Origin: Oculina patagonica | Taxonomy: Eukaryota | Length of the DNA: 64,000 nt | Assembly: GCF_052425735.1 (NCBI RefSeq) | Contig: NC_135767.1 | Location: forward strand, 3,906,001-3,970,000 | Direction: 5' to 3' | In this document: in pieces, positions 1 to 64,000 of the stretch | Layout of the letters: the number at the start of each line of letters is the position of its first letter | How positions within the stretch are numbered: the stretch's first letter is position 1 | Translations under genes and position numbers: made by a program | Notes under the pieces: generated by a model | The model's input: only the letters and a program-made list of their open reading frames with translations | The model's database searches: none | What the model was told of the DNA's origin: nothing

Positions 1-441
1 TCTAAGAATTCACCACCTAGTAAGGGCATTATTTACGCTGTCATAAAACGAACAGCTTGAAAATGAAGGGCAGTAACTCACAAATCGTGGCGTTTCTCAA
101 ACGCGAAGACGCCTTCGCCACCGGATACTAACAACAAATGTCACCTTTTTTCACGGATCGATTTCACACGTACCACTCCACGCTGAATCGCGCGGCCTAT
201 AAAATTAGATCTTGCATTTAAAAAATATGTATATTATTTAGTAAAGGAAAGTGAAAGAGGGAGATTCCCCTAGTCGTAAATAAATATTTTATTGGATTAT
301 AAAAATATACAAATTTTTATATACAAATGACTGTTCAGATTCACAATGACCTCGCCTCCCCTCCCCCGAAAAACGCGTTTGTTACTTAGCTACCCCTCCC
401 CCAAGAAAGAAACGGCTTGCTTACTCTCGCCACGTGCGCGA

Positions 442-895
442 TAAGGATGGGCCGATACAGGTTTTTCAAAACGATACGATATCGATACGATATTTGCTTT
501 TTTTCTCGATATCGATATCGATATCGATATTATGACGTCATTTTCCGTACTGACGTCATTGGTATGTCACGTGATTTGTCTGACCATACAAAGGACAGTC
601 CTGGAATTATAAATATTAGCCAGGAATGTTGATTTTGGTATTTTTGTTTCACTGTGGACTAGATCAAGTCAAGGCAATAGAAAAATCAAAATATTGACAA
701 GAAAATCAATATTTGTTTGCGCAAAAGTGCATTTTTAAACCTCAGGTGCTGACCAGAAAACCGCAGGCTCAGGTCACGTGTGCAGTATCGAAAACGTATC
801 GAAAGTGCGATATTTTTCGAAAGTATCGATACTTTTCAAAATTGTCAAAATATCGATGTATCGAATATTTGGTATCGAGTATCGGCCCATCCTTA
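442..895. mobile_element. Non-autonomous hAT-type element (MITE) just upstream of QNG1
   Basis: 17-bp TIRs TAAGGATGGGCCGATAC...GTATCGGCCCATCCTTA; perfect 8-bp TSD GTGCGCGA (434-441, 896-903); many subterminal CGATA/ATCGAT motifs. Confidence 0.9.
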
Positions 896-915
896 GTGCG
901 CGATATTTGTTGAAG

Positions 916-3096
916 ATGCCGGTCGAAGACAACATGTCTACTTCAAAACCGCTAAGCCCTCGAGAATCGGCTAAATTTATATCATCTAAAAGCAAGGATG
1001 TTTCTATATGCGAACAAGGTGTAGAAGAAGCGTCCAAAATCATCTTTGATTGCTTTAAATCGAAGAAATATAGCTTTAAGATGTGGAAAGAACATGAATT
1101 GCATCCAAATGAAATGACAAACGAAACTTTGGACTGGATCGTTGTATTGGACACGTTAAACTTTTCTTTCTGGACCGATGAAGATGTCGAGCCGTGGACT
1201 GTACGCTTTGAAGGAAAGAACCACACAGGGTACTGGGCTCTATGTGCTTCCATAAACAGAGCTCTCAAGGTATTGAGAAACATTTTAGTCTTTGAAGGTC
1301 TTGTCACAAAACAATATTACCCCATAACATGCAAGAACTTTATATAAAATTTTCCTAGTCAGGTTGTTGTATGTATATTTTGTTTTATACTTTAAAGGGT
1401 TGTTATGAAAGACACTGATGACACTTAGGTATATTTTGCCTTGGGATTGGGTGTACAGGGATGGGGGGGGGGGGTGTCAGAGTTCCCACTTCCCATTATT
1501 TTTTTCACCTTCTTCCCCTGTCCATCCCTTCCACTCCTCTTCTAAAGCTGGCCACACAGTAGAGCACCTAGCTGCCCATTTGCTCAGCAGATGTCTCTCG
1601 TGTGCGGACATTTTCCATGAGAATTTTACCTTGCGAGGTCTTGTGGAAAATATCTATCAAGTTTGATATTTTTTGCCTCAAGAGAAAAAATCCTCAATGT
1701 GTGCAGGCAACGTGAGCTACTTGCTCAGCCAGAAATATCAACTGACCAATAAATACATGCAGAACGCTCACATGATTTAACTTGGTGGACTCTGAATCAA
1801 ACTTGCTAAGCACTTTCCTCACTGTCTGCGATGAAATGTGCAGTGAGTAAATGGCTGAGCAAACACGCACGAGAGGCGAATAGCTCAGCTAGTTGCTCTA
1901 GTGTGTGGCTGGCTTAAGATTTTAGAAATCCTGCTTACCAACATTTTTCTATCCTCACTTGCTCCTTTTCTGCTAGGCTCCCACCACCCCCTGGTAAAAC
2001 CCCCCTTCACTATTAAAATGGGAGAAATACCACCAGAAAGGGGAACTAAAAACTAAAAAAAATCAGTTGTCTTGTCTTGTGAGCCACAGAAAGGGTGGGG
2101 ATGGGGGCACTTATTTTATGTAGGGAATCTCCACCCACAGAGCCAAACCCTAAATTCATTCTCTTTAAAAAAGCAATTTTGGCAGGAATGGTAACCCTTT
2201 CAAATACCTACAGTAGAAATACTGCATCTATTTTCTACATGTTTCACTTATTAAAGTCTCTTAAAATATTTTATCAACTACTGTTTGGTGGGTCTGTTCA
2301 AGACATTTCAAAATATGGTCCTTTAAAATACCTAAATGGCAGTTTTTCCTTATCTAACTATGTAGTTTCTTTTTGTTGTTAGGAGGGAATCCCCATCACA
2401 ACGCCATCATACTATGCTAACATCAGCAAGAACGAATTGCAGCACATCTTCAGATCAGAAACGCCAACTGAAATACCACTTCTTGAAGAAAGGGCCAGTA
2501 ATTTAAATGAAGTTGGCAAAATACTTGTAAAGGACTACAAGAACTCATTTGTGAATCTGTTATCACAATGCGACAACAGTGCAGAGAAGCTTCTTGGCCT
2601 GATCACAAGTACCTTCAAATGTTTTCAAGATGAGTCAGAGTTTGAGGGCAAAAAAGTTTCTTTTTACAAGCGTGCACAAATTTTGGTCTCTGACATCTGG
2701 GCTTGTTTTGAGGGGGAATCATTGGGACAGTTCTCCGACATAACTTGCCTGACCATGTTTGCAGATTACAAAGTGCCGCAGTCATTGTTACATTTGGGGA
2801 TCATGAAATACACTGACGAGTTAATGGAAAGGTTAAAAAGAGGGGAGATAATTCCTGCTGGAGATAGATTAGAGCTAGAAATCAGAGGAAACTCTATCTG
2901 GGCAGTGGAACAAATTTACCAGAAAGTGAAAGCAAAGTCCAAGATGGATGCAGAATTCAGTTTGTTGTCTCCAGACAAACTTGATTCAGTTATAAATTCT
3001 GTTATCATTGATTTCTACTTGTGGGACTTTGCCAAAGAAAAGTTGGAAGGGTTGACTGAGTTGCCATGTCACAAAACAAGAACCATATTTTATTGA
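916..3096 (+). CDS. QNG1: Queuosine 5'-phosphate N-glycosylase/hydrolase (C9orf64, queuosine salvage)
   Basis: Exons 916-1269 and 2383-3096 (phase 0, AAG|GT...AG|GAG). Motifs DTLNFSFW, GYWALCASINRAL-EGIPIT, FYKRAQILVSDIW, TMFADYKVPQ, EIRGNSIWAVE, IDFYLWD and C-terminal HKTRTIFY match the family. Confidence 0.95.
1546..1914. mobile_element. PIF/Harbinger-type MITE in QNG1 intron
   Basis: Imperfect TIRs AGCTGGCCACACAGTAGAGCACCTAGC / GCTAGTTGCTCTAGTGTGTGGCTGGCT; TAA on both flanks. Confidence 0.75.
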
Positions 3097-4240
3097 TAAT
3101 TTAGTCTCAGTGTATTCATCAAATTTAAAGACTTTGTTGTGCAATGGCAATGTGCCTCTCAAAAAACTTACTGGTACAAAGATGATGGTTTTGAGCTCTG
3201 AAAGTATAAAATTCAGTATTCTTAGAGACCTGGTAATCTATATAGTCATTCATGTTCAATTTCTTGGTCGATTGTTTGAAAGCTGATTAACACTATACCA
3301 GGATTACAAGTTGATTGGGGTTTCAATTTCTCTTGGGTTTTTTTAAGTGTTTTTGTTGCATATGTTTTGTAGAGTTTGACATTGTCGATGTCAAAACTGG
3401 AAATAAACAGAAAAACTCAAAATGCACACTAATCCGGGATAAGCTTAATCATGCTTTGAACAAACCGAGTCAGATTGTTTTCTTTTGGCTGTATTCTGTA
3501 TTAGTTTTCATTTGGAAAAAAAAGCAAATTCAAACCGGGGTTTTTTGATTGTTAGTTGTAAACAGAAAGTAGTTTTTGTAGTTTGCCGATATAACATGCA
3601 GATTGCTCTTTGTTTGGTAATTAGTAAGAAGATATTAAGTGATGCATATTTAACACTGGTACATTACTCTCCTTTTTAACATTTTATTTAATATTTAAGC
3701 ATTTAATACATGGCCACTTTAAGAATAATTTCAACCCTATTTAAATATATTCTTACACATAGATAATGATATACAGCATAGAGAACCTGGTAAAACTATT
3801 TGAAGGCTCCAATCATGTTCATTTCCATAGATTATAAATAACTAGCATGGTTTATTGCAAATTTCTTAGTTTTTGATCAGCAGTGTTGCAAAACAGAAAA
3901 AAAAATTGCTTGTGATATTGTTTTCTTAGGAAGTACATTTGGTATCATTTTCTAACTAGTTTCTTATTAAATATTTTTAATTAAAATATTTTTCAAGAAA
4001 TTCTCTGGTTAGTTATTTTGTCTTGGTATTAAAACTGTCATTTTTGTTGTGACTTGACTTGACAAACCCTAGAATTTTCACAGAAAAACTTTTATACACC
4101 TGTAGCTTCCAGTGTTTACCAGACTCAAGCCTCTAAAACCAACTGTTATATAAACCTAAATTCTCGCAACTTGCAACATACTTTAAGGAGAAAAAAGAAT
4201 TAAGAGGAAATCCGCCAGGACTTCGAGTAGTTGTTGGACA

Positions 4241-4685
4241 AAATTATGTACCAAAACTATTTACACCTGATTGCAAGCTTTTGTGTTACTGCTTCAAATA
4301 TCTTATCGAAAGAAATCTTTTCTAACAACACCACACATCGAAAACACATTTTGAAGTTCCGCTGAATTCCACTGAATCTCTTAAAAGATGTAAGCTTTTG
4401 CCCATAGCTTGTGAACTTTAAATATCATTTTCTCAGACTCTGATAAGAAATTGTTGTACCAGAATTATTTCCACCTTATTGCAAACTTTTTTGTTACTGC
4501 TTCAAATATCTTATCAAAAGAAATCTTTTCTAACAACACCACACATCGAAAACACATTTTGAAGTTCCACTGAATTCCACTAAATCGCTTAAGACGAATT
4601 TACAAAATGGCTACACGTGAGATTTTGCCCATACCTTGTGAACTTTGAAATTCATTTTCTCAGACTCTAATAAGAAATTGTTGTT
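4241..4685. repeat. Imperfect tandem duplication, about 210-230 bp x2
   Basis: Block GTTACTGCTTCAAATATCTTATC...CACACATCGAAAACACATTTTGAAGTTCC...TTTTCTCAGACTCT occurs twice, between the convergent QNG1 and TMEM168 3' ends. Confidence 0.9.
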
Positions 4686-5051
4686 GGTGTTATCACGGAT
4701 AATTACTTACATCTTTACCTTTTATTAAGGGTAGGAAATAACGCAATAGGATTTAAATTATTCTGGAAATTGATTTTTGTCCAACTTTAATAAATATTAC
4801 TTGACTTCCTAGTGGATTCCGTCTTAACATCATTAAGTACAGACTGTAGTTATGTTCTACCAAATTCTCAAAACTAACAATAAATGGAATATATGGTAAT
4901 TTGTGAGGAGAATTAAGAGTTTGACCTTGGTATTGGAATGATAAAATTAAAGTGTGAATATGTATCTTTGCTGTTCTTAAAAAAGCGCAGTGCTGAGGAG
5001 GCCAAAGCTTAAAATACTGATCAGGCCTCATTAGCATAAGTACCTAAATAT

Positions 5052-7115
5052 TCAGCGAACAAGTTTAAATCCATGACCAGTGTCGTAGACTGCTGGAGGG
5101 AACCAACGCATCTTCAGTCGACGGCAGCCATGTGTAAACCAGTCAAAGATACTAAGCACATTTGTGTTGCATGGCAAATGAGTGAAAATCTTTGTAATTG
5201 GTTTAATAAACCTTGGAAAGTTTTGTTCCACATGCTGGGCAATGTCCTCCACTGTTGGCTCATGAAACTTGAAACAACACCATTCTCTTGAAACGCCATA
5301 AACTGGCTTGACTTTCATGCTGTTCTTGTCCCAGTAATTTTCAGGTTTACCCGTTACTGCAGTAGTGTTGAAATCATCCCATAGTTTGGTAAGCTCGCCT
5401 AATGGAAATGTATTTCCCAACTCTGCGTCAAATGTGGCTGTCAATTTTCCAGTTTGGATTGCTATAAAGTCATTTTCAACTTTCCAAATATTGTCTACCC
5501 ATTTATCTGAATGAGCAGTGTCTAGAAACAGCAAAAGTCTTGCCCCTGTTCCTGCGTTCTTGTTTCTCCACCATTTTAATATGCTTTCAAATGCAAGTGT
5601 TTTATCTTCTGTAAGAGCCCAGTCTCCATTACTTATCACATGGCCACTGTAGTAAAGAATGTATGTGTCATAGTGCAAACCTGGAAGAACACGCTGCTCA
5701 AAAAATGAGGTGATTTTCTTTTCAATGTAATCAGCAGAAATACCACTTGATGAAAAATCTGTACCAAAGTTATGAATCATGTGACTGGAGAAAAATCTTG
5801 AAACAATACTTATTAGCTCCATTGCTTTAGTGTTGACGGCTTGGAATGCATTCTCTGCAAGAATGACGACATCACCTGTCGGACTGTACTTGTGAGCAGG
5901 TGCGACCACAGCATACCCAATAGCTGTTCCTCCAACAGATTTTCCAAGCTTTGCAAGGATGTCATACATGACTAGTTCGACAGGAAGAATGGTTAAGAGC
6001 ATGCCGATAAATGCTGGATTGGTTTCTTGCCATGCTGAAGCTATAACAAGCAATGTCGACAGCAGTGTGTAGAGCATGACTATCTGCGACACCAGACAGA
6101 AGTGACGGAGCCCTTTTGACGCCATAACTTCTGACATACTGTTGTCACTTAACTCTCCTCTTGCATTCAAAACATTGGAACATTCTTCTAGTTTTCCAAC
6201 AAATCCCCAGCACGTCACAATGAACATAAAATGAAACCACACCCACGGTATAGACAAAAAAACGAATATAGGTAATCTGTAGACTGGCAAGTCAGGGTCT
6301 TTGACAAGTTGAATACTAAATGCATAGAATAGTGCTTCCAGAACTAACACTACAAGGATTTGCAATCTGTGAATGCATCTCCCCTGGAAAATAAACTTTT
6401 TCCATGTTTCCAAAAGCGATAACCTAGAAAAGTAAATGTCGACCAATGATTCGAAGGAAAGGTGGACGGTGAATGCTGATAAAATGTATGGGTTGTAGTT
6501 GACGTCACTGGCTGGAAAGAAATATACACTTCCTAAAAAGCACAGGCAAATGGCGCTTAGAAGAGAAATGCTTGATTTCATGTGAAATGCCATCAAGTGA
6601 ATTGTCACTGCAACAATTATTGTTAGCATGCTACCAAAGTGCATAGTTCCTGTTGTTCCAGAGAGAAATCCCAGCAGAAACAAGCATTCTTCAGTTGTAA
6701 GAAATTTGGATTCATACGCTGGCGAGGAACATATTCTTTTAGACAAAACCTTGAAACAGTGCACACCAGTACTGGCCATGATAAGGATATCAGTCACATC
6801 TAAATCATGCAAGGAATCGATCAAATGGTCGAATGCGATCTCCGTGAACGACAGCACGCTAAAAAGAACACCCATCCAAAGATAGCTGAATCCGCGTCCA
6901 AAATCTCGGTACCCGTACAGATAGGTCGCTAATGAAATCAACACAGCAATGGCTACCGCGATTGCAAGGAAATGAATGCTTCCATCTGTTGTATGATGCA
7001 GCCAGCGCTCTCTGATACCATTTGCGGCTCCGGCGAAGAAAAGAAGGGAGCAAAGGGCAGATAAATACTGAGAGAGCTTGCTTGAAACTTTGGGCAGCAT
7101 GTTGAATATTGCCAT
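5052..7115 (-). CDS. TMEM168: Transmembrane protein 168, single coding exon
   Basis: 687-aa multipass ORF from the ATG at 7115; family motifs MASKGLRHFCLVS, GGTAIGYAVV, DTYILYYSGH, WWRNKN, VYGVS and C-terminal DTGHGFKLV. Confidence 0.95.
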   Translation of the reverse strand: MAIFNMLPKVSSKLSQYLSALCSLLFFAGAANGIRERWLHHTTDGSIHFLAIAVAIAVLISLATYLYGYRDFGRGFSYLWMGVLFSVLSFTEIAFDHLIDSLHDLDVTDILIMASTGVHCFKVLSKRICSSPAYESKFLTTEECLFLLGFLSGTTGTMHFGSMLTIIVAVTIHLMAFHMKSSISLLSAICLCFLGSVYFFPASDVNYNPYILSAFTVHLSFESLVDIYFSRLSLLETWKKFIFQGRCIHRLQILVVLVLEALFYAFSIQLVKDPDLPVYRLPIFVFLSIPWVWFHFMFIVTCWGFVGKLEECSNVLNARGELSDNSMSEVMASKGLRHFCLVSQIVMLYTLLSTLLVIASAWQETNPAFIGMLLTILPVELVMYDILAKLGKSVGGTAIGYAVVAPAHKYSPTGDVVILAENAFQAVNTKAMELISIVSRFFSSHMIHNFGTDFSSSGISADYIEKKITSFFEQRVLPGLHYDTYILYYSGHVISNGDWALTEDKTLAFESILKWWRNKNAGTGARLLLFLDTAHSDKWVDNIWKVENDFIAIQTGKLTATFDAELGNTFPLGELTKLWDDFNTTAVTGKPENYWDKNSMKVKPVYGVSREWCCFKFHEPTVEDIAQHVEQNFPRFIKPITKIFTHLPCNTNVLSIFDWFTHGCRRLKMRWFPPAVYDTGHGFKLVR

Positions 7116-7415
7116 CAATTTGAACTTCGAAGATTGCTAGTCGACACGCCCGATGCAATGATGCAAATGATTTTTTTTTTCTTTTTTTCTAGATTTGTGT
7201 ACGGTCTTCAAGTTTGATCAGGTCGATAAGCACGAACGTGCAAACCTCCGTTTCTTGCTAATCTAGGAGTGTTGAAAGCTTATAGCATACTTATTCAAAT
7301 GTCTATTTTTGACGTTGCTTTGACACGTTGAGCGTCCGCCATTTTGATTATTTAGACCTGACTGCGCACGCTTCAGTTGCGAAGGACTGCTGTACATTTT
7401 GGCTCAAGTTCCAAG
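7116..7415. promoter_or_regulatory. Short bidirectional promoter shared by TMEM168 and SAMTOR
   Basis: Divergent start codons 300 bp apart; YY1-like AANATGGCGG motifs on both strands (7333-7345 minus; 7412-7425 plus). Confidence 0.6.
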
Positions 7416-10400
7416 ATGGCGGACGGTTTGTTGGATGTCGACCAACAAAAACTTTCTGATATCGTGAAAGGATTACATGGCAGATTAAGGAAACAATTAA
7501 GAGAAGGTAACAATTATATTTTTTATATTTCTCAGTCTGATAATGATGTAGAAAATCATCCCTGCACTTATCAGAAGGGTTAGAAATGACTGCAGAAACC
7601 TTTCATGCTGTCCTAAATATTTAGAAGGTTTATAGTCCTTTTTTAAAGCAAAGCCCCCAGATCAAAAGTTGTTTAGTACCCATGCAAACGTATCCTTTAA
7701 GGTATTCCTGCATTAGATTACCATACTGCTAATTTGATGTGGGTTTCAAAAAAAGAGCAATGTTCTGGTGTAGGATTATAGTCTTATTAGGCCTATAAGC
7801 TTACTGGGTTGTGTAAGCTGGCATCTTTTTATTCACACGTTGGCATAAAATTTTAACAAAAACTTTGCATACAGTGCATGTTCAGCTGAGATGAACACTG
7901 CCCCCCCCCCCCCCAGTGTCCTGAACCCCTCCCCATCTGTTGGCCTAGAGGCCCAATAATGGTCAGCACTTTTTCGCTTTGGAATCTTGGATTGGAGCAG
8001 CAAGTCTCAGGGTACTCCCTATAGTGGCATTTAGACTCTGCCCAGAAGTGGTACCTTTTCCTTTTTGCCTGGAAAGGGTAGCAATTTCACAAGTTAGAGT
8101 ATACAAAACGGCGAGTAAAATGTACATAATAGATATTTTAATGGACCTTTCAAAATTTCTTGAACAGACACACTGAACAGTAACTTCATTAAAGTATTTT
8201 AGAAGGGTTACTCAAGTGAAAAATTAAGAAAAGAGATGTAGTCACCCTTCTGTAGATATGTGAAAAGGGTACCATTTTCTATTGAAGGTAAAAAAAAAGG
8301 GATACCTTTTCTGTCAAAAATGGACCGGTAAGGGAAAGTGTAAGGGTTTGGACCTAAGGGTAGAGCCTCCCTGTACAAAACTTTATTGAGTACCCCCCAC
8401 CCCACCCCCCAGAGAAAGTGGTCTAGGTTCGAGCACTGACTGGGGGCACTATATCATGTTCTTGAACAAGACACTTGACTCTCACAGTGCCTCTCTCTAA
8501 CTAGGGTATCAGTTATGCTTAAATATGCATGCTCAAGAAACCAGGATAAGCTCTGGTGAGATGAGTCACATTTGCCCAATGCAAACTCTTTTTAGTGTGA
8601 GTGGCAGAATACTCCTAGTCACATCATGCTGATGAAACCAGGATAAATTCTGGTAGTGCGGACACTAGCTGACAAAACCTCTGCAAACATACAATGATTT
8701 GTAATCTGCGTGCTGTTGGTTTCTTATAAAGCAAATGGTGACCACAAAAAAGTCTGGGAGTCCCACTGCACTGATAAAGAAAGCCTCCAGGAATATGCTT
8801 CAGCCATGCGTACACTGGCTGTTAATCACTGGACAAAACAGGCCCCTGAAGGAAGAGTTGAGTGGTGTTATGCAACAGCAACTGACTTCTTTAGAGGGGG
8901 AGGACTAAAAAAGTTGATGGAGAAACAAAGGAGAAGGCAGCAGTTTTCTGAAGATGTGAAAGAGTGTTGCTGCTGCTTTGTCACAAGAGACACTGAAATC
9001 TGTTCAGCTTCAATGTAAGTTTATTTTGTTTGTCTGTTATTTTATTTTTTTAAAGTAACAGAATTTTTCTATAGTGAGGAACCGTACTCTTGATTTCTGG
9101 CATTCTGTAGAGTTTTTTTTAATTATTTCTTTTATTATTGATATTACAAAACATTTACTTACAATACTTACAAGGACACAATACCTACAAGACTTACAAG
9201 ACGTTTATAGTACAATAATTATAATGTTAATAGTACATTTATACAGTGCAGTGCTTACAAACTTTTGAAATGCGTTAGTTTAGAAGGACAAAAACAGATA
9301 TACGGAAAAAAAAGATCAAGAAAAAAAAAGGCAAACATCGAAATATACATAAACTAAGTTAAAGAAAATATAAAGCAAGTACATAAAGTGATTTGAGCAT
9401 GGTTTTTTCATCAAAAAGTTATGGGAAAGGGATCGCTATATTATAATGTGAGAGGAAGAGGCATTCTGTAGAGTTTAGAAACACTTAAATATCTTTTCAC
9501 TATATCTGTCACCAGATATCCTACAGTCCGTGAAAAACTACTGCTTCTTGATGTTGGAAGTTGTTTTAATCCGTTTGCTGCTTATGATGGTGTTTATCCA
9601 GTTGCTATAGACTTACAGCCAGCAGATAGAGTAAGTAAATTTTGAAAATCACATTCCAAGAGGAGAGACTCAATATTATGTATTTAAATATTTAATGCAT
9701 GTTTTTATTTATCCGACAGATGGTGTATGAATGTGACTTTCTTAATCTGGAATTACAAGATTTGCAACACACACAGCAAGGCGCGTGTCCTTGTGGGAGT
9801 TTTGATGATACAAAGACAACAAATCCAGAACTACAATCCTCGTCAAAAGAACTCGATAATATGGGCATAACAAGCCTTGAAAAAAGAACGTCAACACAAC
9901 GGGAAAGCACTGCAACTTCACTTCTTGTTACAAATTCTGATGATTTGAACTTAGCGGACTCTCTTCTTGAAGACAAAATGCTATACTTGGAAAGCTTTTT
10001 AAAAGAAGGAAAACAAGTCAAGATTTTTCCATCTGAAACGTTTCACGTTGTTGTATTTTCTCTTCTCTTGTCGTATTTTCCCTCTGCTATTCAAAGGTGG
10101 GAGTGTTGCCGCAGAGCACATCGACTTTTACGCCCAAACGGTCTCCTATTAATCATTACACCCGACTCAAGTCACCAAAATAAGAACGCGTCCATGATGA
10201 AATCTTGGAAGGCTGGGATCGAGTCGTTAGGATTTGTGCGATGGAAATACGAGAAGCAAACGCATCTTCACTGCATGGCATTTCGTAAGGTAGCTCCGTG
10301 CCACTCCTGTGACCGTGGCAACGGTGATGCTGGAATGATGTACATTCCTCAAGATTTTCAAGAAGAAGAAGATGAGGACTGTTTTGTTGGTTGGCGAAGT

Positions 10401-10454
10401 GAAGAGGATGATTCTGTAATAATGGAGTGTTTTAGCGAACTTCCAGATTTGTAG
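7416..10454 (+). CDS. SAMTOR: S-adenosylmethionine sensor upstream of mTORC1 (BMT2/C7orf60)
   Basis: Exons 7416-7506, 8732-9014, 9516-9630, 9720-10454 with phases 1,2,0. Motifs QQKLSDIVKGLHGRLRK, EYASAMRTLAVNHW, EGRVEWC, LLDVGSCFNPF, CDFLNL, FHVVVFSLLLSYFP, LLIITPDSSHQN, YIPQDF. Confidence 0.95.
8010..8410 (-). mobile_element. Diverged inverted copy of the CCCGGG-terminal MITE family (cf. 49721-50147)
   Basis: Shares GGTACTCCCTATA, AAAGGGTACC and AGCCTCCC.GTA.AAAACTTT.TTGAGTACCCCCC in reverse orientation; ends approximate. Confidence 0.6.
8415..8690 (+). mobile_element. Degenerate tRNA-derived SINE fragments
   Basis: GGTTCGAGC B-box-like motif, then TGTTCTTG..CAAGACACTT.ACTCTCACAGTGCCTCTCT, also seen at 35890-35970. 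Confidence 0.6.
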
Positions 10455-10501
10455 GTGTAAATTGAAGTAAAAAGTAGTCTCGAAAAGAAGACTAAGCCTA
10501 A

Positions 10502-10765
10502 ATTCCTGGCAAAACGAGGAAACATGTTTCCCGAAACATTTATAGCGCGCGCATGTTTCCTCACCTCAATGTTTCCCAGTTTTGCCATATGGGAAACATT
10601 GTTTCCAGCGCCAATTTTGCTTCCAGGAAGCAAAATTTGCTTCTGCTACGGCAGAAACATTTCGTGCTTCCGCGCGGCATGGAAACGTGGCAAAACGAGG
10701 AAAAAATTATGGAAACATGTTTCCTGCATGTTTCTGGAAACATGTTTCCTCGTTTTGCCAGGCCT
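10502..10765. mobile_element. PIF/Harbinger-type MITE, copy 1, just after the SAMTOR stop
   Basis: TIRs CCTGGCAAAACGAGGAAACATGTTTCC; TAA flanks; near-identical copy at 47384-47633. Confidence 0.9.
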
Positions 10766-11085
10766 TAAAACAGCTTTACTTTCTGTTGACCCTTGCCTGA
10801 TTTTCGAGGGCGTGCAAACTTTCAACATCCATGTTACAGTTGAGGCAGCAAAAACTTGTCGATGGCACATTCCAGTCTCCGAAACGTGACTGAGCCCGCA
10901 ATTTTCATCTCAAAGTTGCTAAGCAACTGATTACGCGATGATGACGTAAGTTTCGGAGAACGCTCGAGTTCTCGTACTATTTATTCTTTGATTGGATCAA
11001 TAACAAAAGGAAACTTAACGGAAAAAAACGCACTTGCTCCCCGACACTTTGCAATTACTGAGAGAAAGTATGTTTACTAGGCTTA

Positions 11086-11283
11086 AGCCCTGGCCAAACG
11101 GCAACGCAAGTGGACGCAAGTAGTCGCAAGTTCAACTTGCGTACAGACTTGCGTTGCGTGGCCCGGCAAACGGACACGCAAGTTTTAATAGTCGCAAGTC
11201 AACGCAAGTGCACGCAAGTCCTGGCCAAACGGAGACGCAAGTGGACGCAAGTTTTCAACTTGCGTTGCCGTTTGGTCAGGGCT
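11086..11283. mobile_element. PIF/Harbinger-type MITE with internal ACGCAAGT repeats
   Basis: TIRs AGCCCTGGCCAAACGGCAACGCAAGT / ACTTGCGTTGCCGTTTGGTCAGGGCT; TTA TSD. Confidence 0.85.
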
Positions 11284-12333
11284 TTACGGTATATGGGAGA
11301 ATTTTATTGTTAAAAGTAAAGTTCTCGATAGCAAAATTGATGTCTGACAAAGGTGAAGCTAGAGTTCTGGATAGAGAAGTTTTTAGTCGAGTCTCGTTAT
11401 TCGGAATTGCCTTGGGTTTGCTTTACTAAGCTATGCGATTGGTATAAGCGTCACCTATCTACTCAACCAAACAGATGCAAAACCAAAACAAGAATTTGCT
11501 TCTTGCTTTTTTGGTTCATTGTGTTGTTTACGGTGATTTCCCATTGTAATTGCATGTGTTAGTTTTAGGACACTAAAATGAACTCCACAGTTCAGTCCGT
11601 TACAGTTGACAGTTTTGCACATGAAGGGCAAAGTTACTCAATGCCATTGGCTTTTTCGTTAATGTTCGTCCAGGGTAAGAGAACTCCAAAGATTCCCGTT
11701 AACTTCGACTATAACATTTTGATAGATCTGTGAATATTCTAAGTAGATAAGAATAGACTCCACTTGTTTCATGCTTTTGCACTCGAGGAGAAAAGTCGAC
11801 CAAACAAGAAACAAATCGCTGAATTTGGGTTACACATTGGAAAGCCACAAGGCAGGAAATGGCTACTGTAGTTGTGCCATGCCATTGTGCACGATGTTGC
11901 AGACAGGGGGCACATGAATGTTGCGAAAGAACGAGATTTCACTTCTGAAACTTTTCGCACTACAATTTTAGAGGTGGATGCACATGAGTTTTATCTATTG
12001 TGCGCAGTGTTGCACTGGTCAGGGCCATAACTGCATGTGAAGAGATAGTAAAACACTAACTTCGTTCTGCATGTGAAGAGATAGTAAAACAAATAATATG
12101 CGTAGTAAATAATACTTTATTTATTGAATATCCAGCATACAAAAGGTTTTTATACAGCAATAGGAAAATAAGTTTGATTTAATATTTAAAATTAAGAACG
12201 CATTTGTCTTATAGTCTGTGTTCTGATTAAAATGTTTAGAATTTCGTTTAAGTAAGAAATGTTTCCATCCAGCAGAAATTGATAAAAAAAAAGTCAGGGA
12301 TTAATACATTCAGTGGAGATTGGAATTATAAGG

Positions 12334-15300
12334 TCAGTTCAGAATTCGGTTAGGTTTGTAGACCAGTACAAACGTAATAACAGCGAGGAAAATAAGGTGA
12401 TTTTGAAGACGAATCCGGTCGCTTTTATTGTAATACGGCTCGTGTTCATGATGTTGATCTCGTTTCATTCGCCGTTTAGTAATTATTGACATGGCCCTTG
12501 GTAAACCAATCCTTTGCCCGCGTTCTTTGATGACAGCGGCGGCAAGCAGTGCTTTGGCGGGCTCCAGGTCACTTTTGGCGGGAGAATTGATGAACGCGAC
12601 AGTTTTCGCCACCACCTGCTCGCACGCGTCCTTATCCTGGAACGTGATTGGTTTATACACCACTGAAACGTCGTGTGTGTCCACAAGATCTACGGTCAGT
12701 TGACATTTTTCCAGGCCGCCAAACTGGTTAGACAGGTTTTTCAGTTCGGAGAAGATGACATCGCTTCGGCTGAGGTCTTGGGGTGGTTGGATTTTGTCGT
12801 TCAAGCATATCATATCTCTTGCTGCAGTGTCCAGTCGAATGCTTACAGCCGTACCTGAAATAATAACACGTGTTGAAATAAAAAGAAAACTAGCACGGCA
12901 GCGCACGTAATTAAGATCTGCGTTAGATTTTTCCACCTCTTTGTATGGCAGTGTAGTATTATAATGCAGAATGGATTCTGCGAACGCACTAACTGGTTAA
13001 AATAACATCTACAATGTGGTTTATAAAGCACTGGATTTTGCGTGCGCTGACTCACTTTTCTAGTTTTCTCAAAGGGCCTGTTAAGGTTTCTTTTTTATAA
13101 TGCCGGTAGATGGCTTTGGCTTGTTGAGCTTGCCGACTATTTTTCCTATGAATTTGGTCTTATTTTGCGGAAATTGACTTCAAGTCGTGCTTAATGTTTC
13201 ATAAAGCACGCCAAAATTAAATTCTAAATCACCCAGATATTTGATTTGTGATCAACTCCTTACCACATATGGGGCAACAGCTTCCTTCAGGAATAACAGG
13301 ATTTACACAATTTACATCAGGACAGCGAGCGAGCTCAGCAACAGTCTTACAGCGAGGGTTAAAGTGTCCCACTAAGGCGCTGTTCTCCATAAAGTGGTTG
13401 TTTTTCGGATCCACTTCGTCACACTGTCCAGGGTAGTCTACGTGACTGTTGTGAAGAGAAGCGTGACAGATGCTCTGAAGCGTCACACCATCCACACCAC
13501 ACATCTGGAGAGCAAAAAATGTGTCAAGTATTTTAACAGACGTGAATTAAGAACATTTTTTGTACGTTGAAACAGTTGCTTCTCTTCGCCTCTTACGCAG
13601 TAGTCCGCGTGACCAATTGGCGTTGCTTACTTGCGTGACTTAACGATGTGACTCACATAACTGAGTAACGCGAGTCACGCAAACGCTAACGTAAAAAAGA
13701 GATGCTGCATCTTACCCTTGTGTCGTAAGTAAGACACTCTTCTTTACACGATCCGTAGTAAGCCAAGGCGACACCTTTGCCGAACATTTCGCACTTGCTC
13801 ATGTAATTGTTGTGGTCCTCGCCACACATCTGCTCTACGTGAGCCGAGCTGCAGTTTAACGTTTCCTTGGGGGAGACTGAAAAAGAGACAGCGAGTATGA
13901 GTAAGAATTTCAAAGATTGCTAATCGCCAACGGATAAGTGTCATCGAAGCCCGAAGAGGTACCGACCGTCTTTGTCCAATCAGAAAAGGACGCGAGACCC
14001 GGGACCGAAAGTTGTCGGTCACCTCAGCTTGTCACCGTGAGCTTTCGTAACACCAATTCAAAACTGGCCAATCACGACAAACTCAAATAATGAACCAATC
14101 AGAATTCTGAGCAAAGATACGCAATTGGTTCTAAAGGCGGTAAAAATGCAACCAGTGTCGGGCGCGGGAAAACATGTTCCCGGTGCTAAGAGCGGGAAAA
14201 GACGAAACCCGTGTGCCAGGCGCGGGAAAACACGCGTCAGCCTAACCTCCTCATGTGATTGGTCGAGAACACATCATTTTTGCTGTGATTGGTTAGAGTG
14301 CATTGCAAGTGTTTTACGAACCAATATGAAAGCTAAGCAAACGTAAAACAAAAGCTTACACATGATAACGGTAGTTTTATATGAAATTCTTACCACACTG
14401 ATGCTGTGAACACTCAATAATGTCTCCATTTCTAGTGGTAGCAGCAAGACACGGTCCTCTTCTATCGACGATACAAATCTCGTGTTCTGCGCATTTGACT
14501 CCAGTGCATGGGTGCTAAAATGCGAATTAAGTTTTGAAACATTTAGAAACCAATGCAAAACAAGGAACAAAACGAACATTTTAATGTGAAAATTCCACCA
14601 AATTATCATACGCCCAGTTGATCTGAAAGCGGACTACCTTATCCAATGGATACAATTTCTACATTTTTTAGGCAAACTTATACCATAAAGATTTTTTTTG
14701 TACAGTAAGCCTGTAACGTTTTCTCCTGTAAATATATAATCCACTCGAGAAACTGCTATACTGTCTTGATGTATAATTTTTCGTAAAAAGAATCAAAACA
14801 TTTTGAAATTTGGGTATAAAGTCCAGTGTTTCTCTTATACTATCTTGTTGCCCTTGGCCGGGCCTTTAGCATTGATGTAAGTTTATTAGCGTTTACTCAG
14901 TTTTGTTAATAGAGCGATTTTCACTTGAGTGTCGAAATTAAGTGAGTGGTTTAAAAAACTCGCGCTCTTTCTCAGCCAATCGGAAATGTATTTACTTTGA
15001 GTTTTGATTAGTTTACTGGATTGTCTGCGTCCCTTGTGATTGGTCAGAGTAATGGTTTTGGTTTTACGACACTCAATCGAAAAAGAATCGCAGAACAGAC
15101 CAAGAAAGAACAGACCCTTTGTGGCATTAAACTAAATCAATAAAAAGTACTCACCAAACTCTCACACTTTCCTTGTTTCACATCCTCGACACCAAATCCA
15201 CCACATTGAAAAGCATGGCACATCGATTGGTACGTTTTCCAGTTTGGTCCACATACAGGGGACACAGGCTCACTATCGCATTCCATGCACCAGTCCTTGC

Positions 15301-18300
15301 CTCTGACGACCCCCTCATTTAGAATGGACATCAATGCGTTTTCCAAAGTGCTGTTGCCAACGGCACCCGTTCGGTAATTGGTGTAGTTGTAATTTGAGGA
15401 GGGGCATCGAACACGAGTACACAGCAACTCCCCTGGAAGTGTAGAGTATTTTTTGAAACTTAATTAATTTGTAAGAAGAAAGTTTAAATCGAGTAACGGG
15501 AGAATACGAGAAGGTAGGGGATGGGTGGAGGGCGGTTTTTGTCCTATCCCCTCCAGAGCGCATCTGCGTGAGATTCGGGCCGAAAACTCCACACTGATGA
15601 CGTATCACAAAAGAAAGTCGTGTAGTGTATGATTGGTTCTTAATTGCGCGCGAAAAATCTGGAATATTGCTTTTCGAGTCTCATCAAAGATTTCTCTCGC
15701 ACGTACGGAGCAGAAAAGTGTGTGCGTTAGAAGTCCTTTGTTTTTCGCAGGCAGCATGCCGTATACTTAGTTAATGATTGCATTGAGACCTATGTAGCTC
15801 TCGCAAGACTCCTAGACCTGTAGCAACGGATATTTGACTTCAGTCGAGAGAATTAGGAAACAATTCTCTAACAGTGCCCGGCCAATGACTGGTAAATGTC
15901 TTTCTGATCTTTCCCATCTAAACTTTACATCTCTTACCATTACGACAAACGCAGTTGTTACATCCATCAAAATGTCTTGCGCCATCTGCCAATTCTCCCT
16001 TCGCCATTGGACACGGCCTAGCAAGTTGCTGGTCACAAAGTTCAGGCTTTGCATCACAGATAAGTTCACCTATTTTACACTGGCACACGCGGCATTCGGC
16101 TCTGATGTACACTATGGTTTGGTCTGTTATCTTCTCAGCGAGGGCTGGGTGAGTACAGTGAGTCGTGGGTCCTAAGAGAAAAATAAAATAATAGTTTCAA
16201 CAAGGGAACCATCTGCTAGATAACTTTATATTCTTCTTGTTAGTAAGAAGGCCCGGGCACACATTGCAAGATTGTGCGCAGTCTGAATTGCACCAACTCC
16301 TTAACTCCTTAACCCGAAATATGCAATAATTTGGCACTAAGCCGTTAGGGTACTACCTCCTTCTATCATCATCATCGAGGTTATCTTTTAAACATCAGAA
16401 CTTCCGTGCCGCATCAGAAACGCCGCGCGAAATGTTGTAGCATGTGACCGCGCCGAATAAATATGTTACGCGAAATATTTTAGCCTTCAAAACAACCATA
16501 GGCGTACGGGCCGGGGGGGCAGGGGGGCTGCAGCCCCCCCCAAGTTTATAATTATAATTATAATTATAATTATATAGAGAGAGGAAACCAGCGAACCTAA
16601 AACCCACTGGAATCGCTTCAAAACGCCCCCAAACGGCATAGAAACACAAGATTTCTATAGAAGAGGATAGGTAAGTCGATTTTATCGGATATTTTCCCTT
16701 TATTTTGAATTATTTTTTACGATCGTTATATTCCCATACAAACCCTTATAATGATAGGAAACCAGCGAACCTAAAACCCACTGAAATGGCTTCAAAACGC
16801 CCCCAAACGGCATAGAAACACAACATTTGTATAGAAGAGGATAGGTAAGTCGATTTTATCGGATATTTTCCCTTTATTTTGAATTATTTTTTTACGATCG
16901 TTATATTCCCATACAAACCCTTATAATAACGTTATTACGCAATGTCATATGTGGTCTATATGTTGACGGCTCCTTTAGGAGCTTGGGCTACCTGTGGTTT
17001 TTCGATCGATGAGCGCGCGGTGAGAACGGCGAGAGAAATGGACGCCAGCGGAAAACGGAAGAAGCCCCCCTCCCCCCGCGTGCTTGCTCGCTCGCTTCGT
17101 TTGCGTTTTCGCGTTGAAAAATCGAGAGGCTGTGGACAGTCTAGTACTGGATAGGTCAATTACCTTGCAGGATTTATTTTGAAAGTTCGCTTCTGGCTTG
17201 GAGAATTTGGCGATGGAGGAAAAAACATCGATATTATTCGAAGAACACAGGTATGGAATGCAACAAAATAAAAAATAATTAAATATAACCAAAAAATGCG
17301 CCCACCCGCTCTCCTTTTTTTTTTTTATAGAAATCCGGACTAGAAACATTTGTTTTTTTACTTGGCCTAAATTATTACTTGCCATCGCACCTAGTCAACA
17401 ATGACATGGATCGTATTGTTGATATCTTCGGCCGTCGAAATGGTAGAGCCAGCAATTTCTTAATTAACGTGTTTTATGAGCTCATATGATAGATTCTTAT
17501 GTAAGAATTTTTCACTTCATATGTAGCCCTGTGTTAGTGCACCGAATGACCCTCGTTTCTTCTCGACTGTTTCATAAAAATTTGGGCAACTTGCGAGAAT
17601 TTTTTGGGCAACTGTCTCACCGCCCCCCCTGGCAAAAAATTGCCCGTACGCCTATGAAAACAACCGTTCCCGCATTTTGGGCGCGGGAAAATTGAGGCGA
17701 TACAAAAAGAATAAGAGTGGTGGGAGGGAGAGAGGAGAGAAGGTAAACCCGTATTTTCCCCTTCCCTCCCGCCCCCCTCCCACTTATCCTATTTTTTTGC
17801 ACTCGCCCCAATTTTCGCCTGGCCAAAATGAGGAAACCTCTTCATGATCAGTTGTACGGGAACGCCTGCTACGGAGAATAGCAGCGTTTCAGTGTATGTG
17901 TCCGGGCTTCAATCGCATTGCTAAAAAACAGACGAACCCATAACCCATCCAAGAACGATTTGAAAGAGTTTCACTCTGGCATAACCTCGGAAGACAAAAC
18001 TACTGAATGACACCAATCATGCCACAAACCTGATGGTAAGGGTTCCAAGGGATCACTCGTGTTTATGAACTGCAGTAGATGTCTAGAATTGCCTCTTCTG
18101 AATTCCTGAATCTTCTCAGCTTTTCCATCTTCACTCTGTGACCGCTTGTCAATCTTTCTATTTCCTGGATTGATATTCTCGCCATGGTCCTTTCCCTCCA
18201 CAGCGTCCCGCATCTCCACAGCAAACATCCTCTGTTTCGGCTCATCGCTTTCATCAATGTAAAAGTCCTCCACGTTTTTCAAACCATTTTCTGATCCTGT

Positions 18301-21300
18301 TTGCGGTTCCACATCTCTAATCTTCTGGTCATTTGGGGCTTTATGAGATAGAGGTCTAGCTTTCTTCTTTTTGGCGGTCGTATCTTTGGTTGAGACATCG
18401 GTTTTCTTTTGGTGCGATAGATCAACTTCTGCGTGAACTTTAAGCTTTTGAGACTGATGTGACTCTTGATTGCCAACTGAAGAACTCTTCTTTTTACCTG
18501 AGGAGAACTTTTGGATTTTTTCTCTGATGACGTTTTTCTTCGGGAACTTGTTTTTGTTACCGAGTTTGTTTTTCTTCCTGGCGATTTTCTTTTGCGAGCC
18601 TGGACCTTCTTTCTTTTTTCCTGAGATCTTTTCTTTACCTTTTCCCTTGTCGTCTTTGCTGGCTTTTTCTGTTTTAGAATCTGAATCTCTACCGTTGTCC
18701 TCTTCGTTGTTTTCTTGGTCTCTTACTGAGAGGTCTTCTCTCCCGGATAAATCCGTTTCATCTTCTTCATCTTCAGATATCAAGCTCCCTTCATTCTCCT
18801 CCCATTCATTCTCTCCTTCAGACTTATGCAAATCACGCCGTTCGTAAATACTGTTTAGACCTTCTTCTCCGGATTGTTCATCTTCATATTCCTCGTCTTC
18901 GTCTTCATCTTCTCCCGCGATCTCCTGTTCGGTTCTGCCCACCACCACGTCACTATCACGTGGATACTTCACGTGCTTCGCTCTGTGGTGCACGTGCAAA
19001 GTTTTGATGTGCTCGTGATCGTAATCTCGCTCGCCTGAGAGTGATTCGTCATCGTTTTCTTCAGGATCTTCTTCTTCATCCGTGATGTAACCAAACTCGC
19101 CATTTTTCTCTCCGTGAGAATGGAGATGCATTTTAAAGTGTTCCCATGGAGTTTTCGCATCTTCGTCGTCAATTGGGGAACGGCTGTTAAAATCGCGCGT
19201 CTCTTTGCCATGAACGTGAAGCTCTTCAATGTCACTGTCCTCTCCAGAGAATTCAACATAACCATCTTCGTCCTCAGGGTCAGTTTCCTTTCTTTCTTTT
19301 AGCTTTTTCTCTCCTTGGTGGTCGCTTTTGTGGATGTGATAATGAAGGTCTCTAACGTCAATATGGCTCCCATCGCCCGAATAACCATCTTTCTCTTCCT
19401 CGTCATCACGCACGTGCCTGTCCGATACCTCAACATGAATCTCTCCATCTTTTTCAGGATTACCCTCGTCTTCAATGCTACTTTCGTCATGTTTCTTGTT
19501 TTCCTGGCCTGGATCCTCAGCATGATGAATAACCGGTTTTTCCTGTAGCTGACGTTCGTGAAGGTGGTGATGTTGCGCATGTTCAAATGCGGCGGCTACG
19601 ACATTTTTTAGCTTTGTTCCCTCGATCTGTTGTGCTGTCTGTCTTGACATCCCCTCCATAAGGTCGACATCTATATCACTATCTGATTTTAAAAAAAAGT
19701 TGGAACTGTCAGCCACAGCAATAAATTTTTCGCGTGATTAGTTCTCCTTTCGTTCGAGAATGGCGACTAAAATTTGGCCCGAAAAATTCCATAGTGATGA
19801 CGTAGCTCTACAGAGATCCGTGCAGTCTCTCTGATTGGTTGTTACTTACGCGCGAAAATTCAGAAATGACCAACAACCAATCAGAGAATGAAAAGATTTG
19901 GCCAAAATTCCTGGTAGTTGTTTTCAGCGTTGCGAAGTCATCGATATTGACGCTTAGAGCGGTTTTCACTTGAGTGTCGAAAGTAATTCGCGTTTGCATT
20001 GGTTTTGCATTACTATGCTCAGTGATTGGTGTAATACTCTCGCGCCAATTTCTCAGCCAATCAGAAGTAAAACCAAAATCAATCGTGACTCGCTTGCGCA
20101 CGTTTTTCCGCGCTTCGTGCCGGCTATATGTATTTGATTCGAGTTTTGATTGGTTTACTAGATTGTCTGTGTTCTTTGTGATTGGCTGGAGTGATTACTT
20201 TGGTTTTGGTTTTACGACACTCAATTGAAAACTGCTCTATTCAGGAAATTGTATTCAAAAATTGCTAGACAATGCCGCTATGCATGTTGGGTAAACTTGG
20301 GTCCCTCGTTTGGACACACATGGTGGTCACATGAGCATACAACAAATAAAGTATATCTGCTATAAAGTCCTATAAAAAAATTCAAATAAGAGTTATGGAT
20401 GATCATATTAATCTAAATATCGATTTTTTTTTTTGCGTTTTTACCATTATAAATAATGGTAACAGGACTGAGTGGAGCCCAATTAGTTAAACATGGATAT
20501 AATTGAACGCGAAAATATTGAAATATTGTAACAAAATATTGTATTCACTCACAACCTTGGACTAGGTATTTGTGATAACGCCCTCATTTTAAATTGCAGG
20601 TAGTTCAAAACGATCCGAAACAGAAACTGATTTTTCACGAGGCTGTTTGTTTAGAGATGAATATGTTTATAGACGAAACCATTTGCCAGAGTTGCATTCT
20701 GACCTTATCAAAGACAAAACATTTGGCGGCGAAAGCGAAAAGCGTTGTTACCGAACCATCTATTTGCTGAGGGTGCATAACGGTGGAATTTCGGTACGAG
20801 GCTGTTTGATATTGGATAAGTTGTTCGAAACCCAATGCACCAACGCTTAGATGTTCAGTGAGATTTGGCTTCAAGACTATGAACAGCTATAAAACTGAAT
20901 ATTTAAATAATTTTAAAATAGCAGCTTTATATAATAAAGTATTCTCTTATCTAACACATCTCTTCTATACTATAAAGTAGGCTTGTGTATCAACACACTA
21001 AGCTTATAGTGGAGTGTAACTGTGCTTTCTGCTCAGATCATGCCATAGTTAGTAGTACTACTAACTATATACAGATGAAAGTTTCTTTACGAAGCTGGAT
21101 CTTTATTTAAGAGTAATAATAGGAATTGTTTCATCTAAAATTGTTTTGTTTTTGAGTCGTTTATCGCTAACGACAAATGCATTCAACTCTCAGAAAATGT
21201 ACCTGATCTTTGTTTATTACCCTTCCGCCATTAATGTTTGAAACGATTGTGTAAATTCACTTTCTGGTTCTAGTTGTTTCTTACATCTAACAGTCTCTAT

Positions 21301-21770
21301 AGATAAGCATATACCACAAAATCGGTTGAGTTGGCTGAAAAAACAAGGAGATAGAGGTCAGAAACCTTCAAAATCCAAACAAGACAAAACTTCGTCTTAG
21401 ATAACTTAAGCTTAATAGTAGTTTAAGATTTCACAATTTCAATGAAAATTATTTTTGCAGACCGTTGGTTTCGGTTCCGAAAGATGTAACGAGAATTTTG
21501 AAACTGACAAGACAGTAAGTTCCTAAAGGCAGTGCATTACTCAGAAATAGTCACGAATTTAAAACACAAAAGATCTAATTAGCAAAAAACCTTTTAAAGC
21601 TGAAGCGAATGGTTTTCTTCGATCTGAAATTAGTTAGATTTCACAACAGCGTGCGAGTTTACACTGGTTTACTTACCTCGAGTTCCCCGACTTCTTTTAC
21701 TATCAATTCGGCAAGGATTTAAAAGAACCACAATAACAAGAAGCGTCGTGAGTTGCCGTCTATGCAGCAT
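12334..21770 (-). CDS. RECK-like secreted/GPI-type Kazal-motif protein with a long acidic His-rich N-terminal region (about 1100 aa)
   Basis: Exons (minus) 21770-21677 (signal peptide MLHRRQLTTLLVIVVLLNPCRIDS), 19682-18030, 16171-15938, 15432-15155, 14514-14394, 13876-13716, 13504-13264, 12854-12334; all GT-AG, phases 1,1,1,0,1,0,1; total 3303 nt. Exons 3-8 follow the RECK C-terminal Cys pattern (CNNCVC..G.L.CT...C, PVCGPNWKTYQSMC, CSQHQC, LAYYGSC, VDYPGQC, IPEGSCCPICG) and end in a hydrophobic tail. Confidence 0.85.
16497..17656. mobile_element. Non-autonomous hAT-type element in intron 2 of the RECK-like gene
   Basis: TIRs CATAGGCGTACGGGC / GCCCGTACGCCTATG; perfect 8-bp TSD AAAACAAC (16489-16496, 17657-17664). 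Confidence 0.9.
16582..16927. repeat. Near-perfect tandem duplication, about 172 bp x2, inside the hAT element
   Basis: AGGAAACCAGCGAACCTAAAACCCACTG...CCCATACAAACCCTTATAAT occurs twice. Confidence 0.95.
19955..20239. mobile_element. Dispersed MITE-like repeat; partial copies near 14909-15080 and 11400-11570
   Basis: TIRs TAGAGCGGTTTTCACTTGAGTGTCG / CGACACTCAATTGAAAACTGCTCTA; CCAATC/GATTGG-rich interior. Confidence 0.8.
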
Positions 21771-24193
21771 TTTGTGGATAAATGCTAAGAACACAAAAAA
21801 ACTAAGGCAAAAATAACATCGTTGGATTGTATTCTGGCAGTGAAATCGACATTGTTGTCCGTTTACTTGACTAACGCCAGCGTGACGTCACACGCTAGTA
21901 GATTCCCGCCAGTTACGCGAGCGCTTTTCATTAGGGAGGGGTGGGTAAGGACGGCTAAAAATCAACGTTTTGAATCTGCTGATTACTTTTTAAGGCGGCA
22001 CGTTAAAAATAAAACAAGTCCTGAAAAACGCCTTTTCATTAATTTTTTTAATGTACATGATTTAAAATCTTGACTACGGTGAATTTGATTCACAAACCTC
22101 AGATAAAGTTTATAGCGCGCGCATCATCCGTTTTGTTTGCATACGAACGCCAATTCTGTTCAAAGACCTTGATGAAAGCAGGATTACACTGGATTGGCTG
22201 TAAGGGTGTAAATAAATTATCGCAAGAGCAATAGGAATTCTGGGCAATAGGTCGGAAAAATCTCTTAAACAAAGGCCTGAAGCAGAATTCTGGAATTAGT
22301 CAGTAATTAGTAATTTTTAAAAATTCTGGAATTATTTATAACCGTTAAATACGAAGTTATATTTAGAATTTCGTGTTTCTGTCAGTTGAATTTGCTATAT
22401 ATCAATCTTTGATTAAAGGTATCCAAACTATGCGAAAATCTAATATATTCAAAGCAAAATACTAATTTTAAATTCTTGAGATCTTTTAATCAAGGAAAGC
22501 AGACAACTGACTTGTTTTAATTTGCTGACAGTGTAAAATTTTTTACAGAAAGTGAGGAGACATTCTACAACAATTTCAGACATGCGTAATAACAAACCAC
22601 GATGCAAAGACAAAAAGTGCAGTTTGAAGTTTATCGCGCAGGATGTGAAAAGCACTTCTTAGGTCCAAATAAAAACATGAAATTTTGCCTTTGTGTTACA
22701 CGTTCTCCATAACACGTATTATCGTTTGATTATTATTTCATGTTGTTTCGCAGAGGACGACTAAGAAATGTAGCAAGATGTTTGATGCACGTACAGAGCT
22801 ATTTTACTGCTCATTATTAAACGTTTTACAAGAGCTATCTCGCGATATTTTAAGTCATTTTTCTGATATACAAAATTACTTTCAAATTGATGGAAACCTT
22901 ACAAATAATAGATTTCTAACGCAGAAAAACTCCAAAGAAAAATTTTTTTTAAATAACCAAAAATACCAAAAATACACAAGGATTAAGACGGATTTTAAAA
23001 AAACAAACTTGAAAACACTAGTCAATTTTTCAAGATCTTTAAAGTGCCTTTTGCGTGGCCACTGCTGCAGGTATTGCTTGCTTAACTACCCTAAAATCTA
23101 TATGCTTTGTGTGTTATGGACGACGGGGTTTTGAAGTTCTGTTTTTATTACCACATTAAATTTGCAGGTAGTTCAAGTAGTTCTTAAAGTGGCACCAGTT
23201 ATTGTTAACATTAAGAACCTCAGCCGGAACGTAGCTACAGAATTAATCCTGCGTTACTTGAATTAAAACAAATTTTCAATCAGGTTTTCTGAAAATGTTC
23301 ATTCATCATATCTCTCGGACAGAAGTAAAGCTGGACGCTTGAAAACAACAAATCGACAGCATCAAAACTGTTTGTTCATTAAAATTTTATTTCTACCCGC
23401 AAAACCAAGTAAAACACGACTATCTTTTCTGAAAATTACCAGAAATTGTGCACGCCTTTCCTTTTCTAAATTTCCTCCCATTCTTTTATTTAATAATTAC
23501 AATTACACCATAAAAAATAAGACAAAAAATCGGTCACTTCTAGATGTATTAACAAAATGTAAAAATGTTTGGGATAGCAGGTATACATTACAACTTGAAA
23601 AGCAATATGTCTGCTTCGTAATATAAAAGGAAATATTTCAACTAGTTTCTATCAGATTCTACGGGTAGTCTACACCGATACAATTTACAACGCCATTTTT
23701 TCTACTGTACAATTATTCGAATACAATCGCTATTAGTTTACAAATAAATTTGAAAAAAAGAACCCCGTATGTTTATATTCGCATCTTTAGATTAGGGTGT
23801 GGTTGATAGAAAAATCGAACTCATCAAATTTCAACATTTTCGCTCCCGGAATTCGAATATTCCTGCAAACATTGACAGAATATTTTCACAAATTAAGATT
23901 CCCTTGCCAGCTAGCACAATCCTCTTCAATTCCAGTTCAAATATATTTGGATAACGAGGAGAAGCTTGCTAAACCACGAAGCTCTCGCGTAAAAATCTCC
24001 CTTCTGCTTGCAGTGTTTTCAAATTCTATTCTACACCTCGACAGCCATAAAAATATTCAGTAACGCTGGCTTCTTATTGAAGCAAAGTTTTGGAAATGTT
24101 TCTTCATAAGGCATGTTGTTTGTTCAGTTCTTTACTCTAAGTTGATGATGAAAGTCTGCTAACAATGAATCGATGTCCGTGAGAATGTAAACG

Positions 24194-24493
24194 TTAAACT
24201 AACACACAACAGCACCCTTGTTCTTCCTCCTCAATTTTTTTCTCTTCGTCTTTCTTTTCGTCACTTTTCTTGTCATCCCCTTCGGCCGATTTTTCGGCGT
24301 CTTTTTTCTCGTCTCCCTCGCCGTCTTTCGCTGCTTCTTTATCGCCTCCGGCTCCTTCTTCGTTTGCATTCTCCTCTGCAGGTTTATCTCCACCTTCCTC
24401 CGCGGCCGGGGCAGCTTCCCCTTCTGCAGGCGGCTGTTCGCCTTCAGCCGGCGCTTCAGCCGCTGGAGGAGTCTCGCCTTCGGCGTCTGCCAT
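24194..24493 (-). CDS. Small acidic disordered protein with a C-terminal CCC-aaX lipidation signal
   Basis: 99-aa ORF, AAACATGG start context, A/E/G/P/K/D-only low complexity, ends QGCCCVLV*; TATAAA about 80 bp upstream on the minus strand. Confidence 0.8.
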   Translation of the reverse strand: MADAEGETPPAAEAPAEGEQPPAEGEAAPAAEEGGDKPAEENANEEGAGGDKEAAKDGEGDEKKDAEKSAEGDDKKSDEKKDEEKKIEEEEQGCCCVLV

Positions 24494-26462
24494 GTTTAAA
24501 ACTTGAGATAAAAATGTCCACTTCTACGAGCTTACAAATCCTTGACTGCCTTATTGCACGGCATGTAATGTTGTTTATAGTCGGACGGCTTCGTTGTGCT
24601 CTTCACCCACGCGTGAAATGACATAAAATATTTAAAAAGCGTTTACTCGGCGGGTTGTTATGGCGATGCATGTCAACGCGGGAAATATGACAGCCCGTGC
24701 AACCTCTCAACCAATCACTTTTCGTTATTTAGCTTTCTGCATGAAGCTTACTCTTATCCCACCTGTTATTCCGCTCAGCATATAATTGTATAAATTTGGC
24801 GCAAGAACGCAAGCTTACAATGTAAACTGTTGATTTAGCTTTTCAAGCCAATTTTTTTTTCTAAACCGGCTAACTGCAGGTACTTATAGCACTAACTGCC
24901 CTCCTTGAAATTTGTAACCATAAAATCTCACATTGACCGCCAAGACCACTTTTTCTGAGATTGTTTCTTTTCTCTAGAGGCAAATTAACAAAACATTTTG
25001 TTGCCTTCTAAATATATCGTTTTACTAACCGTACTAAGAGGACCCCTGCTATTAAAACCTGTTGCATTTTTGCTTTGATGCAAATCCCCTTCCAACTCGA
25101 AACGCTAGCTGCACACGCAATATTAAAAAACAAAAATAGTAATTGTATCAGTGAAGAATTTCAGCTATTACCAAATTGATTTGTAGATAAAATAAATACT
25201 TGTCTTGGATTGAAATACTGAAATTTGTATAATTTATAAGGTAGAACTTATTTCAGTAAAAGTTTAAATTAAACGCGTTGGGTAGAACTAATACTAGTCT
25301 TAGAAATGGAATTGTTAAATATTTTCCAGTGAAAGTTTCATGGTTTTAAATTCTGCACACTGATTGCTTTAGTATTTGATTTCTACTGGCGTTTAACACT
25401 GCTTTATTAAGTGCTTTCCATTAGTAACGATTAAGTGTTTGGTAAATAGTGAGTCAATGGGAAAGGGCGTCTTATTTTTCAAACAGTTATGGTACATGCA
25501 GAAATCACGTGCTTTCCGCCCTCTTGTCTTGTTGTCACGTAATCCTGTCCCCACTTGTCTTGACTGGTTACTGCTCTCGTCCCCATACCTCCGCATCTTC
25601 GTTAAAGCAAACACGTGATCACGTGTGCTTGTCGCCACCACCGTTACTAATCGCAGGCTCAATTGTCTCTTGGACTGAAGACAAAAAGGTTTCACTTTCC
25701 CGAGTGTTTGATAGGCAGGGACAAAAGTCAGACCGGATCAACTTGGATCACTGTTTTGAATTAGAATGGCAGCTATTCAAGACCGAGGAAATACACAATA
25801 AATACTATTCTTATTCAAATAAACGGGTAATCGATCCGAATTGATCCAGTCCGACTTTTGTACCGGCTCGTGTTTGGCTAAAATTTACTTCCTTTTAAAT
25901 TTTAAAATTACTTTCTTTCCTACTCGCACTCACTTAACTCCAGAATGATTAAGACTTTGATATTGATAAGTAGTTGTAGTTATCTGAAGAGCCAGGGTGA
26001 AGAGCTTAGTTATGGTGCCCAACATTTCCCATGCTTTGCCATAAGTTTTGTCGCAATTCGCATATTTATGATTTATTTCACGTAAACCGCTCATTACAAT
26101 AACTTCAATACAAGGCCAAGCTGAAGCAGGCGGCAATAATTTGATGAAAATAAACAACTGACGTCTGACACTTCTTCTTCAGATGTACCACTAAATTCCC
26201 AAAACTAACATTAAAAGAAATATATCTCAGCTAGAGAGGAGAAGAACCATTTTGATCTCGGGATCGACTGCAACAGCTAATACCTTGGCTGCACGCCCCT
26301 TCTAAAACTTTATTTCGGTACGGCTCTCTTCCTCTGAAATGGAAGAGGACTTATTAATTTGTCAAAGTCTTTCATCAGATTTCTTGAAAAACACAGTTCG
26401 CTCGTAAAAGGTTTTTTTTTCTTGAGAAACAAGCCGGGATCACGACGTTAGTTTCGACTTGT

Positions 26463-29400
26463 TCAGGATAATTCCTGTGCTGTTAGTCGAGCAGTTTTCG
26501 CTCCATCTTTGTCACCGACCTTATCAAGACACTTTGCCAACTGATTGTAACCAAATGCTTTGTCAGGTCTTAGCTTGGTGAGCTGAGAAATAAACCAAGA
26601 AATAGATAAATAAATCAGCGAGTAGCATTGTTACCCGTGAAACTGCCATTTCTTTTATATCCTGCGGAAGTGACGTATATTTTGTGACGTATTCTCATGA
26701 CGTCACGCTGACGTGCAGATGTCGAAGTGGTCGTCCCATTTTATTATTGGTGGATAAGAATAGGAATATCTTGGAGAGCTTTTTCTGTCTTGACTAGGAA
26801 GAGAGCCGGTTACAGGACCATAATCTGACCAGTTTTACAACATCTGTGTTAAGTTCGTTTACTATATACTTACTTGTCTATACTGGCTTGTTGCTTTGTC
26901 ATAATCACCCTGACAAAAAAGGGGATAAACTTTCTAAAATCTGTTTAATGAAACCTACTAAACCTATCAAAAGTGGTTACACAAAATGCTCAAAACGAGG
27001 CAACACTACGCTTGAATTGCCTCCTCCTTATTCGTGCCGGTTCGCTTGGGTTTGGGCTGGTGCGGTTCGTTGGCGTTCCCCGCCCGAACCCCCCCCCCCC
27101 CCTTTTTCCCCCCCCCCCCCCCCCCCCCCCCCCCCCGCGGCCCGGGGGGAGGGGGACGCTTGAACTCATCACTGGCTCTTCAAGAAATCAAAAGCGGCAA
27201 ACGCACCTTTTGATAAAGAAATTCTCCATAGTGAATATGTCCATCAAAGCTGTCAGGATGAACTTCAAGGGCTTCTTCAAATAACTGTTTTGCTTTCTCC
27301 GTGCTTCCATGGTGATTGTAATACCTGGCGAGGTCGAGTTTGGCTATTACAAACAAAGAATCCATTTGCACAGCTTTCTCAAGTGTCTGTAGAGTAAGCA
27401 AACAAGAGGCTTAATTCGCTTTGCTAATTTTAAAACTGTTTTTACTCTGGCTTAATGATGCACCTTACCAGAGCTTATTCTGGTTTCTGTAGCATAAGGT
27501 GACCAGGGGTGTTACTACTCCCTCCCGGATGGGATGCGAGTCCATCAAGGGGTTACCCCCCTGGTATTTTGTCCGATTGCCCAGACAGTTCACCAGTAGT
27601 CATTTACACAACTGAATCCCCTTGTGTCTCAGGTGCCGGGATGGAAGATGAGGGGTGTGGGGTGAGGAATGACCCCTGGGATTAAGTTCGGAAATCTCTT
27701 TTGGCTATTAAGTTTTTTTAGGATGTGTGACTTATATTTAAGTTGTGTCCTTGTTAGACGTCGGTGGTAGTACACGAAAGGACAGAATATACGTTTAATT
27801 TGTAGAAGAATTAATATGTGGTCCTGATAATGTCACAACGCTCGATCCTCATAATTACTGTCATAAAACATAATCGAACAGATGTACAGATAGGCTTTTT
27901 CTATCACTAACCGCGATGGCTTTTTGAATATCTCCCCTTCTGAAATATTGGTCAGCAAGTTTATGAAGGACTTCAGTGCTATCTGAAAAGAACAATTGTG
28001 GTAGACAAGACCAATTACTCTTTATGTTACTTTTTCATTGCGATTAAGGAAAACTTCTGCACCATATAATTGAATAATTGAATTGGCTGAGCACGTCAAC
28101 ACTTGGAATGTCAATAGAACTTTTCAAAAAACTTGTGAACCACTCGCCTTTGGCTCTTGATATACAATATACTACAAAAATGTCCGCAATTGAGCGATAG
28201 TTTGTTGCGCAAAACGTGGGTCTTCGCAATACAATTCAAATTTTAAAAATACCTGGTAACAGAGTTGATAATTCTTGGAAAATTTCAAGTTGTCTTCGCC
28301 CTTTTGCTTCTGTAAAAACAAAGGATTCACCGTTAAAAAGGGTTTTTTGTCACTACAGATATAAGGTACGGTTTAATTTCTTGCCGGGATTTTTTTCAAT
28401 TGAGAAGGCAAATGTTGGTCTGATCTACATGCAAGAGGCTGTTATTATCTTGAAACATTGTCCTACTTTAGAAAGGAGAGTTTTGTTTGGGTTAGAGATT
28501 GGATTAGCAGATGACAGGAATGCAGGAATGGCTTATAATTTGCGCGCAATGTTGCAGATAGTGGAGATGAGTGTTGCGTGCAATGCTTCGGACGCAGAAA
28601 CCAGTTCTACTTAACAATTATTCCACGAGCGCGCATTGGATATGAGATGGTAGATAGCCAGCGAGGCGCGTACGCGCCTCGTTGGCTATAACGATCTCAT
28701 ATCCAACAAGCGCAAGTGGAATAATTCTTTTATTAAAAACGCCCAAAGAATTGCAATATTTTAGCTCCCAAGCTGTTTTTGTTGACGCGTATCAGATACC
28801 ATATTTGTTGTCATATACCATATATACCATATATGATATACCATATACCATATATGAGGTCATAAACCATTGCCTGTTAACCAATCAAAACGCAGGAATT
28901 GCAATATACCATTGCTAGTTTTAAATGATTTTGAATATTACACGCAACACCTTTATTTGTCCGTTATCTGCAACATTGCGCGCAGCCGTTTTAGAGGTTT
29001 AGAGTGAGTATCCACATACTTTCGTAAAACAGTTTTTCGACTTTCGTGGCGGCGTTGTACTTTTGGATTCCTATAGCCATGGTGTCGCCAATGTTCACTG
29101 TCCCGTGGTAATATGACTCGGGCTGAAAATAAAGAAATAACAACCAGCTGGTTAGAGCTAGACAAGTATTTAGAAGAATGATTTCACCTACCATTAAGCA
29201 GTACTTTTAAACAAGTATGGTAAAGAACTTGGTTTAAGATTTAGCGTAGTTTATTGATTTCTTAATTTATTTTTATTTTCATAAGACACGACCACATCAG
29301 CTATTATGCTGCAATATTTATCGTGTATAAATAAAAACTATTATTATTATTATTATTATTAATATTATTATTATTAAGGAGTGACTAGTTAGCTTGGGAA

Positions 29401-32187
29401 AGTATCTTGTTTTCTGTTCATTTTTGTCACGCACGAGAAAGTTTTGGTGAGTTTCGAGCTAAAATTAAAAGTTTTATTGTATCGGTGCAACCAAGAAACG
29501 AAGACGCTCCTCCAGTTACAACTTCACCAGAGAAGAGAGTTTGAACCTAATCTTGAACCCAGATCAGCAAAAGACAGAGTGAGATCAGGGTACGAGATTA
29601 AATTGAACCTTCAAGGAAAATTGAAAAAAGTTCGAGTTCAGTTGAGGGTAAAATTAGCAAAAACATAACCTGGAGAGGAATCGAGAAAGGTTCTCGTTAG
29701 CGGGAGGTTCGAATTATTGAGGGTTCAAGTTGTTGAGATACAAATGTAATGCAAAGCTGTGGTCAAATGCTTCATATTCTTATTGGACTCACCAAGTAGA
29801 GAATTTCTCCTGCTTCTTGAACACACTCCATTGGTTTGTCTTCTGGTGGCAAGTTGGGATAAACTTTGTTGATCCAGTCCAGTTGAGAAAAACTTGGCCA
29901 AACACCTGAAGTAATAATATGAACCAAGCAAAATTACCTTTATTAAAATATTGGTCGTAAGTTTGCAGAGGACAATGAAAAGATAAAGCGCTGATGGTTT
30001 TCATTTGAGCCGCGGACAGCAAACAGAAATAGATGCTCTTGTTTTTTGGCGGGCAAAAAACAAAGAGTTAGAGCTCTCATTTTAGCTGAAGTTTACTACA
30101 CCTTGACTATAGCACGGGCCAAAGAAGAGAAGTACTTGAGCACCTCAAGTGAAGGGGCGCTCAATCTTACCTCCTGGCGGCGTTTTCTGAGGTGGATAAA
30201 GAAACCAGCGCTTTCTTCCGAAAATAACACCATTCCAGGCATCTGCGTGCTTATGGAAACTAACGCCTGAACCAGAGCCACCAAGAAAAAATATACTGGA
30301 GTCCACACCGTCCTAGAAAAAAAATAATCAGTAACGATCGATTTTTTACACTGAATGGGCTATTCGAAATAGGCTATTGTCAAAAATGTTGTAGAAATTT
30401 GAAATCAAATACAGTCAACTCTCTCATAAAGGATACCTCTATAAGACGGACACCTCATTATAGGAGACCCCTGGTGTTGGTCCCGTCCCTGCTGTTTTTT
30501 GCAGTCATTTTACTGTAACTAAACTCCTATAACATGAACACCATTTTAATACCCCAGTCACAGGGGCCATTTTGAATTTTTATTTTTCCGCTAATGACGT
30601 CATTAATAAAATATTCAAAAAGACACCTCGGCCTATTACAATGGTAGATACTTTATTTTAATACGTCGAGGCACAATTGAATATTTCAGTTAACGACGTC
30701 ATTCGCTGAATGTTAAATATTCAAAATGGCGTCTTGACTCATGTAAATGGGGTATAAGACGGACACCTCTCTAAGACGGACAGTTGATGGAATCAGTCCC
30801 GAAATTAAAGGGTCCGTCTTAGAGAGTGTTGACTGTAAATACAGGCCGTATTTTAATGAGGGAGGGAGGTGAGCAGGTGTGGTGGGGGTAGAGTAAGGTG
30901 GTATTATCGGTGGGTAGGACAGGCCCTGTTTGTAGTGAGGTGCACGAGGGTGGGTGTGCGTCTATTTGATTACCTTTATTTTGAAATAGTCCGGTACTTT
31001 GATACTCTCTGGTAAATGGCTATCGTTATAGAAAGCCCTGTCAAAAATATACCTACAAGAGAATAAACAGAGGTGTATTATTGACAAAAATTAAGGCGTC
31101 ACTAATAGTTCAAGTGATTTAGAGCAATTTTAAAGATCACATGCCTTAGGAGATGGGTGGTGGGGCGACCCCCGCGGAAGAGACGAGTCCATGGAGTGCG
31201 AGCTGAAGGACTTCGAAGAGTGAAGCGCGCAGCTCGACGGACCCGAGCGGACGACCGGAGGGGGAGCCAACTGGTCGCCCGCCTGGGACGCCGTAAATAT
31301 TGTGTTCTAGTGCCGACGAGTGTTTCTTGACTTTAAAGTGATTTATAATTATTTATTTTTAAAAACATTGACCATCATGGCTTAAAAGCTTCATTGGCAA
31401 GTGACGTCATCTATTACGCTTATCACGCGTTTTTACCTCAATCACTTTTAAGTCGAACACTGAAGATAGCCTGAACTTTGAACTTTTCTTTATGCGTTTC
31501 CTGACCCCTTTGCGACAGAGACGCCTGAGATTTATGATCCTTAAGAATTGTGAACTGCGTAAAGTTTATTTTTCTGGGAACTGAATCATTAAGACTCGTG
31601 GTATCTTAACTTAAATAAACTTACATAGGCTCGTCGTTATATTTCTTGTGGTGCATCATATCTAAATATTCGTTAAAAGATGTCTGCTTGTCACCATTCC
31701 CTCCTCTCCGTACGATATCTTCTGATGTCCCACTCAGAATGGACCACTGGCTGTACAACTCCAACAGACTTGACTTTGTCCATTTCATCGGATCCGTCCA
31801 ATCAGCGGCGCCATTGCTAAAATGCACTATCAAGGGTTTCTTGTATCTGAAGACCCTCTCGAATTCCTCAGAATTCAAACTCGAAGCTTCCCTTCTTTCC
31901 ATTGTGCACAAAGTTGTGTTGTATTTCATTTCGTCCTCAGTACTTGCTCGCTGCCATCCGCTGACGTCCGGTGAAAGCGGCTCTAGTTTTTTGGGGATTA
32001 TGATTGACGGCTTACTGATGACGTAGTAGATCACGGCACACGCGACAGGCAACATCAAACCTGCGGTTACCATATATGGAGAGGTGCTGACATTCTTGTT
32101 GGGACTCCGATTTTGATGGGCTTTATTGTTTTCTTCTTTTAATTTGGCAGTGGAGTGAGTTGGATTCTTGTTCTTAGCTTTTTTCAT
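26463..32187 (-). CDS. JMJD8-like JmjC oxygenase with an N-terminal TM anchor and C-terminal TPRs (about 487 aa)
   Basis: Exons (minus) 32187-31625, 31052-30974, 30312-30171, 29905-29793, 29122-29020, 28309-28253, 27982-27912, 27386-27207, 26909-26874, 26582-26463; 1464 nt in frame. JMJD8-like motifs CTMERR, KPLIV, GGSGSGVSFHKH, GRKRWFLYPP, PMECVQEAGEILYLPESYYHGTVN; then TPR-like helices. Confidence 0.85.
28612..28918. repeat. Dispersed repeat; second copy at about 61117-61460
   Basis: Both loci share TTATTCCACGAG.GCGC.TTGGATATGAGATGGTAGATA...GTTGGCTATAAC.ATCTCATATCCAA...GCTCCC.AGCTGTTTTTGTTGACGC. Confidence 0.8.
30412..30835. mobile_element. Tc1/mariner(pogo)-type MITE with a nested insertion at about 30545-30755
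   Basis: TA-CAGTCAACTCTCTC ... GAGAGTGTTGACTG-TA; internal TAAGACGGACACC repeats. Confidence 0.75.
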
Positions 32188-34364
32188 CTTTTGAACCTAA
32201 TAACCTAAACGAATTCCAGGAAAGAAAATAACGTTGCAGAGGAATTGAAGAAATTTTATGTAGTTATATAACAGTAAGGCCTTTGGGACTGAAGGCATGT
32301 TAAAAGGGGAAATTTTTGTTCAAGTCCACACGTGGGTATGGGAGCAAAATGGAGCTTTTGCATGCGCTGTGTCTTGACTTGTGTTTGGATGCGTTTCATG
32401 TAGCCAATCACAAGCCCGAACGTTAATAACGTACGCAGTTGAATGAACCAATCAGAACTCGAATTAAAAACATGTAACCCGTGAATAGCGCGGGAAAAAG
32501 CGCGTTCAACAAGTCACATTCGGTTTAAGTTTGGCTCCGGATTGGTTGAATAATTGGCACCTACCCTAATTGGTTAGAGTAAAAACGCTTAAAGCAATTA
32601 TAGAGCTTAGCAAATGCAAATTTTCCTGAGCAAACATTTCCACTTTCAATAGTGAATTTAATGAAAACTGATTTCAGTACAGGTATTATTCAATAATTTA
32701 TTACTTAAGACCTGTTAAGATATCGATTTAATTTATCCTCAATTCTATCTCTTTAAATTAAAAATATTGTGCGCATGCAATTTAGACAGGTCGTTACAAA
32801 TGTTGAAACGTTATATCTCCTGAAAAAATAGTTTTATCAACAGTAAATTTACATAAATATAACTTATTTTAGTATCAAAGTTAAGGACGATAAATAAAAG
32901 CCAAGATTATTTATCATCAAATACGAAAAATTTGAAGAGAAAAAAACATAAAAAAATCGAACATCGGAGAGGTTTTCTCATTCAAAGTAAAGCCGGCGGT
33001 AAAAAAGAAACATGCATTCAAGGATGTATGAATTGTTAGAATGGGTAATGACTTATTAGCAGCTGGTAACACGCGTTTATAAAGAAAGAATTTCGACGGC
33101 ATTAATGAAAGAACCAGGTGGCTTCATGTGTTAACTTTTATAAGAAGTCGTTTGATTTTTTAGAATAAACAAAAGCGAAGGAGAAGCAGGACTGCCTTTT
33201 CAAATTTCAAAATATTATCTTTAGCTAATGCAATTGATTACTGAATGTTGATTTGACGGTGTAACAAAACTTGTTATAGACGCTATCCAATTACCATGCA
33301 TTTTGATGCAGTAAATGTAGTTTTTATCAGTTTCCAATTTACCTAGTATAGTATACTTCTATATATTGATCACTTCAGCTTGAAGAAAAGTTCTTTCAAT
33401 TTATAGCGCTCTTATTATTCTTATACGACGTTATATAAGCCTTAAAAGTTGCATTTAACCAGAAATGGTTAAATGCTATTTGACGTGTAAGGCAAAAATA
33501 AATCGTTACCCTTGTTGTATCTGGTGGCGAGGGCTCTTTCTTATTTTTTCGGTCACTTGTATTTCAGCAAACCTTTTGTGGTTTTGCAGTAGTTCATGCG
33601 TGTAAGGTGCTTAAGAAGTCAAACATCTTTCCAGGTAGACGTTATACCAATATATTATACACGGTATCTGATTGGCCGCTCGTTGCTTATGGAAACCGTG
33701 ATTGAAAAGAGTTAAACAAAAAACTAACATTTTATTATCGTTCTCTTTGAAACTATGGTAACGACTGAATAGGTTTTTTTTTCTGTCAAGAATGGTCTTT
33801 ATTTGATCTTTTAATTTGCAAATTTCGCGAGTCCTTACAGAGTTGGATAATCCATTGTTATTAAATTCTATTTTCCACAAAGAAAATGTCTATTTCGCCG
33901 TAATTTGTTCCGGCAGTTTAAGCCTGCCTCACCGAGTTTTATATTTTTTCATAAAAAAAAGAACGTGATCAAAACTGACCAGTTTTACCCCTTCAAATAC
34001 GAAATTAAATTACAATTGTTTTAATTTACCTTTAGAAAAGTAATTCAGTCTTTCAAAAAACAACTTATTATGAAAAAAGGTTTCATCACATGATATTTGT
34101 CACTAGGCAAGTTAAAGCACTTGACAACAAAGTTGTGAGAAAATGTGAACTGCGGGAGAAAATGTCTCAATTTTTTTTTCATGTACGGTTTTAATATTGG
34201 CTATAAGAGTTCTGTTCTCGCTCCCTTTGTTAAATTAAACAGGGAACGAGTCTGAGGTTGACTGTGAACCTCATTCGGAGAATATTTTTTGGTTTAAGAT
34301 GAAGGAGACCTTTCTCAATAAATTGACCATAATGTAGATTACAAACGACACAATATAAACAATT

Positions 34365-35128
34365 CAGACCCGTACTTAGGGGGGGATGCGATGGGTGCGT
34401 CCGCACCCCCCCACGAGCCTTGGAGGTCCGCTTATTGTGAAACATATATTAAAATAAATAAGTTAAGAGACTATTCACATTCAATATGGTCCTTTGGGTT
34501 GAAGGTCCACCATTTGTAGATTTGCGTGGTATATTTTGGAACAAATTGTGTGATTCTAGGTTAATTTCAACGATACATTCTACCTAATGTCCTTCATTGA
34601 CCTTCATTGTCGAACCGTTTGAAGTGCCATAAATATTCCCATGCGTACCAAATAGAGAGGAGACTGAGTACTTGTTGGACTCGGAAGCACCCAAGAAGGT
34701 TGGAGCTTGCCACAGTGCTACTGCTAAGGGATCAACAAACTGACTCTGGCTGATTTATGTAATTACCAATTGACACTGAAATTAAGAATTCTATCTTTTT
34801 TCCTGTCTTCGTTCTATGTACTGCCTTCATTGTTAGCTAAACAAATTGTAAATTACGTTTTCAAGGTTGTGTTTCGAAAAATACGATTTGAATTTAAAAA
34901 TGTACCAGAATTATTGTCGTTGTTACCTCCATTTTTACCTGCCTTTTTCCTAACCAACTGTCATCAAAACGCACGAAATCCTGTCTCAGATAACCTATTT
35001 TTTCAAAATTTCCTGGGGGAGGATACCCCCAGACCCCCCCCCCTCGTTATCACGCCTGTGGCGCTAAAGATTTCGCGCCGGATGCGATTATACGCACCCT
35101 CCCATGCAAAATCCTGGTTACGGGCCTG
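34365..35128. mobile_element. Probable non-autonomous DNA element with hAT-like termini
   Basis: CAGACCCGTA...TACGGGCCTG termini with subterminal GGGTGCG/CGCACCC motifs; no clear TSD. Confidence 0.55.
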
Positions 35129-35325
35129 AACATACAAGGATCATACAAGTTTAACGATAACGCGTACGAAGAGCTTCAGAAATGTACGCATCGCGGACCA
35201 TCATAGTCACCAGCCCGTTGGGATCTGGGTCAGTTGTTCACGTGACTCGTCACGCCCGTCACGAAATGTTGTTGCTTTGCTGCACGATTGCAGCAGATTG
35301 AGAAACTGAAAAGAGGAGAGGAAAA

Positions 35326-38300
35326 ATGGCCAGCTTACGCGACAAGATTGTTTCTGCAGAAGAGGAGGAAAGGGATAGTATGGAATGCTCTGAAGAGAGC
35401 CTAAGAGAGAGAACAACTGTTACGGCTATTGGAAAAGTAAGGCAAATTTATCTTGTTATCTTTGTTGAAGTACATGAAAGCTTAGTTTATCACTCCAATT
35501 GCACGTGATTTCAATTTCAATATCAGCTTACATAGCTCTAGCATAAGTGTTTACCTGCATCTTGTTACTTGACATTACAAATATTACACTCTTGCTCTAT
35601 GTCTTTTACACCAGCATATTATGTGCTCTTTCGATCGATATATTAATTTATTTAATAATAATTTATTGAGCTTACATAATAAACTCAATGTATTAAAGTG
35701 ATTTTTGTGCCTGCAGAATTGCATGTTATTGATAATAAGGAATCTTCCATTTAAAAAAGCCAAAAGCCATTCGACTTTCGTAACAGATCTACAGAAACAT
35801 TGTGAGACTGACTTTCTAACTGCAGAGCTAGCAAATTTCAGATGTTTTGTGGCCTAGTGCACTAAACTACGTACAGATCAAGCAGTCCAGGTTTGAGCCC
35901 TGGCCAGGGTCACTGTGTTGTGTTCTTGGGCAAAACGCTTTACTCTCACAGTGCCTCTCTTCACCCAGGGATAAATCGCTATCCAGTGGATAAGTGTTAA
36001 CAAAACATACTGCACTATCCACTGGATAGCACAGTATGGGAGCTTATAAGCTTTTATAAAATAACTCAGATACTACGCACGCTCTGATTGGTCAAAAACC
36101 TATGTACTATTGTACCAGTAAAGTCCCACTTCTGTCTCGACATGGCCGCACTGCGCTAGATTAATACGCATAAGGACGAAGAATTAAACTTAGTTAAATG
36201 TATTCTTTTGGTCTATCTGATGGTTAAAACGGAGGATATATGATTCTCGTAAATGATCATGAAAATTTACTGAGGGTGGATCACAAAATTGAGTTTTCCC
36301 GCCCACCACGAAGGAACTAGAGAAAAAACGAAAATGCAGAGACAAACATACACAATAAGGAACACAATAAACATTTCCGCTTTCATTGGACTGGAAAAAT
36401 ATTAAAAACATGGATATGGTTTCATTCAATATAAACTCGGAAACTTTATTTGAAAGGAATTAAAACCGATCAAATTGGTCGCGATGAACTTGAATTATTT
36501 TGATGGCAGAACCTTACGCTGAGTTCTTGTACGCACTAGTACGCGCTTGAATTATATTTTCAGTTTTACGTGCTTTCAATGCTTTCCCCCAAGTCTGTTA
36601 TTCGGCGAAAACGAAAGAATACGGAATAAATAAATTCATAACAAATTTCTAAAGCACTGTTTGTGGAACTAACCTTTATTCTCAATACCTTCGTCAGTCT
36701 GTGAAGTTTGTAAACTTGCAAAGTTTTCATGTAGTCTTCTACCCGCTTTTACTTTTGCGATGAATGACTAGTTAAGCTCCGACCATAATTTGCTAGATTT
36801 CCACGTCAAAGAACTTTTAAATCGTTGAATACATTTTATACCGTAACAGTTTGTCTTTTTCCTTTCCTTTCTTATGACTTTCATAGCTTCAAGAGAACTT
36901 TTAAACGTTTTTGTCGCGTCGGATTTGTAGATTTTTGTGTGTGGAGCTCAACCTGTGTTTTATTCTTTCGGCCGCTGTGATTGGTTTACCGCGTCATCCG
37001 ATGAACTTGTTAAGAATAAGACATTTGATCATGAAAAATAAAACAGATTCCTATTTCTTTGAAGAACGTTTTCTATAGTTATTTCATAAAAGCAATAAAC
37101 CACACTTTCTAGGGCTTTACTCATGGCGTTATAAAACCACTTGGGACGTTGGGAGAACACTCGAAAAGCTTGTAAACCACTCGCCTGACGGCTCGCGATT
37201 TCCAAGCTTTTCTCGTGTTCTCCCAACATCCCGCGTGGTTTTATTACGCCAGTAAAGCCCTAGAAAGTGTGGTCTATTGCTTAAATAAGCTTATAGAGGA
37301 AAGGGATAGTATGGTTATAAGCTTATACATGCATGTATAAGCTTATACCTGCTGGCCTTACGGTGGCCCCTACGTAGTGCTATGAACACTAAGCTTGAAT
37401 ATATTGACTCCTGCTTCGTTCATGGGAAGGAAAAACAGTTTTGTTCTCCAGAACACTAAAGCAGACATGTAACTCAATACAAACTGTAAACCAGCCAATA
37501 GTTTTTAATTGTATATTGTAATTGTAATAACCAAGCTTAAAATTTACCATCTTTATTATTTACTTGTAATATTTTGTAACATATTATTTTCAGGTGAAAA
37601 CCTTTGCTGGGCTAGAGGTTGTTGAATTGACGTTTCTCACCATCTCAGTGTTAAATGTGTTTGTCGCAATTGGTCTCACAATTGACAGATTAGTGGAACT
37701 GAGTAAAGATAAACCAGACTATACTTTTGCTATCATCCTTTTCATCAACATAGGTATGAAATGACTCTTAGTGTTTCTCGTGGGCTAAATTACATGCCTC
37801 TAGGAATAAATGATATTATTTTATAACTGGAGGGCACATACAATATTTAAATGAAAGTATACAATTGAACCTCTCTAATACGGACACTGAAGGGACAGAG
37901 CAATTAAGTTCCCATATTAGAGAGGTGTTCGTACTATTATAGAGGTCACCATTATGACATCACTTTTGACTTCATGAACAGCTTAATGTACTTAGTAACT
38001 CAAAATGTTCTGCAACCCAATTCTGCAGGAAATATATTAACACTAAGTACAAATCTGAAAACGTCTAAGATGAATAAAGCATTACATTGTTGTTTTTGTA
38101 TCCACAAAGAGGAAATTGCATTACAGACCCAAAATATCATCGCCTCATCACCGAAGTGTCCGTAATAAAGAGGTTAAGTTTATATGAATTTGTTCCATGG
38201 GGCAGAGATTTAGTGTCCGTTGTCCATATTAGAGAGGGTCCGTATTATAGAGGTTTTTTCTAAAGAAAATATATGAGAATTTTGTTGGGACATAAGAGAT

Positions 38301-39705
38301 TGTCCGTAATAGAGGCAGCCTCTATTTGAGAGGTGTCCCTATAGAGAGGTTAGATTTTTGAGAGGTGTCCCTACAGAGAGGTTAGATTGTAATCTATCAC
38401 CTCTGATCTAATACAGTCCATTTGATATTTTAAGAAAAAATATTTTGAGAAGAGTTATTGAGTTGTTGACCTCACTTTTTTGGCAGGTTTCTGTTTGTTT
38501 TATGCAGTTCATGGTGTCTTGAGGGAGAGAGAATTTGAGCTGTATGCTTATATTGTGGGAATCCTTGTGCTATTGTGTTATTTTACTATTGACCTCATTG
38601 TCAATGAAAAAAGAACTCCACTGAAATGGGTGAGTACAGTGTACATATATAGAGGATAATACATGGTTGCGCAGAAATATAAAATGTATCCTGGAGTGTT
38701 CAAATTGATAATGAGATATCGATTTGAACACACCAGAAGATAACTTTCGTATCTCCAGGCAACCATCTATTATTCTGTTTGTCATATAGACCTACTACTT
38801 ACGATGTTTTTGACGATTTTCTGAAGATTTCCGACCATTTTCTGAAAATTTCCGAATATTTTCAAAATGTCGTCCAAAGGTCATATGAATGTTTCTGAAC
38901 ATTTCCGGACTTTTCTGAAGATTTCCAAAGATTGTTGAAGATTTCCAAGAAAGATCTGAAGATGCTTCGACTTAATATTGATTAACTTTGGCTCATTCAG
39001 TATTGAATCAGGGCAAACTTGTCGGGAAATGTTTTGAAATCGATATCTTCACATGTGAAGATAACATGTTATTCTCACTTGTGTAGACATGATTTTTTTG
39101 CGTGAAAGATTATCTGGTATTTCATTGGTGTTTGTTTAATAAAGAGTAGTTTGACGCTCCTACCTTTTTACAATTTCTAGTTCTAATGACAAATAAAAGC
39201 AAACTTTTTTCTTAATTTCTCCTGGTTCTCGCCATCTTGGGAATCCTGCTTCCTGCATTTTCTCTCCCACCCCCCATAACCCGCTCACCCCTATTTTCCC
39301 AGGCTAAGGAATTCTAGCCATAAACTTTTACTTAGCTATCCACTTTTTAAATCAAAAGCCACACTAGGTGACTGTTCTTTTACCTGTGCTGTACCGAAAC
39401 TTTGGAACGCGCTTCCATTTGACATAAGAAGTGCCAGCACTGTTAGTATTTTTAAAGCTAAGCTAAAAACACACCTTTTTCGTCATGAATTTTTATCATA
39501 GTTGTTTTTAAATCTGTATTCTACTTTTAATAGTTGTAATTTTAGCTTTTTAAACTCATTGTAAGTTTATCTTAAATTGCACTTATAGCTTTTTAAAATC
39601 ATTATAAGTTTACTCTTAATTGTAATTTTAGTTTTTAGCTTTTTTATTCCATTTTTAATCTTGTAATGCGCATTTGAACATTTTATGAAATCTGCGCACT
39701 ATAAA

Positions 39706-39744
<39 letters not shown>

Positions 39745-42700
39745 GTAAAAATGTAATTTTATTTTAAAATGTAATTTATTTACCCACGTAACACTGAAGA
39801 ACTTAGAGCTCGTTGAGACATGTACGTGCATCGTAGATCAAATTGGAATTTGGAGTGTTGGTTTTTGTTAAGATTTCCAAATCCTATCTCCCTCCACTTC
39901 AATTTACTGTATTTGTACATATTAATTTTTGTTTCAACAGGCTAGGTTTGGAGTGATGATATGTCTTGGTCCTGCAAACATTTATTATGGTATCAAGGTT
40001 GCTCAAGACTTTGGTTATTTAGCCTTCAAGACTGTTGGAGCAGCAGAGGAATTACACAGTACGTGAGTTCTATTAGACAGTTCCAACAGTAAGCTAACAC
40101 AGTAGAGGTCTCTTTCCTTTTTCTCTGATGATATCATTCATTCTCATCCCTAAAGCTGCTTGTCTTGTCCCTCTTAGCCGGCTGAGGCTGGGGCACAAGG
40201 AACAAGTGGCTCTGGGACGCATGATTTGATTGGCTAGATGCTCAACAAGGGAAATTTAATTTGGCAAATCAAATCAACCGTTTTAAATTCCCTCTAACCA
40301 ATTAAATCATGTGTCCCCAGAGCCACTTGTTCCTCTTGCCTCAGGCTCTGCCGGCTAAGAGGGACAAGCTTTACTGTTGGAACAAATTAATCAAGCGTCT
40401 CTGGGGATGAGAATGGATATCATTGTCAAGAAGGCTACCTCATCCAAGTACTATTTTTAGCTGGTAAACTTCTACAAATTTGACCATGGGCTGATTTTAT
40501 TTAAAACTAATCCAAGTTGTATGATAAAAAATTCAAGAATTAATTTATATATTTGTCAGGACAACCTTTCTCTTGTTAAACAAAAAAGAGTTTTGTATGA
40601 AAAAAGGGGATGGTATATTTTAAGCTTGGAGGAAAAAAAATGAGGAAGGTATTATTCAGTAAGGAACACAAGCTACTTGGAAAAAATTTCTGAGTAGCTT
40701 GTGTCACTGACTGAATAATATTTTCCTCAAAAAAGAGATTGAATTGATTGAAGGAAAGAACAAAAGAACAATTGCAAGTACAAAAAAAAAATGTAGGAAC
40801 AAGAAAGCAAGGAAGAAGAGAGGGAGAGAGGGCAGAAGGAAGGGAGAGTAATAAGAGGAGGGAGGCCAAAGGAGGGAATAGAAGCAGGGGGGGGGGGTTA
40901 TTATAATGTTCTGTTTCTTCCTATTTACCGTTTTGTTTTCAGAAATGTACAGGAATGCTGGGATGTACTCATGTCTTCTTAAATTCGACTTTCAACTTGC
41001 GGTGAGTTTGTTTTGATAGGTTGCGCAAAGGCTGTTTTAGAAGAACTCAATGTGCCTGACAATTCATCACTGCTGGCACTTAAGCTTTTGTCCCTATAAA
41101 TTCCTTGGGTAATGCCTGCCTGTAAAAGGAAGGCGCTTGTATTTTTTTTTTTTTTTTTGGAGGGGGGAGGGGATGCAGCTAACATTTTCAACAGGTGGAA
41201 TTTTATCGATAATGCATGTTTGGGTAGGCGCAGGTTTAAATTAACTGTGTGTTGAATTTATGACAAAGAATAATTAAAACCATTTTTTCGATAATTTTTG
41301 TTTTCATACTCTTAATATTTGACCAAAAATACCGGTAAGATAACTACCAGTATAAGCATAGAAGTACACACATTTTTAATATTACTTTAGGGCTTCTGAT
41401 AATTATTACATGTATACCTTTCACAGCCCAATTTTATGCACACTTTTGCATCAAATCACTTTATTCATAAATACATATCGTTCACACATGAATTTCTACT
41501 TTCTTTATAAATCAAACACTAATTCTAATCAATCAAAAGAGATGATGTTGATAACTATTGCCAATGAATTATAAAACATAATTTTGAATGTATACAAATC
41601 CATCCCCTCTACAGATCAGTTTGTCTGTGTTCGTAATCATGAATGTTACAGATCTGGAACTGAAAGACAAAGTCACAGTTGGTGTCGGCATTCCATTCCA
41701 ACTTGCTTGGAGCATCTTGGGTTGGTTTGCGGTAAGTTTCACCTTGTTCAAAATAGTTTTAATAGTTTTTTTTTTCCTTAGTGGCCATTTGGCCACCAAC
41801 TGCTCAACTTTGGTTACCAGTGAAAAATTTTAGTTGCTAAATTAAGCTCATGCTTTCAATCCTTCTCCTCAATTTAAGTCGCCAGGCTGGCGACTTCAGT
41901 TCCAATTTAGTCGCCACCCCATAATTTTAGTTGCCATGGTGACTAAAATGGTCTTAACTTGGAAGGTTGAATGGACCTTAACCCTGTCTTTGGGATGTGT
42001 GAAAATAGATCTGAATTATTAGATGTTTTATTTTGTAGTATCCTACTTTATTTGTTACGTGTTTTTAGTATTTTCATTATGCCAGTGAAATTACAAATTA
42101 ATGTGAAGTAGTGGCTAAGAGTAGCTGAAGATACATGTGAGTCTTGGTGTGCAGAATGTCTAGTCTTCAGTAGGCTCACTATTTTATTTTTTTAGATGAG
42201 GAGAGAGTTAATGATCCTTGTGCAGATATTTATCCCTTTCAGTGTGGTGGAGCCTGCTTACTTAATCTACAGAATTAGTAAGGTTTGTCTGCCGACAGTC
42301 TTGTGTTTATTGGAGCGAAGTGACAGAAGCTGAGTCCAAATTGTTTTTAAGTTATTGTCTAGTGATGTAAGCACACCGTGTAATCTGAAGCCTTGCTTTA
42401 TATTGGTCAAACCTTAAACCCCAAAAAGGGATGAAAAATGAAAGCAGTATTGTATACCTCAGCCAACTTTCACGCCTTAGTGGCAAGTCCCATGCCTGCG
42501 AGTTGAAAACTTTGATCTCACGCCAACTCATGCTTAAAAACCAATTTCTCGCATCAAGTTGAAAAATGTGAGATATTACAACCACAACTGACACACTTTC
42601 CAAAAAAATGTAAACTCAAAGCAATGCGAGAAATGAAAATGCCGTCTAAAGTGAGTAAATGATGGTATTTCCCCATGCCAGAAATCTTAGAGTTTTGACA

Positions 42701-43845
42701 AGAAATGCATTGGGAACGAGGTGTGTTTAGCAAAACACGTCCTTGGACTGGAACCGGGATACATTTGGACATCTTTGGAAAACTTCAGACGTGGTCGTGT
42801 TGTCTTTGAAAATCCTGGCACTTTTAGGATAAAAATCTCATGCCTTGTTACTGTTTAATTTACTGTTTAATTGCAGGTGGCATCAAATTGGGATAAAAGC
42901 ATTGCTGATAATAAAGATGTTCTTGTTTACTCCTTTCTTGGAGCAGGTTTGTTTTAATTTTGCTTTCATTTAATAGATGCCTGATTTTAGTAAGTCTCTA
43001 GTGATTTAAGGGATTAGTTGCCACTAAAGAACCTGTTAAATAACAATTATTGTGCTTTTTTAATGGGCAATTTAAATCACACTGCTGTAAGTCATGTACG
43101 TTCGTTATGAAAACTTTATGACTCTTCTTACTTATATTTAGGGGAAAAATGGAGGGGGAAGTGTTCAACTCCCCCCACCCCCAATCTTCTCTCCAACGGT
43201 CGGCTGGTTTGGTGTTTTTGAATCTGAAATGGGCCTGCTCCACGAGATTTCCCCATAAATCCACCATAACAATTATTAATATTTACATGCATTGACTGAT
43301 TTGACAGGACAAATCTGACTAACAATGGAATTTTGTTCTTGAATATACCGGTCTGGCTGGCCAGTTCTAACAAATGGAAACTGCTCTTAGATCCACTGCT
43401 GGTCTTGCCCTTTGCTTTATTTTTATATTCAGTGTTTTTTCCTAGCATCTTTGGCCTTCATTGTAAGAGTGCTGGTGTTGGTGACCTTGAAGTTTGTTGT
43501 GAGCAACTTTGGAAAAGGACTCAAGGAAACTGGTAGGTAAAACACTTAAACCTGTTTAATGTGGATGGTACTTTGACTGGGGGGGAGGCACTCCCATATA
43601 TGATCATCAAGCATTTCCTTATATTTTCTGCCTTATGCAATGTGTTTTCAACCTGTTTCCTTTCTAGTTCAGTTCTTAACAAATTTAGCTTATCATCTGC
43701 AGTTTTTTTTGCTGCCAGATCTATCATCCTCCTTTATTTTTCAGTGTTTAACTTGCCTGTAACTGGAGACGAGCCCCCACTATTTCCAAGAAAGAGGAAC
43801 ACAGCTAAGTGTTGTGGAATAGTCTTCTGCGGACCCCTGGGATGA
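35326..43845 (+). CDS. Uncharacterised multipass membrane protein, UPF0658-like (about 350 aa)
   Basis: Exons 35326-35436, 37594-37753, 38487-38629, 39941-40058, 40943-41001, 41615-41731, 42196-42282, 42877-42946, 43446-43532, 43745-43845; GT-AG with consistent phases, 1053 nt. Motifs HGVLREREFEL, DFGYLAFKTVGA, LLKFDFQL, NFGKGLKE resemble fungal UPF0658 proteins. The gene model is firmer than the family name. Confidence 0.8.
35845..35970 (+). mobile_element. tRNA-derived SINE 5' fragment
   Basis: GTGGCCTAGTG A-box-like and GGTTTGAGCCC B-box-like motifs, followed by the body shared with other copies. Confidence 0.65.
37862..38389. mobile_element. Tc1/mariner(pogo)-type MITE
   Basis: TA-CAATTGAACCTCTCTAATACGGACAC ... 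GTGTCCCTACAGAGAGGTTAGATTG-TA; repeated GTCCGTA.TAGAGAGG. Confidence 0.7.
39335..39744 (+). mobile_element. 3' end of an L2-clade LINE, 5'-truncated
   Basis: Translates as KATLGDCSFTCAVPKLWNALPFDIRSASTVSIFKAKLKTHLF, a typical L2 ORF2 C-terminus; then a T-rich 3'UTR and a (TTA)n tail. Confidence 0.85.
40139..40415. mobile_element. Foldback MITE with a 9-bp TSD
   Basis: TIRs CATTCTCATCCC/GGGATGAGAATG; TSD GATATCATT (40130-40138, 40416-40424); long internal inverted arms. Confidence 0.8.
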
Positions 43846-45180
43846 AAGCAGTAGCAGGAGCTTTTGCCTACTAACGCTTAATATTGAATATGTTATAACA
43901 GTAGGGAAAGCCACAATGCCTTGCGACACTCCAGCTTCTGCAAACTTTTGATATTTGTTTTCAATTTCCCCTCTCCACCTCCTGTACAATGTTTATTTTT
44001 ATCCATCTGACTGTGTTACATAATATCTACCTTATTGTTACTTGTTTTCATGGAAACTTAATTTTGCAAAAATGGAATGGGCATATTTCGCAGGACTTAA
44101 TTTTTGCGATTTGGCCAAAAAATATGTTTAAATCATTAAAATACAATAGAAAACATTAAAAATAATTTTTTCGCGGGTTTTTAATTTCGCAATTTTTTAA
44201 AAATCACGAAAATTGCAAAATTTCAGTCCCACCAAAATAAGTAACAATAAGGTAACTGGCATGTTTTTTTTAGTGAGGGGTTTGGAAAATTGAATAATGG
44301 CTTTTCCCTCTTAAAGACTTTGTTACTTGGTGGTATTTTTTTAAGTGTACCAAGGACTTTTAACTGGCATTAAATGTAGTTTATAAATTAAAGGAGTATT
44401 ATAATAAATTATAATAAATATTAACACATCAACTTGAAGTTGACAAGTTAAGTTACCAGTGTGGAAAACATTAAAATGTCAGAGCTCTTTAAAGCTGGGC
44501 ACCAGAGCTATTATCTACTATATTTGCCTGCCAGTGCATCACTGATTATAGTTTCTGCAAATTAAAAGTAGTTATTAAGTTTTTGTTTTGCTCAAACAGT
44601 GCTTTGAGAGTTTGAGATAGTTTTCTAAGGCATTTAAGAAAAAGAATCTATACTCAGCAAAACAGATAGCTGCATGCATGAGGCATGCATGATATTGAAT
44701 AGGAAAACATTTTGAGACAGGCTTAAAAGGCTCACTCCTCCCCAGTCATCTTTTAAGTCCATCTTGAGTATAGACGACTGGATGAAACTGAACACAGAGG
44801 GAATCATGGGAAGGAAAAAGAGAATAGCTAGCATTTCCTCCTTCCCATCATCCTTTGCGTCTTGCAATTTTTGCATAAGAGATGACTGGGGACGAGTCAG
44901 CTAAAAAGGTGTGTTAAATGTCTCAAAAGTTGGTTTATAAGCAAGACATTCTTTAGGTTTAAGTTCTGTTTGAATTCCTGTTAATGAGGAAACCCTGTTT
45001 CTACATAAATTTACGGATTACGTAGTCTCAGTTTTTACCACGTAGGAGCACCAAAACACCTATGACTGGAAACAGATATGATATGCTTATAGTTGTCAAT
45101 ATCTTTAATATTCTGAAATTAGTCCATGAAAAATTAATTTGAAAATTTAAATTTCAAGAAAAGGTAAACTGCAATAATGT

Positions 45181-45525
45181 GGAAGGTGCGGTGGCCTATT
45201 GGTTAGTGTGCTGGACTCCGAATGAAGCAGTCCAGGTTCCAGGGGGAAGTAGAAATATACTCCTATGCTAGCTGTTTCATGCTATAGAAACCAGGTTAAC
45301 AGGGTTGTCAGTGGGTTTTTGAGTAGCAAGTTCCATCCAAAAAGTAGGGGGCTACGAAACACTCAGAACTTGATAACACACACTCAGAACTGACCTACTT
45401 TATTATATAACTTATATTTCAAGTAGCCAGCGCAGTATTTGGAATAGCCGGTGAAATGTGCCGGTTGCTGGCTTATTTTGACAACCCTGGGTTAAGCTCT
45501 AGGCTCATGTGCAGACTTAACCTTT
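45181..45525 (+). mobile_element. tRNA-derived SINE remnant interrupted by a MITE at 45300-45489
   Basis: GGTGGCCTATTGGTTAGTGTGCTGGACTCC head; inner TIRs CAGGGTTGTCA/TGACAACCCTG with GGTTAA on both sides. Confidence 0.7.
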
Positions 45526-46181
45526 TTCCAAATTGAAATATTATAATTGTACTTTGATTTTTAGATGTTTTGTTAAAGTGACAGTGTTATGTACAGTTGA
45601 TATAGATGCATATTTTTGTTTACAGTTGATTTTATAATTTATTTCATACAAAAGCACAGTTTTTAAATATTTAGCATACCAGTAGATATAGCTAGTTAAC
45701 TTAATAGCTGACTAATATTAAATTTCTTTTTTGTATCAGATACAAATTAATTAAAATATTTCATTAATAACTATTATGTCATAAATGTATGACAGACGTT
45801 ACAAAATACTGGTAATATTGTGCCATTAAGGTATAAGAAACAAAATAATAATAACATTGTTTAGTAAGAGTACATAAGAATAATTATTATCCTAATGTAT
45901 GTTATTTTAGAGTGATGTGTTCATCTTTGTTGTATATCTAAACATAGTTAGTAGAGGACTAACTATGATCTAAAGTTGCAACATTGCCAAAAGTAAACTT
46001 GCAAAATGGTTTAAACTATAACTCGTTTATATGAGTTTATTCTGAAAGATTTTAAGTCTTAAATTACATGACAGGTAAAGTTTCTCGAAGCCCGCACTTT
46101 ATAACCTGTGGTTACCCCTAGTATTGTATGCTAGCCTGAATTTCAGAGGCCTTCTCTTGATCTGGTTGCGCTTCCTCCTAA

Positions 46182-46929
46182 GGGCCTGTTTACATGGAAG
46201 GCGGGTGCCCCGGCTAACCGAGTTACCCGGCTAACCGAGCTACCCTGGGGGAGCCAACTTTTCATACGTTTCTTAAGAAAACGTACTGAAGCCTTTACAT
46301 GCTAGAAGGGTAACCCGCCTTGCCGGGGCACTCGGTCTACTTGCCCGGGGCACCCTTCTAGGCGGGACAGCTTTTTGCCATGTAAACGGTTATGACCGAG
46401 CTATCCCGGCTTGCCGGGATAAGTTTTCGCGCTTGTTTTTGAACTAAATTTTAAGTAAATGGCATAAAATGTATATATTCTGGACCCAAACAGTGCTATT
46501 TGATCAAAATTAGTTTTATGGGTCGGCTGGAAAATATTTCTTTGAGCAACAGCTAATTAATTCGAAATTTTCGTGGGAATGATTATCCTAATTCACGACA
46601 CAACAAATTTAATTTCAATTTGACAGCCAAATACTGTTAAATTTCGATTGAATTTCGCCAAAAATGAACGCAGTAAATTTCTGAGAACTTGCACATCAAA
46701 TTAAAATAGGTTTGAAGACGAAAAGTCTTGATTATTCAGTAAAAAGTCATATTTTTCTTCAATCATTTGGAGCTACAATGTTTTTCCACGCCGTGTCACG
46801 CTTCAATGACGCTGTCTCATCTCAGGTAGAAGGGCTGTGAATTCTGCATGTAAAGGCGGGCTATGTTTCATCCCTTCTAGCCGGGTAACTCGGTTAGCCG
46901 GGGCACCCTCCCTCCATGTAAACAGGCCC
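46182..46929. mobile_element. PIF/Harbinger-type non-autonomous element nested in a small TA-flanked MITE (46132-46968)
   Basis: About 50-bp TIRs starting GGGCCTGTTTACATGGA, TAA TSD; host element TIRs TAGCCTGAATTTCAG/CTGAAATTTAGGCTA. Confidence 0.9.
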
Positions 46930-47383
46930 TAAGAAAGCCACCAGAAAAAACGGCTGAAATTTAGGCTAATTATATGCCAGGTCCTTGAGCTTGTGCTCAA
47001 ATCTTGGCTGTCAGCATCGAGAAGAATGTTTTTTTTTTTTTCAACATTGCTCATCAATAATAAGAGTGGTTGCTGCATGAACGATTTGGTTAATAATTTA
47101 ATAAAAGATAAAGTGACGACTGTTGCATGGTTCCCCTCTTTTACTTGCCTGCGTTCTTTTTATTTTATTTGTCTTGTCGCTGTGTGATAAATGCAGAGCA
47201 GCAGACTTGCAGAAATTTTTTAAGTATGTATCATGTTTTCATGATATTTACCTTTTTGAGAGCTTAAAACATTAATAACCGGAGCATTATTTAGGTTAAC
47301 CATGTACCAGGGACTTCTGACAGGCTAACTGGAGCGCTTTTCAGGCTAACAAGAGTAAAAAAGTATAATAAAGTTCTCACTAA

Positions 47384-47633
47384 AGGCCTGGCAAAACTAG
47401 GAAACATGTTTCCCGAAACATTTGTAGCGCGCGCATGTTTCCCTAATGTTTCCCAGTTTTGCCACACGGGAAGCATTGTTTCAAGCGCCAATTTTGCTTC
47501 CAGGAAGCAAAATTTGCTTCTGCTACACATCAAAAACATTTCGTGTTTCCGCGCGGCATGGAAACATGGCAAAACGAGGAAACAATTATGGAAACATGTT
47601 TCTGGAAACATGTTTCCTCGTTTTGCCGGGCCT
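47384..47633. mobile_element. PIF/Harbinger-type MITE, copy 2
   Basis: TIRs AGGCCTGGCAAAAC/GTTTTGCCGGGCCT; TAA TSD; matches 10502-10765. Confidence 0.9.
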
Positions 47634-47664
47634 TAAATGAGTTGAAAGTGCTTTTAAAATAGTT

Positions 47665-49330
47665 TAAAGTTCCAGACGTTTCGGGCTTAGCCCTTCATCA
47701 GTGGAAAGTCAGGATTTCAGTTGAAAACGCTCGCTTGCGCCATGAAAACAAATTTGAGTTCAAAGGCGCGCGCGCGATAAGAGCGCGCGACAACCTAAAG
47801 ATAGCGAAAATCTGAATTCAGACCATGTGGCTGACTGGTGCCCAGCTGGAAAGTAAGGCGCATTTCCTGGCGTTTGCGTAGTTTATTTCCGCCGCAGAGC
47901 ATGACGCCTCGGACTTGTGCGTCTTGCAGGGCGTGTCCGTTTGCATTAAAATGCTCTGCGACAGGAAATCCCGGCAGGTTCTTCTCAATGCTGCGGAGAT
48001 GCTCACCGAAGCGTTCTCTTAATGTCCGGCCTATCTCGCCGATGTAGATGGCGGAGCAACGGCGGCAAGAGATGGCATATACCAAGCCAGATGATTGACA
48101 GGTGAACGCATCCTTGATGTTAATTGAGCATTGGGGACCCTGTAGGGTGCTGTCACGAGAAATGTAATCGCAAGTGCGACAGCGGTTGTGGGTGCAAGGC
48201 GAGGTTCCCACGTGAGGGCCAGGTTGGTTACGGTCGGCGGTGTACACTAAGTTGTCTCGGACGTTGCGATCGCGGCGATACGCTACCAGCGGCGGCTGAG
48301 GAAAGATTTCTTTCGTCTGTGGATCGCCAGATAGGATGCTGAAGTTGCTCACGAGGATCCGCTTGATTCTTTCACTTAAAGGATGGTATGTGAGAACCAA
48401 GGGAATTCGACTGAGGTCTCTACTTTCGGAGTCTTGATGTTTGATGATGTCATCACGGTTGACTCGTTGAATTGCGTCCAGGTCACGCTGTAGAGAGGAG
48501 GCACAGTATCCACGTTGAACGAAAAAAGAAATCATTTCCTTGCCTTTCTCCAGAAAATCGGAGTCGTCAGAGCACAGACGCCGAAGTCTAAGAAGTTGAC
48601 CACGGGGGAGACCATCCTTGCAGTGCCGAGGATGCGAAGATTGTTTGTGAAGATAGCTGTGCGTGTCTGTGACCTTGTAGTGGATGGAAGTGCTGATGTG
48701 ATCATTTGTAATGGGAAGATTAATGTCCAGGAAGGAGATGTCAGAAGCAGAAATTGCGTGCGTAAACTGAAGGGCAGGGTGGAAGTTGGACACAAAGTTA
48801 ATGTAGTTGTCAAGCTCCAAGCGGCTACAACAAGCAACTCCAAGTACATCGTCGATGACCCGCTTGTGGAGTTGGGGTACAAAGCTGGTGCACTGCCGTG
48901 CGATTTGTTCCTCGATATAGCCCACAAATAAACACGCATAGTTGGGGCCCATCTTGCTGCCCATGGCGACTCCTCCCGTTTGTTTGTAAAATTCGCCATT
49001 GAAGGTGAAAGCATTGAGAGTCAGCACAAGTTCGGCAAGACGGGTTAAAGTAGAAGTAGGTGGGTGGAGAACTGTACGCTTGTCGAGGAAGTAGGCTAAA
49101 GCTTCGAGGCCGCTGTTGTTGGGGATAACAGTGTACAAAGATTTTATGTCCATGGTGTATAAGAAGCGTTCGCCGGTCATGGTGTCATCGAAACGGAAAT
49201 CATTGATGATGCTGAGCGCGTGGTTGGTGTCCTTTACGTAGGTTTCAAGGTCACGAACGAGGGGGCACATGATCCGGTCTAAGTACGAGGCAATGTTCTC
49301 AGTTGGACAGTTGCACGCTGAGACGATTGA
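47665..49330 (-). mobile_element. Penelope-like retroelement (RT + GIY-YIG endonuclease), 5'-truncated
   Basis: ORF to stop at 47795 with RT motifs MDIKSLYTVIP, GVAMGSKMGPNYACLF, xIDD, FLD and the GIY-YIG motif LVYAISC..C..IYIGE.GR.L.ERF.EH, plus GLN near the C-terminus; homology begins at IVSACNCPTE, about 49330. Confidence 0.93.
47670..47706 (-). ncRNA. Minimal type I hammerhead ribozyme at the 3' end of the Penelope element
   Basis: Minus strand reads UUCCA-CUGAUGA-A-GGGC-UAA-GCCC-GAAAC-GUC-UGGAA: both core boxes, stem II GGGC/GCCC, stem I UUCCA/UGGAA, GUC cleavage triplet. Confidence 0.85.
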
Positions 49331-49720
49331 GTAAACAAGAGTAAAGCCTGCCAGCCTGCAGCCTGAATTTGTCACACTAGACACTCGTTGGTGTCGTCAC
49401 CCAATCTCTCCTTCTGACCGGAAGAAGGTTTGCCACGTTTTACATTCACAAACTTTAGAAAAATAATATAGGCAAACCTCCATTACTAGATTCCTCCTGC
49501 CCATGGATGAAAAAGTCTCAGTAGAAAATATAATGGTCCCAGCCACAAATAAACACAACATTTAATAATTTTTTCACAGCCTCCCAGAAGCCGATACCTC
49601 TACTAAGCAACCACTTTCAGTAGGTTGACTCAACATTTTTCTTGCAGTTTTAGTTATTATGATTCTTGCAATAGGCTTGAGTTTGTGAACTAAATACAAG
49701 AAGTCTCAGCCAGTACAGTC

Positions 49721-50147
49721 CCCGGGGGAGGGGGGGGGGGTACTCAAAAAAGTTTTATACGGGGAGGCTCCGCCCCAAGTGCTAACCCCTTACCCTTTTA
49801 TATACCATTTTTGACAGAAATTGTACCCCTTTTGTATACCTTTAACTGAAAAAAGGTACCCCTTTCATATACCTAAGAGACATGGCGTGGACTTAAAATA
49901 GGACGTTTTCTTGTCATTTTTTTGTAGGGCTTAATAAATTAAAATAATACAGCCATAAATTGCGTCTGTTCGAAATATTTTAATTAAAGGCCCTTTTAAA
50001 TAGCCAAATGACAGATTTCCATACCCTTTCATATACTTAAACTTGTGAAATCCCTACCCTTTTATATACCTGAAGCCTGAAAAAGGTACCCCTTTCGGGC
50101 GGAGCCTCCCCGTATAGGCCATTATAGGGAGTACCCCCCCCCCCGGG
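49721..50147. mobile_element. MITE with CCCGGG/poly-G termini
   Basis: CCCGGGGG..GGTACTC / GAGTACCCC..CCCGGG; inner TATACGGGGAGGCTCCGCCC inverted pair; 8-bp TSD GTACAGTC (49713-49720, 50148-50155). Confidence 0.9.
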
Positions 50148-50500
50148 GTACAGTCACTGTACAGTGCAGTACTAAACTTAAAAAAAAAAAACCATCACAC
50201 CTTCCACAAGTCATCAAATGATACAATTTCATTTTGATGCTTAGTGGTTTATTATCCTTTTTTCACACATCTTTAAAAATATTAATTAGTCTTATCACAA
50301 TTTTTCTAAAGCGAAATATAACCAAGAGAGGATAGCTCGTCACGCAAGAATAAATATTGCGTGACGCGCCTCTGCAGGAATGCGGCAGCCTGGAAACGAA
50401 GTCTATTCTGGCGGACATTTTGAAAGTTCAAGCCGTTTGACTCCTTTGTGCAGTGTTTGTGATTGCTTCACAGGACGTCGTTTGACAATAACGCCATTTA

Positions 50501-53500
50501 ATGGCCATGCAAAACGGTTCTAACAGTAATGGAATGTTGTGGGAGCGAGCAAAAGAACTGTTAAAAAAGGAAGAGTATGAGCGACTCAAAATCGCAATCA
50601 AAACGTTCTCGAAGACGCGATCGGTGGAAGATTTGTGTTCGGATCTTCTCAAAATTGTTAATTCACGTTCAAAGGTTGACATACTTACAGAGGTCAGGCA
50701 ATGTCTTCCAAAGAATCAAAGAAACAAGTTTACCCGTCATTGCAACGAGATACTGAAAATCGAAGCTATGCGTGAACGAGGAGATTTGGAGAAGAAGAGA
50801 AAAATTGAGGCGAAGGAGTCGGAAAGAGAAAACAGCACTCCAAATTTTCAAGGCAGTCCTGCTAAGAAGACAAAGAAAAACAAGGAGAAACCGCCGAGTT
50901 CTAGAGAATCAAAAAGTCTGGCAAATCACGCTAGAAAAATTGACGAAACTGACGTCGAAAAACCAGCCCTTGGATCTCACGGCGAAGTACAGAGGATTGT
51001 TGTTATGGAAAGGAAATCTTTGAATCAGGGATTTGGTTTTAGGATACGCGGTGGAACGTTTTATCAACCTTCAATAACTGTAGCTCAAGTAGCAAAAGAT
51101 TCGCTTGCTGACAGGCAGGGATTGAAAAGCGGTGATAGAATTCTTCGAGTTAATGACCAGCGTTGTGGAAGAGATGGTGTGGACATTGCTCAAGTCAGTG
51201 AAATAATCAAAGCAGCAAAGTCAATCCGCATGCGAATTGTTCCTGCAGAAGCCTTCTCCAAAGATGAACACAAGGTTCAAGATGTCGTAGAAGCAAAAGG
51301 ATACAAACCACTACCAAAAAAACCGGTTGTTAAAGCAGAGGAGAAAAGAGTTTGTGTTTACCCAGATGAAGGTGGTTGGTTAGGGTGTTGTATCAGGGGG
51401 TATGTATCTTGTCATCATATATATTGTGGGGGGTGGGGTGGACGTGGGAACCTAAGATGATAAGGGGTGGGAGGGGTGCATTTTACTAGGAGAAGTAAAA
51501 GGTACAGGAAGTGGAATGTTGAGAGCCCCTGCCCTCCACCCTCCCCCCTCTCCCACTACTTTTATATTGTTGTTACCCTAGCCAGATTCCTAGAAGCTCA
51601 CCTGAAATGTCAGTTGACCCTCTGTGCAGCCCTCCTGTATTGTCCAACTTACTCTAGGGTGAGTTAAGTTTGCATCCTGCAGCAGGACTCCACTGCAGTT
51701 CATGTGCCTAGGCTCAAGGGTCATTGTGTCGGAAAAGAAACTTGGGTGTATCAGTCTCTCTCGAGACCCTGCCAGGGGGGTTCCCGTGTCACTTGTCTTA
51801 ATTTAAAAATGTTCCGTGTCACTGTTTTATCGCTCTTCGTGTCGCTGTTGGTTATTAAATTGAAGCAAAATTGCCTGTCCTGTCGAAATTTAAGTTTTTT
51901 TTATAAGGGTTGTCGTTTGTCGCGATTTTATTTTATGTGCTGTCACTACTTTTTGGGCCATGTCGCTTGTCAGAATTTACCCTGGCAGGGCCTCTCTCTC
52001 CACCCAGGAGTGTAAATGGGAACACCAGTTTCAGCAAACTGTTAGGACAACCTGACAGAAATGCTGGTGATGGACCAGCATCCCATCCAGGGGGAGTAAC
52101 AATGTCCCTTATTGCTTCATGGGTTGACAGTGATCACTGATGAGCAATCCTAAGCATTGGAACACTTATTGGGTTTGATTGATAGATCGTGGATGTGGGG
52201 TAGGCCCATGGTTAACATTGTTGTTTCTCTTTTTGTTTTTCAGTGGCAAGGATTATGCTTGTGATGTGCATGTTATCTCAGTTGACAATGACTCCCCTGC
52301 GGAGAGGGCTGGTGTGAAGGCTGCGGATGTGATTATTGAGGTAAGTTTTCTCAAATCTTATAGTTGTTAGTTGTAAATTCTAAGAAAGGAAGAGGGAACA
52401 GTATGTACATGTAAAGCATGCTAAGCGTGAGAACCTGTGAGAATAACCTAGGAGGGCTCCATAAGTGGGAGGGGGTGGTTGTTGAGGACTTTCCCAAACT
52501 TACCACTGTATTCACCTGTGAACAACCTGCTTTAGGGTTGTCACATCACAAGGGGCAAATGTGAAACATGCTAATTCAGTTGCAGCTTTGACTGGCTGCA
52601 TTGCATTAGTGTGGTTACTGGGCACTTACATTGTACCTTTAATCCCAGAAGTTTGATTGTTTGTCCAAATTGATTTGATTGCCTGATACCTGACTTCTTT
52701 TTGTCTTTGTTAGGTGAATGGAACCAGTACAAGGGATTTGACACATGTCCAAGTTGTGAGGCTTGTTATTACATCTGGTCCTTGTGTCACATTTTCATTG
52801 AAGTCAGGTGGAAAGAAAAGGAAACAATCTTCAAGGCAACAGCCAGGGGTGCGACCAACCCCTCTAAGAACCCAACACAGAAGATCACATGATGTAACTC
52901 CCCCAGGAAGCCCAACTTTTAGACTGTTCCATCTTCCTGGGTATCCACACAGGCAACAAGGTGCAGCAGTGGACTCTCCCTCGCAGCTTCCTATGGACGT
53001 TATGAGACTGGACTGCATGCCACCACCTCCGTATACCCCTGAGGTACCATCCAGACACAGACTGTTAGCTAAGGGAGGAGAGGGACAAGAACCACAGGGG
53101 TCCCCTTACCAGCAACCACCAAACGCCTCTCACCAACAGCAACCACAAGGATCCTCTTACCAAGACAAAGCACAGGGAACCCCCATCAAACAAGAAGCAC
53201 AGGACACCCCTTGCCAAGAAGAGCCACAGGACACTTCTTACCAACAAGAACCACTGGGATCCTCTTACCAACAAGAGCCACAGGAAACGCATTGCAAAGA
53301 AGTTGCCATGGAGATCATTGATGACACAGATAGACAGCCATCAAATACAACTTGCCTGCTAAATCCACCTATTGGTGATGGTAATGACGTAGGGTTTGAC
53401 AAAAATCTTGAAAATGTATTCCAGGATGGTGGTCTAATGGAGCAAGATTGTGCACCACACCCAATAATAAATGTTATGCCACAAGAAGACAAGACATCAT

Positions 53501-53934
53501 CACTTGAAAAAGAAGCTTTGATCAATGACACCACCAGAGAAACATCAACAGGATTGGATCTAGCAGTTAGCAATGGCAGTTTGTCCCCTTCCACAAGCCA
53601 GTCGCCAGTTGCAGGGAGTGGACGAGAATCATTTCTCAGCCAGATAAGGCAGTTTAACAAAGCAAAACTAAAGAAACCGATCACATATTCCCAAGGAAGT
53701 AATTCTTCTGATCAGCTTCAAAGCTTGTCCAGTGAAAGTAATCACACTCCTGATGAATTGCAGCAGACAGAGGATGAGAAGGATTGCCCTCAAGGAAGTG
53801 TAGATGCTACTAACTTGTTATCTGTTCTTAACCAGGTGTTACAAAACAGAGCAAGAGTATTGCACGACACTTTAAGCAGTGCAGACGAGTTTGACAGTAG
53901 TGATGATGATGATGACACTGAGTGGGAATTGTGA
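50501..53934 (+). CDS. Harmonin-N-like domain + 2 PDZ + Pro/Gln-rich + WH2-central-acidic protein (about 738 aa)
   Basis: Exons 50501-51399, 52244-52340, 52714-53934 (phases 2,0). HHD-like helical N-terminus; PDZ1 GFGFRIRGG...GLKSGDRILRVND; PDZ2 WLGCCIRGGKDY...SPAERAGVKAADVIIEVNG; tail GRESFLSQIRQFNKAKLKKP...LLSVLNQVLQNRAR...DDDDDTEWEL. Confidence 0.88.
51763..51994. mobile_element. Sola-like MITE inserted into a SINE remnant
   Basis: TIRs GAGACCCTGCCAGGG / CCCTGGCAGGGCCTC; 4-bp TCTC flanks; the SINE motif CTCTCTCCACCCAGG is split. Confidence 0.7.
53083..53295 (+). repeat. Coding 30-bp degenerate tandem repeat (QEPQGSSYQQ-like x about 7)
   Basis: Repeated CAAGAA(C/G)CACAGG...CC.CTTACCAA units. 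Confidence 0.85.
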
Positions 53935-55084
53935 TTTGCCATCAATCCTAGCATAATAGCCAGAGGAACATGCTTTGCTTTGTGATGTTATGCCTGCCTA
54001 CAAAAAATGTGGGCTTAGTGGCTTATCACAGGTTTTTCAGCGTTAAGTGACTATATAGGAGTATTGCTACTCCACCTGGGATGAAATACTAGTGCATAGC
54101 AGGACCCCCCCCCCCAGCATTTTCTTAGGTATTTCTAGTTTCCTTGTACCCATAATTTATACACCTGGGTGAACAGAGGCAACATTAACTGTCAGATCGC
54201 AAGTCTCCCAGCATATAATACATCTACTTATCATCTTTGGACTCGTGACCTAGCAACAAAAAAAGAACAGTTTTAAAGGTAGACTGACAGTCAGATTTTT
54301 AACATTTGGACATCCAAATGTATCAGTCTGCAACTAAAATGTGGTCAGGCCTCATATACATTTGAGTTTGGCTCAAATTCCATTGCATGCGATAATTTTG
54401 TATTATTGTGTCTTTAAATTTTTGTACCATAACTGATGAAATATCTTCCGTATAAGAAAAATTATACAGTAACTGTTGTAAATTAAAAATTGCTCCCAAT
54501 CGCCCTCAATATGGCTTTAGGGTTAGGGGTAGTGTTAGGGTTTCGAAACCCTTGTGTGGGATCATTCAAACATACAATGTACTATCATAAGTGGAATTCA
54601 TTTTGTTTTCAATGTTTTAATGCAATCAATAATAATTATTTAACATTTTTTCCAAGTTTGAATATGGGATTGTGAAATGGTTATAACTATTAGATGATAT
54701 GATAATTTGAGTATTAGGATATTGTCTAGTTTTGACAGGGTTGCTTTTGGGTCAGTGGTGATCAGACAGGTCTCTCTCCAGGAATGTGAACCTTAAGTTA
54801 ATTATAGACATGTTAATTATCAGCCAATAAACACACACATGAGATACAATCAAAGTTTTATTCAAGTTGGTGCTGAATCCCTCCCTAAGTATGTTTTCAA
54901 TTTAGTAATTTGTACAATGTACATGTAATTCAAAGTGGAAAATATTCACGGCCATTTTAACACAATTTCTTTTTTCACAAATGGCCCCATTTGAAAAATA
55001 ATGTAGGACTTTAATTGTGTGAGTGTTAATGGTAATTAGGTTTTACAAACTAATCAGAGACACTTATAAAGTTAATTCTCAAAC

Positions 55085-55119
<35 letters not shown>

Positions 55120-55822
55120 TATAACCGTGACGGTGGTTTGGAAACCCGATCTTAATTAGCATAGATTTTTACGATTTTATTTCTCCGTTTACTCCGTAGT
55201 TTTTGTTTCGATTGAGAAGATATATCAAACACTCGAGACAGTGTTTCATCGGCTATCCAAACACCTCGAATTTCGTCAAAAATACTCCGCTGCGCGTCGT
55301 ATTTTCAACTCTCTTCTCGGTGTTTGGATATCCCGATGAAACACTGCCTCTCGTGTTTGATATATTACATAAAAATTATAAAAAAGTCACATAAAATAAA
55401 GAGCAAAGTTAGGGTATTTTCCCTATAAAAGACTAAAAAATGTCATATAAGTTTGAATTTGAATTTACATTTGTGCAGACAAATTCAGTTACATACATTT
55501 AGCAAACTATTATTAACACTACAGTATAATAAAATCAGAACGTACCTACCGGTACATATTTTGGGAAAATTATAAATTATGTTTGATAATATTCTAACTA
55601 AAGGTTAATCAACTGGGGTATAAAGTACTTTTTTTTTTCTGATGCTAGAGATCAAAGAAGGCAAATGGCTCATGATTCCCTCTCACTCTAAGGTATGTTG
55701 CTAATAAACATGTTCCTAGTAGGTTCCTTTTAACTTTGTTAACTTTGTATTGTATTTGTAAGTTTTAGGTGTATATACATTTCAAGATCAATATACCATG
55801 TACACTTCATAGTCAAAGTAGT

Positions 55823-55990
55823 CAGGGCTGTCATTAAGGGCCGTAACCCGTAACACCTGTTACAGCTGAGCTCACTCAATGTTACGGGTGAAAATGTTGA
55901 TTGGCGTTATGTTACACTTGCATACAGAACGAAATGCTACGAGTGATAGCTTCAATGTTACAGCTGCTTAAGAACTTAATGACAGCCCTG
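55823..55990. mobile_element. Small hAT-like MITE
   Basis: TIRs CAGGGCTGTCATTAAG/CTTAATGACAGCCCTG; flanks AAAGTAGT vs GTAGTAGT (6/8 match). Confidence 0.75.
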
Positions 55991-56551
55991 GTAGTAGTCA
56001 CTCATTTGGGAGCCTTGTGTTTGAGCCCTGATTTAAAGAAGAGCACTAAGTTAAACTAGAACAATGCCTTAATTAAACAAAATATACAAAAATTATGTTT
56101 TATTTTTGGTGAATGTTAGATTTTTATAAAAAATATAATAAGTTGATTGTTTTGCATCTCTATCACTCGAAACACTCATGTTTGACTCCCACAAGATCGT
56201 CAAGTTCGTTTCTTAGTTGAATGTTTTGTTACTGGCTATATACCGGTACATGCATAAAAACTGTTGCATACGCTATAATGCGTTACCATGTCATGTTCAT
56301 CATTATGATGATAAGTGTTTGTTCTCCATTAGTCAGTAGCATTGCCACTTACTAACTGATAATTATATTATAATGGTTTGATCACTCCTGCTATATATTA
56401 CAATTTATGGCCTTTAATTTAAGGCCAATAAGACCTTTTGTGAAATGAAACAAAATTTTATATACTGTACACAAATGATAGTTATTGCCTCTAATAATAA
56501 TTATTGCTAATAATGCAGGTTTTTACCGTTAAGAATTTGCTTAGAAGACTT

Positions 56552-59500
56552 TTAAATGTAAGTCTCTTTTACATTTTCTTGTTGGTACTCAAAGCACTTT
56601 GTGCAGTTTTCTGTCCAGGTTTTTAATAAGTCCAGCAAGTCATGTCGCTCTGTTTTATCAAAGACATCCATTAACACTCCAACTGTGGCCCCTCTACCCT
56701 TTCGTGCCACCCATTCGTTTAAGAGATGGTCAGTAGGTTGATCACTATTTCTGAGCAAAGAAATCTCAGGCCTGAAAAATCCAAGCTTCTCACCCAAGAT
56801 GCGGTAGTCATGGTGGAAGAAAGGGGTAACGATATCCAATTTTAAGCAAATGAAATAGTAGATTTCCCCTGGAAGATGCTCGATAGTTTGTTCTCTTTTG
56901 TCAGGTAGGGAAATTGACAAACAGTTCTGGCAAAGAGGTATGTCTTGGTCTGTTTGTGTTCCACGTGGATCAGGGGGTGTAGGGAGTGGAGTGCCTGATT
57001 CCTGTATGCCAAAGCAATCAGGGCTACTGCTTGCTCCATTCACGAATCCTCTGTCTTGATCAGGTGTTGAAGGTGAGTGCCCTGCATATACAGACCTGGA
57101 TGTGAGTTTGGCATCATTGACATTAGGGCCTGTGCCTTGTTCTTCTTGTTGACATGTTGGTGGTTCATGTGGCTTGGGCTGTACAAGGAGTGAAGTGCCC
57201 AACTCCTCTTTGCTACTGAAACCAGGGTTATGGCTTGCTCCATTCATGTATCCTATGTCGTGATCAGGTTGCGGGGGCAGGAACCCTACATATGCAGACA
57301 TGGGTGCGAGTTTAGCATCATTGACATGGGGGCTTGTGCCAGCTTGTTCTTCTTGATGACATGTTGTTTTTGGTGTTTCACATGGCTCGGGGGGTACAAG
57401 GAGTGGAGTGGCTATGGCACTCATGTCTTGATCAGGTGGTGAAGGCAGGGGCCCTAGTGCAGGCACTGGTATGGGTTTAGCACCATTGCCAGAAGGGCTT
57501 GTGCCTTTTTCTTTTTGCTGACAGGTTAAATCAATGGTTGGCAACTCATCTGCTTGGAAACTGTTGACGTAACGAATCTGTGCTTCGCTTAGGGATTTGC
57601 GTAGATATCCATTTTCTACCTCCGCTGGCCAGGTGCAGTTGCTGTCCCTATTATGGAAGTTTTCTTCATGCAGCAAATCTTGGGGTTCCTCAATTGATAA
57701 TTTTACTGAGGTTTTAGCTCTCTGGAGTTTGGTTTTCACCTCGTTGAAAGTGAGACCTTTCACTGCCTGTCCATTGATTGCTGTGATCTTGCATCCAGGG
57801 TTGAGGTATGAACACATCGCGGCAGGTGTCTTGCCAGCAGCAATTTGTGTCACAATCGGGCAGGGCTGTTCAAGTTGATTCTGTACAAAGTGGTGAGTAC
57901 ATTATCATTCAGTAGATAGTTTGGAACCCTAGTACTCTGGCTAAAGGCATTTAACTTTGGATCAAACCTGGCCAAGACTGATAATAATCATAATGGTGAC
58001 GATGACAATGATGGTAATGAAAATTTATTTAAGAAAAAAGTCTTTTAAATGAACTGCTCCCAAAGTAGCAGATCAGATAAAATTAGGAAAAGCTATGGAG
58101 TAATTAATGTTCTGTAGGGAACAAAGAGAAGAGTTCAGTTAAAGTCTGCATCCAAGCCTTATGTGGCCCATCAGGCCAGAGCTTAAATATTATTTTTGGT
58201 TTTAGTGGCATAAAGTAACAAGGAGTATATATTTCTACTGGTTGGGATGCTATTCCATCGCAGGGTTACCCCCAGCAGTGAATATTTAATGGCTGATAAA
58301 AACTTTAAATATGTATGGGAAAAGTAATCTCTAGCCTATTCTACCATTTTTGGTGGCACTTTGGTTGCTTAATTCAGTTTAATATTTTGTGCACTATTAA
58401 TTGACATTCACTCAAAAATTGGATGTGTTTGAAACACGTGTTGCACTTGCATATTTCAAATATTTGCAGTAAATCTCCATTGATTATTGTGGTTTTCAAT
58501 TTATTTTCTTTGGGGTTTTTAAAGATAAGAACAGTGGAAAATCATGAATTATCTTGGTAATGTAAGTAAGCTTGTAAAAGATTTATTGGACAGTTTACCT
58601 GAGCAAATCTAAACTTAAAGCCATAGTTCATCTTTGGGTTGCTCTTCTTCAACTCAGCTTCAAGCCGTCTCCATCCTAAATATTCCGGTGAATCTATTGC
58701 ATATCTGGTAAGATATCCTTGAAAAAGAAAAATATATATTTACTTTTAGTTTTCAATTTACAGCAAGGCGCCCAAATGTGTGACCACTTTTAATTTATTC
58801 ACATTCTTTCGTGCAGATTTAATCCAATCAGAAGTCAACTGCAAGCTATCCACGGCTTTTGATTGGATTAAATCTGCACGAAAGAATGTGAATAAATTAA
58901 AAGTGGTCACACATTTGGGCGCCTTGCTGTAAATGTGATATGAGTGACACAGTGTCCTCCCATATATTGTGACGGACTCTATTAATCCCCAGGTGGTCAG
59001 GGGGTACTCACTGGTTGCACAGTCTCCCGAGCCAAAGGCTCAGTTACTAGCTTAATCTTTATAAATTATAACATTAACAATTTATAACAAAAACATAAAA
59101 ATGTTCCTCAGATAGATCTAGGATGTTTCCTAAATATTTATAACTAATGCTAATATTAAAAATACAAATCAGTCCTAAGAATCTAAAAAAAATAAAACAA
59201 AAACACAAATAAGGGGGGGTGGGTGGGTATTTTCTGGAACAAAACCTTACAACATTGTGCTGGGTAGCAGTCTCCGCAGACAAATAAATTATTGTAGTGT
59301 ACATAAACACCTATGTGGGGACATACCATACTGCCGCCATTGCCGTCTCTGAATGGTTAACTTGATCCCCTGTTGAAGATTAAGCTGGTGAATTATCTGT
59401 TGTAGCTCTTTATATGTCTTGTCTTGAAGTGTGGCATGCTCGTTGATGGCAATAACTTTGTCTCCTCGTTTCAGTCCCTTCAGGTCTATCTTGTTTTGGA

Positions 59501-62426
59501 AAATCTTGTCAACTAGTGGATATGTTTTGCTGTTGTCATCTAAATCCTGAAGGATAGAACATACTCTTATTAGACCAGAAACTAGTAGTTTGTTATCATC
59601 CTGGAACAGTCTGAACAGTAGATTTATAAAGTACAGTGTTATATTAGCCTTCAGGTGCAGAATAGTTAACCGTAATGCCACAGCTTGATGCGGAAAGTTT
59701 CTAAAATTAGACTTTGCCTGTTGATTTTATTTTTTATTAACTAATGAAAAAAAAAAAAGAATACTGAGAGAATATAGCTCATTAAATGTACCCTTGAGAG
59801 AAGATTATGCTTGGCTATAATTATTACATATGTTCACTGACTGTGAGGAAAAGTACAACTTTGTAAACATGAAACTGATGTACAGCATTGTAACTTTGGG
59901 AAAAGTGACTTCCAGGTATTTTCAAAACTACAAACTTCTAATCAATTCTATTACAACTTACACTGATTCTACATGCATTTCTTTGTTTGTTGAGTTATGT
60001 TCAAGTCTTAAGATTAAAATACAGGGTACCATATTTTCTCAATTAAACACCACAGGTACTGAATAAACGCCATGAGGTCTCCGAAGTAGAGTTGAAAATA
60101 TTCCCTTTTGGTATTTATTTGAGGTAAAACAAGCTGTAAGTATATTAGCCAGATCATGTTTGTCAACAAAAAAAATGAATAAAAACCCTTGCTTAATGAG
60201 CACCAGGCTTGAATAAACTGCAGGAGTCAAATAAACACCAGGTCCACCAGGTTTTAAAGTTTGCAATAAACACCAGCTGGGACAAGATTGCATCTATGTC
60301 CCCAGTTGCCACAATTGTTCTGGTCTGTGCCAGGGATCAGGACCCCTGGGCTAATGTGAAAGACCACCAAAAAGACGGCCGAATCTGATTGGCTGTTGAA
60401 AACCTGTTCATTTCACCACAATCTCCGGTGCACCCATACAATCAAACCGGAACCAGGATTTCCTGGATCCAGTTTGGGATTAGCCCAGAACCATTGAGAT
60501 TCATTGACTGCTGGTCAAGGGGACAAGATTGGGAAGAAGTCAAATGCTGACTGATAAACATGGTTAATGAGGAGGAAGTCTGAAATTTAAAACCTATCCT
60601 GATAATATATGTAACAAAATACTTACAGGGTGAAAGATGTCAAGAGCAAAAGGCAGATCCTTGAGTCTGACTTTATGGTTGATCGTCACTTGATTTGGAT
60701 CCCAAATATTAAATTCTTGGTGTTTTATTGGCTTTCTTACAATGAGAATCAGAGTATCATCTTGGCATGCAAATTTCACTCTGTGAAGAAAAGTTTCGTC
60801 TTTGTTACAAGTATTTGCACCACTGATTGAAGTTATCCAGTCACCAGCTTCCAACGTATTTAACACAGCACTGTCCTTGTCTTGTGTGTAATCCACTATC
60901 CAATAGTAGTATGGTGGAACTCTGTCAGCATCCTAAAAGAAAAACAGGAGGCAGGTTATCCTAAGTTTGTATTTTTTCTTATGTAAATATTGTAAATTAA
61001 GGATAAAACAACCTATTATAGGATATCCTTATAAATGTAAGCTAATATTGTATTGTATTGTATTGTATTATTGTAGTATTTAAATACTAGTTATGCAATG
61101 TTTTCGAGTGGTATACTTAACAATAATTATTCCACGAGTGCGCGTTGGATATGAGATGGTAGATAACCAATGAGGCATGTATCACCGAGTTGGCTATAAC
61201 AATCTCATATCCAAAACGCCCAAAGCAATTTTGCAATATTTGAGCTCCCCAGCTGTTTTTGTTGACGCATATCAGCTACCACATTTTTTTTTTTGGTTTC
61301 TCGGTATACATACTCGCCTAAAGGCTCGTGTGTATACCAAGAAAATACAAGTGACTCGTGGGATATTCCATATTATTAAAAAATAGCAATGGTATATTGC
61401 AATTCCTGTCAGTTTTGATTGGTTAACAGACAATGGTATTTGAGCTCATATACCATTCACCTCAAATGTATACAGCAAGAAAGTGTTGTGTAACTATTTT
61501 ACTTTAAAATACTAAATTTCGGTGAGAATAAGATCGCAGCGCACGATGGGAACGTTGGGTTGAATACCGTTGAATATACAATGGCTTTCCTGTATTCTGA
61601 TTGGCTGTATTTTCTATGGCATGGTTAAAGTATTGTATTGTATTGTACATGCAATCAGTGTAAAAAATCAAATCTCTAATAAAGTTCCTCACCACATGTA
61701 TACATTTGCAAGTTCTAGATGTTGTGTCTAGTATATGGCATGCATTGTTGTATAATCAGTGGGTAAAACCACTTAAATTTCCACTTGATCAGATGCATTT
61801 ACAAGCAGAAGCAGGCTCTCTTCGGGGATAACGCACGAGTAGCAATGCCGCGAGTTTCGGCGCGCGAAGCGAGCTGCTGACGTGCATATCATTACCCCTA
61901 AAGAGAGCCTGCTCACAGGCTAAGTGAAACTATTCTATGGAACATTCTGTTTTATCGCAAGCGATTATATATCCAGATTCTTGTCCACAGAGGGTGGGGG
62001 TTTGCATTTGTAGCGCGAGATCAGTATCATCTCAGAAATTTTTTGTCACGATGCTCATTTTCATCCATCATCTGCACATAACAGATATCCTGCGATATCC
62101 GTAGGTTCGTCCGAAGTTTTGCAAGGCGCTAGAACTCGCGCGGAATATCGCGTGATGGTATCGCGTGCTAGTATCAAGCGATATAGACAAAAATGCACAC
62201 CACTAGATTATAGGTCAGCTTGCCGAATCATTACTAAACATATACTGACTTGACTTCATTATTAAAAAAAAATTCTATCATGATTATAACTTACGATTTT
62301 GACGGAAATCGAGCAGTCAAGGCAATCCAGCTCTAACGTTATTTCTGGGCCATAAATTGTTAACTCTGGAAAGCTACACGCATTGTGCACACGTGGCGTC
62401 TCTCTCTCTAAGCCTACATTTGCCAT
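56552..62426 (-). CDS. Multi-PDZ protein with a C-terminal death domain (about 719 aa)
   Basis: Exons (minus) 62426-62295, 60932-60627, 59600-59327, 58717-58599, 57880-56552; phases 0,0,1,0; 2160 nt. PDZ-like segments LEAGDWITSISG, LKRGDKVIAINE, YGFKF...LNPGCKITAINGQAV; death-fold pattern LKLD...DYRILGEKLGF...I......PTDHLLNEW......TVGVLMDVFDKTERHDLLDLL. Confidence 0.8.
58756..58934. repeat. Perfect inverted repeat (foldback element): 75-bp arms, 29-nt spacer
   Basis: 58756-58830 is the reverse complement of 58860-58934. Confidence 0.95.
61810..61922. mobile_element. Small MITE
   Basis: AGCAGGCTCTCTTCGGGGATAA / TTACCCCTAAAGAGAGCCTGCT inverted pair. Confidence 0.6.
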
Positions 62427-62793
62427 GCTTACGAATAACAGATAACTGTGAAAAAGCAAACGAATTGCAATGTGCTCTCTATTCTGCAGGAGTTCTGGAA
62501 TGTGCTTGCTCCAGCTATTTTACTGGAACATATTTCTCTTGACTGGAATTAAAATTCGGGGAATCCCCTACTCTAGCTCGACCAATAAGAATCAGAGGCT
62601 ATAGTGTCCCCGGAATGTCACGCGCCTTCACGCGCCTAAAGTCAATGACACTTCCTGTTTTTCTCCTGAGAAATGAAAATATTACACCCCCTTAAGAAGA
62701 AGAACATGATGCTTGGGGGTTAAATAATCGTCGTAAATAGGAAAGAACGAGCATGACAATAGTTCCTCTATTGGGCCGAGCTAAAAAAGCTTA

Positions 62794-63023
62794 CTGGTTT
62801 TCACTAGCGACGCAAGCACAAGCGCAAGCACAAGCACAAGCACAAGTGCAAGAATAACAGCTCTTATTTCACCGTGAAAACGGCTTCGACTCAAGCAAAA
62901 GAACAAGCGCATTGCAGTTTTATGCCTGTGCTTGTGCTTACGGCAAGCACAAGAACAAGGATCAAAATTTGTCCTTTTTGCGTGATTGCGCTTTGTGTTT
63001 GCGTCGCTTGTGAAAACTAGGCT
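62794..63023. mobile_element. Harbinger-like MITE with CACAAG/CGCAAG repeats, in a divergent promoter
   Basis: CTGGTTTTCACTAGCGACGCAA / TTGCGTCGCTTGTGAAAACTAG. Confidence 0.7.
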
Positions 63024-63077
63024 TTACCCCTCCCGCCCCTTCTTGTTTTTTTCTCGGCCCAATCCTCCTTCGTGCGC

Positions 63078-63270
63078 ATGAGCCAACTGATCAACGAAAA
63101 GCAAATCATGGGGGAGCTAATTTCACGAAAAGATGTGGAGCAAGCGGTTGAAGCAATCAAAGAAAGCCCTATGGTTATCAGAACACCTCTACTCCAAAAT
63201 GCTGAAAGTATATTTGGCTTTAAAGACCAGTGCAAATTGCATTTAAAACTAGAGAGCATGCAAAACACAG
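63078..63270 (+). CDS. Exon 1 of a PLP-dependent fold-II enzyme (serine racemase / threonine dehydratase-like); partial
   Basis: ISRKDVEQAVEAI...RTPLL...LHLKLESMQNT-G|GT, the start of the KxExxQxTGSFKxRG motif; I found no further exon in the window. Confidence 0.8.
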
Positions 63271-64000
63271 GTGAACCCATCGTTGGTTATCATTGCAGTA
63301 CATTTTTTTTAATGTCATTCTTTAGTATGACTAGTATTAGCTAGTATTTGGTGAGACTGGTGAGAAATCAAGGCTTTTCTCATATTTGAAAATTGTGTTT
63401 CTGAGAATTAACATGTTGGTCTGGTCATCTTGCTCTATGAAATTTGTACCCCACTCTTAATATTGAAACCAGTTTTAAGAACAATTTTTTAAACCAAGGA
63501 TAAGACTTCAGTTTCTGATAAGAATTCAGCTGTTAAAATCAAGAACAGCCTTTTTAAAATAAGGAAATAAACTCTGATCCTATGTCGTGTGATTTGATTG
63601 TTATGAATATTGTTTTTAAAACAAAATTCCAGGTTTTAGAGGGCCTTTTGCTGGCATAGGCGGTGCGGGAAAACAGAGGAAACTCCTTTATGATAGGAAT
63701 GGGGAAGCTCATCATATCGCTCAGGGGTGTAAATTTTGGATTTTCCAATAAGCTTCTCCATCCTTTTCATATGGGAGTCCCCCAAAGTATTTCGGGCGAT
63801 GTGGCAGCTTTCGCGAGGTTTCACATGAATGGCTTGCTAACTTTCGAGAGAACAGTAGAACAAACAACAGGAACAATGTCCCTAGCCCCCAGAACAAGAG
63901 CAACTGCTACACTAGAGGACCAGTAGAATTACAAGCTTATTGATCCTGCTACATTATTGAGTAAATGTTTTGGTGAATTTGAAAGTGCATGGCTACTGAT

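Follow-up and report, generated by a model that had tools for sequence, protein, structure and literature searches.

The question raised by this locus is whether a signal-peptide exon, a long exon devoid of cysteine and six exons resembling the C-terminal half of RECK belong to one gene and, if so, what kind of protein such a gene encodes. According to a 2026 review, animals ranging from vertebrates down to sponges, with corals and sea anemones among them, have one RECK gene per genome, strong selection keeps it single, and its CC domains are unique to RECK (PMC12842694). Our analysis considered a window of 64,000 nucleotides of the Oculina patagonica genome (C10:3906001-3970000), and all positions given below refer to this window unless another contig is named.

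Gene structure and transcription

Eight minus-strand exons, from 21770 to 12334, join in frame when the window sequence is spliced and yield a protein of 1100 amino acids, with GT..AG introns throughout. The exons, coordinates and phases reported in the first-pass annotation were all reproduced, and the spliced product is 100% identical to the GenBank entry 'hypothetical protein ACROYT_G032880 [Oculina patagonica]'. The gene, referred to here as half-RECK, is single-copy in the O. patagonica genome. Its features are as follows:

21677..21770, minus strand: exon 1, with the ATG start and a signal-peptide-like N-terminus (MLHRRQ followed by LTTLLVIVVLL)
19955..20239, no strand assigned: MITE-like repeat in intron 1, noncoding, with 28-nt terminal inverted repeats
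18030..19682, minus strand: exon 2, 1653 nt, phase 1-1, no Cys in 551 aa, probably disordered
18241..18270, minus strand: EDFYIDESDE motif (aa 503-512), short and conserved, with a Tyr in an acidic context
15938..16171, minus strand: exon 3, a Cys-rich FnI/VWC-like module matching RECK ~556-620 (profile alignment, 8tzp_C)
15155..15432, minus strand: exon 4, completing the FnI-like module and adding Kazal-like domain 1, with a Kazal_2 match, aligning to RECK 637-673
14394..14514, minus strand: exon 5, an EGF-like module corresponding to RECK EGF2, its PCxxxxC...C.QY.CV pattern aligning to RECK 676-712
13716..13876, minus strand: exon 6, Kazal-like domain 2 and the beginning of Kazal-like domain 3, with Kazal_1 and Kazal_2 matches and a RECK alignment
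13264..13504, minus strand: exon 7, Kazal-like domain 3 and a Cys-rich ...IPEGSCCPICG module of the VWC/Amnionless type, aligning to RECK ...IIPPGACCPLC
12334..12854, minus strand: exon 8, an alpha/beta (ferredoxin-like) domain of ~115 aa homologous to RECK 827-939, a flexible stalk, the tail and the stop codon
12436..12471, minus strand: RxxR and His cluster, R1056-M-K-R1059 followed by D-Q-H-H-E-H-E-P
12358..12396, minus strand: hydrophobic C-terminal stretch LIFLAVITFVLVY (aa 1081-1093), preceded by an NKS sequon with a spacer of 8 aa

Exon 1 terminates in RSRGTR, a second RxxR, at a phase 1 donor (G/gtaagt). Over the MITE-like repeat, contig depth rises to ~77,000, with loose ends exactly at 19954/19955 and 20239/20240. 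An Rfam search of positions 12000-22500 gave no match.

Splicing was examined in public runs whose RNA nature is a guess and which, being 5-8% divergent from the window, represent relatives rather than the same individual. In these, the 18030 to 16171 junction, by which exon 2 is connected to the RECK-like exons, is joined exactly and with GT..AG ends in spliced contigs of three runs (X2, X5 and X6); one contig of 3031 nt contains the 3' end of exon 2 and complete exon 3, and continues beyond. The 21677 donor is joined to exon 2 in spliced contigs of runs X1 and X2, and contig depth is zero across the unique portions of the introns. In Stylophora, the orthologue is found complete, from signal peptide to tail (1042 aa), on at least eight intron-less contigs of 3.2-4.5 kb. 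A second joint at 16172/18034, with TA..GA ends, is best taken as an alignment variant of the 18030/16171 junction in diverged contigs.

These observations bear on whether the gene model is an artefact, in which two adjacent genes were mis-joined (a secreted acidic protein stopping at 17971 and a RECK-like gene), or in which a canonical RECK has its CC exons further upstream. Such an error is not without grounds, as the frame of exon 2 stays open for 19 codons beyond the donor, to a TGA at 17971, the donor itself (CAG/gtttgt) is weak, and the GenBank Stylophora model PFX15329.1 wrongly fused 103 aa from the upstream neighbour. However, the exact junction in three runs, the whole Stylophora protein on contigs without introns, the same layout in the RefSeq Nematostella model and the restriction of CC and FZ profile matches to contig C7 and other contigs together leave this explanation very improbable. 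The mis-join is thus already largely refuted: the locus is one transcribed gene, and the acidic exon lies in the same transcript as the RECK half, as had been proposed from the open reading frames.

The RECK-like half and the missing domains

Homology to RECK 556-939, in collinear order, extends over the last 518 aa of the protein, as found with a family profile against PDB 8tzp_C (E=1.3e-28). Similar results were obtained with P0006 (E=1.2e-22, collinear across RECK 557-940) and with the C-terminal half of the window protein alone (E=1.7e-18), while follistatin was a distant second match of the family profile (E=3.8e-5 vs 1.3e-28 for RECK). RECK clusters were also the top three matches in a language-model feature search. 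The modules follow the RECK order, namely FnI-like, Kazal 1, EGF-like, Kazal 2, Kazal 3, CCPxC and the alpha/beta domain. As single-exon Pfam scans gave sub-threshold matches only, whole proteins and the family profile were used; Kazal_2 then exceeds the Pfam gathering score (P0013, 29.9 bits; P0011, 36.5 bits; cut-off 22.8), the Amnionless profile matches P0013 at 899-949 (33 bits, cut-off 30.4), and exon 3 shows weak matches to FnI_RECK and VWC. A phmmer search of the PDB with the full 1100-aa protein gave no match, probably because the low-complexity half masked the signal, whereas the C-terminal half alone and the profile did match RECK. With exon 8 as the query, phmmer against all libraries yielded 10 clusters, mostly fragments, with no canonical RECK among them.

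Structure prediction with AF2 gave a pLDDT of 72-90 over residues 1-115 of exon 8 and disorder beyond. The model of the C-terminal domain (pLDDT 68.5) matched generic ferredoxin-like folds only in the PDB, with a best E of 0.006. For the entire C-terminal half, the AF2 model was too uncertain for use (pLDDT 51.5, pTM 0.26). A reading of the C-terminal domain as a SEA domain was considered and found no supporting evidence.

When the whole genome was searched, the CC4_RECK and RECK-like_N Pfam profiles matched only C7:19926245-19961731, with no match in the window, and FZ_RECK matched C7:19962985-19964416 and other contigs, again with none in the window. The same three Pfam profiles are absent from four orthologues (P0013, P0014, P0011 and P0049). 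The separate canonical RECK that the first-pass annotation had suggested looking for is thus found, complete, on contig C7, where its intron positions are unlike those of the half-RECK gene. The window protein shares with canonical RECK the signal peptide, the collinear C-terminal half (RECK ~556-939) and a C-terminal hydrophobic tail, which is possibly of the GPI type. It differs in having, in place of the five CC and the Frizzled-like domains that form the Wnt7/GPR124-binding half, a Cys-free disordered exon of ~550 aa, and in its RxxR and HHEHEP stalk motif, which falls past the aligned end of RECK (residue 939-940). Having no CC1-CC5 or FZ domain, the protein would be excluded from a Wnt7/GPR124 co-receptor role as in RECK, a loss suggested by its lack of CC1 and CC4. 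The earlier description of a RECK-derived paralogue that lacks the CC domains and carries a C-terminal half of the RECK type plus a hydrophobic tail is borne out by the profile and 8tzp_C matches, and can be extended to the FZ domain. Judged from these homologies, the half-RECK family is derived from RECK.

Orthologues, the charged exon and the stalk

The same architecture was found in Stylophora pistillata, Nematostella vectensis, Actinostola and the loci L038 and L039, the last of which is syntenic with the window locus. The shared plan consists of a signal peptide, a long Cys-free acidic/His-rich exon of phase 1-1, the RECK C-terminal half, RxxR, HHEHEP and a hydrophobic tail. Word-indexed searches recovered three full-length family members, the sampled range being Scleractinia and Actiniaria. 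Identity to the window protein over the C-terminal half is 59% for Stylophora and 39% for Nematostella, and the exon-1-type N-terminus is likewise present in both. The Stylophora protein (XP_022806608.1 / PFX15329.1) has the same architecture and the motifs DFYI.ES, RRGNSRHLLQF and RxxR-xx-HHEHEP, while the Nematostella protein, 'RECK isoform X1' (P0011), has the same architecture with a shorter N-terminal region (~260 aa) and a tail without HHEHEP. Recurrence in corals and anemones points to an old hexacorallian paralogue, rather than to a coral novelty or a mis-join.

This paralogue had been called undescribed. The literature search indeed found no paper describing the half-RECK architecture and none citing the Stylophora accessions; in GenBank/RefSeq, however, the Stylophora and Nematostella orthologues are already named RECK, although by automatic annotation only. 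Automatic names given to the gene include 'RECK', 'amnionless' and 'hypothetical'; in several genome annotations it is split or shortened.

Exon 2 has an equivalent in Actinostola, L038, Stylophora and Nematostella, and is homologous to the upstream ORF of L039 (E=2e-20, composition-corrected). Its symmetry, which had been noted at the outset, is kept in Actinostola, with a phase-1 donor and acceptor. In the exon, an acidic/His-rich block (aa 32-380) precedes a Lys-rich block (aa 381-480), which is a feature of the coral proteins, and a better-conserved end; the stretch that links the signal peptide to the RECK half has no Cys. By composition, residues 32-380 contain 32% D+E and 8% His (pI 4.5), while residues 381-582 contain 18% Lys (pI 9.9), such that the first-pass term 'polyanionic' holds for the former but not for the latter. 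Counterparts of EDFYIDESDE occur in all six orthologues (DFYIAES/DFYIDES, DLYIDDS, DFYFNED, DFYIDEN and DFSISED); it is a candidate tyrosine-sulfation or docking motif. SG dipeptides are enriched 2-4x over shuffles, again in 6/6. The N-terminal region is scarcely alignable between corals and anemones, making a sequence-specific function there doubtful, and an atlas feature search with this region gave no usable match.

An acidic, secreted protein from a coral may be a skeletal organic-matrix protein, namely one in which a calicoblast-secreted acidic/His-rich arm binds Ca2+ or carbonate mineral and is occluded in aragonite like the coral acid-rich proteins. The acidic block, with its many SxE-like sites, would suit such a role, as would the signal peptide and the possible shedding site, and the O. 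patagonica skeleton does contain both of these classes of protein, acidic ones and protease inhibitors. Nonetheless, the gene and its architecture are kept in sea anemones, which do not calcify (Nematostella vectensis and Actinostola sp.), and half of exon 2 is strongly basic in corals. Moreover, RECK, Kazal and Amnionless terms were not found in the accessible portions of the O. patagonica and S. pistillata skeleton-proteome paper text and supplements and of a 2026 comparative preprint, and the Stylophora accessions led to no citing paper. The first-pass proposal of a candidate skeletal-matrix protein is thus weakened, and we regard it as quite unlikely.

The stalk is predicted by AF2 to be disordered. 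RxxR is the minimal proprotein-convertase motif, and in the alignments (A1 and A3) both of its Arg residues are invariant and the His nearly so. In 12 of 13 sequences, exactly two residues separate RxxR from the His cluster that comes after it. Nematostella keeps RxxR while HHEHEP is absent, and the His stub is thus not essential family-wide. Beyond the stalk, the NKS sequon, 8-aa spacer and 13-aa hydrophobic stretch appear to follow the layout of a GPI-attachment signal. Anemone orthologues have textbook GPI-like tails; coral tails carry 6-8 polar residues beyond the hydrophobic stretch (7 in the window protein), which is atypical of GPI signals, and may alternatively serve as a short transmembrane anchor.

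The histidines of both regions could indicate that the protein is mainly a His-rich component of matrix or mucus, shed in soluble form and serving in metal handling or antimicrobial defence, in which the RECK half is a scaffold only and the arm sequesters Zn, Cu or Ni like histidine-rich glycoprotein and histatins. His makes up 6-9% of the N-terminal region in corals and Nematostella and 19% of the Actinostola exon, where ~35 tandem HHGSHHKDNDHVEKR units are found, and cleavage at RxxR would expose an X-X-His end. However, His content is very variable among species, the repeats are lineage-specific, and strong conservation lies in the RECK half rather than in the His tracts; this explanation is accordingly held to be unlikely.

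Proposed function and comparison with known systems

The reading that we favor, with a probability of roughly 0.6, is that half-RECK, a member of a RECK-derived hexacorallian family, is a glycoprotein with a GPI anchor, possibly shed by a convertase, that belongs to the pericellular matrix or regulates proteases. Such a protein would enter the secretory pathway and be GPI-anchored on the cell surface like RECK, where it probably retains the role of the RECK C-terminal half, by analogy to RECK, in which this half is linked to extracellular metalloprotease regulation. In vertebrate RECK, evidence for direct protease inhibition by the Kazal region is limited. The terms 'protease-inhibitor-like' and 'metal-binding', which the first-pass annotation applied to the protein, should be taken as putative and as drawn from sequence. 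The charged disordered arm would be projected into the pericellular matrix, its SG[D/E] sites being candidate sites for glycosaminoglycan attachment or Fam20C-type phosphorylation and its His, Asp and Glu residues candidates for divalent-cation binding. The invariant RxxR in a disordered stalk suggests that a furin-type convertase may shed the ectodomain, in which case cleavage would leave a short GPI-linked stub starting X-X-His.

A more far-reaching version can be put forward only tentatively and is, in our estimate, improbable as a whole. In this version, an ancient second RECK-family gene had its Wnt7-binding half swapped for a modifiable arm bearing metal or glycosaminoglycan; convertase release at RxxR would produce a shed matrix or protease regulator, while the GPI-anchored stub (X-X-His, HEHEP) would form an ATCUN-type Cu/Ni site, as a tethered metal-binding remnant. 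If true, this would represent a natural experiment showing the C-terminal half of RECK to be a module that functions autonomously.

The favored reading, and the gene itself, are of interest in several respects. A second, CC-less RECK-derived gene beside a complete canonical RECK in a coral genome contrasts with the view of RECK as a single gene. As the halves of RECK are here naturally separated, the gene could help to establish the role that the poorly understood C-terminal half has on its own, be it protease regulation, matrix binding or dimerisation. Coral biology gains a protein of the cell surface or matrix that is conserved and highly charged. Caution should also be taken with annotations, as the gene is inconsistently named, split or truncated across genomes.

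Among known systems, the acid-rich skeletal proteins of corals (CARPs, SAARPs and acidic SOMPs) are likewise secreted, Cys-poor, Asp/Glu-rich and probably disordered; the window protein differs from them by its large folded RECK half, membrane tail, Lys-rich block and presence in anemones. The matricellular proteins SPARC and testican (SPOCK) and the glypicans, which are proteoglycans, are similar by design only, as secreted matrix proteins in which follistatin/Kazal-type modules are paired with an acidic segment of low complexity. Proteoglycan attachment sites are acid-flanked Ser-Gly, and glypicans are GPI-anchored; the window protein has similar acid-flanked Ser-Gly sites. It is, however, without the SPARC EC/EF-hand, thyroglobulin and glypican domains, and its Kazal region is RECK-like, such that the resemblance to these proteins is one of analogy, not of membership.

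Gene model and splice evidence

The eight-exon model of the first-pass annotation for the half-RECK gene, a RECK-derived gene with a Cys-free acidic exon 2, was reproduced exactly by minus-strand reading and scripted splicing, with GT..AG introns throughout and a coding sequence of 3303 nt (1100 aa).

Exons of the half-RECK gene (window coordinates)
21770-21677, minus strand, exon 1
19682-18030, minus strand, exon 2 (1653 nt; phase 1 at both ends and thus symmetric, as proposed earlier)
16171-15938, minus strand, exon 3
15432-15155, minus strand, exon 4
14514-14394, minus strand, exon 5
13876-13716, minus strand, exon 6
13504-13264, minus strand, exon 7
12854-12334, minus strand, exon 8

The gene is single-copy in the O. 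patagonica genome. As the spliced product and 'hypothetical protein ACROYT_G032880 [Oculina patagonica]' (P0013) are 100% identical, the deposited annotation arrived at the same model, which is agreement between models and not independent proof. For the disputed 21677/19682 and 18030/16171 junctions, contigs from four public runs, only guessed to be RNA, were mapped on window 15900-21800; these runs differ from the window by 5-8% and are thus from relatives. Both junctions are spanned, which supports the model independently: 21677 is joined to exon 2 in two runs, and 18029-16172 is left out precisely in contigs from three runs. A contig of 3031 nt includes 575 nt of exon 2 and the complete exon 3 before continuing, and depth is zero over unique intron segments. 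Such joints, bordered by GT..AG, are difficult to account for except by splicing.

Intron 1 also contains a repeat, and ends like those of the repeat occur near 14930-15080 (intron 4):
19955-20239, MITE-like element of ~285 bp with 28-nt terminal inverted repeats (89% complementary)
In the public runs, its summed contig depth reaches ~77,000 over dozens of contigs, and loose contig ends coincide exactly with its boundaries. If the runs are indeed RNA, this marks a repeat family that is both very abundant and transcribed.

A RECK-like half shared by corals and sea anemones

Exon-by-exon Pfam matches were weak, and phmmer with exon 8 against the whole library yielded only ten clusters. Among these, P0006, a sea anemone model of 518 aa (Actinostola sp.), matches the PDB RECK chain 8tzp_C collinearly across RECK 557-940 (E=1.2e-22). 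The profile of the 13-sequence family alignment bears out the claimed RECK C-terminal Cys/Kazal half (E=1.3e-28, RECK 556-939), with follistatin a distant runner-up (E=3.8e-5); window protein residues 583-1100 alone give E=1.7e-18, and language-model features too ranked RECK clusters first. The modules, in RECK's own order, are FnI-like, Kazal 1, EGF-like, Kazal 2, Kazal 3, a CCPxC module and a ~115-aa alpha/beta domain. The latter is predicted to be ferredoxin-like by a moderately confident AF2 model (pLDDT 72-90 in the core), the PDB matches of which are generic only.

The protein of Stylophora pistillata, XP_022806608.1 (1042 aa; cluster of P0014), is laid out in the same way, and at least eight intron-less contigs of 3.2-4.5 kb, which we thus take to be mRNA, each encode all of it. 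Its GenBank version, PFX15329.1 (named RECK), has 103 additional N-terminal residues resembling the acidic upstream neighbour gene, and we therefore regard it as a mis-fusion; these residues seem to be the fused counterpart of the following ORF.

24194-24493, minus strand, acidic 99-aa ORF, Ala/Glu/Lys/Pro-rich, C-terminus ...GCCCVLV

This ending resembles a CaaX prenylation box after Cys residues and suggests a lipid-anchored acidic protein.

In Nematostella vectensis, the RefSeq 'RECK isoform X1' (P0011, 776 aa) starts with a signal peptide and an acidic/His/Ser-rich region of ~260 aa, which precede the RECK half and a GPI-like tail. In Actinostola, a 1117-codon open frame (19% His) lies directly upstream of the annotated partial half-RECK gene and holds the exon-2 counterpart, which the deposited annotation omits by placing the gene start at an internal Met.

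L026:6403-9684 (Actinostola sp. cb2023 locus), plus strand, exon-2 counterpart, 1094 codons, 19% His

It consists largely of ~35 tandem 15-aa units HHGSHHKDNDHVEKR and ~52-aa PAPHSGDNEQEHDPNHHTGP... repeats. Its acceptor, at the homologous start (…DID…SRQ…), is in phase 1, and so is its consensus donor (ACA|GTAAGT), which fits the acceptor, likewise phase 1, of the exon with which the RECK half begins. Long Cys-free acidic exons upstream of Kazal exons also occur at two other anthozoan loci, L038 and L039; that of L039, which is syntenic with the window, is homologous to window exon 2 (E=2e-20 after composition correction). The architecture, being common to stony corals and sea anemones, predates their split.

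Downstream lies a further ORF:
5055-7100, minus strand, apparently intron-less ORF of ~680 aa, multi-pass membrane protein
It shares 75% identity with the ORF that follows half-RECK in L039, and a Q_salvage-domain gene comes next on the opposite strand in L038 and L039; synteny around half-RECK is thus conserved.

The charged arm, the stalk and possible function

The exon-2 region, described earlier as polyanionic and His-rich, is a block polyampholyte. The description holds for residues 32-380 (D+E 32%, His 8%, pI 4.5) but not for residues 381-582 (Lys 18%, pI 9.9). Conservation from corals to anemones is limited to composition and a few short islands, such as a DFY[IF]-acidic motif in 6/6 orthologues. 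Ser-Gly dipeptides, for the most part SG[D/E], are 2-4 times commoner than in shuffled sequences in every half-RECK orthologue, and are candidate glycosaminoglycan attachment or S-x-E secretory-kinase sites.

Past the alpha/beta domain, the stalk carries an R-x-x-R that is invariant in 13-16 family sequences. A spacer of exactly two residues then leads to H-H-E-H-E-P, an NxS/T sequon and a hydrophobic tail in 12 of 13 sequences; the His cluster is absent from Nematostella, and the RxxR/HHEHEP stretch is disordered in the AF2 prediction. We propose, as a hypothesis only, that a convertase would cut here, shedding the ectodomain and leaving a stub with an exposed X-X-His N-terminus. A second RxxR lies where exons 1 and 2 meet, immediately behind the signal-peptide region:
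21677-21700, minus strand, RSRGTR at the end of exon 1 (HRRTR in Stylophora)
This could be a pro-peptide-type convertase site.

Half-RECK is a secretory-pathway protein descended from RECK, without the Wnt7/GPR124-binding half. We infer, at a probability of about 0.35-0.4, that it is a GPI-anchored glycoprotein, possibly shed, that serves in the pericellular matrix or regulates proteases and whose charged arm can be modified. The skeletal-matrix role suggested earlier, as a coral co-option, is possible but not favoured, because sea anemones carry the gene and no mention of half-RECK turned up in the skeleton-proteome study of O. patagonica and S. pistillata, its available supplements or a 2026 comparison; the literature searched likewise yielded no paper citing the Stylophora accessions.

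Half-RECK and canonical RECK

In genome-wide profile searches, RECK-like_N, CC4_RECK, FZ_RECK and FnI_RECK cluster on another contig (C7 19926245-19981586), with no match inside the window, and CC and FZ domains are absent from all four orthologous half-RECK proteins examined. The window gene thus lacks CC domains, as the first-pass annotation had read it, and the alternative that upstream CC exons splice to 16171 finds no support. The separate canonical RECK that it proposed to seek was found:

G000:C7:19926245-19984262, plus strand, canonical RECK, ~58 kb including 1000 N, with RECK-like_N, CC4, FZ_RECK, EGF1, FnI, three Kazal exons and a IIPPGACCPHCG exon

According to a 2026 review, sea anemones, corals and others have only one RECK gene, which is under pressure to remain single; the review mentions no CC-less paralogue (PMC12842694). 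In the literature searched, half-RECK is undescribed, although its sequences are already in databases under the automatic names 'RECK', 'hypothetical protein' and 'amnionless' (a Desmophyllum fragment). Half-RECK is real and conserved, which should be moderately surprising for RECK specialists and is directly testable. Of the two O. patagonica genes, that on C7 resembles vertebrate RECK far more, and the two differ in intron positions.
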